Below, piece by piece: positions 1 to 64,000 of a stretch of 64,000 nt of DNA. This DNA comes from Fimbriosthenelais zetlandica (Eukaryota). The notes beneath the pieces were generated by a model. That model saw nothing but the letters and a program-made list of their open reading frames with translations, searched no databases and was not told the DNA's origin. The DNA lies in assembly GCA_977030845.1 (NCBI GenBank), contig OZ365115.1:11098001-11162000 (forward strand). Reading direction: 5' to 3'. How positions within the stretch are numbered: the first letter of the stretch is position 1; the number at the start of each line of letters is the position of its first letter. Both the position numbers and the translations under genes were made by a program.

Positions 1-163
1 ATCAAGAAAATCTACATAAAAGCATCAGTCCATTTCATAAGAGATAATAAATAAGAATTAATGAAATGGTCACTCTGGATAACGATATTCAAAGCTAAAA
101 TATAGTTTTTTAACATGATTGGTAAAATCCTTTCTAAAAGTCCTAAATAAAATTGATTTTTTT

Positions 164-2464
164 TCAGTGAGTTGGCACTGACGGTTCATTATTGGTTTTG
201 TGCAGATTTGAACCAGCCAAACTTGCTTGTAAGTCTTGGCAGAAGTTAGATAGAGCATCTCCAGCCTGGGGACCATGGGAGACGTGTAGATTAGAGGTGA
301 GATTGGATCTCTGAGAGGCGGCTGAGGAGGTCCTGTCAGACCTGGCTGGGTTCTGTGGTCGGGGGAGGGGGGTGTGGATTTTTAACGGGGGTCTGGAGGA
401 GGAGGTGCTGAGGGCCGAGTCAGAGCAGTTTCCTAAAACGCCAACAGATGGCGTTTCTTTTCCTGAAGGCTGTAAAATAAGAAAATTAGACGTTTAGTAT
501 TGGATTCCCCTGCTTCAGATTGAGTGTCAGTAAGGTGAATATTTGAACTTTCTTGTGAAATATGACTTGTGTTCGGTCGTTTTAATTTCCCTTTCTCTTG
601 AGAGATGGCCTAATCATGCGAACCGTAACGGCTATTGATGTTGCAATGATCATGAAAACACTTTTGTATATTTATTAGTATTTGTGGAAAGGGTGTCTTC
701 TATGACATATATTTCAGTTAGTGAAACATGCTATATAATAATTACACAAATAGAAATACTATGTGACAATTTGTGTGAAGTTGATGAACATCTAAAGACT
801 TACAAACTTCATTTTGTCCACTCTGCACAAGCCAAGTGTAACAATACAATTCAACACTTCAACGAGTGAAACTCATCAATTGAAAGCGGATGTTGCCATT
901 TTTTTAAATTATGATAAATTGTAATTTATAAATACTTTAAAATGTCCAAAATTCAATGGTATTTTGCATGGGTAGAATATGGTAGGTACAATACATACTT
1001 GTTAATCCGTGGGGCGGTAGGGATGTGTAGGAGATGTTTGGCTGTATATTCTGAGAACTCTGGCCACTTGCCGACTCTAGCCTCCCTCATGGCACACTCT
1101 GCCCGTTTGGCCTCCTCGTATTGAGCCATGGTCTTGGGTTGAACTGATTCTAGTACACCAGTACGGTTTAGAGGTACAGTAGACTGGAACCATGTGGTAC
1201 GAGCTGCAACAAGGGGAACCCAGTACGTTCATTATTAAATGCCCATCTGATCATTTATTTTTTAATGTAAATTAAAACAATTACTTAATTAACCGAGGTT
1301 ATAGTTTCTAATTAGCATAGAAACTATAACCTCGGTTAATTAAGTAATTGATTAATTTAGAGTTTCAAGAATATCCTCTTTTTTCGACAGTTGTGTTTTT
1401 AAGGATTGTGAAAACGTATGAATGTAAAGAGCTTACATGGATATCTCTGAGCATAGTAACCATCAGCAGGCCTCCCACAGTCCATGACGACACGTCCTGG
1501 ATAATTAGCCGGGTTACGTCGGTACATGTCAATAGTCGTGTACCGATCTATGCTCTCTCCAAAGAAATGACTCCTCGTCCTCTCTCCTAAAAAACATAAA
1601 ATTCAGATTGAAACCTCACAATAGACTCTTAAGTTATAACCTCATAAAATAATTTATAGGACACATTCTGGAATAGGGGTATTGGTTCACTATAAATAAT
1701 ATATTTAAAGTCACCTGATTTATTTGGCCCCCATCTAGCTGAAGCTCGTCCTCGGCAGGTGTTGTACTCCTCGGGTGAAATACGGTTAAACTGGAAATCT
1801 ATCCAACCGTACGGCTGTGATCCAGACACTCCACGAATCAGATGCTGGTTCGTCACCTGAGGTAAGAACAGAGACGTTTAATGAAGTCTGAAGGTCTGTT
1901 TACTAATTATAATAAATATTTTAATAAATAATATTAGATCTAGTTAAGGTTCAGCATGTGAATTTGAGATAATCTACGGGTACTTGCGAACAAATTATAG
2001 GAACTGTTTGAAATTTCCAATGACCAATCTGGATACATTTATAATATCAAAATTAATACATTGTTGCTGGAAATTATACTAGAATCTAGTCTAACCAACC
2101 TGGCAGTAGCGATCCAGATACTGGCGACCACCGGGTTTGTTGGGCAGGTTTAAAGTCTTTTCTGCACGGATGGTATGGAAGAATGGCGAGACTTCCTAAA
2201 ATAAATAAATCATGATATTTAGGAATTTAGGCTTCAAAATATCCACTACCTCAAGTAAAGTTATAGTGTAGACTGTCAAGTTTGGCACCTGTCTTTGACT
2301 TGTCTTTATCAGGCAACTAATTAATTTTGTCCATTATAATATTTTTAATATTCTTAGAGCACCTTGTTGATATTTTTGATTTGTTCCTCTGTCAGCCGGG
2401 TGTATTCATGATTTGGTGTCCTGGGACGTTGTGTCACTTGATCAACTTCTGTCGCCATGTCCAT
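164..2464 (-). CDS. Uncharacterised protein, 6 coding exons (243 aa or 334 aa depending on last donor)
   Basis: Exons 2464-2363, 2195-2100, 1856-1715, 1586-1437, 1203-999 (or -995), 469-433 (or -164). All have GT-AG boundaries and continuous phase: MDMATEVDQVTQRPRTPNHEYTRL...EVSPFFHTIRAEKTLNLPNKPGGRQYLDRYCQVTNQHLIRGVSGSQPYGWIDFQ...DCGRPADGYYAQRYPSRTTWF...GKWPEFSEYTAKHLL. An acceptor at 2528-2529 implies an upstream non-coding exon. No family recognised. Confidence 0.8.
1278..1350. repeat. Perfect 33-bp inverted repeat with 7-nt loop (intronic hairpin / collapsed MITE)
   Basis: caattacttaattaaccgaggttatagtttcta-attagca-tagaaactataacctcggttaattaagtaattg; the arms are exact reverse complements. 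Confidence 0.9.
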
Positions 2465-2650
2465 GATAAAGATTGAAGTTGAAATGAAGGTGGTTTGGAG
2501 ATTTTTTTGTTTTGGTGCCCAGGATCACTGGAAATTTATAAAACAAACAAAAATGTTCCACATCAAAAAGACAAAATATAAGTATAACTTGAAATCCTGT
2601 TCATTTAATCTTTCATTAGATTAGACTTAGAATAAGTTAGTGTGAACTCA

Positions 2651-2698
2651 TAGTCATACCATCGAGCAAATATCAATTTTTGCTCGATGGTCATGCTA
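2651..2698. repeat. 48-bp TAG...CTA hairpin element
   Basis: The accatcgagcaaa / tttgctcgatggt 13-bp stem lies inside tag...cta ends; no TSD visible. Confidence 0.6.
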
Positions 2699-2809
2699 TG
2701 AAAGACCCAAACATGACACTTTGTCTGACAGTGACACCTTAAAAATCTTGAACAGGGCAATCACATGGCATGGCATGAGGTGATGGGAGGGGCAGAGCCA
2801 GGGCAGAGC

Positions 2810-2859
2810 TAGCCTGCATAGCTGTCCCCAATGGGACCCGAGGCGAATATTTTTGTCTA
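2810..2859. mobile_element. 50-bp non-autonomous micro DNA transposon (TAG...CTA ends, 9-bp TSD)
   Basis: tagcctgcatagctgtcccc...gaatatttttgtcta is flanked by gggcagagc at 2801-2809 and 2860-2868; a second copy lies at 3769. Confidence 0.75.
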
Positions 2860-2949
2860 GGGCAGAGCCACTCTCTCAGCCTTGAGCGGGGCGGGAAAGC
2901 ACACAAAACAGAGGATCAATATATTTTAGATAGAAAGCTCCCTGAAGAT

Positions 2950-3580
2950 TTACCTCACCCGCGATACAAATGAAATATCCAATAGGTAACAAACACGGCA
3001 GCTCGTTCCGTACGTGATTAAAGCCAATAATGACAATCGTTACAGTACGTTCCGATTCTTGGTGAAAACTTCTGCCACCCAAGCCCGTCTGCAGAGATTT
3101 GTTTACAAGATGGCGGCGGCGTAACCAAGTTGTGTCCGGCGCTATTATCTTCAAAATGAAATAATACTGTTGTATCAGAGAAGCCAATAGAAGTCTGAAA
3201 TACTTAAAATTCAGACAGATTTGATTTTCTTTTCAACTAGGATTTAGAATAAATAATTATAAAATACCTTGGATCATTTATTAACAAATAGCTGCATTCA
3301 AAATCTTCAGTGCGGGACAGTCCTATTTTCCGTTAATGGCCGCCTTTGGAGCTCATTTCTGGATCGAGTAAAACAACTTAACGATAACAAGTACGTATTT
3401 CTGGGATACTCGCAGGGATAAGACTATCACTGAGATTCATAAGTAGGCTGGCACCCTTTTGTGTCACTGTATAAATCCGGGATATTTGTTAAGATCGTTT
3501 GACACAGGTTTTTCTTCGCCGATTTGTGTGCCGCGTGACGGTCGGTGACTCGGTCTGTCTACTTGGATGTCATGTATTTT
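2950..3580. promoter_or_regulatory. Putative divergent promoter region for GMPS and the upstream minus-strand gene
   Basis: Head-to-head gene starts and local CpG enrichment. YY1-type caagatggcggc at 3106-3117, CCAAT near 3184, TATAAAT at 3470-3476. The GMPS ATG is preceded by an acceptor at 4439-4440, so a 5'UTR exon must lie upstream. TSSs not determinable. Confidence 0.5.
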
Positions 3581-3768
3581 TAGTGCTTCCTCTTTCGTCT
3601 CTAGGTTATTTGAGACGTGGATCAATTAACATCAATCTGTCAACGTTCTTATCAAATTTATGGTTCAGATCGGGTACTTTTGTGTTCAATTTAAAATGTC
3701 CATTGCCTGAAAGAAATGTAACGTTTAACCACATTCTGAAGTCATAGACTACGGAGTACGGTATGACC

Positions 3769-3830
3769 TAGCCTGCATAGCTGTCCCCACTCTGGTAGCG
3801 GAATGGGACCCGAGACGAATATTTTGTCTA
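3769..3830. mobile_element. 62-bp copy of the same micro DNA transposon (9-bp TSD)
   Basis: tagcctgcatagctgtcccc[actctggtagcgg]aatgggacccgagacgaatattttgtcta is flanked by ggtatgacc at 3760-3768 and 3831-3839. Confidence 0.75.
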
Positions 3831-4442
3831 GGTATGACCATAGTCATAGACGTAGATAGATCTACATCTATGGTATGACATAGTCGTAGGCCCTGGGCCA
3901 TTGTGAAACCCTGTGACAAGACAGGCTTGTCTCAATATTGAAGTAGGCCTTGCTATCAGTTCAACTTGTCTGGGTGGTGTGCAGTCAATGTACCATTCTT
4001 TACTTATTAGTCGGATTTGAGAGGTGCGACAGGGACTGAAGCGAAGGGTGGGTCTATGGAGACCGGCCGCCAGGCTATAGTGTATTGGCTATTGCGAGAG
4101 TGGAGGTAACACACAGACTCTCAGTCACAGACTGTTACAGACAGTTTTCAATTGTCCACAAAGATTCACAATCCATTGTTGCTAGCCTGTACCATTATAT
4201 CTAAGTCTATGAATATTCCCACACACAACCATTGGCGACATATGCATTTATGACTGTTTAAATGTTCTGCAATATTTAGTGAATAGAATTGGAGTGCTCG
4301 TAATTCATTTCCAAATAGCCTGTAGATAATAATCATGTTTTTGATTTTAATTTTAATACCCCAGGCCCTCGATGTATTTAATACCCCTCGATGTAATTAT
4401 AGTTGAGCATTATTGAATATCAAATTTGCTTATTTTGCAGCT

Positions 4443-7400
4443 ATGTCAACTGGGGCCAACCACACTAACGGCCTCATGCCTGCTGAACGTGTAGCCATCC
4501 TAGACGCCGGCGCCCAATATGGAAAGGTATTTATTAACGTGTAACATTATTTGAGAGTTGCCGGTATCTATTTAATTTTGTTATAAATCTTTTAATCATA
4601 TTTAATCCCTCATCCAGGTCATTGACCGGCGCGTCAGAGAGCTGAGCGTTGCTGCTGAAATCTTGCCCCTGGACACACCTGCTCAGATGCTCAAAGACCA
4701 AGGTTTCAAGTAAGAAAATAACCTTAAATGTGAATAAATTGCAAAATAATTCTTACGAAATTCCTTCCTTACTGATAACTTACCTCACTATAGCCGCAGT
4801 CACTTCGTATAACGCCATGTTATAATTGGTGCCATTTGTACTGTTTCATGTTTAAATATATTTAGAAATCTCATCTAATATTTTGTTTCTAGGGCTATCA
4901 TCATATCTGGTGGACCAAGCTCAGTGTATGCTGCAGATGCGCCCTCCTACGACCCTCAGATCTTCCGATGCGGCCTGCCTCTCCTCGGAATCTGCTATGG
5001 CATGCAGGTATACCAGTCTTCCTTTATTTCCTTCTCCCTAATAATGAACATAATCCCTAGTGGTATATTTCGCTCAGTTACTCTGTCAAATACCCTTTCA
5101 TTCACACATACTATATTGTAATTATTTTTAAATTATAGATTGAATAATTCAAGTAATGAAATATTACATTCAAATTCTGTTTTAGATGCTGAACAAGGAA
5201 TTTAGTGGCACGGTACATCGTTCAGAGGGGCGGGAAGATGGACAGTTTACTATACAAGTGGAAACAAAGTCACCACTTTTCAAGTGAGTTTTTTTTTTAT
5301 ATTTTAACAACTTGGACCTACAATGGATTATATAATTATCTTTGATTGGCCTTTATCGTTGATTTGGACTTATATTAAATCGATGGAAAATTAGATTATT
5401 AACCCTTTTTCTACATGTGTAATATGTTTTCAGGGGACTGAAGAAGGAGCAGAATGTCCTACTGACACATGGAGACAGTGTGGATAAAATTGGCAAAGAT
5501 CTTAAAGCCATCGCCCACTCCGGTAAAGTTATAGCAGGTGAGCACTGACAATATTATATGTTTACTAAATGTGAGGGTACCGGTACTACACCCGTCAAAT
5601 AAGACTGTGAAAAAGTGTTCACTTTTCAGAGGTGTCAGACAGTTAATAAAGATTGACTGTTGTCATTGCAGGCATCGCTAATGAGAAGTTAAAGTTGTAC
5701 GCTGTTCAGTTCCACCCCGAGGTGGACCTGTCAGATAACGGGACGGCCATGATGAAGAACTTCCTGTATGAAGTGGCTAAATGTAAGGGTACCTACACCA
5801 TGAAGTCACGAGAAGCTGCATGCCTCAAATATATCAGAGAAACGGCCGGAGACCACAAAGTTCTCGTGAGTAAACGATTTTCATTATAGAAAATAATTAA
5901 AAAATTAATTCCATGTAATAAAACTAGGATATTATAGCCAAGGATGGTATATAGCTCTGGAGAAAAAGTTTCTTTGTTCTTTAATTTAAGGAAAGCTCTA
6001 AGGTTGTTGCTGTCGTTTCCCTCCAGTGTTGCTAATCGGGTTATGAATTCAGCTTGACTGTGTGTGTTATTTGTGTTATCTAGATGTTAGTCAGTGGCGG
6101 TGTGGACTCTACCGTCTGTGCTGCGCTCCTCCATAAGGCCCTTAAAGAGGACCAGGTCGTGGCTTTACACATCGATAATGGCTTCATGCGCAAAGACGAG
6201 AGCCATAAAGTCTTCGAAAGTCTACAAAATATTGGCCTTAAATTAAGAGGTAACCCATAAATTTAAGTACATGTATTTTGGGGCAATTTTGTGATTAAAA
6301 ACTTCGTCTTTTTTTAATGTTTACAGTATTACAATTCCATATCTAAAAGGATTATTAAAAAAAATCAAAATCACTGCTTATTTTGAAACAATGTACCCTT
6401 TACACAATTATCCATGGAATTTTATTGTACTAATTTATAGGATTTACTAAATTAAAATGATTAATTAATTGAAAGAATTTTCCAGGGAACTCTTGATGCA
6501 ATTTCTTATATGTGTTTCAGTCCATTTACTCACAGACAATTTTATTTTACAGCTGTAAATTCAGCCCATACCTTCTATAATGGAACAACTAACATCCCTC
6601 TAGACAGGTCTGATCCCACCTCGCGGAAACGTAAATCTAAACCCCTCAACCAGACCTGTAACCCCGAGGAGAAACGGCTCATCATAGGCGACACCTTCAT
6701 GAATGTAAGTTATTTTTGCGTCATAAAAATTGCTACCCATTTTCCCCATTATTTCGGGCACTGCTATAGCTACAACTCGCCTCCAAGCTACTACCCTACA
6801 CTGGAACCGACCGCTGCTATAATAGTTCCTGGTTGAATATTGCTATTTCATTTGTTACAGGTTGCAAATGAACTAATTGAGGAATTGAATCTCAGACCAG
6901 AGGATGTATACCTAGGACAAGGTAAAATAGTTTTATTTGATATGCAAATTTATGAAATTTCTTTATGCAAATCTGATAGGATGTGCTTCACGGTAAAAAG
7001 CCTGTATATTTTCTTATGTGGTATAATTGGCTCTCGTATTTGTAGGTACATTACGCCCAGATTTAATAGAGAGTGCTTCAGAATTAGCCAGTAACAAAGC
7101 GGAAGCCATTAAAACCCACCACAACGACACAGACCTGGTCCGCGAACTCCGCAAACAGGTAGGTCACTTCTTCATACGGGGAATTGATTTTTGTGTAAAT
7201 TTGTTTATTTTAAAAACGAAGTATGCTGCATCCGAAAACTATTCTATAAATTATGACCATATATAAGACCGTCTTGAATTTTAGAGGTGTTTAGAGGTGT
7301 TCTGACGTCAGAGGCGTCTACTCATGGAGGTTTGACTCTTTCTCTATTCCAGGGCCGGGTAGTGGAACCACTGAAGGACTTCCATAAGGATGAGGTTCGT

Positions 7401-9728
7401 GTGATAGGTAAGGACCTGGGTTTACCTGTAGAGCTGGTTCAGCGTCATCCGTTCCCTGGACCTGGTCTAGCTATCAGGATCCTCTGTGCTGACGAGACTT
7501 ACATGGAGAGAGACTACGCCGAGACGTGTATTCTACTGAAAATTATCACAGACTATGTTAACGCCGTCAAAAAGGTCAGTTATTTTTAGGATTAGGTGAT
7601 TTGGTTATTGTGTTATTTAAAAAAAACATATATATCGTGTAGGGTTTTACGTGTATTAAAAAAAAAATTAAATTGTTGTAACTCAGACCAATTTATGTCC
7701 TGGAAAAATCCTGGACTAGACCTGAAAGCTTAGTCCTTAGCCCTCTCAACAATTATTCCAAATTATTCCCATTTCCATCTTCATCCATTCCCATCTGTAA
7801 AGACTTATAAACAGTATAAACCTGCCGTGGAAATTATATGCTATTGTCCTAGATATGTCCTGGACATTTGTGGAACCACCTCAGCACATACCTTTCACCT
7901 TTGCCTGAAATGTGTTCCTCATAATCAGCAGAAGCTGTGATGAGTATGTTGTTTTGTTCTAGCCTCACGCCTTGTTGAGCCGGGTACGGAATGGTACTAG
8001 TGAAGCAGAACAAGCCTTGTTAACCTCCATCAGTTCTAATGACGATCTTATAGCTACACTCCTCCCCATCAAGACAGTCGGCGTCCAGGTACATACACAT
8101 CTATTTAATATCCTTTTTAATTTTGTTTATAATTAAACATACAGCTTTCATTCAATATTAAACGTGCAAATATAGGTTCACTGAACATCCTTGGATGCTT
8201 GTACCATGATCTTCCACCTATCACTGATATTTCATAAACCCTAAACCATTATGTCCTTACATAAAGGAAAACTTTTTAAAACACCCCTTTTAATTAGGTT
8301 TCAGTGTATTTATCATTTGTATCTTCCCACAGGGAGACTGTCGGACGTACAGTTATGTAGCAGCACTCTCTTGTGATCAGAATCCTAACTGGAGCAGCCT
8401 GGCCACACTTGCCAAGATCATCCCCAGTGTCTGTCACAATGTTAATAGGTTTGTTCACTCTTCATTTCTCTCATTGCTATAGACTCTATAGATTAGTAAA
8501 TCTTCCATCTAGTGAATACTACTCGGAAAATCTTCTAGTATTCTATAATCATAGGAATCTGTATACGAGACCTCAAGAACTTGGGACTTCGTTAATCTGA
8601 GAATACGTTCTGAATAGACTAGATTTTCCTAATTAAATATAGCAAAATTCTTACTAAGTACATGCTATGTATAGCAAGATTACTTCTAATGAATTACTAT
8701 TGTATCAACATAATGTATTGCATCCAGCCTTATGGCCCAAACTAATGCTTATTTTGAATGACGAAAATACAAAATGAGGGTCCCGCACACCTGCTGGAGT
8801 TGTTAACATGTTCTCTTTTCTGTATGTAGGGTGGTGTTCGCCTTTGGTGGGGCTATTAAGGAACCAGTCCAGGACATCACGCCCACCCTCCTAACCCCGG
8901 GTGTGCTCTCCAAACTCCGCCAGGTCGATGCTGTGGCCAACAAAGTCCTCCACGACACAGGTAATTTACCCAACAATTAATGTGTTTTGAGTTAGTGTTA
9001 ACTTTCTGTGTTCTCATGGAGCTAATGGCCAATATTAATATTGGACAAATACCGAATATATAGCTGAAAGTACCAGAATCAGTTGCATATTATCCCCCTG
9101 AAAATATAAATTTTTGCTGTAGTATTTAGCTGTAAAGGAAGTTTAAAGTATTGTAAAGGAAGTTTTAAAATCCTTGGACTAAATTTTATCCATAATTGAC
9201 CAAAATAATTTCTGTCAGGCCATGATCACAGCCTATGTCCTCTTAGCTTCTGATATGCTTGGATGAAAGGATTTGATGTAAGATGTTTATTAAATATTTG
9301 TTCTCCACCACAGAGTGCTCGGGGAAGCTGAGTCAGATGCCTATCGTCTTGATCCCGCTACATTTTGACCGGGATCCTAGCCAGCACATCCCCTCCTGTC
9401 AGCACTCAGCTGTCATCCGTACATTCATGACACATGACTTCATGACAGGCACTGCTGCCATACCAGACAAACACATCCCCTCACAGGTAATTATAAATCA
9501 TCAAAATAGCCCTCTATTTTTCACATAATTGAAACCGAGACTGTGACACATCGTTATAAACCCTTTTTTAATTAATTAAAGGTTTAAATTTTAGCGTATG
9601 AAATATATATTGTTGTTTTATTTCAGGTGGTAGCTAAGATGGTAGAGGAGATGCTGAAGGTTCAGGGCATCTCACGAGTCTTATACGATCTCACATCTAA
9701 ACCTCCCGGGACCACGGAGTGGGAATAA
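4443..9728 (+). CDS. GMPS: GMP synthase [glutamine-hydrolysing], 16 exons, 682 aa
   Basis: Exons 4443-4526, 4618-4709, 4893-5007, 5186-5283, 5434-5537, 5672-5865, 6084-6249, 6553-6704, 6861-6921, 7046-7158, 7353-7574, 7963-8088, 8333-8448, 8830-8960, 9314-9486, 9627-9728 (2049 nt, in phase). Hallmark motifs: [24 protein letters not shown] (catalytic Cys), [14 protein letters not shown] (PP-loop), [23 protein letters not shown]-terminal [14 protein letters not shown]. Confidence 0.98.
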
Positions 9729-11884
9729 CAAATCTAGCCTCCCTAGCCATTTATCACATTGAGTTAAAATCACTTCTAGTTACCTGTAGATAAAATGTCA
9801 TTCAGAATGGAAACATTCAGTGATGCAAATTCCAGGCAATTGGCAAATTTAAGATTTTACACTTCAGCCGGATCTAAATTACAGAAAGCTGTTTTTTAAT
9901 TTCACAGAATTTCTCTACAATGAGGAATCTCTAGAATGAGAAAGTCCATGGGCTATCAGAATGAATTAACAACAAATTGTCATTGATATTTAGAATTAAT
10001 ATTTTGTGAAATTTTCCCCCAAATATGTGATTTGTCATTGCCTGATTTGCATGGTTGGGTTGTGTACATGTATAACCCTATATCTGGGGTGCATAGGTCC
10101 ACTTGATTCAAGAGGTGGCCCTATACATGAATTAATTTTTTTGGGTTTAATATTTGTAGTTGTTGGGAAGAAAGGAATTGAGGGGCAGCTGGTGGGAATG
10201 GGCATTGCCATGGATGGGGGAAGGAGTGGGTGGCCGGGGGTCGGGTGGCGAAACGGGATTGAGTGTTAAAACTGTGACATATTCTACGACTGTGAAATGC
10301 TCTCTTATTTGATTTGATTAATGAAAAATCGCGGAAATAACAGTGAAAATGATTTGTATTCTTAAGGTTTTATATATTTTCCATGTATTCTATTTGTTGT
10401 TTTAGGATTTTCTGTTGAGGGTGTGTCAAATGTAGGTACCCGTTTCACAAGAGTAAACTAAGAGCCGATTGAGAAACAGGTCCGGGATTGAGTAGTTTTT
10501 TGGTGAAAATTAATGTATAATTTAATTGTTTAATATGACAGCGAAACTTCCCAGTGTTATGTATAGGTAGAGTGACTCTGAGTCATACTGTAGTAGTAAA
10601 GGAATATAACAGATCTGACAAACTTTCACTATAGTAACTATGATACATTATGGAGTAGAAGAAGCACAGGCAAATTACAAATAATAGTAAACACTCTGTA
10701 TAATGAATAATTTTAGGACTGAGGAAAGGTCCTGGTCCTATATCATGGAAGTGTTCCCTTATCAGATGGGGCCTCATCCAACCTCAAAAACTTGAGACTG
10801 AAAGTGCATCGACAACTTTGGGGATAATTATCGAGTGGCTAAACTTTAGGTCTTAATTTCGATGGTTTCCCATCTATTTGGCATGTTATCTTGTTGGCAT
10901 GTTTCATTCTGTTACATAAATATGTTTCTGACTTTTCCTACCTGACGGACGTAGCCTGCAGGGTTTTCTATTTCAGGATATAGCCACTCGGGTATTATCC
11001 CCTAAATGGAAGTGCTCACTAAACTGAGGTTTTTGCTGTAATTAAATATTAGAATATAATTTATACCAACCGTAAAAGGTGGTTTTCTTGGAAATTTTCT
11101 TTTGCTAATTTTAAAATATATTTAAAGACAGCATGAACATGATGTTTTTCAACTTAACTTGCTTGACGTACAATTTGCCGTACGTGAGTGATTTTCAGTG
11201 TTTATTATGATTTATATATATGACATTTCTTTTCATGAAAAAAAATCTTAATTCTTGCAGCTGTGTGTGCTCCTCACTTGCGTTTGTAAATATATTATAT
11301 AACCGATAGCTGACTATGTAAAACCGGTGATCCCTTTGAGGATTTCGATATTTTTCATTCCCCAATCGATATTTTGTCAGTTCTCTGTGTTTTTTTAATT
11401 AAAGAGATCTCGAATTAATGTAAACGTGATGTATACATCATGAATGTCTAATACTAAATACTGATGTGTTTCTAACATAATTCCACATTGTAATCTGGTT
11501 TCTAGTTCAAAAAAACTTGGGAATAGTTTCCAAATTTTACACCAGTACATTAAAAAAAATACGAAAATAATAAATATTTAGATCTCACCTCACTTTCGGT
11601 GTTCCAGGATCTGTTTTTCTTTCAATAAAATACATGTATATATATTTGAATTTCAATTCAATTTAGTGTTATATCAGTATTTCTTCATACGTTGTAAATA
11701 GATTCTCTCGCGTTCTAGGCCTTGTGATATGTTGTACACCAGCAGGACAACCGGGCAGTCAGTGGCGCAATGACAGGCGGAAGTATGCGAGCGCCTGGCC
11801 CTGGCAGCTGCGCAATGAAGCATGAGACGTAGCTTGATCCATAGAACTAGTTCTATGCTTGATAATAGCAGAATAGGTCATCCT

Positions 11885-11952
11885 TCTGCCATTAGTCTAG
11901 AGGCAAGGCACTGACATTCAACGTGAGCGACCGGGGTTCAATTCTCCGTCGA
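11885..11952 (+). mobile_element. tRNA-derived (SINE-type) Pol III head, degenerate
   Basis: ttagtctagaggcaagg (A-box-like) ... gaccggggttcaattctccg (B-box/T-arm); acceptor and anticodon stems do not pair. Confidence 0.65.
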
Positions 11953-12163
11953 TTCAAACGTTTTTCTGCTCCATGGGTCGCTCGGCCTACACATTTATTT
12001 GATGACGGTGAGCCTTCTTCAGCGACCTCACCGAGCACCCCTAGCGCCACCTGTACCACCAGGCGGGAACCAAGCTATGATAGCTGCTGCTATCTAAAAG
12101 ATCCCTTCCCCAATGAACACTACTCAGCTATATGTGTAGCGATCCAGCTGCGAAAAGGGATTT

Positions 12164-12235
12164 ACAAGACGGGGAATCGAACCCCGGTCTCTCTCGTTAC
12201 AGGCCAGTGTCTTACCTCTATAGACTACCTGGCTC
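12164..12235 (-). mobile_element. tRNA-derived Pol III head, opposite orientation
   Basis: Reverse complement tagtctatagaggtaagac...gagaccggggttcgattccccg; the 3' part matches the metazoan tRNA-Asp T-arm region. Confidence 0.7.
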
Positions 12236-12877
12236 ATATGTCTCAGCCTTACACTCCGTCAAATTTAACCTAAACCGCCCAGGACAGAGCCCCAACCTCC
12301 AACCCAAACAGTAAAGCTATTTTGGTTTCATGCTTCATTGCGCAAGTGCCCGGATCAGGCGCTCGCATACTTCCGCCGCTCCCGACTGGAATCAAGCTAA
12401 ACATGAAATAGAGGAGGGTGTCATTTTCCGTCGGACAAGGACTTGAACAATCTGTGTCACGACTCTGATTTCGAAAATGTTTAATATCTCGGCAACCACT
12501 GGGTCTTTTTAAGAAATTCAAAATGGAAAATCTTAGTTGGGACAATGTCTAGCGGGTGGTATAGGAAATAAATGCTGAAACTGCTTCTAAAAATTTCGAT
12601 TTTCAAAATGTAGCCAATTTCACAAGTTGTCCCGACTCCAGCTCCGTTTCCAATCCAAGGCTCCGATCTCAGCTGAAAATCCGGCACAGTGGCGCCCTCA
12701 GGTGGTGAGTGGAGGTAGGCCTATATGACGATTAGCGCAGAGGCCTGGGGTCTGTAGCGTCTGTTGTTAGAAGCTCTATAGTATACCAGTGTAACAAATA
12801 TGCTACACAGGGGCGCCCTCATGTGGGGGATGGTAGACTTAGGCGAGGAGGCGAAGCTTGTCCCTCGATCATTGTCA

Positions 12878-13056
12878 TAGTAGCATAGGACCAAGCCAGC
12901 GCGGCTGTAGCGCACCCGAGATATGATGCGGCAGAACGCTGAACTATGCTACTATAGTAGGCCTATTGAACTCTATGACTTCTATGGAAGGACCAAGCCA
13001 GCGCGACTGTAGCGCACCCGAGATATGATGCGGGAGAACGCTGAACTATGCTACTT
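12878..13056 (+). repeat. ~67-bp direct duplication in the spacer; first copy bounded by 11-bp inverted tagtagcatag/ctatgctacta
   Basis: ggaccaagccagcgcg(g/a)ctgtagcgcacccgagatatgatgcgg(c/g)agaacgctgaactatgctact occurs at ~12888 and ~12990. Confidence 0.8.
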
Positions 13057-13454
13057 ATCGGAGCCTTGCATTGGAAACGGGGCTGGAGTCGGGCCAACTT
13101 GTGAAATTGGCTACATTTTGAAAATCGAAATTTTTAGAAGCCGTTTCAGCATTTATTTCCTATACCACCCTCTAGACATTGTCCCAACTAAGATTTTCCA
13201 TTTTGAATTTCTTAAAAAGACCCAATGGTTGCCGAGATATTAAACATTTTCGAAATCAGAGTCGCGACACAGATTGTTCAAGTCCTTGTCCGACTGAAAA
13301 TGACACCCTCCTCTATCTCATGTTTATCTTGATTCCAGTCGTGAGAGGCGGAAGTATGCGAGCGCCGGGCCCTGGCAGCTGCGCAATGAAGCTTGAGACC
13401 TAGCTTGATCATATAGGCCTAGGCCTATACATGTAGCCTACCATTCTTCATGGT

Positions 13455-13522
13455 TCTGCCGTTAGTCTAGAGGTAAGACGCTGGACTGTAACGTGAGCGA
13501 CCGGGGTTCAATTCACCGTCAA
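13455..13522 (+). mobile_element. tRNA-derived Pol III head (second module)
   Basis: gttagtctagaggtaagacgctggactgtaacgtgagcgaccggggttcaattcaccg; D-arm gtct/agac pairs. Confidence 0.7.
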
Positions 13523-13738
13523 TCCAATCATTTTTCTGCTCCACGGGTCGCTCTGCCTACACATTTATATGATGACTGTGAGCCTTTTTCTGCGACCTCA
13601 CCGAGCACCCTTAGCGCCACCTGTACCACCAGGCGGGAACCAAGCTATGATAGCTGCTGCTATCTAAAAGATCCCTTCCCCAATGAACACTACTCAGCTA
13701 TATGTGTATACATGCGATCCAGCTGCGAAAAGGGATTT

Positions 13739-13808
13739 ACAAGACGGGGAATAGAACCCCGGTCTCTCACGTTACAGTCCAGCGTCTTACCTCTAGACTA
13801 CATGGACC
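13739..13808 (-). mobile_element. tRNA-derived Pol III head (second module, opposite orientation)
   Basis: Reverse complement tagtctagaggtaagacgctggactgtaacgtgagagaccggggttctattccccg; D and T stems intact, acceptor stem broken. Confidence 0.7.
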
Positions 13809-16800
13809 ATATGTCTTACAGATTCAATAAACACAGTAAACCTATTTTGGTCTCATGCTTCATTGCCCACCTGCCTTGGTCAGGCGCTCGCATACTTCCG
13901 CCATTCCGCCAGACCTATTTGTAGAGCCGTGACTCTGAAATGTAGACATGGGGATTGGGGTGAAAGTTGGGGGCCGGGGAGGGGTGCGGGGGGCAAAATA
14001 ATTATGAACATTGTGATTTAGCTTTGTCCGGGCGGTTCAAATATGAAGGGGTGTAGGCCTAGTGTTGCCGAGGGTAGGGGGTCATCGGAAGGCATAACAA
14101 AATTCAGGTGCCCTGTGGTCATCGTGGTGACTTGAGGGCACCACAAGATTCCCACCAGTATGGATCTGGCCAAAGGTTGTGCCATTGGGGTTGTTTTTCT
14201 CCCATCAAAAGAATGTTAAAACATGATTTTTTTTGTATAAAATATTTTATTACCGTACTTTTTTCCCCTTACATATTAGAAACAATGTCCTACAATGCAA
14301 TGGAATGGTTGCTACATTTAGGCTAATATTATTTGCAACTATCACTACTTGGCCAAGCCTATCTATGATCTATCTAGCCTATCTCCTACATTTAGGCCTA
14401 CAACAAAGATATCATTAGGCTACAAAACATGTTTTTTTTTGTTTTATTACATGCTCACCACCTGGCCGGTGTTTTAATTCCTAAATGAGATTCTTCACTT
14501 GTTTTCAGCCAGATCTCTGTTCAAAGTGATTAGACCTTTAGTGAATTCAAGCATAAGCCTAATTTAAATATAGAATTATTAGATATAAAGTTGGCCAGTG
14601 CTTCAATATATTGAGGCATAACATTACTTCTTCGCTGTAGGCTAGCCTACGAATAAACGAAAAAGAGACAAATGGACTATTTATCAAATAAAAACATTCA
14701 AGAAAATCTCCATACTTCTCATGGATTTCCCTATCCAAAGTTCCTAAAATATAAAAAAGATATCCTAAATAATATCAAAAAAACATATTATTCCCTAATA
14801 GAAGAAATATATATAATCTGAAATAGGGTCAGGCCTAATATGTATAATTAGTTGCAGTGAGGCATAAACATAAATTGGATGCTAGAGTGATAACTTAAAA
14901 ACTCGACTCATTGAAACATAAAAATTAATTCAATTTTCAACATTGTCTTAATTTAAGTGGATGCGAGAGTAACAATAGTTTTACTTAAACGCTCCCTTTA
15001 GAGTTAGAAGTTCAGTGAAATTTCCTAACAGAGTCGCCCAACAAATTGAGATATGGGCTTATTGTACTAGGAATACAAATTCTTAGGTGCTTGGTGCAAA
15101 TACAAACACACTGCATCACAAATTGCTTCCTAATAGATTGTCAAACCTAGTATTGTCCTAAGGTTGGTTCACTCAATCCGCTGTCATTTCCCCTCATCCT
15201 CCTCTCTACCATTTTGTATAGATTATATACTGGCTAAGATATTAATGTAAAAGTGCTCATCTTCCTACAATACCAACTGATTTTGCATTCACATATTTGA
15301 ATTATAGAGATATGATCACAATTGATAGGAAAGACAAAAACACCACTTTGTATCCACGTTTATATCTGCCACATCTTTAATTACGAAATGTTATATGAGG
15401 AAACTTCAGAACTTTTCATTTCAGGAAACTTCAGGTTGCTTTGGTAGTTGATTTGATATCTTGGAATGTGGTTCTTATTCTTTCACCATCCAAAGTTGAT
15501 TTAATAAAGATTTGGCAGACTTTAAGAAGTACAAATGTTCAATCGATTTACGTGCACATGTCTTGCTTAAATACAGTAACTTCTACAACAGTATGCATGC
15601 ATTCCATTTCAACGCGCTATTAAATTGCTTCCTTGTACATTTCCTAGCCCAGAATCTCATTAGCCAAATATACCTGAACAATTTGGTTGTAGCATCTCTA
15701 GAAATATAGGTGTCAAAAATACATTATCTTTTACCCATTATCTATGCCTTTATATCAATTTATTATGATGGCCCCAGTTGTTTTTTTAATATTATTTTAA
15801 CATCTGTGATTTCCAATATACTTCATGGTAAAATCTCGTGGCAATAGATCTACTATATTATTAAGACTGGTTTTATGTACATCAAACTTGTCCACATAAA
15901 ACTGTGCACTTTGCTCACAATCACAACATTTTAAGCCTGTTCACATAGGACCGATAAAACACATCATATCTTAGATATGTGATGAGAAGGTGTTATCACC
16001 GAACCATTACTTATACTCAAGAACTGGAATTATTCCTAAAGTTCCACAGTTTAGTAATCCACACAAGTTTTTGTTTCAGTTACGGTTAGGCCTCTAAATG
16101 TTATTACATTCACACACGTGGGTATATTATACACATGTGCATATATATGAATCAGTATAGGATGTATGAATAGTCATATCTATGTACACATTTCTATTAT
16201 AATTACTCCCGATTTAGCACTGCAAATCAAGTACATCATGATCATATTTACATTAGGAATACAAACGATTCAAATAAATTCGAAGAAAAATATCATTTGA
16301 AGACTTTTAACCCATATCAGGATAATTCAACCAAGTATAAGTTTTTCATGAATATGAATAAACTGATGAATATACATAATAATATCTACAAAATAATTTT
16401 GTTAGAAACAGCATTGAATGCCTTGACGTTAAAGACATTCAATGCAGCGTCATCACCTCGAATGACACTAATATAAGAGAACTAATATAATACACATAAC
16501 TGAGTTAACAATGCAATTAATGGTCAACGTGGAAGCCCATGTGATTGAATTGAAAATAATTAGTCATATATACACTTTTCCAGTGATATTTTCTTCATAT
16601 ATTCTTCACATCTGCCCAGGAAACAAAGGGAATGTACATAATACAAACTATAATTCAGACTCTGGGAATAATTCCTAATAGGAACCGTATTTGTCCCCGA
16701 TTAATTGGTAGGTTAAAGATGTGGTATCATCAGAGACAAACAAGTTGTAGGAATTGGGACATGGAATTTTGATTTCAACCCTGGAAAGGACATTCAAGAA

Positions 16801-17961
16801 CAACAATATCCTAGGTTGAATCTATTTGTCAGAGACAAGACTTAATTCATGACTGGCCATATCTTCAAATCACAGACCTTTAAGAGAAAATAATTATCAA
16901 AAGGAATATATTTTTGCAGAAATTTTAAAAATATATGTCAATTTCCTTTGGATGTTCAAAATAGCCCAATGTACGGCCATATACATCTACGCTAGTGACT
17001 CTTGTAAAAGTGTAATTTCGACCTTGTTTGGGAAAGATTTGAGTTCTTATTTCTTACACAAAAGCCCTGAGGTCCAAGGCCCACCAGTAGAATGCAAATA
17101 GGCAGAGACAAAATTGTCTAGATCTATACAAATTTTGGGTTCAACATTTTGGCATTGTGACTACAAACGTCAATATTCAAGAACAATGTAACACTGCCTT
17201 AGAAGAGATTTTTCATGGAAGCACCTATTTGAGAAAAAATATAGTGAATACCTCAAGTATTTCTTTCAAGTTTCAAAACCAATTGACATGAATATTGGGT
17301 ACATTTTTGGAATCAAGTTTTTGAAAAGCGGTCCCTGAATAAATCCAGAAACACCAAATGCACTCATATTTACTTAATTAAGGAAAATGTATAGCCATGA
17401 GCACAAGCCTAGTATAATTTTTTTTCGGAATCTAAATGAGACAAAGTATGATATTCAAGAAACCGTTAAATTCTATGGCACCTACAGTTTTAAATTGTTC
17501 ACAGATATTCAAGTAACCTCTTAAGAACATTTCTCACATTTTCACTGAGGCAGATTGCTAGATATTCGTATATACCGTCCATGACCTCCGGTACAGTTGA
17601 CCTAACAGTATACTGGCCATTGTACTGACACACATACATGACATGGTGAAGTTAATATACAATGTTACTGATGATGAACATTTACCATACATGATTCACT
17701 CAGTGGAGATAATCCATACAGAATTAACCTGATCTTATTGCTACACACAGCCCACAATCTCGTCATTAATAGCCAGAATCCACTGCTGCGACTCTCCATG
17801 TGATATTATGAGACGATCGAGGGATGTTCAATAATTAGAGACATTATTGTGTCTGTCTCACTTTTTCGGGCAATCATTGTTGCAGCTTGTCGCATACAGT
17901 CGCATCACAATCACATCAGTCGACTCTAGCCTTGAGATTATATGATCCAATGTGACAATAA

Positions 17962-20900
17962 TCACAGGTCGATCCTGCTTGATAATCTACGTTGTAGCCT
18001 GGTGATCTCGTAAGCCGTACCAATAGACCTGGTAGAGGAATGTCGGTGTCTGCCGGTCGTCTTGTACCGGGTATAACCTGGTATACCCACCACGGTGGGT
18101 TTGTAGAAAGCAAAGGCGAAGTACTCGGTGGGTTTGAGTTTGGATGGCGTAAGTGGCATGGCTGCTACTGGCGTACCAGGAGGGGCGTACCGACCCCATT
18201 TGTCCTCGTCTTGATGAGGCCCCCATTCTTTGGTAGGTTTCATCACTTTTATTAAAAGCTGAAAAATACAATGGTAATTTTCATTCATTATTTTATGCAG
18301 ATAGAAGACGGGAAGAAATTCAGAAAATATTATAGGATGACTAGTGATAGCACAGGCGAAGTATTTGTTATTCGAAATATTTTTCACATTTTGGTAATAT
18401 CCATGGAGAAGATCCTTGAAATTCAACACATATCTCTTTTTTTATATTGTAAATGTTTTAAAATTTGAGTAAAATTTAATGAAAAAGCTTCTTACCCTGG
18501 CGCCGCCCATGGCACAGTAGTTGTAAATGAAGAAAATAACGATGAGCATTATCGGGAACATGGCGATGAGCCAGCCCAGGGCCTGGGCCCAGCCTGGGTA
18601 GAAGTAGTCACTGAGACTGGGGGGCTTGTAATAGGCTATGTTAAATAATATAGTGGCCAGGATGATACAGGGGGTTAGCCCCATCCAACTGATCTTCCAG
18701 TACCAGTTGGGCTTCTTACCCAACATCATGGAAATGTCATCAGCAAAGTTGTTATAACCTGGAAATATAAACGAAAGTAGTTATTAACTCCATAAATTAT
18801 ATTTATTACTGACATAATGTAAAGTAATAAAATGTAAATGAGGATAATCCCATACCACTGGCAACATATAAGATGATGTATTAGATATATTATTATAGAT
18901 TAATTCCATAACATTATATTCATTACCAACATGAATATATATGAATATATATATATTATATTAATATCAAATAACGATTATATTAAACAAAAATATGCAA
19001 ATTATATAAAATTTAGGGGACGTACCGTAGATCCAGTTGAGCACGACACATTCTAGGAAGCCCACAAGGAGGAGGGGGAATCCTGACACTGAGTAATCCA
19101 CTAGATTGAGTAGGTAGATGCCACCCCTGGTCACCATAGGCAGACCCAGGAGGAAGGAACACAGAATCACACAGACACGGAAGATGAGGTTACGCCACTT
19201 GGTCCTCAGGTGCTCATTGAACTCATCAGAGAAGGCACTGAGTACACACTCCACCAGCGAGAACTGAAATACAACAATCATAGGTTACAATAGTAACAGC
19301 TGAAACTTACTACTCATATACAGGGCCATTCAAAAGTTATGTAACACAGGATACAGATACCCTAGTTTATCTACTCAATCAGTTACATTGTATTATGTAT
19401 CTTTCTTTCAGATTCGGTGATAACATCAGAAGAATGTGTATACTTTCACATAATAATTATTAATATATAATATTGAAAAGGGCACAAGACTATAGGGCAT
19501 ATCAACAGCATAAGAGTACATTCTCTGGATTAAATCCGATTGATTGATAGATTGATGGATTGAATGATTGATGGATTGGTTTAGTAAGGATATAATTCAT
19601 GCCACTAACCTGCGAACCGAAGCCAAGTGTGGCCATCATGAAGAAGAAGAATATGGCCCACAACTGCGGGGCGGGCATTCTGGACAACGCCTCAGGGTAG
19701 ACGACAAACGCCAGACCAGGCCCTCCCGCGGCCACATCCTGCACCTTTTAAAAAGAACAAAAGAATTAACACATCAATTTGTGTTAATTGCAAACAGCTA
19801 AATTTTAAGCCATGATTATTTAGTGTTGCGGATGTAGTGCTTATTAAACGTTGCAAATACAGCGCTTATTATCTGTACCATTGTGACCACTCAGTAGCCG
19901 CTTAATAAACACTGCATGCCTAAAAATGTTGCCTAATATTCTGTGCACACCGCGGTCCCACTTAATCAACAAAAACTGCTCTCAGCTATTCTTTCAATTA
20001 TTTTTCTAATCTTTCAAAATTAAAATCATCCATCGGAAAGAGACCTTGGGAACATTCAAGTAAACACTTATTTCTATTTTGGTTATGTTCTTCAGTTCTC
20101 ATCAGGAGCTGTACCTAATATTTTCCCCATCCATTCATAAAACCCCGGGTAGGTTAAATTACCATCTCAAGTCACCTACCTCCACACCTTTTTCCGTAGC
20201 CATAAATCCAAGCACTGCGAAGATGACAAATCCAGCGAAGATGGATGTACCACAGTTTATCATGGATACAATAAGGGAGTCTCTCAGACAATTATTGTTA
20301 AATTTACTGTAGGACGACATGCAGATTAGACCACCACAGCAGGCAGACAGCGAGTAGAAGATCTGAGTTGCTGCATCACACCACACCCGGGCGTCACCCA
20401 GCCTGGAGAAGTCAGGTTTGAGGTAGAATATGATGCCTTTAGATGCTCCGGGAAGAGTAGCTCCACGGATGAGCAAAATAGTGAGCATGACATAAGGGAA
20501 GATGGCGGTGAAGTACACCACCTTGCCTAAAGATTGAATGCCCCGGATTAAGCAGATTAAGACGATAATCCATGCCAGGAGGAGGCATAGAGCAAGCTTC
20601 CAGTTGACACCTCCAGATTCATGGATTCCAGATGACATCTCCAGAACAAAGTTACTGTAAAAAATAAAATGATTTTATAGAAATTAAAATTCAATATTTG
20701 ATCAGATGAAGCAGTGTCCCTACAACTGGTCTGATTTGACAGATATTAAGGACTTTACTGTCAGACTTGTAAAACCAAAAATAAAGAAAGTACATAGTGT
20801 ATCTTTGCCTTCCTCCACCGTCTGCGTACAGTATTGTATAGATCCATGTCTTTTTCTGAGTTTTTGAGAGTGTAGACTATACTTATAATAATATATATAA

Positions 20901-23900
20901 GAGTGTTCTCCGGTAACCATAGCATAATAAAATACATTTGTGATATCGACTATGCCTTTCTGAGTCTAGGTGGGCGAACGACTTTCATGGCGATAAGGTG
21001 TCATGAGCAGAGACTGTGGGAATTCCCTCACAATAGAAAGAGACTGTAAGACTGTATTTCCTAACAACTCAGAAAGTAATCCTATAGTCAGAGAACAAGA
21101 AGCCATGCCAGAAAATCTATATGCTTATCTACGCTTGAGAATAATACTTCTCTATATCATAAACGGTATGGCTTCTATTAATACAATGAGAAAAAACCTT
21201 AATACTTCAAGGTTGACGGCAGAAAGGGCTGGAATTTTGAGTCAAATTATGAAAGGATTTTGATGCGCCTTTTCGCCTGGAACCACATAATTGATTTATG
21301 AAATATTGATTGAGAGTTTGGGTTACTTGTCCAAGCTTATAATGCGTCATTAAAGGCCTTTCACGAAAATTGAAATTGAAATTAAATTGGGCAAAAATAA
21401 TTAAACAGAACAAGAACATCAAGTCAATCTGGAACCTTGATAAATGATTTGATTCTTCGGTCGATTTTCATGAACTCAGTCGTGCAGATTGGTGTATACG
21501 GTACCTATAGTTTATCCCTTTAACAAAAGGCGAAACTTACTTATAATATTCCTCAGCTGGGGTCATCTCTTTCCCAGTACCGTTCCTCATTATACGTTCT
21601 CCCAAGCTAGCTGTGACATTTTTCAAGGTGTCCGTGACGTTTGAGAGTGAGTCATTTGAGGTTGTGTACACCGGTGCGATACAGTCGGGCGTATTCCACG
21701 GGTTATCACACGTGACCCAGGGTAGACCCGTGGGTATGGAAGCGAAGGAAGCGAAGAGGAATACTAGGATATGGCTAATGACAACATTGTAATATACAGC
21801 AATAAGCCACGATATGGACACTACTGCATAACCTAAACCTGAAAAATAAAACACAAACTCTCAACTCCATGTCAAATTTGAGATCAACTAACAATTCAAA
21901 ATAATTGAATCTTTTACGGATTATTATAGGACTTTAGATAAAGCTTTGATATTTCCTTTTATGCCTTAAAAACAAAATGATCCCCATTCTTACTGTAACA
22001 CATTTATATTTTAAAACACATGTATATTTTAAAATTGATTTACCTTTAAATAGAGGATTAACTTTCCAGATGGCGATAGGGCCAAGACTGGCAAATTGAC
22101 CAAATGCGAGTTCCATGAAGAAAAGTGGAAGACCTACTGCCCCCAACATTATGACGTAAGGTATGAGGAAAGCACCTGAAAAATACGACAAAACCTTCAT
22201 GTTACAAGTATATCTACAGTATATCTATATATCTACAGTTACATCTCTACCGATTTATAGATCAATTATACCCCTAAACTTCATAGCCACTTATATATAA
22301 TATATTGAAATTCTGTCACATGTTAAATGAATCACGTCTTAGAAGCAGACATCTCCTAAAATCAAAATTGATTTAAAATGAGCCCAATGTCAACATCTCT
22401 TAGTGCCATCAAGTGGATTGCCTACAAGTGATCACACCTCGTCCCCTATCGACCACTTCACAAGGACAAATTGCCACGTGAGACATGTCAGAAGTCTCGT
22501 ATTTGTTGACAGAACCACTTGTCATGTGATCGTCGCCATTTTGTTTGATTGATGGAGGCACTCAAGCAGCGCGGATTTCCTACCAATATCATCTTATAGC
22601 AGATCACAGCGCAGAACATTGCAACATCAAATTTTTCGTAAATGAAGAATACTATTTTTTCTGCATTGGATGTAAGATTTTAAAGTTTACTATGTCATTT
22701 GTGCTTTTAATTTTAGGAAATACTAACAGGACTAAATGAAGTAGTTCATGATAGGAGACCCAACTGAGCCCATTATGAAAAGTGATATGAAATAAAACTA
22801 GTATAAAATTCCATACGAAACATGAGATTTTTTCTTTTTATCACACTACAAGCCACCCCCATATGACAATATATTCTCGCCTGAGCATGCTAAGCAATAT
22901 ATTTTAGGATATTTCCAGAAAGACAAAATCAAAATAAGTTTTTAAATATAATCTGCAATTAGAGACAAAACATGACGATACATGCTGTCTAATCCATTAT
23001 GTCATCATTATTATTAAAAACAAATTGTGAAAAGAAAAATTGGGATCATAATAATCCACTTCAATTAAGAAAGCAATATAGTAGATCATTTCACATGTCT
23101 CCTAATTGATGACTATCATTTATACCATGTCATAATGAATGTGATCATTAATCAGCAATGTGCAGTTTCCATGACGACAGGTAACAACAATCCAGCCATT
23201 ATATTTTAATGAATGTGGTTGGATCGCCATGCGGGTTTGTAATAATGCTGAGCTAATCACGGGAAAAAAACTGTTGAAAAGAATTGTTGAGAGTCAGATA
23301 TCCAGACAATGTTTGCCCGGCAACATTGTCTGGAGAACGAGTGTTTTTACCCGAGGACAGGTAAAGACTGGTCTTTCCCCATATCAGTATGGACCAAATG
23401 TAAGTCAAACACCGTTTGTTTTGGCAGTAGATAAGAGATCAATCGCCTCCGTTATACAAGCTGGAGTGTGCTAAACAAGCATATTATATAGTTAAATATG
23501 CATAGTAGTATAGGCACATGGTGTCATTTTGTAAGTAGCATAGGGAGATGTTCATTTGCTCCAGGCATCACTAAACGCTGCACTCCATCATTAGCAGTTC
23601 GATGACCATTATCACCTACCAGACTTTCAAGCATTGTCAGGAAGGTAACAGGATTAAGGCTTACAGGCACGTATCTTGAAATGCATTACAGATTCCATTA
23701 GTTACTCAACATGTCTAGAACGTGGAGAGTAGGTATTAAGTGCATCCAATTTAGAACACTTTATTTGCCTCTTTGGCATCGCTTTTTAGACCTGAAATGC
23801 TAGAACTATTGAACCGAACTACAGATATTCAAGAGAACCATAATCCCACCTGATCCTCCAATCCCAATACACTGACAAAATAATAGTCAAATATAGTCAT

Positions 23901-26900
23901 TAATAGCAAGGGTGTGTTCAATAGCCTTCCATATTTTGACTAAGAATAGCAGCAATGCACTCTGAATGATTATTATTAGGTCTGGTATTTCCATAGAATA
24001 TTATTATTAAATGATTATATAGTCCTTTTGCAATTATCTCGGAAGGAAAGTTTTTCAGTGTATAGATTACCACCCATATGTCTGGTATCAGGTGCGGAGG
24101 GCAGGCTGGATTGTTTGATCTACAGCCCAATGATTCCCACGAGGCATGCAAGTACACATGCTTAGATAGATTAGCCGAGATTCACTACACCTGCAGGACA
24201 TATAACAGATGTTCTATACCACAAAAATTCATCCATACTCCATATAATATGGTGTGTATTCCATATTGAATAAAGTAAAATATTCCGGAAACTTTAATAT
24301 AATCATATCATTGCAAGCAATTTAAACCTTAAATTTTTAGCAAAATATGGTACTTGTAAAATAGGCCAGCAGTACATAATGGTCGGATGATATGGCACTA
24401 CAAACGCTGCCCTGTCTTATAACATGACATTTAAACATTGTCCAGACACACCTCCATACATCCTTCTCCACTTCCCGTGAAAACTGAGAGGCTTTAAAAT
24501 CGCTGAGTCAGCAAGTTCTTTAGTCAGAATAAGTGTTTCTCCAGCAGCAAGCCAGCGGCCTGGGAAATGCGCCTCTGTCACCAATTATTATGTGACCTTA
24601 GATGCCTGTTCATACAGCATATGTTTGGATGGATCCATCATAAATGATTACAGGTCATGAGCAATTTAAGTGCAATCTATTGCATGTAGACCTGAGATCA
24701 TCATTAGCATTAACAGGCACTTAAGCTATGAGGCATCTCTGGACACATTTTTAATATATAACAATTTTAATATAATTTATCAAAAATCTGTATAGCTAAT
24801 GTATGCATCCATATCTTCATGAATATAACATAAACTATACACTCCATTAGCCATCTATCCACCCTTCCACCTACATGTATCTCATTTTCTCACCCACGTA
24901 GGTACTTAATTATTCCCATTAGTCTTCGGTGCGTCACCTACTCTGACAGGAGGAAATCTTGAAGGCCATTCAGTATTATCTACCAACACCACGTGGTCTT
25001 GTTTACCCCATGGACAGCGTCTGTGACGTCAGAGCTACCCTTTCCACTACAACACCACCCTAGAAACCCCCAACCCTCCATAACAGCCCCCACCCCACCC
25101 AAACCCATCCATCACCCCTCCATCCCACCTCTATCTAGCCTATAGGATTAATCCACTGCCAACACACCCCTCTTTACAGCCTATAGGAGCATCTCTCTCC
25201 TGCCACCCCTATCTGGTATATTAGACCCGTCCAAACGCGGGGTATTGACTGGGGAGGGTTGGGAAAGTAAGGGCAAGTAGGGGCGGTGGATTGTCGAATT
25301 ATACACATACCTGACATTTAAATCTTTCTAACAGAGAAAAGCTGGCCTTCTAGTTGCCTTCTATTTTGGTTACCATTCACCACAAATCCACACAAAAATT
25401 GAATTTTCTCAAAATAGAACTCATTCAATACAAGGTGATATACATAAGTACAAACCGTATGTAGCCTATATGCTATTGCTTCAAAATACAAAGTCAATGT
25501 ACATTGTACAAGCATTGCAATTAAAGCCATCTGTTTTTTCTTCGTGGGCTTTCTATTCAGATCGCGCTGTCCCTTAATTAAATAACTTAATTAATCAGAG
25601 GAAAGTCCAGAATACTGCCAGCTATAGGGCCTATAGGGTAATCAGCTCGCACTTATATTACCACTTGTGATTTCAGACCAATCTCCTTACTCAAACATAG
25701 TCTAGGAATATTTTAAAATTCTCACCTTTCAAATTTCACCTAAGATGCAGGCCATTTTATTATACAAGAAAGGACCATTTAGTACATAAATTGGAGACAC
25801 AACTACTGCTTAATCAGATGCCTGTTAAGATGCTATTACCTTAATCATTATAATATAGATAATTAGTACTAACACTTTGACACTGTCATCATAATTTTAA
25901 GTTTAATGGTCATCATTGTGAGACATTAGGTCCCTTCCCTGTGGCTTCAGGTGCTTAGGAACTGAAGCTAGGGGTGACCTTAATTGTCAAGATCACTCTT
26001 CTACGAACATTGCAACATATTTTAAGGGGAGAAGCGGCCCTAATATGAGGCCATATGTTAATGGACCAGAAACTTTAGGGCCTTACAAATGCTGATTAAA
26101 TTGTCTATATAGATTCCATGAGAACAAAAATCACAAACCATTTAGAAACATTTATAGGTAATGCTAATCCAATTAGAAATAAATGCACATCTTTCTCAAA
26201 ATAACACACAAAATTGTTAACCAAAATCTTGATTCCCACATTTACAAATGGTCCTAAAGCAGTGTCACTTTTACATCCAGCTCGTGGCTCTTAGCAATGA
26301 ATCACTTCACAGATAATTGACCTCCACTACCTACAGCGCTGTATATATAAGTTACCATAGCAACCCTTGATGATGCAGTTAGGGCCACATAACCATGAAT
26401 ATAGAGTTGGCCTCAACCCATCACAATTCAATTTCTACAGGAGACTGAACCCCAATCCAATCTCCAACAAAACGCACCACACATAGATTGTATACATAAT
26501 ATTCTCTTCCAGTTTAAAAAAAATCAAAACTTCACCAATTTATCAAGAACATTGTTTGTATTGGTATTGTATTTTACTTGCATATTATATATAATTTCAA
26601 TACAGACATATGTGTACATGTATATATAATATACATTTATGTGAATAGTATGTTTCTAAAAATGTGAATGGTCGGTTTGTGGTGACATTGAAATGAAGAC
26701 CTTGCACTTGTTTTATATTTGTTAAAATTACTTGGGCCTTGGGTATAAATACATGGGCCTTGTGCACGACTACCTATAATGTCACGACCCTCTATAGTGT
26801 ATACTTTTCTATATATTATGAGGTTTATCTAGTCAGTCATAAACCCTTTAATGCCGAAGATTGCCAAAGGGCACTCACGGCTTTTTTTTTAGCCAATTTA

Positions 26901-29900
26901 GAGCAAGGGATTCTCTACATTTTGGTGAAAAAAATATTCCAAACTCCTATTAGAAGTCGAGATACAGCCTCTTAAAATTGGCAAGGTAGACACCCCTAAA
27001 ATAAAAACCAATGGTTGAAAGTAAGGTAATTGTTAGGTCTATATTAACGTTACACCTCTATACTTCACCTGATTATCTTTTTTTTTAAATCAATTTATTA
27101 AACCTGATATTTCCTCGGCCAAGTGGTCGCTTTACAGTGAATATCAGGGTAATGCATGAATGGGTGATCTTACGCAACAATTAGAGGTGAACATTAGTGG
27201 CGAGTGAGAAAAAAACCCAGTCAACCATGGTTGCAGAACAACTACAATCAGTCAGATAATTATGATTTAACCTAACATAAGAAGAAAAAAAAACATGGCC
27301 GCTAATCACTGCTGATCTTATACCCGTTAATGACATTTACCTCTCCTACTCAGACACCTCAATATGCCTACACTCCGACCATTGTCTGCACAATAATTTA
27401 AAAATCAAATCACCAGTGGGTGAGGTACCCTGGGTGTGTCTGGTTGTAGATGTGTTTTATGACGTGTGACGAGCCATGACGCGTGACCGCATGAGAACGG
27501 TGACATACTCCAGTTACACTACACTACAGCAACACATCCCTAAATAAAGGGCGACATTCTGACACAGCCTCCTTGACGTGCGACACACAGAGTTAACACA
27601 AACTGACACGCGACACGACACATTTTTATCGTGACATAATCATTCTGACACAGGAATAAAAAAGAGGACCCCTAGGTGTGGATCAATATGACATGTTCAA
27701 GGAGAACACTGATCATAACAAGTATCTTATTATCTCTTACTAATATAATACTTCTATATGAGTTGGGTGTTTTTTCACTGCACTCGCAGCAATCCTTCCT
27801 CAAATGGACATCTCAACATTTAGGACGGTCTTTTACCAACTCAAAGCTGAGCCAAGCCACTGTGGATACGGGGAAAGGTGGAAGTTTAGCCAAGCTGAGC
27901 CAAGCCACTGTGGATACAGGGAAAGGTGGAAGTTTAGCCAAGCTGAGTCAAGCCACTGTGGATACAGGGAAAGGTGGAAGTTTGGGATTAATCATTTTGA
28001 GACGCAGCATTATGAAGAAAGATGGCCTTTACAATATATCTCTACCTTCAGATAACATTTATAACTTAACTTCCATGATCCGAAACAGAACCACGTATTT
28101 CCTGAACAAGACACATCCTCTCCCCATCCAAGCTTTCCTTTATAAGTTCCGGGAGTACATACAGAATGAGTTTCCAGGCACAGACATGGCTAGAAACATT
28201 GAATATAATCATGAATGGCAGCCGCAAGTGGCTGTCAACAAAGGATTATGTAGAAGCATCTCTAAATGGTTTAACTATAACATCACATTGACAGTGGACT
28301 TGCCATCTCAGGTTGTCCATATAAATGTAACAGAGCATTGGACAGGGACAGGACAGATACCTTATATTCCAAATGACTTGTTTGCAATTATTGAAACTAA
28401 ACACACTAAAGCGAGATGTAGTACATTGTATGATGGCAATGAGAGGCATGAGAGAGATCGTATATATGTGATACAATGTCCCGTGTACGACATCCGGCCA
28501 CATGTCAACATCCGGGCTTGTTATAGACATATATCTACATATGAGACAATATGTCCAGTATTTCCCCTCGTCACAATAAAAGAGAGGTTACTCATTGAGA
28601 CAGGACCTCATATTGACCACCCAGTACCTCACAGTCTAACACAATGTCCCTTAAATCACACTCATCATAAGATTGGTTTTTGGATCAGAATTAACCAAGT
28701 CTGGCATTGGAGTGTGAGGGATTGTTATTTCCCGTTATACGTCTCCGGTGTTTTGAGACAGGGTCTATCAGATCGTAGACGCCGGGTTCTCTTTATTGGT
28801 GACTCTCACGTGCGCTGCCAGTATTCTGGTCTGCTGGAGTTTTATAACGTCTCTGTTGACTTTAAGTTTTCATCTACATCATCTTGTTTAGCTCATATTT
28901 TAAACCACAGACTTCCCAGCCTTCATAAGGAACCAATCTTCTTGCTCAACTCCGGGTCGTGGGATCTGAGATTCATGGATCTCACCTCCTACATTACTGG
29001 TATGACTGATGTCTTTAATGCAATTAAAAAACTAAAGTCTAGAAGACCAGGTGTTAGAATATTATGGTTAGAGACGTGTGCCTACCCTTATGGGACCACC
29101 CGACATAACCGATACCGGCTAAACCGTGTTATAGAAGGCGTGAATGAGTGGGTTAATCATAATATGTACCGGTTAGGAGTCCATGTCATACATTTCTATA
29201 ATGTATCTATACCCATGGAATCCTACACGAGAGATGGCAGGCACTATTACTTCTACATGGGTCCAGCTGCTGTGAAAAATAAACATAACGTCAGTGTTGG
29301 TGGAACTATGGCTGCTATTATACTGAGATATATAATGGCCGATACCAGCGACCTGTGAAGCCTGGCCACAGATATAACTGTTGCATGCATGATTGGATTT
29401 AGTACAACATACTGAGAAATAAAAGACATAAACATTGTAAGTAATAATGAAATGAAATATTCATTTTAAGTGTCATAAAATGATCAAAATGGCTTTCTAA
29501 GGCCTGGTTGAGGACTTCGTATTCCTGGAACAGTCACTTCTATAGGGTCCGGCATTAAAGGGTTAAGCTCGTCTTCGCATGATTAAGGCAATCAGGTTAT
29601 GTTATCCGATACTAATGCTCTATAGATGATTATATGCAGACTATTACATTAAACCATACAATGCCATATTTCCTACCCATTATATATCCTAGGCTTTTTC
29701 ATTTAAAAAAAACAAGAGTCTGAATAATGCAATGCAGTACGGTAAGCATATAGCGTTAGAGAAGATTTCCAAGGACATATCAGCAAGTCCTCTATCAGTT
29801 AGCTTTCCACACCATATTGTATTTCACCTTCCTGTTTCATTTCCATGTTATGTTCTCAATGACATTGACTTCTACCATCTTACTACACGCCCTTCAATTC

Positions 29901-32900
29901 CACCCTCCCACTTTACCATGACTCCTTCTATTTCCCCCCTCCTCTTCTATCTCGCCTGCCTATTATTATGTGTACCCACCCCTCCACAACTCACCCCCAA
30001 ATCTCCACCCCTACACAACCTATATGCGTCCATTAAGCCAAAGTCGTCTCGGATTGGACAGATACTTTCCCGCCTTTGCACATGCGCTCTCAGGAAGGGA
30101 TATGACTGGTAGAAGGGTTGGGGCAATCAGAACCAAAGTGGTTCCACATTCCCTTTCTGAGGTCTGGATGCCTTTTTTTCTCATGAAAATCTACAGGTGC
30201 AAAGAAAAGGCTATTTATCTACACAGGTAAATAATTGAAAGTGTATGGAATAAGATAGGAGGCCACTGTGAATGTGAGTGCCTCGCTGGGAGCACTATGG
30301 AGAGGGTGGGGGTGAGGAGGGGGCTGGGCTGGGGCTTAAAAAGGGTTGCATTGACGTCAGTGTATTGATTTTCCCTCTCTAACACGGAAGGCTTTTGCGT
30401 CATAACATGGGCGCCATTAGAAGCACGTGGGTTGAGGCGTGTTTACCAACAAAAGCTTTCTATTGGTATACAATGCCATGTAGACCTACATTGGTCAATC
30501 TGGAATACTTTGGTATCTTCTGCTGACCTTGCATTTGTGTCTTCTAACATAATAAGCTATCTGAGTGTATTACATTATAGGCCTATCTGTGTTCATCTGT
30601 TTGACACCCACAAACATTCATGGTCAGAGTAATAGGTATTTTTCTCATTGTAGGTAGCTGTAAGGACATAGCTTACATTTTATTGACTATATTACATGAA
30701 CTGTATATAACGGTTGGGGACGATTCATGGAATAATAACAAAATATCAAGCACGGGAAAAAAACAGTCCAATGGGCAATAAAGTCGGTCACCCAATGCCA
30801 GAAGATCTGTTATAATATAAAATGGAAGTAATGTACTTGTCAAGTAATATTATGACAAAACAGGAAGTGCCCAGCGGGGTGCCCAGTAAGTTCAGAGGCA
30901 GGAAGGAGGTAACCGACTTTGTCTGCTGCCCTGAGGTCATACCTCCAGCAGCTCAAAACTCCGTCAACACCAACCATGATACCGAGATGGAACAATAACT
31001 CGTTTTCTTGATAGAAAAATATGTATTGAACCTTGCATGAAATGTTGTTCCCCCAGGTTGTTTTATTAATCAACATAATTATTAATCTCAGATACTACAA
31101 AAATAAAATTAATATCACAATATTATCTGCTAGATAGTAAAAATTAATGTGGATTTTTCCATAACGAAAAGTTGGAAGGATATGGCCAACCATTCCACTT
31201 CATATTGGGACTGAATCAATGACAATTACTGTTTTTCTCAGGAAATTACAAGAATGTCCGACACCCTTGAGCTGTGAAAAGTAGCCCCCTCGCCCCTCTT
31301 CATCTATTCATTATCTTAGCCTGGAGAAGAACATGAAAGGACACACATTCATGACATTAAACGATTCTCTGACGTCACTTCCTTGTGTCTTGCTACGCAC
31401 CGGATGGCGCCCTCATCAACTCACCGTCTCTTAGCAACGTCTGTGACGTCACACCATCAAAAGAGGGTTCGTGTTAGGTTCTAGCATGATTAGAAGCGGC
31501 TTAAGTAGGTTTGAATGGAATAATCTGTAAGTGCACTAAAGGAAAGCGGAACCAATTCATGCCTTAAGTGTAGAAGCCCCAAGAGGGATTCCTTTGCATT
31601 GCATTGTACGGTATATAAAAAATAAAGGCCTTTTCATATCCATACCATGAAACCCTCTTAAATATTAATTAGACTTTGAAATAATACAAAGTTTCCACTT
31701 TAAGGTAAGAGGGACTTCCGACAAAAAACAAAAAATGGAAAGTAGGCCTAAACATGCAATTGGTGATAATTAACCATATCTTTATTCATTGGATGGCATG
31801 AAGCAAGACAACTTCCACCCTGTTGTGACTGGGTGATATTATAGGTAATCGCGGTAAACTTTTGCTTGGTTAATTACTATCCAGGAAATGCTATTTTACT
31901 TATTAATGAACTTGAGAATTATGATTCACGTTCACGATCCATCCTTTAAGTGTAGTAGAAATAACAAGTCTTCAAGTTGGAATAATATCTATGGAACACC
32001 TATACTAATATAGAAATGGTCTTATATATAGCATTCGCCTTCCATTTTAACCCTGCCATCAAAAACACTTCTGTATCAAAGAAAAAATCTTTATCTAAAT
32101 AAGTGCGGTTTGCTGTATGAATGAGAAAAGCTGTTGTGTATTTATAACCTATTGGAGGTCACATGCTCTTTGTCTGCACCCCTCACAATGTCCCTGAACT
32201 CTCGTCCTTGGTATAGAGGTTGACGGTAAGAGGACGAGACGAGGCTTAATACCCTTCAAATGTTACAGGGAAGAGCAGGTACAAAATGATACGACACTGA
32301 CAAAGTCCATTATGGGCGGGGAAGGGTGGGGGGTTAATCCAACGGTGATAATCTCCCACGGCCCCACCCCCTACCTCACCCCCCACTGGATCCGCCACTT
32401 CATACATTCAGCTTTCAATTAACTTTAAAGTAAACAGATTTCCAGGTGAATGAACTATTGGTTGCTTAGAGTGAGAGATAATGTGGCCAAATATGGCTGG
32501 AATTGGAGAATCTCCTCAGTACAAGTCATAGGTTTTTATAACATACAATTTATGCAATTTGCCATTATTTCTTGTCCGGTGTTCTACCTGTACAATGTCA
32601 GATTTGGGTCTCAAATAGCTTGGAAATATCAATTAATTATAATATGCTGATTATGCATCCAAATGCCGGGCTGAAGATGGTCTATTCACCGCATTAAATC
32701 CCCCGCAAATATGCTTCCAATGATAGATATAAAGGAACAGTTTCCCACATTTTCTCTTGGAGTATTGCAAGGACATTCATCCGATATATTGTATAGGGTC
32801 TCCTAGCAGTAAATGTCTAATAAGATGATAAAGAAGCAATTTCTGCTCCGTAGGGACCAGAAAAAAGAGTAAATATTCCCAGTGGTCAGTGGTAGCTGAG

Positions 32901-35900
32901 GTACTGCCTCTAGAACCAGTCTACTGGGGTCATTACAATCTTACTGAAGCCAGTAGTAACTCTAGATAAAACTGTCCCTTCCTATTTGGAACTATGACCA
33001 CCAGAGAACTACCAGGGACATCAGAAATAATTTACCATGCATACGTTTGTTGCTTCCTTGACATACACCTGTCTCTTGCAGCATATTTGGTCATTTGGTT
33101 TCAAGGCTTTTGAACAAAGTTTACATGTTAACTTCAAAGATGAATCTCTCATTTCCGTTATTTCTGATATTTCCACATCCTCTGAATGTTTTTTTTCCAC
33201 TTTTGTTTCACAAAGTTCTAAACTGAAATTTTGGTTTCTCTGTATTAACAGATATTGCAAACCTATATTTGGCTTGGCCGATGGCAAATGCTCATAAGAC
33301 GAAGACACTGTCAATGTAATGCACAGTACTCGTCTCTTTTGTAAGGACAGGACCATTGAAAGGTCCACCATAAAGCTTTTAAGACTGATGAACACCGTTC
33401 CCCCATATAGGAGCGTCTTCCATGGAATGTTCCTTTAGGCCAGTCACCCGTAGATAACAAAGATGTACCTACAAAAAACATTCCTGACACATTGGATGCC
33501 TTCTGAGACAATCTATATGGCACTGTAAAAATATGCAATCTACAAGATCTTCGAAAGATAAACGATTTTATAAGTGTAGGCATAAGTGTAGGCATAAGTG
33601 CTTTTAGCTAAAAATTGGGAGGGAAAATCGGGCCATTTTGGTCCCATGAGATGTAGTGACATGTCGGTTTTCCATTGCATGTCCGAGCAGCAATTGGCAA
33701 TTATAGCATCACCACTATGATTAATAACAGAGTGGGTGTCTGGCCCTNNNNNNNNNNNNNNNNNNNNNNNNNNNNNNNNNNNNNNNNNNNNNNNNNNNNN
33801 NNNNNNNNNNNNNNNNNNNNNNNNNNNNNNNNNNNNNNNNNNNNNNNNNNNNNNNNNNNNNNNNNNNNNNNNNNNNNNNNNNNNNNNNNNNNNNNNNNNN
33901 NNNNNNNNNNNNNNNNNNNNNNNNNNNNNNNNNNNNNNNNNNNNNNNNNNNNNNNNNNNNNNNNNNNNNNNNNNNNNGAGAGGGAGATTGGAGTAGATGG
34001 CCAGGGAGGGAGAAAGAGCGAGAGGATAACGAGATGGATATACAAAAGAGATGAGAGAGAGAAAGATAATAAAATAAATAGTATGTGCCTTGTTATCTCT
34101 TCACAACTACATAGTGCTAGATAGGCAATCATGTGATAGTCATCTCATAACATATCTAACTCCATTAACCCCTTCTTTCGCGTCATTTCCCCGTCATCAT
34201 AATGTTATATTAGATATTAGTCCCCTCTGACGCTCTGGGAGGTGAATATTTCAGTAAGTAGGTGGTCATTATGAGCGTATATATGACCGCTCGTGAACCA
34301 ATGAAATCGGCCCTGTTTGACCTAGATAAGCAGGAAGGGTGCTGCTTGTGTGTGTGCATATTAGAGGAGTGTATGTCTGTTTGACCTACATAAGCAGGAG
34401 GGGATGACTGGTCGTGTAGCGGTGGGTAGGGTGAAGTGGGTCATGACTGGAAACATAGCCAGTGAGCGCACAGCCACATACAGGCTTTTGAACAAGGTAT
34501 GACAATGTAAAGAGACACATGAAGGAAATCGTGAATAAAACATGATTTATGGCATTAAAAGTTCTGTATCGATGACAGGTAAGGGGGTTAAATGTGTGCC
34601 GGGGACTAAAGCAATTAGACCCTTTGTTGGTTTCGCGTTCGCCCCGTCTAGTGCGTATATACTCTCGCGCTCACGCGCTCGAGTATATATTTACGCACTA
34701 GACGGGTCTCACGCTTAACCAACAAAGGGTCTATTTGTATAATATATCAACATTGGGTATTTCCCCAGTTTTTAGGCTACATATCTCCCATTTATTCTAA
34801 TGCATTCCTGGCCATATGTCTAAACATTATTGTGAAATGATTACATGACCTTGTCACACACATCTATAGTAGTAGTATGTATTATAATAGGCCTACAGTC
34901 AACTGTGCAACAGAATTTCACTTGCCAATGTCTGCATGAATCAATCAGACAGAAGAAAGATTCTTAGGTTTAAAATACTTGGGTTAGAACCCTGACATAA
35001 TCTAGACAAATTATTGTGCTTTCTTTTCATCCTGGCAGCATCTTTATGCATAGCCAAGCATATCCACATATATCTATGACCTCTATTACCATCTCATATA
35101 ACGGTTCTTTTTATACAGAAACAATCAATTTAATGGATATGGATATTCTCTCCTTCCCTGAGTTAGAGGAAGTAAGATATATAATCTCAGCACACCTTAT
35201 CACGCCAGACTGCTATTCCATCAAGTGTTATACTAATAACATTGGGGCTTCTTTTTCTTAAAGCTGCAGTGACTCAAGCTGCAGTGAATCTCCTAGAATT
35301 GAGACAGAACCAAATATTGTCCTCCCGTCGTGATCTAGATAATATTTATAATCTAAACATTTATATCTATAGACAGAAAAACAAGGTGAACAAGTCGTAT
35401 TTTGGGTTTAACATAACATAGGCATAAGTTATTGTTGTCTATTGAAAATGCTCATCTCACATAATGTCAGCGATGTTATAAGTTTTAGAAGTCACCTCCT
35501 CTCTGGGGGTTAGAGGTGGCTTTGTAATGCATCACCAGTAGCTCCACTAGCAAACACCCATGAGTCTACTTCAGTACCTTCACCAACAACTCATCAGCCT
35601 TTCCTCCTGAAAGTCGAGCACTGTCTGTGATTGTACGTTTGTCCACACATTGCGACATTCTGCTCCTGACATGCAAGCAAACAGTTACCAACATTGCTTG
35701 AGTTAAACCAATAATGCCTGGCCTTCCAATGGGAGCAGAACCGTGCACAAGGAGGAGCTCAGTGAGGGGCTCAAGGGAGGGTATCAGCCATTACTCCAAT
35801 GCTCAGATATCCCGGTGAATCCCAATGACTTTGTCACTGCAAGACTTGAGCCATGGACGTATATATATGGGCAATTCATATTGCTTCAGAGTATATTGGA

Positions 35901-38900
35901 TATAGAAAGGTCATGATTTGCTCCGGCTTTCACTCACTATAAAGGTCTACCTTTGATTAGCTCTGCTTGGTGAATTATTCAACGTATTAAATGCTGCTCA
36001 GTCCTTGGATCTGAATGCTTTGACTACTTTGGCATGAAATAAGTTCTCTCCCCTCTCTCCCTCTCTGGTCCTGCTCTCCTCAACTGTCTCTCAGTTCCTC
36101 TCTTGAGAGAGAAAAGACAACGTCCTCCCTCTTGAAGACAAAAATCTACTGGGAAATGGATGCCAGTGAGTCTTATGAAATATCTGGGACAATCTGAATG
36201 AAAATGTATCTGGCACAAAATGAATGAAAGGCTCATGAGATATCAACAGAGCTTCTCGGTCGTATTTGCATAAGCTTCAATGGGACTTTCTTCCAAGAGG
36301 ACAACAATGATCCCCTGGAGTGGCCCTAGGAGGCCCCTGTATAACAAAGACTTATCTCCGTCTGCTGCTGCAGTAATAGGAGTAAATGCGTAATGCCTTT
36401 GGCGACAACTTCATGAATCTATATGATACACGCTGTATATCAGTGATATCAGTGACTGATTCTCTGCCGCTGGCAATCACTATATCTTCCAGCTTCGATA
36501 TAACGTCCGCGTATTCTGAGCTCTAACTCTCGGGCAACCATTTATAAATTGGATTTGGATCAAGAATTGTACATTTGTAGGCTTTCTGCCTACATAAGTA
36601 GTATACTACAGCTATATTTAGACCTCTATAAAATTGAAGCAGGAGGGGCGAGGTGATTACTGCCAAAGACGGGGTAAGAACAAGCCTTCTCACGGTCAAA
36701 GCTTGGTGTAACTGTGGCAGATTCAGAATCCCCTGACAAAAAGCAGGCCAAGTCCTATTGACTTTCAATTGGGACTGTCACATATTGACTGTATGACTAA
36801 AATATCAATGATCCAATGAATTGGTCAAGACATCATTGGAGCAATAAGTTTCTAGCAAAAAAATGCGATGAATTACATGTCCTGAGTAATTATATTAAAG
36901 GATTCTAGCTATTTATTATGAAATTATTGAAGCTAATATTGAGGGAAAGCAATGAAACATGAAACTTTGCTGAGGAAAAACATCATTGCCTCGGAATATT
37001 CAAGTCTGGGTAGGCACATGCATTTTGCCATCAAAGTTTAAGGACTGACTAAGCATTTTCCCTTTTCAAATTTGCTGTTTTTTTCTTTACAAAAGGACAA
37101 TATTGCTCGAAGCAAAGCTTTTCCGATAGACACGTATTCCGTTTCGCCCTGAAGCAAACAAATGAGCATTCTGTGTCCAAATGTATTGTGCTCGCCTCCG
37201 ATGGCGGCACCTCAAATATTTGCCACATCTACCAAAACTGCAGTTTTGTAAGAAAAAATTGCATTGATACATATGCAGCATTTTCATCTTTTCAATTGTC
37301 ACATACTTCTATCCATTTCAATGTCAGTCCAAATGGGGATTATTTGAATCAAATTAATAATTATCCCCATCAAATTTACGTTAATCTGTGATAATTGAAA
37401 CATCAACATTTTATACTTTAATTTGACATGAGTATAACTCTAATGAATATAATTCAATAACCCCACACTTAATTCAAAAGAACAGCTGGTGGAATCAGCC
37501 CATGGGTGAAAAATTTGAAATTAATTCAATAAATTACATGTCCGTGACCAAGCCCGGATGTTTATGTCACTCCCAAAACTCCAGGAGGAAACAGCTGGGA
37601 TTTATTTCTTGGTAATAATGGATCTGGAGTGAGGAATGGATGTGCCGTAAGGAGACGGTAGGCGATTTTAACGCGTTCAGCTGAAGCCTTCCATCAAGAA
37701 TCAGTCAACAAGCCTTATTACGTGTTGTAGAAGCAGTAGTTCTAAATTTAAAATACAGAGCTCTTGCATATTTCCACAGGCCTCAACTGCATATTTTATA
37801 ACAGAGGTTTTTTGTGCTTTTCAATGGACTCGACAGGCTTTACAACTCATTCCAATGAAATGTTTCAATACATCCTGTCCCACATTCCGTTTTTCCTACT
37901 GTCTCTATGAGCTCCTGATTATTCTTTTGTTAAGAAATGATCGAGGATTGACAGTCAAAATTGAAATACCGAATTTGAGTTACCAAATTTTAATACTTTC
38001 CTAGATTGAGACGAATATTTGGATGGATATTTTAGTTAAAATTTGGGATAAAATGTAATAATTAGACTGGGAAACGTGTCTCAAGTCGTTAGGGTAAAGA
38101 AGTGTGGACAGGGGGCCGCAATAAAGTGGATTAAGATGGATTCCACTCTGGCCTTGTTTACACCGCCACCACTCGTCTCCTGCTAGCTCTAGATTGATTA
38201 ACATCCATCCCTGGGGGCAAAATCAGTGGATCGCCGACCACGTTGATTCTACACACCCAAGGTGAACCATTCAGGTCAAAGGATAAGTCAAATAAAAAAT
38301 AAAATTAAGTCCCTTGCAAGTCTATACTTGTAGGAAAAGGGGTAGGGTTTAAAGAAGTAACTGCAGCTGCTGATGGGCTCTTTTTTTTCTAACTCCCTGA
38401 CATGCTTGGCAATACTACTCTATATATCATTAGCAGTGCAGCATATGTTATGACATGTAAATTTATAGAAACTTAAATATATGGATTGTTAAAAGCGTCT
38501 AATCTCAGTTTCCAAGATTCTAGGAAAAGCATTATGGCAATTTATGCTATCAGTAAGGGCTAAGTGCCAATCACAGAGGCTTATACGGTCAGAGGTGGGC
38601 AAATAATGAAGAAAATACCATAATATTCACTGAAGAAAGTGAGGGATGAAAGCTTAAAATATGCCCCTGGACATTGCTGGTCACGTAGACAGAATGACCT
38701 CTGCCTGGAGATTGATTAGGGCTCGAGTTCCAATCATTCCCCGCCACAGGTCATTGAGGCTGTCTGGGAGTTGTAGAAGTACCACCCGGACTTATTCATG
38801 ATATGAATAAATAGCAGCGATAGCATGGTATATAGGGGACGCTTGGTGGGTGCTCTCTTCAATATAGATTCAGACTAAGATTCAGACATGGTTTCTATGC

Positions 38901-41900
38901 ATGAGCTCCTATATAAAGAGCAGTTCCCAGCAGAAAACGACATACAAAGTTCAGGTGGGTCATACCTGACTCATACCAATATAATAGGTCAGTCATTTGC
39001 ATAATTAGTGATGTCAGCCTCTTCAAGTGTCTTGGATTATTTATTGCCACTTTCATGGGGTGAGGGTCCCGTATTAGATGCACCAAATCTGATTCTACAG
39101 AACTGAATATTTGAACCCATACGGTCCTGTAAATTTAACAGGACCCCCATGTAATCCGTATTTATACTTCAATTGAAGTCAGCATCTATAGGGACATATT
39201 GGTGCATTTTCAAAGTCCCAAACACTAATTACCCCTTTACCGACTTTCAGGGAAGGCAACTTGAATATAAATGCATATCCTGTACTTTACATCCATACAT
39301 TCATATCATCATAATAAAAAGCCTGACAAAGTGAAATGTTAAGTGGCATACCATTAAAGATTAGAACAACAATTTAAAGGATGTGTCGGCTCCACCACAA
39401 CCAACATCCTGATTATATTTCATATCCTTCTATTACACAACCGCATGATAGAGGATCCTAGATACAACTATCAACAGTTCACACAAGGTTTACAGTAGGA
39501 AATTCTCCACCTCTAAATCCTAATAATACATAATACACATCAACGGGTCAGTGGAGCGACAGACAGGTCCCGGAACAAAGCAATAAAGAGTCGAACTATT
39601 TTCAAAATCAGAAATCACAAAGTTTTTTTCTACTTACCACCGCCATTTTTGTAGCAGAGGTAGGGGAATCTCCAAACATTGCCGAGGCCTACGGCGTAGC
39701 CGATACAGGTGAAGATGAACTCCATCTTGGAGCCCCAGTTACCCCGGTCATCGCCTTCATATAGTCCATTCTCCTCCTCTTCCGCGGCTCTGTTCACACT
39801 AGTCTTACTGGCACCCAATGCTTTATCTATGTCTATCTTTAATGTCACTTTCTTCTTGTCCTGAAAAATAAAAATAAAGATTTTCAGAATTAGCAATTCT
39901 CATAGAGCTCGAGCTTTATGCAGAGAAAAAATGAATTATTTTCTTTTCCTTGCCCTAAAAAGAAAAGTTTATTTTTCAAAGAGTTCAAAATTATAAGCTT
40001 AAATAAGCATTACTACTAAATCTAAATGATAATTACCAGTTCACCAGCTTGGAAAACGAAAATAAAATATTAAAAGATGTACGAGACTAAAAATGTCGAT
40101 ATAACTATTTGCAAACCTACAACGAAAAGGGACGAGGAAAAAGAATGTTATCATGAAATATTCAATATATTAGTTAACAACATCAACAAGAACTTAATTT
40201 AAATAATAATTGCAAATGTCCAAGAAAAATCCAAAACATATGGAAGGTTCTCCAGTGTAGAAACAAGCCTTGTGAAATTCCATTCTCCATGATTGTGATG
40301 CTTGGAAATAAATTATTGTGAAACCAGGAAAACAAAAATCTATTGAGTATTGTAACCTTAAAACTAAGTGATAAGTGAGGGGGTGGTTCTTAAATATAAC
40401 ATTGTGATCATAATAAATAAAAGGTAATAATAAATATTGATGGATGCAATTGGCTATTATAATGGCGTCATATGATAATAATAATATGGCATAATCTGTC
40501 TTGTTTATGTTTAAAGAATAAAAATGAATCAAAACAAATGAGAACCAATTGATATCAAATACGCAAGATACTCATTTGCATGTACATTTACATATACATT
40601 CGTCACTCCATTGAGATAGAAGAAAAACCAGCAAAACTATACACAGGATCCAGTTCAAAATATATTTTGCCATATATGATGATTCGAAAAGCTTGTGCTA
40701 TGAATATATATCTAAGCCCTTACAAAAATAATGGATTTACTCAAAACCGTTCCCATGTAACAGTTCCCATCAGCAAAGATAGTGGAGAATTCTCCACTAT
40801 CTTTGCCATCAGCATTAGCGAGGGGACTGAACAAAAAAATACTTTTGTTGTTCTGCCCCCAAACCAGACAGTAAATCATCCTAAATTCCATTCCTTCATT
40901 ATATCTGCAACTGACAGATAAATTAGTGGTAAGATATGGTAGTAATTACCCTGTTTTATGGTTGGTTTATATCTGGGTCTTGTTGACACAGTTCAGTGAA
41001 AATGGGTCATTTATTTCGACCGAGAATGTCCCTGAAGCTTCCTTCAAATCAGATAACAGGTACATCTTTAACGTTTGCCAATTGTATAACAGACCTGCCA
41101 AAATATCTTGGAAAACATACCACTAAGTCTATCCTAATTTGCTTGTACAGCCTTCATTTCATTCTCAAAGAAGAAAGAGGAAACAAAATAAAACTAAATA
41201 ACGAAAACAGTGTGAAGATTGCTCTTTTGGCCTAATTGATTTTTTTAATTTTCAGTAATTTTAATTGCACACAACTGCCACAGACATTCAACACTGAAAG
41301 AACAGAAGTATTTAAAGCTAATCTTGCTTGAATAAAAGAGTTCCAAGGATAAGTAAGGACTTTTAAGAACCATGTCTTGGTCCCCTCCAACTATACAGTG
41401 TATCTTTTTTAAAATCACTTGGCAGTGTATGATACCATTACGACTGCAAAAATAACTGCCTTCATGATTTATGCATTAAGAATAGAAATTTTTTCCCATG
41501 GGATCTGAAAGATTTCTCTGATCCTTCCCCTGTGGTAAACCAACCACCTGCATGAAATCAGTAGCAAAAACTTCAAAAGAAAGGACCGATGACCACGATA
41601 GATATGGGAAAAAATAGGAACCGAAACTTTATGCAGGGTTAGGATTCAGGCTATTTTGTTGCATAATTATATCTAACTGGAGGGGATATAATTATGTACT
41701 TTCCATCTACATATATGTAGTATGGAATTAGTCACGGTGCTTTGAGTCAGAAGCAATAGCTCTAATATAACTGTTGTTATTATAAAATGGAAACACGTAC
41801 ATAATCTACATATGGGAATTAGAGACATAGAGTGAGTTTTACCTTTATACATTGACATATTAACATGATTGGCTGCTCAGAAACAGCTATTAGCATTCCT

Positions 41901-44900
41901 GAAAAGGGAATTGTCTGTTTGCCAAGCATTTGCAAAGACATATGTCAAGATAAGTAGTTATGAAGAGCGATATTTCTGCCAAATGTCTGTATACATTAAA
42001 GTTGGGACTTGTCTCATAAGAAACCTTGCGCTACATTAGGTCAGAGCCATTCTATGGGTTAATGTTGGACATTTTCGGTTTGAAACAGGCATTTCACTCG
42101 CCGATAAGCTTGAGTGGATTGACAATTATCTCAAATAACATTGATTTAAACTATTTGACTTTACAATAGTACTTAAGTCTTGAGATGTAATTTGCCTGTC
42201 AGAAACCACCAGTAACCCATATAGATCTATTCTATCCAGGGATAGAATAGCATCCATAAATAGCATCCCTTTTCTCAATACCTTCCATTTGCGGACCAAA
42301 TTTATGCATATTGAAAAAGTGAAATCACATCTTTTAGAAAAAGTTTCAGATAAACAATGATATATGAAATTTGAAGCAATTATGAGTTGAAATTACCCTT
42401 TTGAAAAGTGTTTAAAGGGGGGAGATGCCCTGTTACTGGTTTTAGAAAGGGATTGAACAGGGGTTCTTTTTATACCATAGCCATAACACTGATGCCCCTA
42501 TACTCAAATTGCCCTTTGGACCATACGGGTGATTTGTAAGCGAAGCTGTGCACAGTACTTGCATTGTAGAAGATAAGATGGTTTCAGGACAGGAAATGGC
42601 TGAAATTATCTTATGCATGCTGGGATATGACCCGACCGTAGCGACATCTAGTGAAGCAGAAATGAAGCATGACTGTGAAATCTCTAATTTCAACCTCAAG
42701 GCAAACTCAGTGTTAAATGCAAAGCAAAGTATATAGGAGACTTGACCCACAGGTCAGCAGCAAAGATAAGCGCTAAAATGAAAATGATATCCAACTTAAA
42801 ACCACAAAATTATGATAAATTTCTTCTGATAAAGGCTAAAAGAAAAAGGCTCGTTTAGATTTGTATAAATCCATGATACACAATTTACTTGAATGCTTTT
42901 ACATTTTGAACAGAATCCTATTTCAGAAAAACAGTTTTCATGCAAATAATGGACAAAATATTGCACTCTACATAAGGTACAATAACATTTGGTTTATCTT
43001 GCCCAATCCCAATGGTGAATCCGTACTGAAAATGCTTAATCCCCCATTAGGCTTGGAGCAATAGAGCAGTAGCAAATCACAGCCAAGTACTGGTATAGAC
43101 TGGCATAAAGCAGGCCTGGGAAGCCCTGGGAGGTAGACCTACACTAGAAGCAGAGCACAGTACTTGGTCTATTGGGTAGGCATTATAATTCATATTGGTC
43201 ACACAATATACAACAGATGGACTGATGCTGCATACCTTTGTCCCATCCCAACCAAAGCATCCGTATAATATGCACTTAATATATTCACTGGGATGGTGGC
43301 GAAAAATTGCCATGAAAATCAGGGGACACTCGTTCGGGTTTGACACCAATAAGAAAAAGCATAACAACTGACAAACTAGGGCAATGAAGACTGATGGGAA
43401 GCAGTGCCATAACATTACCTTGCCCATTCTCTTGGCCTTCATTTAGAGCAGGTTCGCCATTAATATTCTTTGCAGGTATATGTTTTAAGTCTTCTAATAT
43501 ATTTTCTAGATTATGGCAGAGAATGATTCATGATCCATCAGCAAAGTTACAGAGCATGACAGAAAATGTATTTCAATTCAGATTGCCATCCATTCATTCC
43601 GATAAAAGCATCTTTTGACATACCAGCATAATAACACTTGACACACTGTAACAAATGCAGTTTTTACTGTAGTCAAAAACGCAATCGACAATTCTTCGAA
43701 CTTTACTGTCATTTTTGTTCGCTTCGTCGGTTTTTCAATACTTCGGGCTGTTTCAGAAAAATGTGTCATTAGCCACTGTGAGTTGATGGCACATATTCCT
43801 TAAAGAAGCCCCAGTTCTTTATCAAACTTGAAATCACATGAGTACCTGGATGAACAGAAGTAAGAAAATAAGAACTTTGGCAGTTGTCACACCAGCACAC
43901 AATAGATAGTCTAACTGATCATTTTAGACATGCAATTGATAATTGTATAGGCCTACATGAATACATTGTATTGGTGTGACCAAAGCTGTTATTTTCATTT
44001 TCCCACATTTCCCCAGATTTTTATGATCTAAAACTGTTGCGACAGATAGAACTCCTGATCTCAATAGATCTTCTTTGTTCTAGCTAGATCCTAAAAGCCA
44101 GTCCCATCTAGTATAGCACTTGTTCATCGTAACTCAACGAATGTATACCATAAGAAGAGTGGCGATCTCTTCAGGATAAAACTACATTAGTCTGCAATCC
44201 TATACTGACCTTTATCTATACAGTACATTATGCTGGGAGCGACAAGACAAGGGAATCTATCAGTCAATATTTCCATAAGCTCAGTAAAAAATCAAATCTC
44301 CAGCGATGAATATGTCTCTCGAGATGTACAAATATGCAATAAATACATGTATATACTATAGATATATGCACCTATTTCCAAGATCTGTGATCTTTCCAAA
44401 AAGCAAGAAAAAATGCAAACAAAACTCAAATCAAACCGACTACTGATCCACCAATGGTTATATTATCATACATGACAACATTATCAAAAATGCTTGATAT
44501 TCTTTGACCTGAGAGTCCCAATCCATTCCCCCAATAATATTCCCCACCAAAGAGAAAATTGCATTGGGATTAAAACCGAATGCAATAATACAAAACAAAC
44601 CATTGATAGATCAGCAGCTACATAAATGCACTTGTCAACCGAACTCCAGGGGAAAATCGATATATTTATAGGAAGATATTTTCAAGGGAATTGTGAAATA
44701 TAGTTGAGGAACTGAGGCTTATAAAACCAACACGTTATCTTATTTGAACCTGCTAGTGAAAGAACTTAAAATAATGTCTTAATTCATAAATGAACTGTTC
44801 CAAAGGCTTAGGTGCAGTCTAAACTGGAACAAATTGAAAACGTGGGAATAGAAATTGACAAGTGCATTAAAAAGTGGAGAATACTGTGATGGAAGGAATA

Positions 44901-47900
44901 GAGAATCAGTCACACTCACAGTCTTATGTAAAGCTTACACGTATATCAGAATCACCCAAAACCAATCATAATAAACAAAATTATAATAAGGGACTAAAGT
45001 GTTAAATAACCTTGTAACTGATGATGGGTATCTTGCTGATCTGAAAAAGAGTTAAATGACAACAAGAATGAGCAAATGAATTAAATTGAAACTAATAATT
45101 GATGTGTTTAAAGCGGGGCCTTGTTGAACAACAGGTGAACCTTGGCTTTCAAAAGCATATTTATAAGCATAATTTTCACTCAAGTTAATATTGAAAGCAG
45201 TATATTCCAATTAAATATGTCTATACAAAATGTATCGATTTCCATGTAGACAGACGTTGTACATTGCCAATAACAATTTTTAAGTCAAACAAGTTCATAA
45301 AAATAATAAATTATATACATCTCATATTTCAATGTACATATGTCTGCTTTGGATTAGTTTTCTTAAAAATAATGAAATAAAAGATTTAATATGAAGGATA
45401 ATAAAACATATTGCATAGAAACATACAATACACACTATCTCTGAAAGGAAGTAGGCAGGTGATGAGAAATAAAAAGGATAATAAAAAAATGAAAATATAA
45501 AACCACAAGAAGATGCGGAACCAGAGAAGCATGAATCTTTCCTTTGAGCTATTAATAACCCATAATCAATTAAGATGATTCTTAATTAACTCTCATTAAG
45601 GCTGAATTAAGGTCATGGTAATGAGCGGTAATCTCCTAGAGTCGTACCAGACTGGATCTGACTTGATGGGGGAAGGATTCAAAGGATTGTGCCTTGAGGA
45701 AATAGAGATTTAGCTTGGAAATCAGAAGCTGATAATTATTCCCATGTATTTGTGATTAGGGCGCTACACCAGGATTAATTAGGATAGACCCAATTGTATT
45801 TTATATGTATATGGCAGCGATCTTCTTCCTTGATCCATTTATATATTCTTGCTTAAGATATACCCCTTAGTCATTTACATCCTTAATCCATCATCTCATG
45901 ATTTAATTATGAACTTATAATGCTCATTTTTATTTATATTATTCCTCACAAAAATTTCCCAAGATGGTAAATACATGTATTTCCTGATTATGGAAGGCCG
46001 GATTCTGCTCCTTTAGTTTAAGCATAAAATGTTTAAGGCAAAGGTGATATCCCCAACTTCTTTCTCTCCAAATTAGAAACGCTGAGACTTACATACTCCC
46101 TGCCACGTGACTAGTCTGTTAAAGGTCAAATAAAGGTCACCTCATCAAGGTTTTATACCGGAGCTCAAACTTTGCATGTGTTATAATTCAATAATGATTC
46201 CGGAAAAGACTAACTCTAATTAAAAATGTCACATGACACCAGCTATAATCTCTGAGTGTGATTGTTTTGTATTGCTTTAAGAGTTTATATTTCATTCTGA
46301 AAGCTGCATTAAATATTTTACAAATATTTTAATGATATCTTCATGAAATCCATACCGAGAATATATATTTGGTAAAGGATAGACATATATATCAATACGC
46401 CTGCCAGGGCGCATACAATCGATAATTTGTGAGACAGGGATTCACTCACAAATAACGGTCACAGCTGTTATCGAAGGATGAGAAAAATAGTGATGACAAA
46501 TGTCAATATATAACATCCACAGTGATACTAATTTATTTATAACTGTAGGATGATCGTCACAAATCTCCTTGTATTTTAGCTGGGAATTCCAATTTGGGTT
46601 GAAAGTAAAAATCGTAAATAACACTTAAACACTATACCTAAAAATCGATTAGAGACATAGTAAATTGACAAAGTATCCTAAATAAGAAAAATAACTGGCA
46701 AAAGCACAGTCACACACATTCTCTCTTCCCTTTCTTTGCCCTTCCCACCAGACTGAGTCCTGGCACCCACTTTTAACATATATGATTCACATTGGCAGAT
46801 CTGTACATTTGTCAAGCCTGCGTGCCTTTTCCAGGGGAATACCCTTTCTAATATAGTAAGTAGAAAGGTATTCTACCCCATAATTGGGACTTCATAATTA
46901 TAATTGCCGATAGACACAGTTCCTAGACTAGAGGCACCCGGAAACGCAAGCCCCGCCCCCACACCTCCCCCTCACCCACACACACATGTAGTACCATCCA
47001 TTACCTAAAGATTTTTGCGGCTCTGTCACCTCACCTTCAGCCTGAGCCTACATTAATACTGATGGGTGAGTGTCAGTAGATATAGGGGGCTAGTTTACTG
47101 CCATCTGTCAGCCCATCATAACCGCCTTTTATTCCACTTAGTTTCTAATTTTTTTTATCATTGCCTATCATTGCCATGCATTGATCTCATCTGCGGGAAT
47201 TCTGTTTCCCTGATCAATTTGAAGTAAGCTATAGGCCTATAGGGAGAATGGCCAGATGTGATGTGACGGTCCCTACTTAAGTTATACAAAAAATGCTAAT
47301 GACATGTCATTCATGTAATACTACATGTTAGCAAATGAGTATCCCATTAGCATTCAGCTAATTTGTAATGTATACATGAATATTCATCGAAGTTAATGGA
47401 TCCTATCTCTAATCATCGATCAGAACAATAGGACATTAGCTACCATGATCTAATAATAAATTAATAATATAGTATAACCATTTCGGATACTTGATAATTG
47501 CCTTGATCACCTAAATCAAACTTCAAAATGGCCGCCGCGTGGCGCCACCATCTCCCGGGTGGTAGCGCTCAAGGGATGTAGGAGTAGGGATAAAGTGAGA
47601 GAGGGGGTGACAACAGCAAGAAAAACAGCCAAACCAATAAGCATGCTGACTAACGTGGAACATTAGTCACTGAAAGGCGATGATGACAATATTGTTAGAG
47701 TTAAAGTCATGGAGGGAATTGGGAGGCTTTACTTAATAAGGGCCTACTCTCTTCATTATTGCGATCTTCATTAAAACGTCGTTCACTGCTCTAATATTAA
47801 TTTTGTCTAAATTATATCTCTTTGCAGCAGATTAAATTAAGTATTGTCTTTGTTGTCTCTGACAACACATGTTTGAATGAAATTATACGAAATGTTTGCA

Positions 47901-50900
47901 TTTGCGAGGTTCACCCTAAATGCCTTCCTCGTGTCATTGGCATTCCATTATGAGATGGTATTCTATTGAAACCATATTTGTATGAACTTGGCAGCTAATC
48001 AAGACCACATCATGTGATTTACTATAATACTATAGATTTACTATCTTAAAATGGAAGCACGATACATTATGTGTAATTAAACACAAAGGTTAAGTGTGTA
48101 TAATTTGGCGGGGTATGGGTTGAGACCTGTGGTTGTATGGAAGGCTCTACATTCCAGCCTACAATACCAGTACATTCTGGGTTTGTCTGCCTTCTAGATC
48201 CCCACATGTGAGCACACCTTGATCTGGAGTAGATTTTGACACCACTCCAGCACCAGGAAAAAAACCTGGCGGCGCTCCCACGTACCTCTAGCTGCTACTA
48301 GGTTGATAAGCAGCTTACACTGATAGATTTTACAGTAAATACTTTTAAAAAAACTGCTACAAAATTGCAAGAAAGGCCATTTTTTATACATCATGTCCGA
48401 AAAGCTTCAAAGGTAAATGAAGATGTCATGTGTTTAGTGTGGGTAATAAAAAGGGATATTAATATTATTTTTGTTTGATTAGCCTCAGTATTATGAGGTG
48501 GTTGAGTTGGTTGATGTTAAAGGTATTGACAGATGGTGTTTGGTGGTGTGCATGGTCTCACTGAGTGCAATATTAATGTTAATACATGTATTGTTATGAT
48601 AATTTGTACCCAAATATATAACTACATGTACAACCAAACACTACATGTATTGCAGTTAACCTTATACAATGTACATGTACATGTATTACCATGAATTTTA
48701 AATAGTTTAATACATTATTTACGAGATCGTTCAATAATTCAATCATGACAAAAAGGCTCATGATTGGAATTTAAAATGGCAAAAAGGCTTATTAATTAGC
48801 GTATAAATTTGCTTTAAGTATAGGTTTCAAACAGATGCCACAGCTGCATGGATTTCTAGTTATTTTCCAATCATAAAACCGCACCTCAATACCCACATAA
48901 AATGGGGGGCCAGGTAGATCAGGCTAATACTATTAGCGTGCTGTGAATATACAGGGAGCTATAGATAGAAACATCCTCTTATGGAAGCACTGATGGCATC
49001 AAAGGGTGTACTTAAAGTAGAGAGCACAATTTTGTGTTGTACCCAAAGTGCCTCAATGTTTTGTCCCCGAGTCTTGCCTTTGGGGGGATTTGGATGGATT
49101 TATGAGAGTAAATGGGGAAGGGGTGGATAAATGGATATAGAAAAGATGGGGGGCAAAGATGAGAGAATTAGAGAAGAAAGGACAGAAGAGGAGATAAACA
49201 GTAAAAGAACAAAGAAGACCAAGACAAAGAACAACAAAACAAAAGAACAAGAAGTAAAGCAAGGGTATACCTAATATAACGCGGACAAAAGGAAAGGGGA
49301 AAAGAAGAATGGAGAAGGGAAAGTGGGGTGGTGGAGAAGCGGTGATACGAAAGGCAAATTGGATCTGATGACATAACAGGAAAGGTATAGGGAACACAAG
49401 TTATATTTAATCTTAAGTTCGTGCGACATTTGAAGACACGACTGTGCTACCATAGATGCATCAGAATGACCAAGATAAGTGATAAATAAAGGTGTGGTGG
49501 GGAGGGTAGACTATTCAACCATCTCCTCACCTCATTCTATCTGATCTCAGGGTAGTATGACACGCTTCAGTAACTCAAACATCCCTCAGCTTTTATTGCC
49601 CACACGCAAATGCCCCATCCCATACTAAATATAAACCACTCAATGGCATGTATAATCCAGATAAAAACACCCACGGATATGTTTGGTTCCATCATGGAAA
49701 AAGCCAAAACCATTGACATAAACCTGGCATTTCTCTTCTTTAAACTTCGTAGGGGTGTACCATCTGTAATATTTCTAATATTGCGTTGTGTGCTTTTAAT
49801 ATAAAAATGTATTTATATTTGAATTTATGAGAGGTTCAGTCAATAGGGACGAAAAGATAAATAATATAACCCTGCATTGCAGTTAAGGATTCACGCATTA
49901 AATATTTTACGGTTTAAATCGAACCATAATCCATACATAAATGCCTTTTAAATAAATGAAAATCACCTAAATAACCAAGATTTAATCATTTTGAAATACC
50001 CCAGTCTAGTTGACAGAACATATCTACGTATACACACGTATGGGATGCAGTACTAGTGGTTTTACAGTTTTCCTCAAGGTACCTTTCTAACTACTATCTG
50101 ACTCACCGAGAGCCAAGCAGGAAAGTCAATATTATTGTTGATATTGACATTACTGACTGAACTGCTCTCAGTGGAAAAAAACCGCCAACCCACGTGGTTT
50201 CCACGTGTATAAGATGTTAGTGTGAGACCCAGACCCAAACCGGAACTACATGTACCCCTATCTAATATTTGTAACAGTTGTACTATACATGCATGTATAC
50301 TTACACATTATAGTATACTCCTCTTATGATCACAGAATGATGATTAAATCATCATAATGATTGGCATGAAATAGTGTTTGGTTTTGTTATGTAATTTTGG
50401 GATCGTGTACCAGTGAGTTGACAAAACATGTTTGGTTAAAGAGAGGGAAAGGTAAACAGTTGAGTTTTGTCCTATTCTAAACATGAATAGGTTCAAAAGT
50501 TCATACAGAAGAAAACCTGGTATTAAGACTAGTTTTAGATTTGAAGCTGTGTGCTTAAATCCTCAAACTGTAGGCGAATTAACACATAATGTATGTCTAT
50601 ATTTAGTCGCAACAGGACATTCACATTGGCCATTTATTTCTATCGCCTACTATTCCACTTTTATATACGTCATAAAGGTGCAAGCAACTACACCTATTTG
50701 ATTTTTTTTTTACCTCTTCAGTGCTTTCAATCGTGGGCTCTTTATTTTCAGGAGTCCCATTTCCCCATGCAATTTCCTATTATATTGCCCAGTTTCACTG
50801 TCCATCTCTCTCCATATGCTTCTCTGTGACTCTCGATCTCTCTAGTTTTGTCCCCGCCCCCCTCCCTCCATCCCTCACTCATACGATCTCTACCTCCCTT

Positions 50901-51798
50901 GCTCCCTCGACCCCGACCTCTTTCTACCATAACACAGCTCTAGTCTTCTCTTTCTGATTTCCCGCCATCAATAAAACATGCCAGAAGCTTCATGGCAGGC
51001 GATGGAACACTGCAGCCTCGCTCTGGGAGAACGCCCTGGTTCCCAGAAGAGAGGAGGCTGTGCCTCATCGTCTGCTGCTGTAGATGTGCAGCACCAGACT
51101 GACTCCATCCTCGCTACCTGGCACTCAATAACACAGTGGAATACCATGCCAACTCCAACCCCTCAAAACCACACCCTTTTCAATGAACTTTCATTGAAGA
51201 AGGTAGCATTTTTCTTTAACAGAACATTTCGATCCTTCAGAGACAAGAACCCTAACTGAATAATATAATTATGCTGGTGGTATTACCAAGTGTTCAGCCT
51301 AGGCAATTGAATTTAAAGGTTTTCTGCATGTCTGATAAACATTGACAAACATGTAGGCCTAGACATTTCCTTGGCAGAAACTTGTGTAGAAATATACCCT
51401 TTTTCATATTCAATTAATTGGATCAGAACAGCCGGATACGCATTAATACCTCTTGAAAAGTGGAACGAGCAGGTGAACCCATGCAGGTTCGTTGTGAGTG
51501 CCTCATTCCTCTCAACCTTTCTAATCCCTCCCACCCACCTCCCCACCTCCATCCACACGCACACACCCACAACAATACCAACACGACCAAAAATCTCACT
51601 TACTATCTTATTTATGGGTTTGTTGTTTTTCGCCAGGTCTGGCTCATCAAATGGATCCTCCATTGGCGATCCAGGTGTCATGGGTATGCCTGCATGCATT
51701 AAGGGATCCGCCGGATCCGTTTTCTCCATGTTCACCATTGCCACCTCGCCGTTTTCACTCATAGACCGACCCAACAGTTTATTCTCCGGGCCAGGCAT
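17962..51798 (-). CDS. SLC6 Na+/Cl--dependent amino-acid transporter (glycine/proline transporter-like, GlyT/PROT group), 9 coding exons, ~751 aa
   Basis: Exons 51798-51604 (N-terminus, lower certainty), 39860-39638, 22175-22044, 21838-21541, 20654-20180, 19744-19610, 19263-19026, 18758-18496, 18258-17962; 2256 nt in phase. Motifs: [47 protein letters not shown]2 cysteines [51 protein letters not shown] in the C-tail. Confidence 0.93.
23301..23334. repeat. Short perfect hairpin (13-bp stem)
   Basis: tccagacaatgtt-tgcccggc-aacattgtctgga. Confidence 0.7.
27688..29358 (+). CDS. Intronless type-II membrane SGNH/GDSL-fold protein (PC-esterase/NXPE-like; putative glycan O-acyl transferase or esterase), 556 aa from ATG
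   Basis: Single ORF (track start GTG 27676; first ATG 27688). Short cytosolic tail plus hydrophobic anchor ([23 protein letters not shown]), many N-x-S/T sequons, and C-terminal [10 protein letters not shown] (GDS at 28798-28806), LLNSGSWDL and DGRH (DxxH at 29233-29244). AATAAA at 29418-29423. Nested antisense in SLC6 intron 2. Confidence 0.85.
   Translation: MTCSRRTLIITSILLSLTNIILLYELGVFSLHSQQSFLKWTSQHLGRSFTNSKLSQATVDTGKGGSLAKLSQATVDTGKGGSLAKLSQATVDTGKGGSLGLIILRRSIMKKDGLYNISLPSDNIYNLTSMIRNRTTYFLNKTHPLPIQAFLYKFREYIQNEFPGTDMARNIEYNHEWQPQVAVNKGLCRSISKWFNYNITLTVDLPSQVVHINVTEHWTGTGQIPYIPNDLFAIIETKHTKARCSTLYDGNERHERDRIYVIQCPVYDIRPHVNIRACYRHISTYETICPVFPLVTIKERLLIETGPHIDHPVPHSLTQCPLNHTHHKIGFWIRINQVWHWSVRDCYFPLYVSGVLRQGLSDRRRRVLFIGDSHVRCQYSGLLEFYNVSVDFKFSSTSSCLAHILNHRLPSLHKEPIFLLNSGSWDLRFMDLTSYITGMTDVFNAIKKLKSRRPGVRILWLETCAYPYGTTRHNRYRLNRVIEGVNEWVNHNMYRLGVHVIHFYNVSIPMESYTRDGRHYYFYMGPAAVKNKHNVSVGGTMAAIILRYIMADTSDL
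27844..27984 (+). repeat. In-frame coding tandem repeat, 48 nt x ~3 ([16 protein letters not shown])
   Basis: aagctgagccaagccactgtggatacggggaaaggtggaagtttagcc at 27844, 27892 and 27940, with 1-2 substitutions. Confidence 0.95.
33748..33977. other. Assembly gap (230 N)
   Basis: Run of N followed by GA-rich low-complexity sequence. Confidence 1.
34169..34587. mobile_element. Possible TTAA-flanked MITE (degenerate piggyBac-type ends)
   Basis: TTAA|ccccttc at 34165-34175 and aaggggg|TTAA at 34581-34591; the TIR match is short and imperfect. Confidence 0.35.
34616..34733. mobile_element. 118-bp fold-back MITE with TAG...CTA ends
   Basis: 17-bp TIR tagaccctttgttggtt / aaccaacaaagggtcta, plus inner arms cccgtctagtgcgta / tacgcactagacggg and tatactc / gagtata. 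Confidence 0.8.
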
Positions 51799-52059
51799 TT
51801 TCCTGGATAAATATAGTCCTTGGAATCCTATTCAAAGATCCTGCAGGTTTTCTACAGTCACTAGTGTACTCCTTGCTTTTAATGCTATGATATTGTCACA
51901 GGTTGTGTTTTGGGTGTGTATGCAGGGCTTATATTATTATTGCCTGCCTGTTGCTCTTGTTCATTCACCCTCTCTTGCTCTGGCTCTGCAATACTAAATT
52001 CTGTCTGCTACTACCTCTCCTCGCACTTACTATAATAACCACGGGCTGCCGGGCCTTGG

Positions 52060-52083
52060 CCAATCAGAAAGAAGGGGCGTGGC
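52060..52083. promoter_or_regulatory. CCAAT box plus GC-box just upstream of the first SLC6 coding exon
   Basis: ccaat 52060-52064 and ggggcgtggc 52074-52083, about 260 bp 5' of ATG 51798. Confidence 0.45.
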
Positions 52084-55000
52084 TAAAGGGGAGCTTGCCA
52101 ATTTCCATAATATAGGGCAAATATATACATCAAGTTCCTGGTAGGCATTAATGATGTGGTTGAGTCATTAATCTTAATTGATACGTATAACAGTAATGAT
52201 AGCGCCCATTGATAAATGTCTCATGAAAAGAATCTACGTTTACAACAATTGAAAGAAATACTGGTCGGAAAGAGCGCAAAAAGTCAATTAAAACAATATC
52301 CATACTGAATAGTTACAATATAAATTTCTGTAATGACAAGTTAAATTCTATATCTGTCAGGATATGTTGAAACTTGACATTGTTTCTATATTTCAATGGA
52401 TCACGGAAAAACACATTTTCATTTGAATCCCTGTCAGTGAAAAGATTTCTCTTGAAGCCTGATTTATGGGATTACCCATAAGGGTTTTTACCCCTTATTT
52501 TCATCACTCAACCCCACCTCCCCATCACCAGGAAGGGCAGACACAGGCTCAATTGTGTCCTCATCACCTAGGATTGGTCACATTATGGGCTATTGTTAAC
52601 AAACATTACACTTCCCTGTATTTTTCATCAAATGGACCATTCCATTGAGAATACTGGACCTATAGTTCTGACCAAGAAGAAAAATATATAAAAGAATTTT
52701 TCATGAAGGCTAGTGAATGAATCATGAAGAGTGGCTAGGGGATTATGTACTTGTCTGATATATTGGTATCATATATATATCATATATATATATATCAGAA
52801 AAAGTACTAGGCCTACTAAAGCAAATATTAGAAAAATCTTTATAAGCCTATAAAGTGTGGGCCTAAATTTCAAGTGAATTCATGGATGGGTGAGTGAGTG
52901 CATGGGTGGATGAATGAAATAATTGCGTTTATGACAGAAATCTTGGACATGATTCAAACAATGTAACACCTTAAACATGTACTTGAGGGTTGGTGTAGCA
53001 TGCCGAGTATACATGCTGAATAAGATTCATGGAAATCCCCTCTGGGAAACCCCGTGACGTCACTTTTCATGTCAAGGAGCATTGTTAAGTAGGCTATCGT
53101 GACCCAGAAACTAGATAACTTACTGTATGCATACTCAATGCAAGCTTGAAAGGATTGAATGAGAGTGCAAAAATCCCCCATGAAAAAGAACTAAATTATT
53201 ACCAATGTGTCTTCGGGCAACTGTTTCTTTAGCTAGGATCTCTTAAGCAAGAACACATCTTCTATTGTCCAATAATATAGGCCTAACAGTATACCTGTAA
53301 TTCATTGTGAATCATGTACAGCAATATTTATTTACCTCCAACGCCTTCTGTTAATAAAAATTTAACATATGATATTACATACATATTCCCAGTACAGTCC
53401 AAAAGGTAAGATTTCATCCAAGATAAGCTTTAAAGGATTTCCTCCCACATGATTATTATTTCTCATCAGAAAATAAACCAGATTAATATACCACAGTTCC
53501 ACTTCCTTTCCTTCTTGCAACTGATAATTCTAATCAGAATACTTTTTAAAAAAACACTTAAATAAATAATTTGTGAATAGATTTTTTGTTAAAACTGAAT
53601 TCCTGTCCGGTTATGAAGTCACAAATTCTAATGAAAAGTGGAAAAGGAAAAAACTTAATTATTTGACATCCGTGTTGTAAAGAAAGAAGGGAAAGATATT
53701 GAGACTATCGTTAAAACATACATTATACATGTAAAGGAAATCCACGCCTTATCTAATCTAAATGGGGGAGGTTGACAGGGATGGGCTACTTATATTATGT
53801 GACTGTAGCCATGTGTACATAGAGTGGTATTTTGACTATAGGCCTACAAACTTTGATGAAGGATATTTGAGGGAGATGTGTACAGTGGCCTACCTATATC
53901 AATATTATGGTCACATAACCAATGTTGATAAACAGAGGTAGAACGGAAGTTAGCCATATCCGCCAGATGCGTTAATATTGCCAATTCTTTGTTATTGAAT
54001 AAGCTCTTTTTAGTTAGACACACCTGTACAAAGATGGAATGCAATTTATGTTCGCACTTGGCAAGCCTATAGGGGGATTGCTATATATAGCCTCACAGAA
54101 GTTTCATAGGCTAGCCTAGCATGCAATACCGTTTTATAGGGGGAGGGGTGATAAAACAATATTGATGAATACGACGAAAAGATTCATTCATGCAGGCAGG
54201 TTGTTACTATTAATACACATTAAGTTGCTTTGAATTTAGTGGTGGTTTGATATCAATTAGACTAGCAAATACAGTACATATTGAATGCATGTATTTTAGT
54301 AAAGGTAATTTCTTTCAAGAGTGACACATGAGCCCAAGGCGAGCACATCAACCCAAACAATGACGTCACGGAATTCGCCGGCCCCTCACATGACTCTCGG
54401 TTATTGATTTTGCCCAGAAATAGCATCTTAGCCAGTCACCCACACACGCAGCCAACATGGCAATGTGCCAACAATCTACCTATAGCTGTATGGAACCATT
54501 ACTAGTACACATTGTACGGTTGTTTCTAATCATTCCTGTTCCTTATTGATTGATTCGAGTCCAATTTTTCATGATCAGATGGTAGATCGGCTTTTAGATG
54601 GAATGAGTTGGCAGTTCATCAGAAGGACATTGCGTTTTATTTTCATGGAATAGTACAGACAGACATGATGCAATGCTTCCAATGTTTGTCAACAGACACA
54701 CCACGTGATGCAGATCGATACCTCTGCGTCATAACAAGGCTAGACTGACTGTGGTTCTGGAAAAAACTGCCCAAACTTGCCATGAGCGTCAGGAGCTGAG
54801 GACATGGGCGATGTCGCAATCTAAGCTAGATATACGCATTTCATCTTTCTGGATTATATTATTGCCTACATGAATGATTAGGTTTTCATGTCTTCAATGA
54901 AAGAATCCCATAAACTTTGCAAGTAGGCTTTCTCAAATGAAAGCTAGCTGTTTTTGACATTTTTTGAACAAGAAGATTATTATTTGTCCTGCATTTTGTA

Positions 55001-57353
55001 ATGAATGAACCATTACGATATATATGTATACATGTATAATAGTACCAGCACATTAGACCAGTAGTCTGTTTGTTGATGGCATGCCCCAGGGAGAAAACTT
55101 CATTCATTATACAAAAGCAATGCTCGCAGCACGTGTTGAGTGCATCTATCCTTGGGTCATGATGACATGAATAGCCTTGACCATGTGCTCGATTAATACG
55201 TCATGAATGAATGACATGGGAGCAATGTTTAGTACTTAGTGCATGGGCTGAAGTGTGATAAAAATATATACTATTATAAGGGTCGTCTGAAAGTTCAATA
55301 AAGGCAAGTTATACCTATTGTTAAGGGATTCATATAAAGTATTTTTGTAAATTGTTATTTACCATAATCTTGTTCAAATATAATCTTGATTGTTCATCAT
55401 ACAGCAACTAAATAACGGTCTATCACGCCACTTTCCTTCGTCTGCATGCCCTTGTTAGCATCTAATTTATTGCAGTACTTTTTTCAATTTATATTAAAGA
55501 TGTTAGAGTCAATGTATTCGCGAGTATCAGTCTTCTCTTATCTCGATCTTCCTTTTAACCACTCACAAAGAGATCTTTTTATTTACTTGAAACCTACCCT
55601 AAAAAATGGCATTGATGAACGCAAATGTAAGTTATGTATGTCACCAGGCTTATTTTTCTGGATTACTAAAAATACTAGAAATACATAAAAGGAAATGAAA
55701 TAAAAATACTTAAATAAAATTATAGTTTGTTATGCAAAAAGGAGTTATAAATTGGATTTGTCTCTTTAGGTTAAATGAGGTAAACAACATTCATTATTGA
55801 AATTTGAATAGGACCTACCCCCTGCATTGGTAATACATCATTCGATTAATCTACATATATAGTTAAGTCTTCAATAATAGCTATACTTTTCACAGCTGTT
55901 TTCGACTTGGTTGCAGATTTATGTGACAATCTTACATATAAATCAAGATCTTTTTACATTATCAGATCGGATATAAACAGGGTTTTAAGTTGGAAATAAA
56001 TAAGAAGTCTGCCCTCTACCCCCTTCATGCTTCCGCCCCTCATATATTTTCTGATGTCTCCAGTTGAATTAAAGTAATCTTAGACTTGAATTTTACTTAG
56101 TAACTCATTCGCTGAAATGTCGGCAGGGAGAGTTTAAGACGAAATCTAAAAATGTTCTACATTGAGAAAAAAAGTATAATATTGGAATTGGGACACTTCA
56201 GTCGCAGTATGCATCTTCTGCATCTTCATAACCACGGGGACAACACTTCAATTTGAAAATCAGGTGAAATCAAGAGGGAAACACACGTACTGTCAGCTCT
56301 ATGACCTGTTCTTATTTATAGGCAGCATTTGTACCTTAATTTAACATCTCCCACCATAGACAGTTGGCTGATTGGCCGCTAATTCTTACATGCCACTAAT
56401 TTGTGAATTCATCAGATAGGTATTGAGAAAGGTGTGGCTGCGGCAGTTCAGTCAGTGCTCACACCTTTCTCTTCCCCCAGGCAGTTAGTGACATGTCATC
56501 TCATACTCGACCTATTTCTAAAGAAATGTTAAGTACATTCTTCCCTTAATTGATGTGGGTGGCTGAGACATGCAGAGATAGAAATCATACCCTGTAAAGC
56601 CGGCATTATCACACCCCTTTATTGTATTATGATTTATCCCCTTTTTAAGCGTCAGCAACCTGGACCGGAATAATCTGACATCCAAAATTGGCCCCAAAAT
56701 GATGGATCTGAACCTTTATGATGATACCTGTAAGATCTCCCTGGTCATACTGGTATTATTTTGGGCTAAAATCATGTTATTATTAGACTGCGTGTCCAAA
56801 GTCTATAAAATTATAAGGTTTCCTGTCACTGTGCTGTTGACCGATTATTGACCAATGGCATTAATCAGGAGCACATTTTCTGAAAAGAGCCCTAGAAAAA
56901 TATTAAGCATTCGGGTTCAAGCACTTCGGTAGCCAATGGTAAAACACTTTCACCAATACCTGATTCATCAAGGCGTATAGCCAATTAGCATTATTGAATG
57001 CTACACACCTGTTATAGGTATAAAATAACCTTGTGTTTAATAGATCCTAAGATTGAATTATATTGAAGTACATTAAATTTCAATGCGACCAAACATAATC
57101 TAAAAGCTCTGTGTATAGCCAGGTCAATTTTGGAAAACCCACAAACGACAAATTCCTCCCCGCCCCCACCCCCCAATTCTATAAAGGATCCGGCCCCAGG
57201 GTCTTACTTCCCCGGGTTGGGTCCGGGTAGATATCATGGGGTAGAGTGGAGGTCGGTATAGATGTATGGATGGAATAACCTAATTATAGGCATCATTTAC
57301 TTGTGAGGCATCACTGACAATCCCATGGGAAATATTTCAGATATGCACCATTC

Positions 57354-57454
57354 AAAACCCTATAGGTGACACAATATACCAGACAGAAAAACCCTATAGG
57401 TGACACAATATACCAGACAGAAAAACCCTATAGGTGACACAATATACCAGACAG
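57354..57454. repeat. Minisatellite, 34 bp x 3
   Basis: aaaaaccctataggtgacacaatataccagacag repeated exactly. Confidence 0.95.
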
Positions 57455-58029
57455 AAATACATATAGGCTAAATGCAACTAAATTGGCCAATTATAAATTG
57501 TACAGTTCACTGTTACTGGGTGAATCATTGTTACAAGGAATTCCAGCAGGATGTGGAACATTTTACAACTGGAGCATTACCAGGGCATTTACGTTCAGAC
57601 TATGAATAACCAGGCAATATGTAAAGTTAAAAGGAACATTGAAAAGGAACTAAAATACCAACATACAAAAATATTCATGAGGCATATTGCCTTAATATCT
57701 ATAATTCTGTAGATCTAGATTATTTCCCTTAAATGATAGCTGACCTAATTGGAGTGAAAATAACATTATGCTGAGCCATTTTATCTTGAAGCAAGCTGTA
57801 TAAAAGTGTTCATGCATGAATGCCTACTTCCGGGGACAGTTAACTTAGTTTCAGACCATCATGATAGTCATTGTTATAAATCTTATACATGTAAATCAGA
57901 ATGCTAGAACCATGTTCAGAAAACCAAACCAATTCAACATAGGTTTTCCTATGGGAAAAAGTTACCCAAAATGCTTTAAAGAGTATATTATATCAATCCA
58001 AAATTAATCGATTTTCTGGATGATAGAAA

Positions 58030-58074
58030 ACTGAAAAATTGTTGAAAGTGACGTTAAACCCAATTCAATCAATC
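58030..58074 (+). mobile_element. Isolated SINE 3' tail fragment
   Basis: actgaaaaattgttgaaagtgacgttaaacccaattcaatcaatc differs at 2 positions from the tail of the SINE at 60354-60600. Confidence 0.8.
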
Positions 58075-58194
58075 ACAATTTATCACAATCTCATTTTATA
58101 CACAATTAAAATAAACTTATGTTCCTAAAATAAGAGAAATCAGTTGAGTTTTTACACCTTTATTGCCAGTAAAGTTAATCAAGTGATGGAATAT

Positions 58195-59004
58195 TTAGAC
58201 ACCGGAGACCTCCTTGATCCAGCTCCTCACCGCGCCTATCCTAGTGTAGACAGACGGGAAAGACGTGTAGCATCCGCTAATACCAAACGATGTCACCCCA
58301 GCCAGCTTCCCTGAGCATACAAGAGGGCCTCCTGAATCACCATTACAGGAGCCAGCACCGCCCCTCCCACCTACACATATATGGCCTTCATTAACAATGG
58401 AGAAGCTGAGCCGACATCGAGGTAGAGAGAGCACAGGAAGGACCGCGGCCTGGAGGGTGGTGGGCAGGGAGGCACCGCCCTCAGTAGTAACACCCCAGCC
58501 TGAGATGGTACAGCCTTGACCTGTGAAATCATCAATGTTCTCAGCCATGGCGATTGGTTGGACATACTCGTTCATTTCAACGGTGTCCATCAGCTTGATC
58601 ATGGCAGCATCAGTGGTGTCAACCCGACCAGTCCACCCTGGATGGACAATGATGTCATCAATATAGTAACCGACCGGAGCGCCAACTGAAGTGTCACCTC
58701 GTCTGTGGAGTCCCATGACAACGTAGAGTCTATACTTTCCATCTCCGACACAGTGAGCCGCTGTCACAACCCAAGTGTCAGAAACCAAGGCACAACCACA
58801 GATGTGACTGCCAAAGGTCTCAACTGCAGACCTCCTCCGACCAATATACTGGAGCGATCCTTGCCACGGAAACTCACCAACAAGGGCATCCCGACCATGG
58901 ATGATGAAGGGATTGGTCGACTCTTTGTTGATAATAGGAATATTATGAGCATAAATGGTGTAGGCACAGACGGCCAGGATGGCTGTAAATAGCATGGTCT
59001 TCAT
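58195..59004 (-). CDS. Intronless secreted S1A serine protease (chymotrypsin/elastase-like, resembling invertebrate fibrinolytic enzymes), 269 aa
   Basis: Signal peptide MKTMLFTAILAVCAYTIYA, propeptide ending NPF|IIHG, TAAHC (His), TTDAAMIKL (Asp), GDSGGP (Ser). AGSC gives a non-Asp S1 residue. AATAAA at 58164-58159. Confidence 0.95.
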   Translation of the reverse strand: MKTMLFTAILAVCAYTIYAHNIPIINKESTNPFIIHGRDALVGEFPWQGSLQYIGRRRSAVETFGSHICGCALVSDTWVVTAAHCVGDGKYRLYVVMGLHRRGDTSVGAPVGYYIDDIIVHPGWTGRVDTTDAAMIKLMDTVEMNEYVQPIAMAENIDDFTGQGCTISGWGVTTEGGASLPTTLQAAVLPVLSLPRCRLSFSIVNEGHICVGGRGGAGSCNGDSGGPLVCSGKLAGVTSFGISGCYTSFPSVYTRIGAVRSWIKEVSGV

Positions 59005-59064
59005 GATGGTTGTTCTGGTCGTCACAAACAGAAAGTCAGTGTCAAAGGGAGGTGCAGCACAGGC

Positions 59065-59102
59065 TTTTATATGAGACAGCTCCAGTTATATCTATCTTAT
59101 CT
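59065..59102 (-). promoter_or_regulatory. TATA box and tandem GATA sites of the protease gene
   Basis: TATAAAA at 59071-59065, 61 nt before the ATG; three adjacent GATA motifs (cagataagatagata) at 59103-59089. Confidence 0.7.
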
Positions 59103-60353
59103 GTAAAGCTGATCATGTAACACCATCTGCTGAAAGCATCACTGTAAATCCCCGTATGGGGATATTCATTGGAATGACATCTATGACAAAATTTAGTGAA
59201 TAAATATCTCTTGAAAATACTATGATTATAAGATTATTCAGTGGGCAATGCTGGTGACTATGAATGTAGAATTTGACCTTTTGGGAAGTTCAGCAATTTC
59301 TTGTAGGGAATAGGGATACTGATGCTACTTATTTATGATAAAAAATAAATATTTAGCCCATTGACATAAAGGACAGACAAGGGTTAAATATATAGCCATT
59401 TTAACACAAACTGTCAATGTAAATGACTGTGGATCTATATAAAGAAATAGTGTAAAATAATAGTATAAGTATAAAAAGAGTTTGACAGGTTTTTCAATTT
59501 TTACAGTAGCGTGGGAGATGGTAAGTTGGCAACAGGTGTGAAGATAATATACGTAGAGGCGGGCAGATTCTTCTCTTTGTTCTTTGCCTGTTTATCTATA
59601 TCTTGTCATTGTGTTACACAAACTGTATAGATCTATAGACCCACATGGCCATGGCCATTAGTTTAAATCCCAGGGACATGAAACTGAAACAAAAGTATCA
59701 GTTAAGACTTTTCATGAAATTATAGAAAATATCATTAATTAATGTACAGTATATATATATACTCTATATGTATATTCTATTAGTTTGGCATTGAGATAAT
59801 TTGGAAGTTGAGCCAAAATAATTCCTTTATCATAACCGGTATTTCTCATGAGAACTGGCATGCAGAAAAACACTATGAAAATAAGAACGAGGAAGAAAAA
59901 ATATTATATATCGTGTCCCCTGTTGGGTTCGTAGAAGAATTTTTTCCCCCACAAAAATGCTATCTACGCCTATACATGGTCAATGGTTTGAATGTTTCAT
60001 CCTGATCTGGAAGCACTCTGAATGACACATTGCGCACAAATGTAGAAAATAAACAGAATCAAAACACAGAATCGCTGCACCCCTCTCAAGAAGAATTTAC
60101 AAGAAAAGTGGCACCACCACTGGAAAATGAGATCATCCAAATCCTGTCCGCATCTTTGGAATAACATTGTTAAAATACAAACATTTGACACCCATCTACA
60201 CCAGCATCATAAATTTATACACCAGCAACATATATAAAGAGAGAGGTCCTCACTTCATATTATAGAGTATGTCCATCTGACAGCTGACATAATCGTATAT
60301 ATTAAACTCACAGGATAGAATTCATTGTGCCCAAACTCAGTTTAAATTGGTTA

Positions 60354-60600
60354 TGATTGATTGATGATTGATTGAATGGGGTTTAACGTCACTTTCAACA
60401 ATGTTTCAGTTATATCATGAGGGTGCCTACTTGTGACAGTGAACCCTCATTTAAAGTGCTGCCTCATTGAGGTATCATATCACAAGCAGATAATATGAGA
60501 TCTCACCCAGTCACATTATACTGACACCGGCTTGACCCGGCCGCGGTTCGAACCGGCGACCTTCCACACATGGAGCAGACATTCTACACCGCCGCCGTGT
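60354..60600 (-). mobile_element. tRNA-derived SINE (MetaSINE-like) with (TCAA)n tail
   Basis: Minus strand: B-box ggttcgaacc, body ggtgtcagtataatgtgactgggtg...gaggcagcact...tgttgaaagtgacgttaaacc, then a tcaa repeat tail. The family name is from recalled resemblance only. Confidence 0.75.
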
Positions 60601-61199
60601 AGAAAGTAGGCCCACCCATATCAACAAAACTACATGGCTAATTTGCATAATAAACACATCGCATCCCAGTACTGATAAATACAATGAATTGGGGACTCAG
60701 TAATAGTATTCAATAACAGGCCCTTCTAAGTGGATACAATCATTCTTATTACCATTTCTTATATTATATCAAGAACAAACCATGATTCTGTGTCAGTGAC
60801 AAGTCCCCAGTTCCCAGTACTTCTCTGTCACCGCAGAGCTGTATAGAAGAAAGTGTGTGAAAGTGACAGAGGAAAAATATCAATTAGTATAGCCTACCTT
60901 CATATGTAGGCCCGGCTACATGCTATTTTGTTTTCTCCATTTGCTCGGTTGTCGCCCTCCTTGCAGGTGTATTGGGATTCCAACATGTGGGTTATATTAT
61001 ATTCCTCAAAAATCAGTCGTTTTTATCTGAAAATTAAAACAGGTAGATAAGATACTGATGAGTTATCCAGGGCAATTTACGATCAAAATGTCGGCATACA
61101 AAAACTCCAAATATAATTATAATGATCATATCATTGAATTCATCAGCACACACACACTCAAGGGACAATTCCCAAATTATTCTTCTGTAACAAGTTACA

Positions 61200-62420
61200 A
61201 AAAACACCGACCTAGATCCATTAAAAGGAGAGAAAACGAAAGTGCGACCCACCTACCCCACCCCCCCCTCCGGCTCCACACACAGGAGCGAGATTCATCC
61301 AGAGGTAGGTATCCAGTCTTTTTTGTTCAATGTTCATGGGGGTAGCCGCCATAAAATCCAAACTAGGGATTTCAGCGTACTGATAAGAAAAAGGCAGGCT
61401 ATACCCGGCCTGAGGCAACGGACTTATGTCAGTGTCTACAGTGCTCACACGAAAGGTAACAGTGACAGCCCTACCCCGCCCCGACCGGTGACCCCAAACA
61501 AACATTGAAAACTGTCTATCAATCCCATCCCAGCACTGCAATTAAGCAGAAAAACACACGAAACTATAACTTGAGTCTGCCTTCAGAAAAACAAGAGTCA
61601 GTTGCCCTAGAAATCCAAGAAAATAGCAACTCACGCAAGTGATCAAGCTCGACCTTCTTTGCTTCTTTGGCAGCCATGACAGTTTCCGGTTCTCGGGCAT
61701 GAGGTCACGTCCGTAAAAAAAAAATATGGGTAAATTTAAGAAAAAACCTCTTAATAATTATTCAAGATGCATTTTTCTAAGCTCATTTGAAAAAATATAA
61801 TGATTTGGATGGTTTTTAATCCAATTACTTATGTTTTTGCAAGTCTCGTTGTCGCGATATTTTCACGGGATCGAGGTAGCGAACTCACGAGAATGAGGTA
61901 AGCGAAATTCATTTTCTTTAATTTCTTTTTTTTTGCACCACGAAAATACTTATTAATTCTCCACACCCAATGGCATCCGTCGGCCAGAAGTTCCTTGATA
62001 CAGCCAAGAACGTCTTGGTGGTGAAAATCCGCAGTATATCTCAATCTTTTTCTTACTTTTCTATAATTTGATTTGAACGCATTCGGCAACGTGGCCAACC
62101 TGCCGCAGAAGGCCCATTCCGCCATATTGATTAATAACTAATCAAGCATAACAATTATTATCCGTTAGCATTCACCTGAACTGTAGGTCATTTATCGAAA
62201 ATTCCTTTCTAAATAAGATTGATAGACATTTATCAATCGAATTGTGTGTGCTTTGAGATGTGATGACGGTCGGAACATTTATTTTTTGTCATGTTTTTAC
62301 GAGAAAAAAACGATGAATTGTAACACAGAGTGAGTGGAGCGGCCATTATATAAGAGCCACGAGGCCTATTTTGTTTGTCGTCCTCTTATGTCGCCTGCCA
62401 TTCTAGTGTGTGTTAGGCTC
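61200..62420. promoter_or_regulatory. CpG-rich putative bidirectional promoter
   Basis: Minus-strand ccggaaactgtcATGGCTGCC with donor C|gtgagt at 61635/61634. Plus-strand strong donor gag|gtaagc near 61897. gccattatataag at ~62343-62355. Confidence 0.45.
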
Positions 62421-62831
62421 GGAAAGTTATTTTAAGAAAAGTGGATTTCCCTTTGATTTGTTTTGACGGGAGTTTTGAATTGGGGCAGAATTGTTTGGAT
62501 GGGAGTTTTGAATTAGGGGAGAAGTAGACTTGGGCCAATTGTGGTAAAATGGCGTCAAGCATGGTTCGACTGATTTCTGGATGTGATAATAATTAGGCCT
62601 ATTCCTGCTTTATTTATTTTCTCAAATTCCTCCGGCCTGAACTATTCCTTTTATTGGGGGATATTGAAATGGAATAATTTAAATGTATTTTTTTTCCACT
62701 TATGTTTTAGAATTAAATTTTAGTGTGTTAGGCTACCTTGCAGATTGAAATATGTGCCTAATTAATACGCCGCTTATATCAAATATTAATTATTAATAAT
62801 TATCCTAATGTTATGTTTTGAAATTTTCTAG

Positions 62832-63444
62832 GCATCTGCGTTTGCGACAACAACCAAAGCTGAATAATTCATCCATTCCCAATAGCGGCATCTATATATT
62901 ATGCTCACATAATCTCAACAAATCCTCATTGGCCGTGGCTGCGGTGATGAACCTATGAGTACTCCTATGACTTAGGGCAAAAAGATGTAAGTATCTTATC
63001 ATTCTGTTTTGGATATCATGTGATTTCTTTTGGATGTCTTGGTTTCATGATAATGCATGGATAGGTTACTGTACATATGTACTGGGAAAACCTTGATTAG
63101 ACTTGCACGGGACTCAATGGACTAGGTGGTATTTTTAATGGGAAAAAGCTTCGATATTAGACTTACACATGACTCAATCATTAATATATACAATAATTAT
63201 TAATTAAAATTATAATTAGAAATATTTGTTTAAAATTATTATCAATGACTTATATTTACTTAAATTATAATTATTTTAATATTATTGTTACATTTCCAGA
63301 GCTACAACAGCAGTAGCAACCAAAGATGACAGGGATTCATTCACTCCGTGGCGGCACATAAATTCTATAGACAATACTATGCAGTATCATGCTACTTCTT
63401 GGCCGTGTCTACAACGATGACCCCACATTATTCAACAACAAAAT
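62832..63444 (+). ncRNA. Two spliced exons without a shared ORF (62832-62986, 63300-63444); lncRNA or 5'UTR of a gene beyond the window
   Basis: ttttctag|g...aagat|gtaagt and tttccag|a...aaaat|gtgagt; stop codons occur in every frame. Confidence 0.5.
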
Positions 63445-63507
63445 GTGAGTACACTTTGTTTTCATTTGTTAGGGCTATGGTCTAGTACTATGGATCGGGG
63501 ACTTGGG

Positions 63508-63633
63508 AGTAGTATAGGGAGATGTGGCTTATAAGTAGTATAGGGAGATGTGGCTTATAAGTAGTATAGGGAGATGTGGCTTGTAAGTAGTATAGGGAGA
63601 AGTGTGTTATAAGTAGTATAGGGAGATGTGGCT
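63508..63633. repeat. Minisatellite, 26 bp x ~4.8
   Basis: agtagtatagggagatgtggcttata repeated with few substitutions. Confidence 0.95.
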
Positions 63634-64000
63634 GGTCAGGCTGCCTTCAAACACACTCCATTCACACACTGCCTGATTCCCTGAATTATTTTGGTGTGAC
63701 CTAACTAAGGTGGTGTGATAAATTGTAGATATTTGTCATAGAAAATTGTTTATCATGCATGTTTTGGGATTAAATATTAGATGAATCCCCAAATGAATGA
63801 GTTATTTAGAATATTTATACAGCCAAATTAAGAGGAGTTTGCTAGGCTCACGGGGCAGATGAATTATCAGTCATGATTTTCAGCCTAGGGCGGTGTTTGT
63901 GCAGGAACTAAAGCTAAGATGAGATGAAAGGAGTGCAATGATAGAGAGAGGTGAGGGAAATTCGGAAGGTCAGATTATTTTCTTCGGGAATGTAATGATA

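What the first reader, a model, noticed from the sequence alone, without database searches (positions are those of the whole stretch)
11775..13905. 2.1-kb nested palindrome/tandem array: X-T-core-T'-X' | Y-spacer-Y' | X-T-core-T'-X'
Two ~600-bp modules, each bounded by its own inverted repeats, are direct repeats about 1570 bp apart. They are joined by ~300-bp near-perfect inverted arms around a ~385-bp spacer. Apart from the cores and spacer, the whole region is self-complementary at three scales. Remnants of Y beyond the last X suggest a truncated tandem array of two alternating fold-back modules. I know no standard TE class with this layout. It lies between the convergent 3' ends of GMPS and SLC6.
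Basis: seen in the sequence. Interest (0 to 1): 0.75.

Follow-up and report, generated by a model that had tools for sequence, protein, structure and literature searches.

The report
Mosaic array of tRNA-tipped foldback repeats
The 2.1-kb nested palindrome between two animal genes is real. It is a patchwork copy of a non-coding, hairpin-shaped repeat family found hundreds of times in this genome, whose arm tips carry worn tRNA-Asp-like mini-genes, and nothing yet shows that it is a new class of mobile element.

Summary
Window 11771-13907 holds two ~600-bp modules as direct repeats 1570 bp apart, joined by 344-nt inverted arms (94%) around a 389-nt spacer.

It is not a one-off. The arm (Y'+X) junction occurs about 340 times in the genome. 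The tRNA-like module T occurs about 1,190 times. The same order of parts recurs at five or more other loci.

T derives from tRNA-Asp. Its A box, B box and T-run are conserved islands, while its acceptor stem and trailer have decayed.

The simplest parse is one structure: arms (Y'-X-linker-T) in alternating orientation, separated in turn by a "core" loop and a "spacer" loop. The window holds one full foldback plus two partial arms.

The two modules are not fresh tandem copies. Most of their segments, and the two arms, have closer relatives at other loci, although they share a 136-nt identical tract (gene conversion).

Ten block edges show no shared termini and no target-site duplication (TSD). 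The claimed Y remnants are not supported; a different module (U) and a 57-nt dispersed repeat flank the array.

No sequencing runs were listed, so misassembly could not be tested with reads. The scan had already noted this family elsewhere in this genome.

Verdict: a new variant of the foldback/modular-repeat kind. How it spreads is unresolved.

The parts
11716..11772 (+). E57: an unrelated 57-nt dispersed repeat that abuts the left edge of the array
   Evidence: The own-genome search gave 171 candidate places, and all 42 hits outside the window end at window 11772. It is absent from the 26 sampled family loci.
11771..11839 (+). X, module A1. This is the outer part of a partial arm and has no Y' attached.
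   Evidence: Direct repeat D4 and inverted repeats I6/I7. All-against-all coverage puts the repeat boundary at 11771.
11890..11973 (+). T1: tRNA-Asp-derived module of subtype a, followed by a run of five T
   Evidence: nhmmer profile hit; Rfam tRNA 21 bits; alignment to the genome's own tRNA-Asp.
11974..12147 (+). Core 1: the non-palindromic loop between the convergent T modules. It is made of the downstream tails of T subtypes a and b.
   Evidence: 77 candidate places genome-wide.
12148..12231 (-). T1': tRNA-like module of subtype b, with a perfect B box and a TTTT run after it
   Evidence: Rfam RF00005 scored 31.5 bits against a gathering score of 29, over model positions 1-71. ARAGORN called no tRNA.
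12308..12667 (+). Left arm of the complete foldback (X' 12308-12382 plus Y 12383-12667)
   Evidence: Inverted repeat I1. Y has 479 candidate places at 95-98% identity. This arm falls in a different clade from its partner arm.
12668..13056 (+). Spacer loop. It is asymmetric, with a 67-nt subrepeat present twice (12887-12953 and 12989-13055).
   Evidence: Direct repeat D5. Only the first ~90-107 nt and the subrepeat are common in the genome; the middle is rare.
13057..13410 (+). Right arm of the complete foldback (Y' 13057-13341 plus X 13342-13410)
   Evidence: Inverted repeat I1. Its nearest relatives are the subtype-a arms at C25:9.78 Mb, C21:19.88 Mb and C21:23.89 Mb.
13459..13542 (+). T2: tRNA-like module of subtype a
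   Evidence: It is 94% identical to copies at three other loci but 87% identical to T1.
13543..13722 (+). Core 2
   Evidence: 94% identical to core 1. It contains the right-hand copy of the identical tract.
13723..13804 (-). T2': tRNA-like module of subtype b
   Evidence: Rfam tRNA 28.5 bits.
13833..13907 (+). X', module A2. This is the outer part of a partial arm and has no Y attached.
   Evidence: Direct repeat D3 and inverted repeats I6/I8. Similarity to the arm family ends at 13902.
12042..12177 (+). A 136-nt tract identical to 13612-13752 apart from one 5-nt indel. It lies inside modules that otherwise differ by 6-13%, so it looks like a local gene-conversion tract.
   Evidence: Pairwise alignment of A1 and A2; identities by segment.
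13942..14056 (+). U module: a G-rich family-associated segment that normally lies upstream of subtype-b T modules. Here it sits 40 nt beyond the last X' and no T follows it.
   Evidence: 760 candidate places genome-wide. Its position upstream of T in the sampled loci is shown.

Best explanation
The region is a 1.36-period, mosaic excerpt of a genome-wide, non-coding, modular foldback repeat family.

Anatomy. The building block is an arm of about 480 nt: Y' (285 nt), X (69 nt), a linker, and a tRNA-Asp-derived module T followed by a T-run. Arms lie in alternating orientation. They are separated in turn by a 'spacer' loop at the Y ends and a 'core' loop at the T ends. The window therefore reads: partial arm (X-T), core, full foldback (T'-X'-Y, spacer, Y'-X-T), core, partial arm (T'-X').

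Shown here:
- the anatomy itself;
- that it is repeated across the genome;
- that T derives from tRNA-Asp;
- that the composite order recurs at other loci, with arms more alike by position than by locus, so the composite is copied as a unit;
- that the left and right halves of the window copy descend from different sub-lineages and later exchanged a 136-nt tract.

Inferred. The family spreads as DNA, as excerpts of variable length. Either a transposase mobilises it in trans, or it spreads through repair-templated or circular-DNA reinsertion. It is then reshuffled by recombination and gene conversion, which the long inverted arms promote through hairpin or cruciform formation. The T modules are not working tRNA genes. 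Their Pol III boxes and terminator are selectively conserved, so they probably still bind TFIIIC/Pol III. No role at this locus is shown.
For: Anatomy.

Abundance. The whole region gave 1409 candidate places. Y gave 479 candidates at 95-98% identity. The Y'-X junction 28-mer occurs 339 times and the X 20-mer 309 times. The T A-box 19-mer occurs 1186 times, against 7 for the reversed control.

Same order at other loci. The order and relative orientation recur at C25:9.78 Mb, C21:19.88 Mb, C38:12.84 Mb, C25:7.22 Mb, C21:23.89 Mb and others.

Origin of T. The T consensus matches the genome's own tRNA-Asp at 52 of 71 positions, and the 3' half at 84-89%. The flanks of real tRNA-Asp genes are unrelated.

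State of T. Across 67 copies the D stem is 94% paired, the T stem 87%, the anticodon stem 77% and the acceptor 59%. Mean pairwise identity is 92% for the A box/D arm, 82% for the B box/T arm and 87% for the T-run, against 48-53% for the acceptor, the trailer and the sequence beyond.

Mosaic origin of the window copy. A1 and A2 are 87% identical in T and 87% in X'. Yet A1's T is 96% identical to a copy at C25:2.73 Mb, A1's X' is 98.6% identical to one at C25:14.6 Mb, and A2's parts are 94-97% identical to C25:9.78 Mb, C21:19.88 Mb and C38. The two arms fall in different clades, with SH-aLRT 87 and 94. Only 12 of 39 arms have their nearest relative in the same locus.

Other points. The core is flipped relative to the spacer in 2 of 11 loci. 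Pfam found no family in the ORFs that overlap the array.
Against: - No TSD and no shared terminal sequence was found at the edges of 10 complete blocks, so cut-and-paste transposition is not demonstrated.
- No autonomous partner was sought successfully.
Those loci were the best hits to this window, so the sample is biased towards its own subfamily.
- Clade supports are moderate (SH-aLRT 80-94, none starred for the key clades).
- The conservation of the Pol III boxes may be partly a detection bias of the profile search.
- No reads or RNA data were available.
Confidence: 0.7

Rival explanations
1. Compound transposon. Two X-bounded, MITE-like modules (X-T-core-T'-X') flank a passenger (Y-spacer-Y') and move together as one 2.1-kb unit. 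It would be cut at the outer X ends, like an IS-flanked composite transposon.
For: The arm-family similarity stops exactly at the outer X ends on both sides (11771-11776 and 13902), in inverted orientation. Each module folds as a hairpin.
Against: X is almost never free. There are 309 X ends against 339 Y'-X junctions genome-wide, so X belongs to the arm and is not an independent terminus. No TSD flanks the 2.1 kb. No other locus has the same bounds. The flanks are themselves other repeat modules, E57 and U.
Confidence: 0.08
2. Local tandem duplication. A single 1570-bp unit was duplicated in place by unequal exchange or replication slippage, as in a young satellite, and the copies have since diverged.
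For: Direct repeats with a 1570-bp period. A 136-nt identical tract. Elsewhere, adjacent direct units are 98-99% identical, as at C25:9.78 Mb and C19:20.41 Mb. TE dimers are known seeds of arrays (PMC5932611).
Against: T, X', the linkers and the arms of the two halves each have much closer relatives at other loci than in the partner module. Linker l2 differs by a 48-nt indel, and each form is shared with other loci.
Confidence: 0.15
3. Functional Pol III or TFIIIC element cluster. The four tRNA-like units would be the point of the structure. They might make ~90-nt transcripts or act as TFIIIC-bound boundary elements between two convergent genes, with the palindromic DNA serving as their carrier.
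For: The A box, B box and T-run are islands of conservation (82-92% identity, against 48-53% for the acceptor, the trailer and the sequence beyond the T-run) across T subtypes whose linkers and tails have diverged widely. The cloverleaf arms are largely kept. One unit passes Rfam's tRNA threshold.
Against: There are about 1,190 copies, spread like a repeat family. The four window copies have broken anticodon and acceptor stems. ARAGORN calls none of them. No expression data could be obtained. A bias of the profile search towards conserved boxes cannot be excluded.
Confidence: 0.12
4. Assembly artefact: a falsely duplicated or inverted join in a hard-to-assemble palindrome.
For: Palindromes and repeat arrays are prone to misassembly, and no reads could be laid on the region.
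Against: The copies differ by 6-13% plus indels outside one 136-nt tract. The same architecture is assembled independently at five or more other loci.
Confidence: 0.03

Closest known systems
Tetris, a foldback transposon of Drosophila virilis (PMC4079207), and Drosophila Foldback elements in general
   Same: Non-coding and apparently non-autonomous. Long inverted arms built from modules. Many rearranged forms. Parts of the element amplify into tandem arrays.
   Different: Tetris arms hold ~220-bp internal tandem repeats, and it shares defined terminal sequences with a MITE (DAIBAM). Here the arms carry a tRNA-Asp-derived Pol III-type module at the tip. No defined termini or TSD were found, and the array alternates arm orientation instead of repeating a sub-unit head to tail.
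Galileo, a P-superfamily element of Drosophila with long, internally repetitive TIRs (PMC3573991)
   Same: Long, structurally dynamic inverted repeats, with extensive recombination between copies.
   Different: Galileo has a transposase-coding autonomous form and a superfamily assignment. None was found or assignable here.
tRNA-derived SINEs
   Same: A tRNA-derived module that keeps its A and B boxes while the acceptor stem and anticodon decay. High copy number.
   Different: In a SINE the tRNA head lies at the 5' end and is transcribed together with the body. Here a T-run stops transcription about 15-20 nt after the tRNA-like part, and the module points away from the arm. The arm cannot be part of a Pol III transcript, and there is no SINE-type tail.
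Tandem dimers of transposable elements as seeds of satellites (McGurk and Barbash, PMC5932611), and MITEs that contain tandem repeats in bivalves (DTC84, PMC3879986)
   Same: Short arrays of mobile-element-derived units dispersed in gene-rich DNA. Adjacent direct units at some loci are 98-99% identical.
   Different: The unit here is itself a kilobase palindrome with two different loops. The window copy is a chimera of two sub-lineages, not a fresh dimer.
Bacterial BIMEs: REP sequences in alternating orientation (PMC2817692)
   Same: A purely topological resemblance: regularly spaced palindromic units in alternating orientation with two kinds of intervening sequence.
   Different: A different domain of life, scale (tens of bp) and mechanism. 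No homology is implied.

Membership tests
Foldback-type DNA transposon | Long terminal or near-terminal inverted repeats with a short or variable middle | tested here: met
   The Y'-X stretch common to all arms is 344 nt (up to ~480 nt with linker and T). The window pair is 94% complementary. The loops are variable.
Foldback-type DNA transposon | Dispersed multi-copy distribution | tested here: met
   339 arm junctions on at least 10 contigs.
Foldback-type DNA transposon | Defined termini flanked by a target-site duplication | tested here: inconclusive
   No shared termini or TSD at 10 block edges. However, solitary elements, seen as outward-facing T pairs 1.8-2.4 kb apart (one pair 3.5 kb), could not be fetched.
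Foldback-type DNA transposon | An autonomous relative that encodes a transposase | not tested
   No coding capacity in the sampled copies.
MITE (the X-T-core-T'-X' module taken as an element of its own) | Terminal inverted repeats that mark the ends of independently dispersed copies, with a TSD | tested here: not met
   X ends are almost always continuous with Y (309 against 339). No TSD at the window's free X ends.
tRNA-derived SINE | A 5' tRNA-derived head with A and B boxes | tested here: met
tRNA-derived SINE | Body and tail lie downstream of the head and are co-transcribed with it | tested here: not met
   A T-run follows about 15-20 nt after the tRNA-like part in all subtypes, and the arm lies upstream of the head.
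Functional tRNA gene | A complete cloverleaf including the acceptor stem, called by tRNA finders | tested here: not met
   ARAGORN found none. Only one of four units reaches Rfam's gathering score. The acceptor is 59% paired across the family, and the anticodon stems are broken in the window copies.
Satellite or tandem repeat | Head-to-tail units with local homogenisation | tested here: inconclusive
   The window holds only 1.36 periods, and its two modules belong to different lineages. Elsewhere there are two or more units with 98-99% identity between adjacent units. TRF reports no array in the window, since the period lies beyond its 500-nt limit.

The most novel reading that the evidence does not exclude
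The tRNA-Asp-derived tip modules may be working parts of the element and not debris. On this reading the family is a DNA-level foldback repeat whose spread or persistence depends on Pol III/TFIIIC recognition of its arm tips. That recognition might tether or target integration next to other T modules, which would build the convergent T-core-T' junctions and the arrays. Alternatively, the modules might act as TFIIIC boundary elements that the host tolerates between genes. This would be a Pol III-linked class of DNA repeat with no described counterpart.
Probability: 0.12. Interest if true: 0.75.

Novelty: new variant of a known kind. Interest (0 to 1): 0.4.

Why it matters
If the family is simply a lineage-specific foldback repeat, this locus is an ordinary mosaic copy. 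It matters mainly for annotation: about 1,200 tRNA-like hits in this genome are not tRNA genes, and kilobase palindromes between genes are hotspots for rearrangement and for hairpin RNA.

Two features are worth a specialist's attention. The first is the selective conservation of the Pol III promoter boxes and terminator in modules that cannot transcribe the rest of the element. The second is that the composite is copied between loci as excerpts of variable length, without visible termini or TSDs. Together these raise a testable question: how does such a family spread, and does Pol III/TFIIIC binding play a part?

Tried and rejected
- Reads. The look-up of sequencing runs listed no run, so read laying was not used and neither misassembly nor expression could be tested.
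- Genome retrieval. Solitary elements and the other copies of E57 and U could not be read.
- Y remnants beyond the last X were rejected by alignment.
- Origin of the arm from the upstream flank of real tRNA-Asp genes was rejected: only the tRNA's 3' half matches.
- Coding capacity was rejected for the two ORFs tested: Pfam found nothing in one ORF overlapping Y' and one overlapping the core.
- 'Hypervariable linkers mark element ends' was considered after and rejected. Within each T subtype the linker next to T is conserved.
- TSD search at the window edges and at 10 other block edges found nothing consistent.
- An empty paralogous site was sought with the left flank. Instead it turned out that the last 57 nt of that flank are another dispersed repeat.
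- An exact search of metagenome contigs for the arm junction gave no match.
- Two full-text literature searches found no described foldback family with tRNA-derived tips. Only listed titles and abstracts, plus two outlines, were read.
- The organism was not identified. Earlier notes of the scan call the genome annelid-like, and I did not test that.


Full report
**1.

A repeat scan of window 11000-15000 finds four blocks of direct repeats with spacing 1525-1575. They are 11771-11839 / 13342-13410 at 94%, 11878-12138 / 13448-13708 at 91%, 12139-12220 / 13714-13795 at 95%, and 12308-12382 / 13833-13907 at 87%.

The same scan finds a 344-nt inverted pair, 12324-12667 / 13057-13400, 94% complementary and 389 nt apart. 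It also finds the smaller inverted pairs X/X' (53 nt, 87-91%) and T/T' (69-74 nt, 75-86%).

Module A1 (11771-12382) folds as one long DNA hairpin, with z = -10.6 against shuffles. The array is GC-richer (about 50%) than its flanks (about 30%).

The gene context is right. GMP synthase exons on the + strand (7027-7589) match the guaA profiles at rising positions. SLC6/SNF exons on the - strand (18442-19281) match profile positions 363-522 of 524, rising from right to left. The array therefore lies between two converging 3' ends.

**2. What the parts are**

T is a tRNA-derived module. Rfam's tRNA model hits all four copies. The copy at 12162-12234 on the - strand scores 31.5 bits over the whole model, above the gathering score of 29. 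The other three score 21-28.5 bits. ARAGORN calls none of them.

The genome's own tRNA-Asp(GTC) genes were found by pattern search: 148 matches, including a long Gly-Asp-Met tandem array on contig C1. The consensus of 82 T copies matches tRNA-Asp at 52 of 71 positions. The 3' half of the window copies matches at 84-89%. Nothing outside the tRNA matches.

Every T is followed about 15-20 nt later by a run of four or five T. In each module the two T units point towards each other and stop before the core.

Across 67 distinct copies the D stem is 94% paired, the T stem 87%, the anticodon stem 77% and the acceptor 59%. Mean pairwise identity is 92% in the A box/D arm, 82% in the B box/T arm and 87% in the T-run. 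It is only 48-53% in the acceptor, the trailer and the sequence beyond.

**3. It is a genome-wide family, and the parts travel together**

The whole region gave 1409 candidate places in the 447-Mb genome. By part:
- Y gave 479 candidates, 95-98% identical to the window copy.
- The core gave 77.
- For the spacer, only the first ~90-107 nt and its 67-nt subrepeat are common.

Whole-genome pattern counts give 309 X ends (20-mer, up to 2 mismatches), 339 Y'-X junctions (28-mer, up to 3 mismatches) and 1186 T A-box 19-mers (reversed control: 7). X is therefore an integral part of the arm. T also occurs on other arm types.

Segment maps of about 30 fetched loci show the same order, T-core-T'-X'-Y-spacer-Y'-X-T, at C25:9.78 Mb (two full units, period about 1412), C21:19.88 Mb, C38:12.84 Mb, C25:7.22 Mb, C21:23.89 Mb and others. 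Variants have a 2035-bp period (C19:20.41 Mb), other T subtypes with short cores, or a different ~330-nt module ('Z') in place of linker plus T.

The T list also shows many outward-facing T pairs about 1.8-2.4 kb apart. These are probably solitary foldbacks capped by T. I could not fetch them.

**4. The simplest parse**

The two 'modules' and the 'Y-spacer-Y'' unit are one periodic structure. Arms (Y'-X-linker-T) lie in alternating orientation, separated in turn by a spacer loop at the Y ends and a core loop at the T ends.

The core is not an independent unit. It is made of the downstream tails of two T subtypes, a on the left and b on the right, which meet in the middle.

The window reads: partial arm, core, complete foldback, core, partial arm.

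**5. The window copy is a mosaic, not a fresh tandem duplication**

| Segment | A1 vs A2 |
|---|---|
| X | 94% |
| T | 87% |
| left half of core | 92% |
| T' | 94% |
| X' | 87% |

The linkers differ by indels, 48 nt in l2.

Closer relatives sit elsewhere. A1's T and left core are closest to a copy at C25:2.73 Mb (96% and 94%). A1's X' is closest to C25:14.6 Mb (98.6%). A2's T, left core, T' and X' are closest to C25:9.78 Mb, C21:19.88 Mb and C38 (94-97%).

In a tree of 47 arms, the right arm (13057) sits with the subtype-a arms of three other loci (SH-aLRT 87). The left arm (12324) sits in another clade of 17 arms (SH-aLRT 94). The subtype-b arms of four loci form their own clade (SH-aLRT 93). 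Only 12 of 39 arms have their nearest relative in the same locus.

Arms thus resemble arms in the same position at other loci more than their own partner. This means the composite was copied between loci as a unit after its two arms had diverged. It also means the window's left and right halves come from different sub-lineages.

Against this background, 12042-12177 is identical to 13612-13752 apart from one 5-nt indel. At about 8% divergence a run of 136 identical positions has a probability of roughly 1e-5, so this is a local gene-conversion tract.

The core is inverted relative to the spacer in 2 of 11 loci. This is expected if the inverted arms recombine.

**6. Edges**

All-against-all coverage bounds the arm-family sequence in the window at 11771 and 13902. 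Both edges fall at the X/Y junction, which is unusual given the counts above.

There is no TSD, and the flanks do not align to Y. Instead, the 57 nt immediately to the left (11716-11772) are a separate dispersed repeat with 171 candidate places, and every hit ends at 11772. To the right, 13942-14056 is a 'U' module with 760 candidate places. In other loci U lies just upstream of subtype-b T units.

Ten other complete blocks have edges at different points of the unit, with no shared terminal motif and no TSD.

The copies look like excerpts of variable length from a periodic template. This fits repair-templated or circular-DNA reinsertion, or imprecise mobilisation, at least as well as classical cut-and-paste. 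I could not decide between these.

**7. Comparison with known systems**

The closest described kind is the modular foldback transposon that seeds tandem arrays (Tetris, PMC4079207). Also relevant are Galileo (PMC3573991), TE dimers as array seeds (PMC5932611) and repeat-bearing MITEs (PMC3879986).

The T modules resemble SINE heads, but they face away from the arm and terminate at once, so the family is not a SINE.

Two full-text searches found no described foldback family with tRNA-derived tips.

Earlier notes of this scan describe the same 'tRNA-tipped foldback' family at several other places in this genome. My independent tests agree with them on three points: the tRNA-Asp origin, the copy number of about a thousand, and the conserved Pol III boxes.

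**8. Limits**

- No sequencing run was listed, so neither the assembly nor expression could be checked.
The sample is small and biased towards this window's subfamily.
- Solitary elements, E57 copies and U copies were not read.
- Clade supports are moderate.
- The assembly gap at window 33748-33977 was left untouched.

Noticed in passing
G000 contig C1, about 33,259,000-33,312,000 and 32,872,000-32,897,000; loci L035-L038: A large tandem array of real tRNA genes (Gly-GCC, Asp-GTC, Met-CAT per unit). The period is about 1263-1285 bp, with at least 40 consecutive units on one strand.
   Followed up: partly
L029:4881-6533 (G000 C19:35,888,880-35,890,532): A 1653-nt insertion splits a Y arm. It has terminal inverted repeats of about 40 nt that begin CACGGGCATCA. 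It is flanked by an exact 8-bp direct duplication, CATGAAAT. This looks like an unrelated, hAT-like, non-autonomous DNA transposon.
   Followed up: partly
window 11716-11772: A 57-nt dispersed repeat (E57) with 171 candidate places. All hits share the same right end at 11772, while the left ends vary (11716-11733). Some copies occur as direct pairs 115-172 nt apart. At two C19 loci it lies about 1.1-1.3 kb from a U module.
   Followed up: partly
window 13942-14056: A G-rich 'U' module with 760 candidate places, more than the Y arm has. It often occurs as a 72-nt partial copy plus a full copy about 180 nt apart. In the sampled loci it usually lies upstream of subtype-b tRNA-like units.
   Followed up: partly
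G000 contig C2, 179,918-318,544: The Y'-X arm junction recurs eight times on one strand at steps of about 17.0-18.9 kb (one step of 33 kb, i.e. one unit missed). This suggests a ~17-kb tandem repeat that contains one arm of the family.
   Followed up: no
L018 (G000 C19:20,412,000-20,421,999) and L019: A variant tandem array with a 2035-2038-bp period. Each unit has only one Y arm, an ~870-nt segment holding two U copies, a T-core-T' unit and an extra T, so the unit is not a foldback with respect to Y.
   Followed up: partly
L026:8878-9020, L027:9005-9349, L030:7959-8295, L018:5998-6319, L020:9662-9922, L028:7876-8057: A ~330-nt module ('Z') replaces the linker and tRNA-like tip on some arms. 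This gives a second arm type with the same Y'-X core.
   Followed up: partly
window 13896-13911: An exact 8-bp tandem duplication, TTCCGCCA TTCCGCCA, straddles the right edge of the last X'. It may be a microhomology footprint of the junction.
   Followed up: no

What the first reader, a model, noticed from the sequence alone, without database searches (positions are those of the whole stretch)
11885..12235. Convergent pair of tRNA-like Pol III promoters flanking a ~200-bp core (present twice)
Each module has a tRNA-Asp/Glu-like head on + and another on -, facing inward (11885/12235 and 13455/13808). D- and T-arms (A/B boxes) are kept while acceptor and anticodon stems are broken. SINEs normally have one head. 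Two opposed heads could transcribe both strands of the core into dsRNA, or act as tRNA-derived terminal inverted repeats. The layout is seen directly; function is inference.
Basis: partly seen in the sequence, partly recalled or inferred. Interest (0 to 1): 0.75.

Follow-up and report, generated by a model that had tools for sequence, protein, structure and literature searches.

The report
Facing tRNA-like tips of foldback repeats
The two facing tRNA-like pieces are real. They are the meeting ends of inverted arms of a roughly 1,000-copy non-coding hairpin repeat that this scan has already met elsewhere in the genome, and each is followed by its own stop signal, so joint transcription of the core into double-stranded RNA is unlikely.

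Summary
Four tRNA-like modules lie at 11881-11982(+), 12134-12239(-), 13451-13552(+) and 13709-13812(-). They form two convergent pairs, each around a ~187-bp core, and they are the only such modules in the 64-kb window.

The pairs are not a special Pol III device. The module is about 71% identical to this genome's own tRNA-Asp(GTC), and about 89% identical in its 3' half. It has ~1,050 first-look matches genome-wide and forms the end of long inverted arms of a mosaic foldback-type repeat. This core has only ~77 matches and is one of at least four unrelated loops found between convergent modules.

In the window, two core units flank one complete foldback (344-nt arms, 94% complementary, around an ~87-bp satellite). 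The same alternating array recurs at 13 or more places on five contigs.

Each module keeps an A box, a B box and a T-run placed between the head and the core. Pol III would therefore stop before the core. None of the four folds as a cloverleaf, and the core shows no conserved RNA structure or reading frame. No RNA run was listed, so expression is untested.

The scan has found this family before on other DNA (several follow-ups). I rate it an ordinary repeat with an unusual tRNA-derived end module.

The parts
11716..11770 (.). Left edge of the repeat block: a 55-bp piece of another dispersed repeat. DNA to the left of 11716 is single-copy.
   Evidence: only query positions 417-471 recur (141 first-look candidates).
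11776..11828 (+). X' arm segment (inverted copy of X), all that is left of a truncated arm.
   Evidence: I6/I7: 89-91% complementary to 12325-12377 and 13850-13902.
11829..11880 (.). Variable linker holding an 18-bp perfect palindrome and a duplicated GCTTGAT.
   Evidence: alignment against copies that lack the insertion.
11881..11982 (+). tRNA-like module A-left (tRNA-like part 11886-11956; T-run 11961-11965). Degenerate variant with a broken acceptor stem.
   Evidence: (80.8 bits).
11966..12152 (+). Core A, between the two T-runs. The outer ~35 bp on each side still belong to the inverted repeat; the asymmetric loop is about 12006-12117.
   Evidence: 77 candidates; no conserved RNA structure.
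12134..12239 (-). tRNA-like module A-right (tRNA-like part 12162-12234; T-run = A-run 12153-12156 on the plus strand). Close to the family consensus.
   Evidence: 31.5 bits; 104.2 bits.
12240..12324 (.). Arm segment upstream of module A-right (GTCCTGGGCGGTTCAGGCTAAAT type), shared with other arm families.
12324..12667 (+). Left arm (X+Y) of the complete foldback between the two core units.
   Evidence: I1: 344 nt, 94% complementary to 13057-13400.
12668..13056 (+). Centre of the foldback, with two copies of a ~67-87-bp satellite unit (12887-12953 and 12989-13055).
   Evidence: D5 (97%); 448 candidates, arrays with an 86-88-bp period elsewhere.
13057..13400 (-). Right arm (Y'+X') of the foldback.
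   Evidence: I1.
13451..13552 (+). tRNA-like module B-left (T-run 13532-13536).
   Evidence: 84.4 bits.
13537..13727 (+). Core B, a direct copy of core A (94% identical, with a 5-bp insertion).
13709..13812 (-). tRNA-like module B-right (T-run = A-run 13728-13731).
   Evidence: 28.5 bits; 101.7 bits.
13849..13902 (+). X segment, the start of a further, truncated arm.
   Evidence: I6/I8.
13942..14056 (+). G-rich arm fragment of the kind that normally lies upstream of a module, here without its module. Right edge of the repeat block.
   Evidence: 760 candidates, query 38-152; one search finds no module there; compare L028.

Best explanation
The convergent tRNA-like pair is the tip-to-tip junction of two inverted arms of a non-coding, mosaic foldback-type DNA repeat.

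A ~105-bp cassette derived from tRNA-Asp forms the end of each 0.35-1-kb arm. It consists of an A box, a B box, a T-run and about 35 bp more. Arms are inverted with respect to one another, so cassettes face each other across a short loop at one kind of palindrome centre. They face outwards at the ends of the other kind of palindrome, which is centred on an ~87-bp satellite. The window holds truncated arm - core - complete foldback - core - truncated arm, that is, about 1.5 periods of a 1.57-kb tandem unit.

Shown: the anatomy, the copy numbers, the tRNA-Asp likeness, the terminators placed before the core, and the absence of a cloverleaf, a coding frame or a core RNA structure.

Inferred: the family spreads as DNA, by an unidentified transposase and/or by recombination and unequal exchange between palindromes. 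If the cassettes are transcribed at all, they give ~85-95-nt tRNA-like RNAs that end before the core.
For: - Copy numbers: module 1052 first-look candidates, core 77.
- In 17 loci sampled by the module alone there are 27 modules. Twelve sit in convergent pairs 90-190 bp apart; the others have a free or outward-facing tip. Complete outward pairs lie 2.0-2.4 kb apart in L053, L054 and L055.
- Loops between convergent modules are of at least four unrelated kinds.
- L028 and L029 are 2.2-kb palindromes centred on module-core-module, with arms up to 638 nt at 91%. In the window, the 344-nt arms at 94% are centred on the satellite.
- The same alternating order X' T core T' X Y cen Y' recurs at 13 or more places on contigs C25, C19, C10, C21 and C38.
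- T-runs are invariant in 15 core-bearing copies and in 21 modules.
- The modules do not fold as cloverleaves, whereas the genome's real tRNA-Asp folds with a closed acceptor stem and anticodon and T arms.
- The core has no conserved structure: -7.6 kcal/mol with a positive covariation term.
- The only ORFs start at GTG, and the 5-bp insertion in copy B breaks the frame.
Against: - No ends with target-site duplications could be defined. Sequence beyond the 'free' tips is often itself repeated, for example the 'ATACGGCCTAGG...' continuation on both tips of L053. A transposon has therefore not been demonstrated, and recombination alone could explain the spread.
- A and B boxes are better conserved than the rest: 21 of 22 box positions are at least 90% conserved in 21 modules, against 57 of 74 for the whole tRNA-like part. 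About 77% of box columns are invariant, against 41% of core columns, in 15 copies. This hints that the cassette matters for propagation or for the host.
- Expression could not be tested.
Confidence: 0.65

Rival explanations
1. The module-core-module unit is a MITE in its own right, whose terminal inverted repeats derive from a tRNA. It has been inserted into, or captured by, foldback arrays.
For: L021 carries the ~360-bp unit without the X or Y arm segments. The symmetric part is ~120 bp on each side. At ~77 copies it is dispersed over several contigs.
Against: In nearly all copies homology runs on outward from both heads into the arms. No target-site duplication was seen at L021. The heads read inward, whereas the same module sits at outward-facing tips in about half of sampled cases. 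The module is 13 times more frequent than the core.
Confidence: 0.12
2. The cassettes are live Pol III mini-genes, or TFIIIC-binding sites, kept by selection. They would make short tRNA-like RNAs or act as chromatin boundary elements, and the repeat family spreads or is tolerated because of them.
For: A box, B box and T-run are the best-conserved parts across subfamilies. A TAAAT(A/T)T motif recurs roughly 30-35 bp upstream. Some copies score 42-47 bits on Rfam's tRNA model.
Against: The family consensus already has two unpaired acceptor positions and one unpaired anticodon-stem position. Double changes are few and subfamily-wide, and pairing is barely above the shuffled controls (76.3% against 72.9%). 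There is no expression evidence. Box conservation could equally reflect constraint on source copies or gene conversion with the ~148 real tRNA-Asp genes.
Confidence: 0.12
3. One reading: two opposed Pol III promoters transcribe both strands of the core and produce dsRNA.
For: Both heads have A and B boxes and face the core. T4 terminators can be leaky (general knowledge).
Against: T5 and T4 runs lie between each head and the core and are invariant. The core is an interchangeable loop. The layout follows from the inverted arms. A read-through transcript would fold on itself into a long hairpin (-145 kcal/mol, z = -9.3) rather than need a second promoter.
Confidence: 0.04
4. Two ordinary tRNA-derived SINEs that happened to insert tail to tail at this locus.
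For: Each head is at least 60% identical to a tRNA over more than 60 nt.
Against: The same junction and core recur in at least 40 scored copies. There are no tails and no target duplications. A terminator directly follows each head. Homology extends upstream of the heads.
Confidence: 0.02

Closest known systems
Foldback elements (Drosophila FB; Galileo of the P superfamily). This comparison rests on my own knowledge, not on a paper read here.
   Same: They are non-coding elements made mostly of long inverted arms. They have internal or central tandem sub-repeats, many rearranged and composite copies, and form clusters.
   Different: The arm ends here are a tRNA-derived Pol III-type cassette. 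No terminal sequences, target duplications (FB 9 bp, Galileo 7 bp) or transposase partner were found. Palindromes occur in both permutations: cassette at the centre or at the tips.
tRNA-derived SINEs, including dimeric ones such as Twin of Culex (definitions in PMC3531059; Twin is cited there as ref. 96)
   Same: The module is tRNA-derived with A and B boxes, more than 1,000 copies and about 71% identity to a cellular tRNA.
   Different: A terminator directly follows the head. There is no body-plus-tail organisation. The second head is inverted, not direct. The units are embedded in palindromes and tandem arrays.
MITEs
   Same: The unit is short, non-coding and flanked by inverted repeats, with potential to form a hairpin.
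   Different: The inverted repeats do not end the repeat unit, and no target duplication was found.
Dada transposons, which target tRNA and snRNA genes (PMC3706591)
   Same: They are associated with small-RNA gene sequence and are reported from a polychaete.
   Different: Dada has no terminal inverted repeats. It splits a target gene into two direct halves with 6-7-bp duplications. Here, whole tRNA-like units occur in inverted orientation.
Tandem-repeat-containing MITE-like elements of bivalves (own knowledge)
   Same: They are dispersed non-coding elements with an internal satellite array.
   Different: Those are flanked by non-palindromic left and right parts and are linked to Helentrons. 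No tRNA-like ends are known to me.

Membership tests
SINE (SINEBase definition, PMC3531059) | At least 60% identity to a tRNA over at least 60 nt | tested here: met
   Counted by hand on alignment A6: module L039 matches this genome's tRNA-Asp(GTC) at 51 of 72 positions (71%). The 3' half matches at about 34 of 38.
SINE (SINEBase definition, PMC3531059) | Short interspersed, non-tandem repeat with at least 100 copies | tested here: not met
   The module-core-module unit has ~77 candidates and mostly sits in tandem or palindromic arrays. The module alone is abundant (1052 candidates).
SINE (SINEBase definition, PMC3531059) | 5' head followed by a body and a simple-repeat or A-rich tail | tested here: not met
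   A T-run lies 5-13 nt after the tRNA-like part. There is no tail, and homology extends upstream of the head.
SINE (SINEBase definition, PMC3531059) | Transcribed by Pol III and retroposed by a LINE partner | not testable with these tools
   No RNA run was listed.
Foldback-type DNA element | Long inverted arms make up most of the unit | tested here: met
   344-nt arms at 94% in the window; 638-nt arms at 91% in L028; outward module pairs 2.0-2.4 kb apart.
Foldback-type DNA element | Tandem sub-repeats within the element | tested here: met
   An ~87-bp satellite of 2-6 copies lies at the palindrome centres. It is at the centre, not spread along the arms as in FB.
Foldback-type DNA element | Defined termini with target-site duplication | tested here: inconclusive
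   No matching flanks at the ends of L028, at L021, or at the block edges 11716 and 14056. Sequence beyond the tips is often repeated too.
Foldback-type DNA element | A related autonomous copy encoding a transposase | not tested
   Only non-coding copies were seen. No systematic search was possible after the script machine was lost.
MITE | The inverted repeats are the ends of the mobile unit, flanked by a target duplication | tested here: not met
   Homology continues outward past both heads in most copies.
Functional tRNA gene | Cloverleaf with a paired acceptor stem and anticodon stem | tested here: not met
   ARAGORN finds none. MFE folds have no acceptor stem. Two acceptor pairs and one anticodon pair are unpaired in the family consensus.
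Dada transposon | Inserted at a fixed site inside a small-RNA gene, splitting it into direct halves, with no terminal inverted repeats | tested here: not met
   Whole inverted modules are present here, not split halves.

The most novel reading that the evidence does not exclude
About a thousand foldback arms each carry a live Pol III mini-gene (upstream TATA-like motif, A box, B box, T-run) that selection keeps intact. The family would then depend on Pol III or TFIIIC binding, whether for its spread, as chromatin boundary elements, or as a source of tRNA-like or hairpin-derived small RNAs. That would be a DNA repeat family built around a Pol III cassette, which neither SINE biology nor foldback biology describes.
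Probability: 0.12. Interest if true: 0.65.

Novelty: new variant of a known kind. Interest (0 to 1): 0.33.

Why it matters
The finding explains a striking pattern that this scan keeps flagging: convergent or outward-facing tRNA-like units in palindromes. These are one repeat family seen from two sides, so the many notes on it can be merged. The point that stays open is why the A box, B box and terminator of the tRNA-Asp-derived cassette are the best-kept parts of an otherwise mosaic, rearranging repeat. If they bind Pol III or TFIIIC, about a thousand such sites could shape chromatin or small-RNA output in this genome. If they do not, the family is an ordinary lineage-specific foldback repeat.

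Tried and rejected
- **RNA evidence.** The look-up of sequencing runs listed no run, so read laying could not be used.
- **Scripts.** The Python machine was lost. Copy-number-wide statistics, a systematic search for target duplications and a search for an autonomous partner could not be done. Conservation figures were counted by hand from the tools' lists of invariant columns.
- **Target-site duplications.** I looked at L021, at the ends of L028, at the tips of L053, L054 and L055, and at the block edges. None was convincing.
- **Rfam.** The search on 11400-14300 gave nothing but tRNA.
- **Core RNA structure.** There is none.
- **Coding capacity.** None.
- **Covariation in the cloverleaf.** Weak and subfamily-bound.
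- **Flip-flop of the core relative to its two different heads.** Not seen: core orientation is fixed relative to the left and right head variants.
- **Families.** Dada and SINE were rejected on defining features.
- **Literature.** Searches for a tRNA-tipped foldback family found nothing.

Full report
**What is there.** Two units, 11885-12235 and 13455-13808, each have a tRNA-like segment on the plus strand and another on the minus strand, both facing a central stretch.

- The minus-strand segments match Rfam's tRNA model at 31.5 bits (full length, above the gathering score of 29) and 28.5 bits.
- The plus-strand segments match at 21.6 and 21.0 bits, over the D arm to the T arm only.
- ARAGORN calls no tRNA in the window.
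- None of the four folds into a cloverleaf, unlike this genome's real tRNA-Asp, whose fold has a closed acceptor stem plus anticodon and T arms.
- The two units are direct copies of each other (91-95% identical). Within a unit the heads are 75% (A) and 86% (B) complementary.

**The surroundings change the picture.** The heads are not isolated.

- A 53-nt inverted repeat (X'/X) brackets each unit.
- X continues into a 344-nt inverted repeat (12324-12667 with 13057-13400, 94% complementary). This encloses a centre that holds two copies of a short satellite unit.
- The block 11716-14056 therefore reads: truncated arm, core, complete foldback, core, truncated arm. That is about one and a half periods of a 1.57-kb tandem unit.
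- DNA outside 11716 and 14056 is single-copy.

**It is a dispersed family.** The genome is 447 Mb in 79 contigs.

- The whole unit gave 1,112 first-look candidates.
- Mapping the window's segments onto 30 fetched loci showed the same order (X' T core T' X Y centre Y' X') at 13 or more places on contigs C25, C19, C10, C21 and C38.
- Searched separately, the core has 77 candidates and the tRNA-like module has 1,052. The module is the common currency of the family, and this core is a minority companion.

**Where modules sit in general.** I built a covariance model from 21 modules and scanned the window and 40 loci. It found 100 modules, of which only the four known ones are in the window.

- In 17 loci chosen by the module alone there were 27 modules.
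- Twelve of these were in convergent pairs 90-190 bp apart.
- The others had no facing partner or belonged to outward-facing pairs.
- Three complete elements with outward-facing modules 2.0-2.4 kb apart were then fetched (L053, L054, L055).
- Conversely, L028 and L029 are 2.2-kb palindromes with module-core-module at the centre and arms up to 638 nt at 91%.

So the same arm occurs in palindromes of both permutations. Arms meet either tip to tip, with modules convergent around a short loop, or base to base around the ~87-bp satellite. That satellite forms 2-6-copy arrays at many loci.

**The core is one loop among several.** Convergent modules at other loci enclose unrelated sequences. I saw an 'alt1' loop (L002, L004, L016, L017, L030, and next to a single module in L038), an L046-type loop and a short L012 loop. 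Downstream of the module, homology among copies holds for about 30-40 bp past the T-run (to ...GGGTCGCTACACATTTAT) and then splits into several recurring continuations.

In the window, the inverted symmetry runs about 35 bp into the 'core' on each side. This leaves an asymmetric loop of about 110 bp, roughly 12006-12117. Twenty aligned cores give no conserved RNA structure: -7.6 kcal/mol, a positive covariation term, and one pair with a double change. The only ORFs over the unit start at GTG, and copy B carries a 5-bp insertion in the core relative to copy A.

**Origin of the module.** The genome has about 148 matches to the 3' half of tRNA-Asp(GTC), and ARAGORN confirms real Asp genes among them. 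Aligned to these, a well-kept module is identical at 51 of 72 positions, and at about 34 of 38 in the stretch from the anticodon arm to the T arm (hand count). The 5' half is much less similar.

The family consensus already lacks two acceptor pairs and one anticodon-stem pair. In 100 modules, 76.3% of cells pair, against 72.9% in shuffles. The double changes are concentrated in a few pairs typical of subfamilies. I read this as inheritance from a defective founder, not as selection on an RNA fold.

**Promoter and terminator.** In 21 modules, 21 of the 22 A-box and B-box positions are at least 90% conserved, against 57 of 74 for the whole tRNA-like part. The T-run is invariant.

In 15 core-bearing copies, about 77% of box columns are invariant, against 41% of core columns and about 19% of anticodon-arm columns (hand count).

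This can mean constraint on the copies that seeded subfamilies, gene conversion with real tRNA-Asp genes, or host use. It does not show transcription.

They lie at 11961-11965 and 13532-13536 on the plus strand, and at 12153-12156 and 13728-13731 on the minus strand. That is between each head and the core, so a Pol III transcript would end before entering it. A read-through transcript of the whole unit would in any case fold on itself into a long hairpin (-145 kcal/mol, z = -9.3).

**What could not be settled.**

- No sequencing run was listed for this stretch, so expression is untested.
- I found no defined termini or target-site duplications. Whether the family moves by transposition, or spreads by recombination and unequal exchange between palindromes, stays inferred.
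- The script machine failed, which prevented genome-wide statistics.

**Comparison with known kinds.**

- By the SINEBase definition (PMC3531059) the module passes the tRNA-identity criterion. It fails on head-body-tail organisation and on being interspersed rather than tandem.
- Dada elements (PMC3706591) split their target gene into direct halves and lack inverted ends, so they do not fit.
- The closest kind is the foldback element (FB, Galileo; from my own knowledge). The differences are a tRNA-derived Pol III-type cassette at the arm ends and a central satellite.
- Four literature searches found no description of such a family.

**Relation to earlier notes of this scan.** Several follow-ups on other DNA of this genome described the same family as foldback repeats with tRNA-like tips, at about 1,000 copies. 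My results agree and add four points:

- The 'centre' and 'tip' views are two permutations of one arm.
- This core is one of several loops and has only about 77 copies.
- The terminators sit before the core.
- The module is Asp-derived, as measured against the genome's own tRNA-Asp genes.

**Verdict.** The dsRNA reading is unlikely, and the 'tRNA-derived inverted repeat' reading is essentially right. I rate it an ordinary lineage-specific repeat with an unusual end module, of modest interest.

Noticed in passing
window 11829-11880 and 13401-13450; L018:1825-2000 against L006:1500-1630: The linker between X' and the left module collects short perfect palindromes. Copy A has CATAGAACTAGTTCTATG with a duplicated GCTTGAT, and copy B has TATAGGCCTAGGCCTATA. 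L018 differs from L006 by a 36-bp perfect palindrome plus a 7-bp duplication, GTTCTAT. These look like micro-foldback insertions, or excision remnants, of an element that makes 7-bp target duplications.
   Followed up: partly
window 11700-14100: The palindromic hexamer AGGCCT occurs about 7 times by eye (about 0.6 expected), mostly at module junctions and at both edges of the repeat block (11717-11722 and 14055-14060).
   Followed up: no
G000:C1:33259028-33312018 (also C1:32872203-32897292); L050: There is a tandem array of more than 40 units, period ~1263-1280 bp, each unit carrying tRNA-Gly(GCC), tRNA-Asp(GTC) and tRNA-Met(CAT) genes. The genome has about 148 matches to tRNA-Asp in all.
   Followed up: partly
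G000:C19:20419730-20424151 (L023, L024); C19:26632382-26634763 (L022, L025): A 2,035-bp-period tandem repeat of at least 3 units contains module-core-module plus an extra module. This is a macrosatellite-like form of the family.
   Followed up: no
window 12887-13055; e.g. G000:C27:4345615-4346115 and C25:11401338-11401767: An ~87-bp satellite (448 first-look candidates) forms arrays of 2-6 copies at foldback centres. It sometimes switches strand in mid-array.
   Followed up: partly
L021:1945-2005 (minus strand); also the right flanks of the L004 and L012 copies: Other, unrelated tRNA-like pieces (B-box-like GGTTCGAATCC / GGGATCGAAACCC) lie next to copies of the family. This suggests further tRNA-derived repeats in the genome.
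   Followed up: no
window 11716-11770: A 55-bp piece of another dispersed repeat (141 first-look candidates) abuts the left edge of the block.
   Followed up: no
L034 and L035 (G000:C25:13896000-13900000 and C25:11620900-11624900): Here the module lies in the opposite orientation relative to X-Y, with partial X copies on both sides of it. This is another sign that the module is reshuffled among contexts.
   Followed up: no

What the first reader, a model, noticed from the sequence alone, without database searches (positions are those of the whole stretch)
26840..29566. A complete host-type enzyme gene packaged inside piggyBac-like terminal repeats (candidate gene-capturing, Pack-type transposon)
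Perfect 13-bp TIRs (ccctttaatgccg ... cggcattaaaggg) with CCC/GGG termini, an intact right TTAA and a left TAAA enclose 2719 bp. Inside are a putative promoter region, an intact intronless 556-aa SGNH-fold ORF and its AATAAA, but no transposase. CCY ends, ~13-bp TIRs and TTAA targets are the established piggyBac signature. This would explain why the gene is intronless and nested antisense in an SLC6 intron. It could be a route for spreading glycan-modifying genes in this lineage. Two unrelated MITE ends flanking the gene by chance remain possible.
Basis: partly seen in the sequence, partly recalled or inferred. Interest (0 to 1): 0.85.

Follow-up and report, generated by a model that had tools for sequence, protein, structure and literature searches.

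The report
Enzyme gene inside piggyBac-type transposon ends
A complete enzyme gene sits between two perfect ends of the kind used by piggyBac jumping genes, so it is probably a rare gene-carrying transposon, but I could not test whether it has ever moved as a unit.

Summary
A perfect inverted repeat (13-bp CCCTTTAATGCCG, 15 bp with the adjoining AA) lies at 26844-26856 and 29550-29562, flanked by TAAA on the left and TTAA on the right. It encloses 2,719 bp with one intact 556-aa ORF and no transposase.

An inverted repeat of this length alone is not significant: about 0.57 are expected per shuffled window. The sequence is what matters. The 17-mer TTAA plus this repeat ends many elements in metagenome contigs of other hosts. 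These include 94- and 138-bp MITEs and 2.7-kb elements encoding decayed piggyBac transposase (Pfam DDE_Tnp_1_7). So these are genuine piggyBac-superfamily ends.

The cargo is a real gene: a type II membrane protein with an NXPE-like fold and an intact SGNH motif set. It lies antisense in a roughly 17.4-kb SLC6 intron.

Not supported: capture does not explain the lack of introns, because homologues in other species are also single ORFs without such ends.

Not testable here: other copies, a parental copy, an empty site, an autonomous partner, expression.

Verdict: probably one non-autonomous piggyBac-type element carrying a whole gene (about 0.6). The main rival is two independent truncated ends flanking a resident gene.

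The parts
26840..26843 (.). Left flank TAAA, a degenerate copy of the expected TTAA target duplication (3 of 4 bases)
   Evidence: Read directly. With one mismatch it matches TTAACCCTTTRAYGCCR.
26844..26856 (+). Left 13-bp terminal inverted repeat CCCTTTAATGCCG, with the CC[C/T]T piggyBac terminus
   Evidence: It is identical to the terminus of piggyBac-type elements in other hosts.
26857..27687 (+). 5' non-coding interior of 831 bp. It is the presumed promoter region of the cargo gene, rich in TGACG/GACAC motifs. Its function is not tested.
   Evidence: Sequence. It has no similarity to the right end, to other parts of the window or to transposase.
27688..29358 (+). Intact intronless ORF of 556 aa. 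It has an N-terminal signal-anchor helix, a repeat-bearing stalk, a beta-rich domain and a C-terminal SGNH/PC-esterase-like domain (NXPE-like architecture).
   Evidence: ORF. There are 53 HMMER relatives, the best 40% identical. GDS(H), N486 and H519 are invariant in the family alignment, and D516 lies in the 'DG.HY' motif of its consensus line. The AF2 model has pLDDT 75.5. Foldseek top hits are NXPE1-4, CPED1, plant TBL/XOAT and CASD1, and SGNH esterases in the PDB.
27844..27987 (+). Three tandem 48-bp repeats (98% and 90% identical to the first) that encode the stalk repeat [16 protein letters not shown]
29418..29423 (+). AATAAA polyadenylation-type signal, 60 nt after the stop codon and 126 nt before the right repeat
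   Evidence: Read. Its use is not tested.
29550..29562 (-). Right 13-bp terminal inverted repeat (CGGCATTAAAGGG on the + strand)
29563..29566 (.). Right flank TTAA, the canonical piggyBac target site
   Evidence: an exact 17-mer match on the - strand.
21937..22224 (-). Open stretch (stop to stop) holding the host SLC6 exon that matches Pfam SNF profile positions 37-86. This is the downstream boundary of the intron holding the element.
39633..39899 (-). Open stretch (stop to stop) holding the host SLC6 exon that matches Pfam SNF profile positions 1-37. This is the upstream boundary of the roughly 17.4-kb intron holding the element.

Best explanation
The stretch 26844-29562 is most likely one non-autonomous element of the piggyBac superfamily. 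It inserted at a TTAA-type site in the large intron between the first two recognisable SLC6 exons, antisense to that gene.

Its two 13-bp ends (CCCTTTAATGCCG) are the sites that a piggyBac-type transposase, encoded elsewhere, would bind and cut (inferred). Where the transposase gene would be, it carries a complete, apparently functional cellular-type gene. The gene has about 830 bp of upstream sequence, a single 556-codon exon and an AATAAA.

The protein is a type II membrane or secretory-pathway protein with the NXPE architecture. Its SGNH/PC-esterase domain keeps the GDS(H), Asn and DxxH motifs. Its likely activity is transfer or removal of O-acetyl groups on glycans (inferred from fold relatives NXPE1, CASD1 and plant TBL/XOAT).

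How the gene came to be there is not shown. Either it replaced the interior of an element by template switching during repair (the 'gap-filling' route that dominates animal Pack-TIRs), or the composite formed elsewhere and jumped here. I put roughly 0.35 on the unit having transposed as a whole.
For: 1. The ends are real piggyBac ends.
- In 84 of the 120 loci, the sequence inside the terminus matches another locus whose outside flank differs. They form at least five families, and similarity starts exactly after TTAA.
- Complete elements with a partner repeat plus TTAA measure 94 bp, 138 bp, about 1.4 kb and about 2.7 kb.
- The 2.7-kb ones encode decayed piggyBac transposase: Pfam DDE_Tnp_1_7 at E=8e-23 and 3e-18, plus zf-Tnp_2.
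- Coral piggyBac AmiPB2 has CCCTTTAACGCCC, and CC[C/T]T is the superfamily hallmark (PMC2872659).

2. The two repeats are perfect and of the same variant. No inner partner end (TTAACCY or RGGTTAA) lies between them apart from a chance one inside the ORF. So neither end is a complete small MITE of its own.

3. No transposase remnant is present.

4. The cargo is an intact family member with conserved catalytic motifs and a confident NXPE/SGNH fold.

5. There are no signs of retroposition: no poly(A) tract and no internal direct repeats flanking the gene.

6. Gene-carrying TIR elements are documented in animals (Pack-TIRs). Whole-gene cases include Ssk-FB4 (PMC8277862).
Against: - Only one copy was seen, and no other copy of any part of it is in the window.
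- The genome could not be searched. Multi-copy status, a parental gene, an empty site and an autonomous partner with this repeat are all unknown.
- The left target copy is TAAA, not TTAA.
- Beyond 15 nt the two ends are unrelated, as would also be true of ends of two different families. In the other hosts many different families share this same terminus.
- In those hosts roughly a third of ends with 3.2 kb or more of sequence inward of the end had no recognisable partner within 3.2 kb. Solo or truncated ends therefore exist.
- A possible third, solo end (CCCTTTGATGCCA, flanked by TACA) lies at 48994-49006.
- Animal Pack-TIRs are rare, about 2 per 10,000 TIR elements. They usually carry about 224 bp, and 87% belong to hAT or Tc/mariner.
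- Homologues of the gene elsewhere are ordinary intronless genes without such ends.
Confidence: 0.6

Rival explanations
1. There were two independent insertions. The left and right repeats are the surviving outer ends of two different, internally truncated piggyBac-type elements that happened to land in convergent orientation on either side of a resident nested gene. Nothing was captured.
For: - The subterminal sequences of the two ends are unrelated.
- In other hosts many distinct families share exactly this terminus.
- About a third of ends with 3.2 kb or more of sequence inward of the end lack a partner within 3.2 kb.
- A possible solo end of the same repeat group lies 19 kb away, at 48994-49006.
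- The family's genes are ordinary intronless genes elsewhere.
- Whole-gene Pack-TIRs are very rare.
Against: - It needs two insertions of the same perfect 13-bp variant within 2.7 kb, in the right orientations, and both then truncated. No inner ends or TTAA-bounded small elements are present.
- The density of such ends in the window is low.
- My rough estimate gives well under one such arrangement per genome, unless this repeat is very abundant here.
Confidence: 0.2
2. The element is real but never moved with its cargo. A non-autonomous piggyBac-type element already sat in this intron. The gene, copied from a parental locus, was pasted between its ends during double-strand-break repair (transposition-independent gap filling). 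This would make it a single-copy Pack-TIR and a dead end, rather than a route of spread. It is a variant of the best explanation that differs in mechanism.
For: - In 100 animal genomes, single-copy Pack-TIRs were mostly attributed to gap filling, and only four (1.4%) were multicopy (PMC8277862).
- Only one copy is seen here.
Against: - Those cases carry about 224 bp on median, not a 2.5-kb transcription unit.
- No parental copy could be sought.
Confidence: 0.35
3. It is a chance inverted repeat. An ordinary nested gene happens to be flanked by a 15-nt perfect inverted repeat that looks like a piggyBac end.
For: Perfect inverted repeats of 15 nt or more at this spacing are expected 0.57 times per window. 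The finding was picked after the fact, and one target copy is imperfect.
Against: A chance repeat would not be expected to be identical over 13 of 13 bases, plus the adjoining TTAA, to the terminus of transposase-bearing piggyBac elements and their MITEs. In those loci, termini beginning TTAACCCTTT are dominated by this repeat and a handful of close variants.
Confidence: 0.05

Closest known systems
Non-autonomous piggyBac-superfamily elements and MITEs (e.g. coral CMITE families and AmiPB1-6, PMC2872659; the metagenome-contig families found here, L009-L128)
   Same: - A 13-bp terminal inverted repeat starting CCCT, next to TTAA.
- The terminus is identical to that of elements encoding DDE_Tnp_1_7 transposase.
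- It is 11 of 13 identical to the left repeat of AmiPB2.
- At 2.7 kb it is about the size of autonomous relatives.
   Different: - The interior is neither a transposase remnant nor anonymous filler. It is a complete cellular-type gene.
- One flank is TAAA.
- There is no subterminal similarity to any of the retrieved families, apart from about 14 further nt shared with L072.
Pack-TIRs of animals, especially the whole-gene case Ssk-FB4 in Drosophila (Tan et al. 2021, PMC8277862); Pack-MULEs of plants
   Same: TIR-bounded, transposase-less element whose interior is host-gene sequence. Ssk-FB4 likewise carries upstream sequence plus nearly the whole gene.
   Different: - Reported animal Pack-TIRs are 87% hAT or Tc/mariner, with a median cargo of 224 bp. 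piggyBac is not mentioned in that paper's main text.
- Here the parental copy and the copy number are unknown, so the defining 'derived from a host locus' criterion is untested.
NXPE family (NXPE1 = sialic acid O-acetyltransferase, PMC12216134), CASD1 and PC-esterase / plant TBL-XOAT O-acetyltransferases (the cargo protein)
   Same: - Whole-length fold match to NXPE1-4 (Foldseek E about 1e-11).
- SGNH domain with GDS(H), Asn and DxxH conserved.
- N-terminal membrane anchor typical of Golgi glycan-modifying enzymes.
   Different: - About 10% sequence identity to NXPE proteins.
- Pfam NXPE4_C is not detected in this protein and only borderline in relatives.
- It belongs to a small, patchy family: 53 hits in 1.84 billion representatives.
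- The activity is untested.

Membership tests
piggyBac superfamily (non-autonomous member) | Terminal inverted repeats of about 12-19 bp beginning CC[C/T]T | tested here: met
   Perfect 13-bp CCCTTTAATGCCG at both ends. The criterion is taken from PMC2872659.
piggyBac superfamily (non-autonomous member) | TTAA target-site duplication on both sides | tested here: inconclusive
   The right flank is TTAA and the left is TAAA. One substitution, or a non-canonical insertion, is needed to explain the left flank.
piggyBac superfamily (non-autonomous member) | The same ends occur on elements that encode a piggyBac (DDE_Tnp_1_7) transposase | tested here: met
   Met in other hosts only. L044 2566-5269 and similar 2.7-kb elements carry the identical terminus and DDE_Tnp_1_7 plus zf-Tnp_2 fragments. 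An autonomous partner in this genome could not be sought.
piggyBac superfamily (non-autonomous member) | Evidence of mobility: further copies at other TTAA sites, or an empty site in another allele or species | not testable with these tools
   No sequencing runs were listed. The protein is not on record. No relative closer than 40% identity exists in the protein library.
Pack-TIR (gene-capturing TIR element) | TIR-bounded, no transposase, interior made of host gene sequence | tested here: met
Pack-TIR (gene-capturing TIR element) | A parental, TIR-less copy of the captured sequence elsewhere in the genome | not testable with these tools
SGNH / PC-esterase-type (NXPE-like) enzymes | Catalytic motifs: GDS(H) block I, Asn block III, DxxH block V | tested here: met
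   G371, D372, S373, N486 and H519 are invariant and H374 nearly so, across 21 family members. D516 lies in the 'DG.HY' motif of the consensus line.
SGNH / PC-esterase-type (NXPE-like) enzymes | SGNH alpha/beta fold preceded by an NXPE-type beta-rich domain | tested here: met
   AF2 model with pLDDT 75.5 and pTM 0.77. NXPE1-4 are the top hits, with E 2e-11 to 6e-10 over nearly the full length. PDB SGNH esterases and O-acetyltransferases match the C-terminal ~200 residues.
SGNH / PC-esterase-type (NXPE-like) enzymes | Pfam NXPE4_C (PF24536) or GDSL models above the gathering score | tested here: not met
   Only Lipase_GDSL_2 at 15 bits (cut-off 32.9) and SGNH at 12.7 bits. The relative P0005 reaches 29.4 bits against a cut-off of 27 for NXPE4_C. 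This is a distant relative, not a Pfam-defined member.

The most novel reading that the evidence does not exclude
This is a live vehicle: a piggyBac-type element that has replaced its transposase with a working glycan O-acetyl-modifying enzyme gene, carrying its own promoter. In this reading it is copied to new TTAA sites by a resident transposase, so that this enzyme family spreads in the genome, and possibly between species, by cut-and-paste transposition.
Probability: 0.15. Interest if true: 0.75.

Novelty: new member of a known kind. Interest (0 to 1): 0.45.

Why it matters
In animals, DNA transposons that carry host sequence are rare and nearly always hold short fragments. Very few whole, expressible genes inside transposon ends are known; Ssk-FB4 is the textbook case. 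The survey I read does not discuss piggyBac-type examples.

If this unit is mobile, it shows that piggyBac elements can duplicate and relocate a complete enzyme gene together with its regulatory DNA. It would also give a natural example of a piggyBac 'cargo vector'.

If it is only two stray ends around a nested gene, it is ordinary.

Tried and rejected
- **Sequencing runs.** I searched for public runs holding the region, to look for an empty site or expression. None was listed, twice, so read laying could not be used.
- **Protein look-ups.** The exact look-up of the protein found nothing on record. The word-based homologue search gave no hits. The exhaustive HMMER search was needed.
- **Single-sequence AF2.** The model was useless, with pLDDT 37. 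It was replaced by a model built on the family alignment.
- **PIF/Harbinger reading.** A 14-bp repeat ACCC... with a perfect 3-bp TAA duplication fits the letters. I rejected it because the same 13-mer with TTAA bounds transposase-bearing piggyBac elements.
- **Kolobok.** This superfamily also duplicates TTAA and is noted elsewhere in this genome by the scan. I did not pursue it, for the same reason.
- **Retrogene inserted into a MITE.** There is no poly(A) tract and there are no direct repeats around the gene.
- **Transposase remnants.** None is present in the element or the window.
- **Other copies in the window.** No part of the element recurs. The only possible further end of this repeat group is at 48994-49006.
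- **piggyBac ends around homologues (L001-L008).** No flanking pair is convincing.
- **Literature.** A search for the repeat sequence found only unrelated primers.
- **Earlier scan notes.** None gave another piggyBac element or paralogue in this genome.
- **Base composition.** The ORF has GC3 of 0.41, against 0.53 for two neighbouring genes. The sample is too small to interpret.
Full report
**1. The observation.**
Reading 26700-29700 shows TAAA, then CCCTTTAATGCCG at 26844-26856. Its exact reverse complement is at 29550-29562, followed by TTAA. The repeat finder gives a 15-nt, 100% complementary pair (26842-26856 / 29550-29564), because the inner AA/TT of the flanks also pair. The outer ends are 2,719 bp apart.

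A MAFFT alignment of the left end against the reverse complement of the right end shows no similarity past those 15 nt. One long ORF lies inside (27688-29358, +, 556 aa from the ATG). AATAAA is at 29418-29423. The described features are all present.

**2. Is it more than chance?**
By length alone, no. In 60 first-order Markov shuffles of the window, perfect inverted repeats of 15 nt or more spaced 0.5-6 kb occurred 0.57 times per window, and 48% of shuffles had at least one. The real window has one other such pair outside a palindromic array. No other part of the element is repeated in the window.

**3. Are these transposon ends?**
I scanned the metagenome contig collection for the exact 17-mer TTAACCCTTTAATGCCG. 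I oriented them on the match.
- Most loci have unrelated sequence up to TTAA and then fall into families with shared sequence after the 13-mer.
- In 84 of 120 loci, the inner sequence matches another locus with a different outer flank. The families have 50, 19, 6, 6, 3, 3... members.
- Complete elements with a partner repeat plus TTAA measure 94 bp, 138 bp, about 1.4 kb and about 2.7 kb.
- The 2.7-kb elements contain decayed ORFs that Pfam assigns to the piggyBac transposase domain DDE_Tnp_1_7 (E=8e-23, 3e-18, 7e-9) and its C-terminal zinc finger.
- In those loci, termini beginning TTAACCCTTT are dominated by this repeat and a few close variants, GATGCCG/GATGCCA/GACGCCA.

A paper on coral MITEs gives CC[C/T]T, 12-19-bp repeats and TTAA as the piggyBac hallmarks. 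It lists AmiPB2 with CCCTTTAACGCCC and a MITE family with CCCTTTAAGCCCTA (PMC2872659).

The window's ends are therefore identical to genuine piggyBac-superfamily termini. A chance repeat would not be expected to coincide with them. Those contigs are not from the window's organism: the whole window shares only one 44-nt match with them, and the element shares only its terminus.

**4. The cargo.**
- **Family.** Pfam sees only weak GDSL/SGNH signals, and a word-based search finds nothing. An exhaustive HMMER search of 1.84 billion representatives finds 53 relatives, 13 below 1e-30. The best is 40% identical over residues 92-549. Some relatives reach or approach Pfam NXPE4_C.
- **Motifs.** In a 21-sequence alignment the invariant columns include G371-D372-S373, N486 and H519. 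H374 is nearly invariant. D516 sits in the 'DG.HY' motif of the consensus line. Together these are the SGNH motif set.
- **Fold.** With that alignment AlphaFold2 gives pLDDT 75.5 and pTM 0.77. Foldseek's top Swiss-Prot hits are NXPE1-4 over nearly the full length, then CPED1, plant TBL/XOAT O-acetyltransferases and the SGNH domain of CASD1. PDB hits are SGNH esterases and O-acetyltransferases. The ESM Atlas points the same way.
- **Known function of relatives.** NXPE1 is a sialic acid O-acetyltransferase (PMC12216134).
- **Other features.** The N-terminus is a long hydrophobic helix. The stalk contains three 48-bp tandem repeats.

So 'complete host-type SGNH enzyme gene' is right. The activity (glycan O-acetyl transfer or removal) is inferred.

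**5. The setting.**
On the minus strand, Pfam SNF profile positions 1-37 lie at 39633-39899 and positions 37-86 at 21937-22224. Further exons are at 21540-21860, 20162-20638 and 18445-18780. The element therefore lies antisense in a roughly 17.4-kb intron of an SLC6 transporter gene.

**6. What is not supported.**
- Relatives sit on large genomic contigs of another organism (0.6-4 Mb) as single ORFs of 492-556 aa that align end to end.
- Two of them, 59% identical, lie 8.4 kb apart in tandem.
- None is bracketed by a convincing piggyBac-type pair.

Intronlessness is thus a family trait, and at least elsewhere the family grows by ordinary duplication. The same window also holds another intronless gene, a trypsin-like protease.

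**7. One element or two ends?**

*For one element:*
- Both repeats are perfect and of the same variant.
- No inner end or TTAA-bounded small element lies next to either repeat.
- There is no transposase remnant.
- The pair neatly encloses upstream region, ORF and AATAAA.
- There are no retroposition marks.

*For two ends:*
- The subterminal sequences are unrelated, and in other hosts many families share this very terminus.
- There, 10 of 29 ends with 3.2 kb or more of sequence inward of the end had no partner within 3.2 kb.
- A possible solo end of the same repeat group, CCCTTTGATGCCA flanked by TACA, lies at 48994-49006.

My rough estimate is that two perfect convergent solo ends around one gene should occur well under once per genome unless this repeat is very abundant here. 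I therefore favour one element (about 0.6) over two ends (about 0.2) and chance (about 0.05).

The left TAAA needs either one substitution or a non-canonical insertion. In the piggyBac mechanism the excised element carries TTAA overhangs from its donor site. An insertion at a non-TTAA site could therefore leave unequal flanks. This rests on my own knowledge of the mechanism and was not tested.

**8. Mechanism.**

*Shown:*
- The ends are piggyBac-type.
- An intact NXPE-like gene lies inside.
- There is no transposase.
- The location is an SLC6 intron.

*Inferred:*
- A transposase encoded elsewhere would act on the ends.
- The cargo arrived either by template switching during break repair at a resident element, or by formation elsewhere followed by transposition. 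The first is the dominant route for single-copy animal Pack-TIRs.

With one copy visible I cannot choose. I give about 0.35 to movement as a unit.

**9. What could not be done.**
No public run was listed for the region. The protein is absent from the assembly index. No relative closer than 40% identity is in the protein library. Earlier notes of this scan show no other piggyBac element or paralogue in this genome.

**10. Verdict.**
The piggyBac nature of the ends is now well supported by independent data. If real, it is a new member of a known, rare kind, and of moderate interest.

Noticed in passing
window 58029-58088 and 60351-60411 (gene at 58195-59025, - strand): A second intronless gene, a 276-aa trypsin-like serine protease (Pfam Trypsin E=1e-52), is enclosed together with about 1.3 kb of its upstream side by a 61-nt inverted repeat. 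The repeat is 90% complementary overall and 96% over 47 nt. There is no other copy of the arms in the window and no clear target duplication. It could be another gene sitting between transposon-like ends.
   Followed up: partly
window 48994-49006 (- strand): CCCTTTGATGCCA is identical to a partner-repeat variant seen in the piggyBac families of the metagenome contigs. It is flanked by TACA instead of TTAA, and no partner lies within 6 kb on its inner side. It may be a decayed solo piggyBac-type end or a chance match.
   Followed up: partly
loci L009-L128 (metagenome contigs): At least five unrelated element families in AT-rich, eukaryote-like contigs from a few sample series share the identical 13-bp end CCCTTTAATGCCG. 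Their sizes range from 94-bp and 138-bp MITEs to 2.7-kb transposase-bearing elements. The two ends of these elements typically differ at position 7 (A on one side, G on the other). The host organism was not identified.
   Followed up: partly
L005:7116-7551 and L005:11937-12358: In another species, a homologue of the cargo gene (P0005, at 10001-11572) lies between inverted arms about 430 bp long and 70-82% complementary. They are probably two copies of a dispersed repeat in opposite orientation. The termini are not piggyBac-like.
   Followed up: no
L003:112-1590 and L003:10001-11500: Two homologues of the cargo gene, 59% identical, lie 8.4 kb apart on the same strand. In that species the family has grown by tandem duplication.
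   Followed up: yes
window 27844-27987: Three tandem 48-bp repeats (98% and 90% identical to the first) lie inside the ORF. They encode a repeated 16-residue stalk segment, which points to recent in-frame expansion.
   Followed up: no
window 26844-26876: Five bases after the left repeat there is an inverted, shortened copy of a repeat-like motif (TGCCAAAGGG), so the first 33 nt can fold back on themselves. It is not followed by TTAA. Its meaning is unknown.
   Followed up: no
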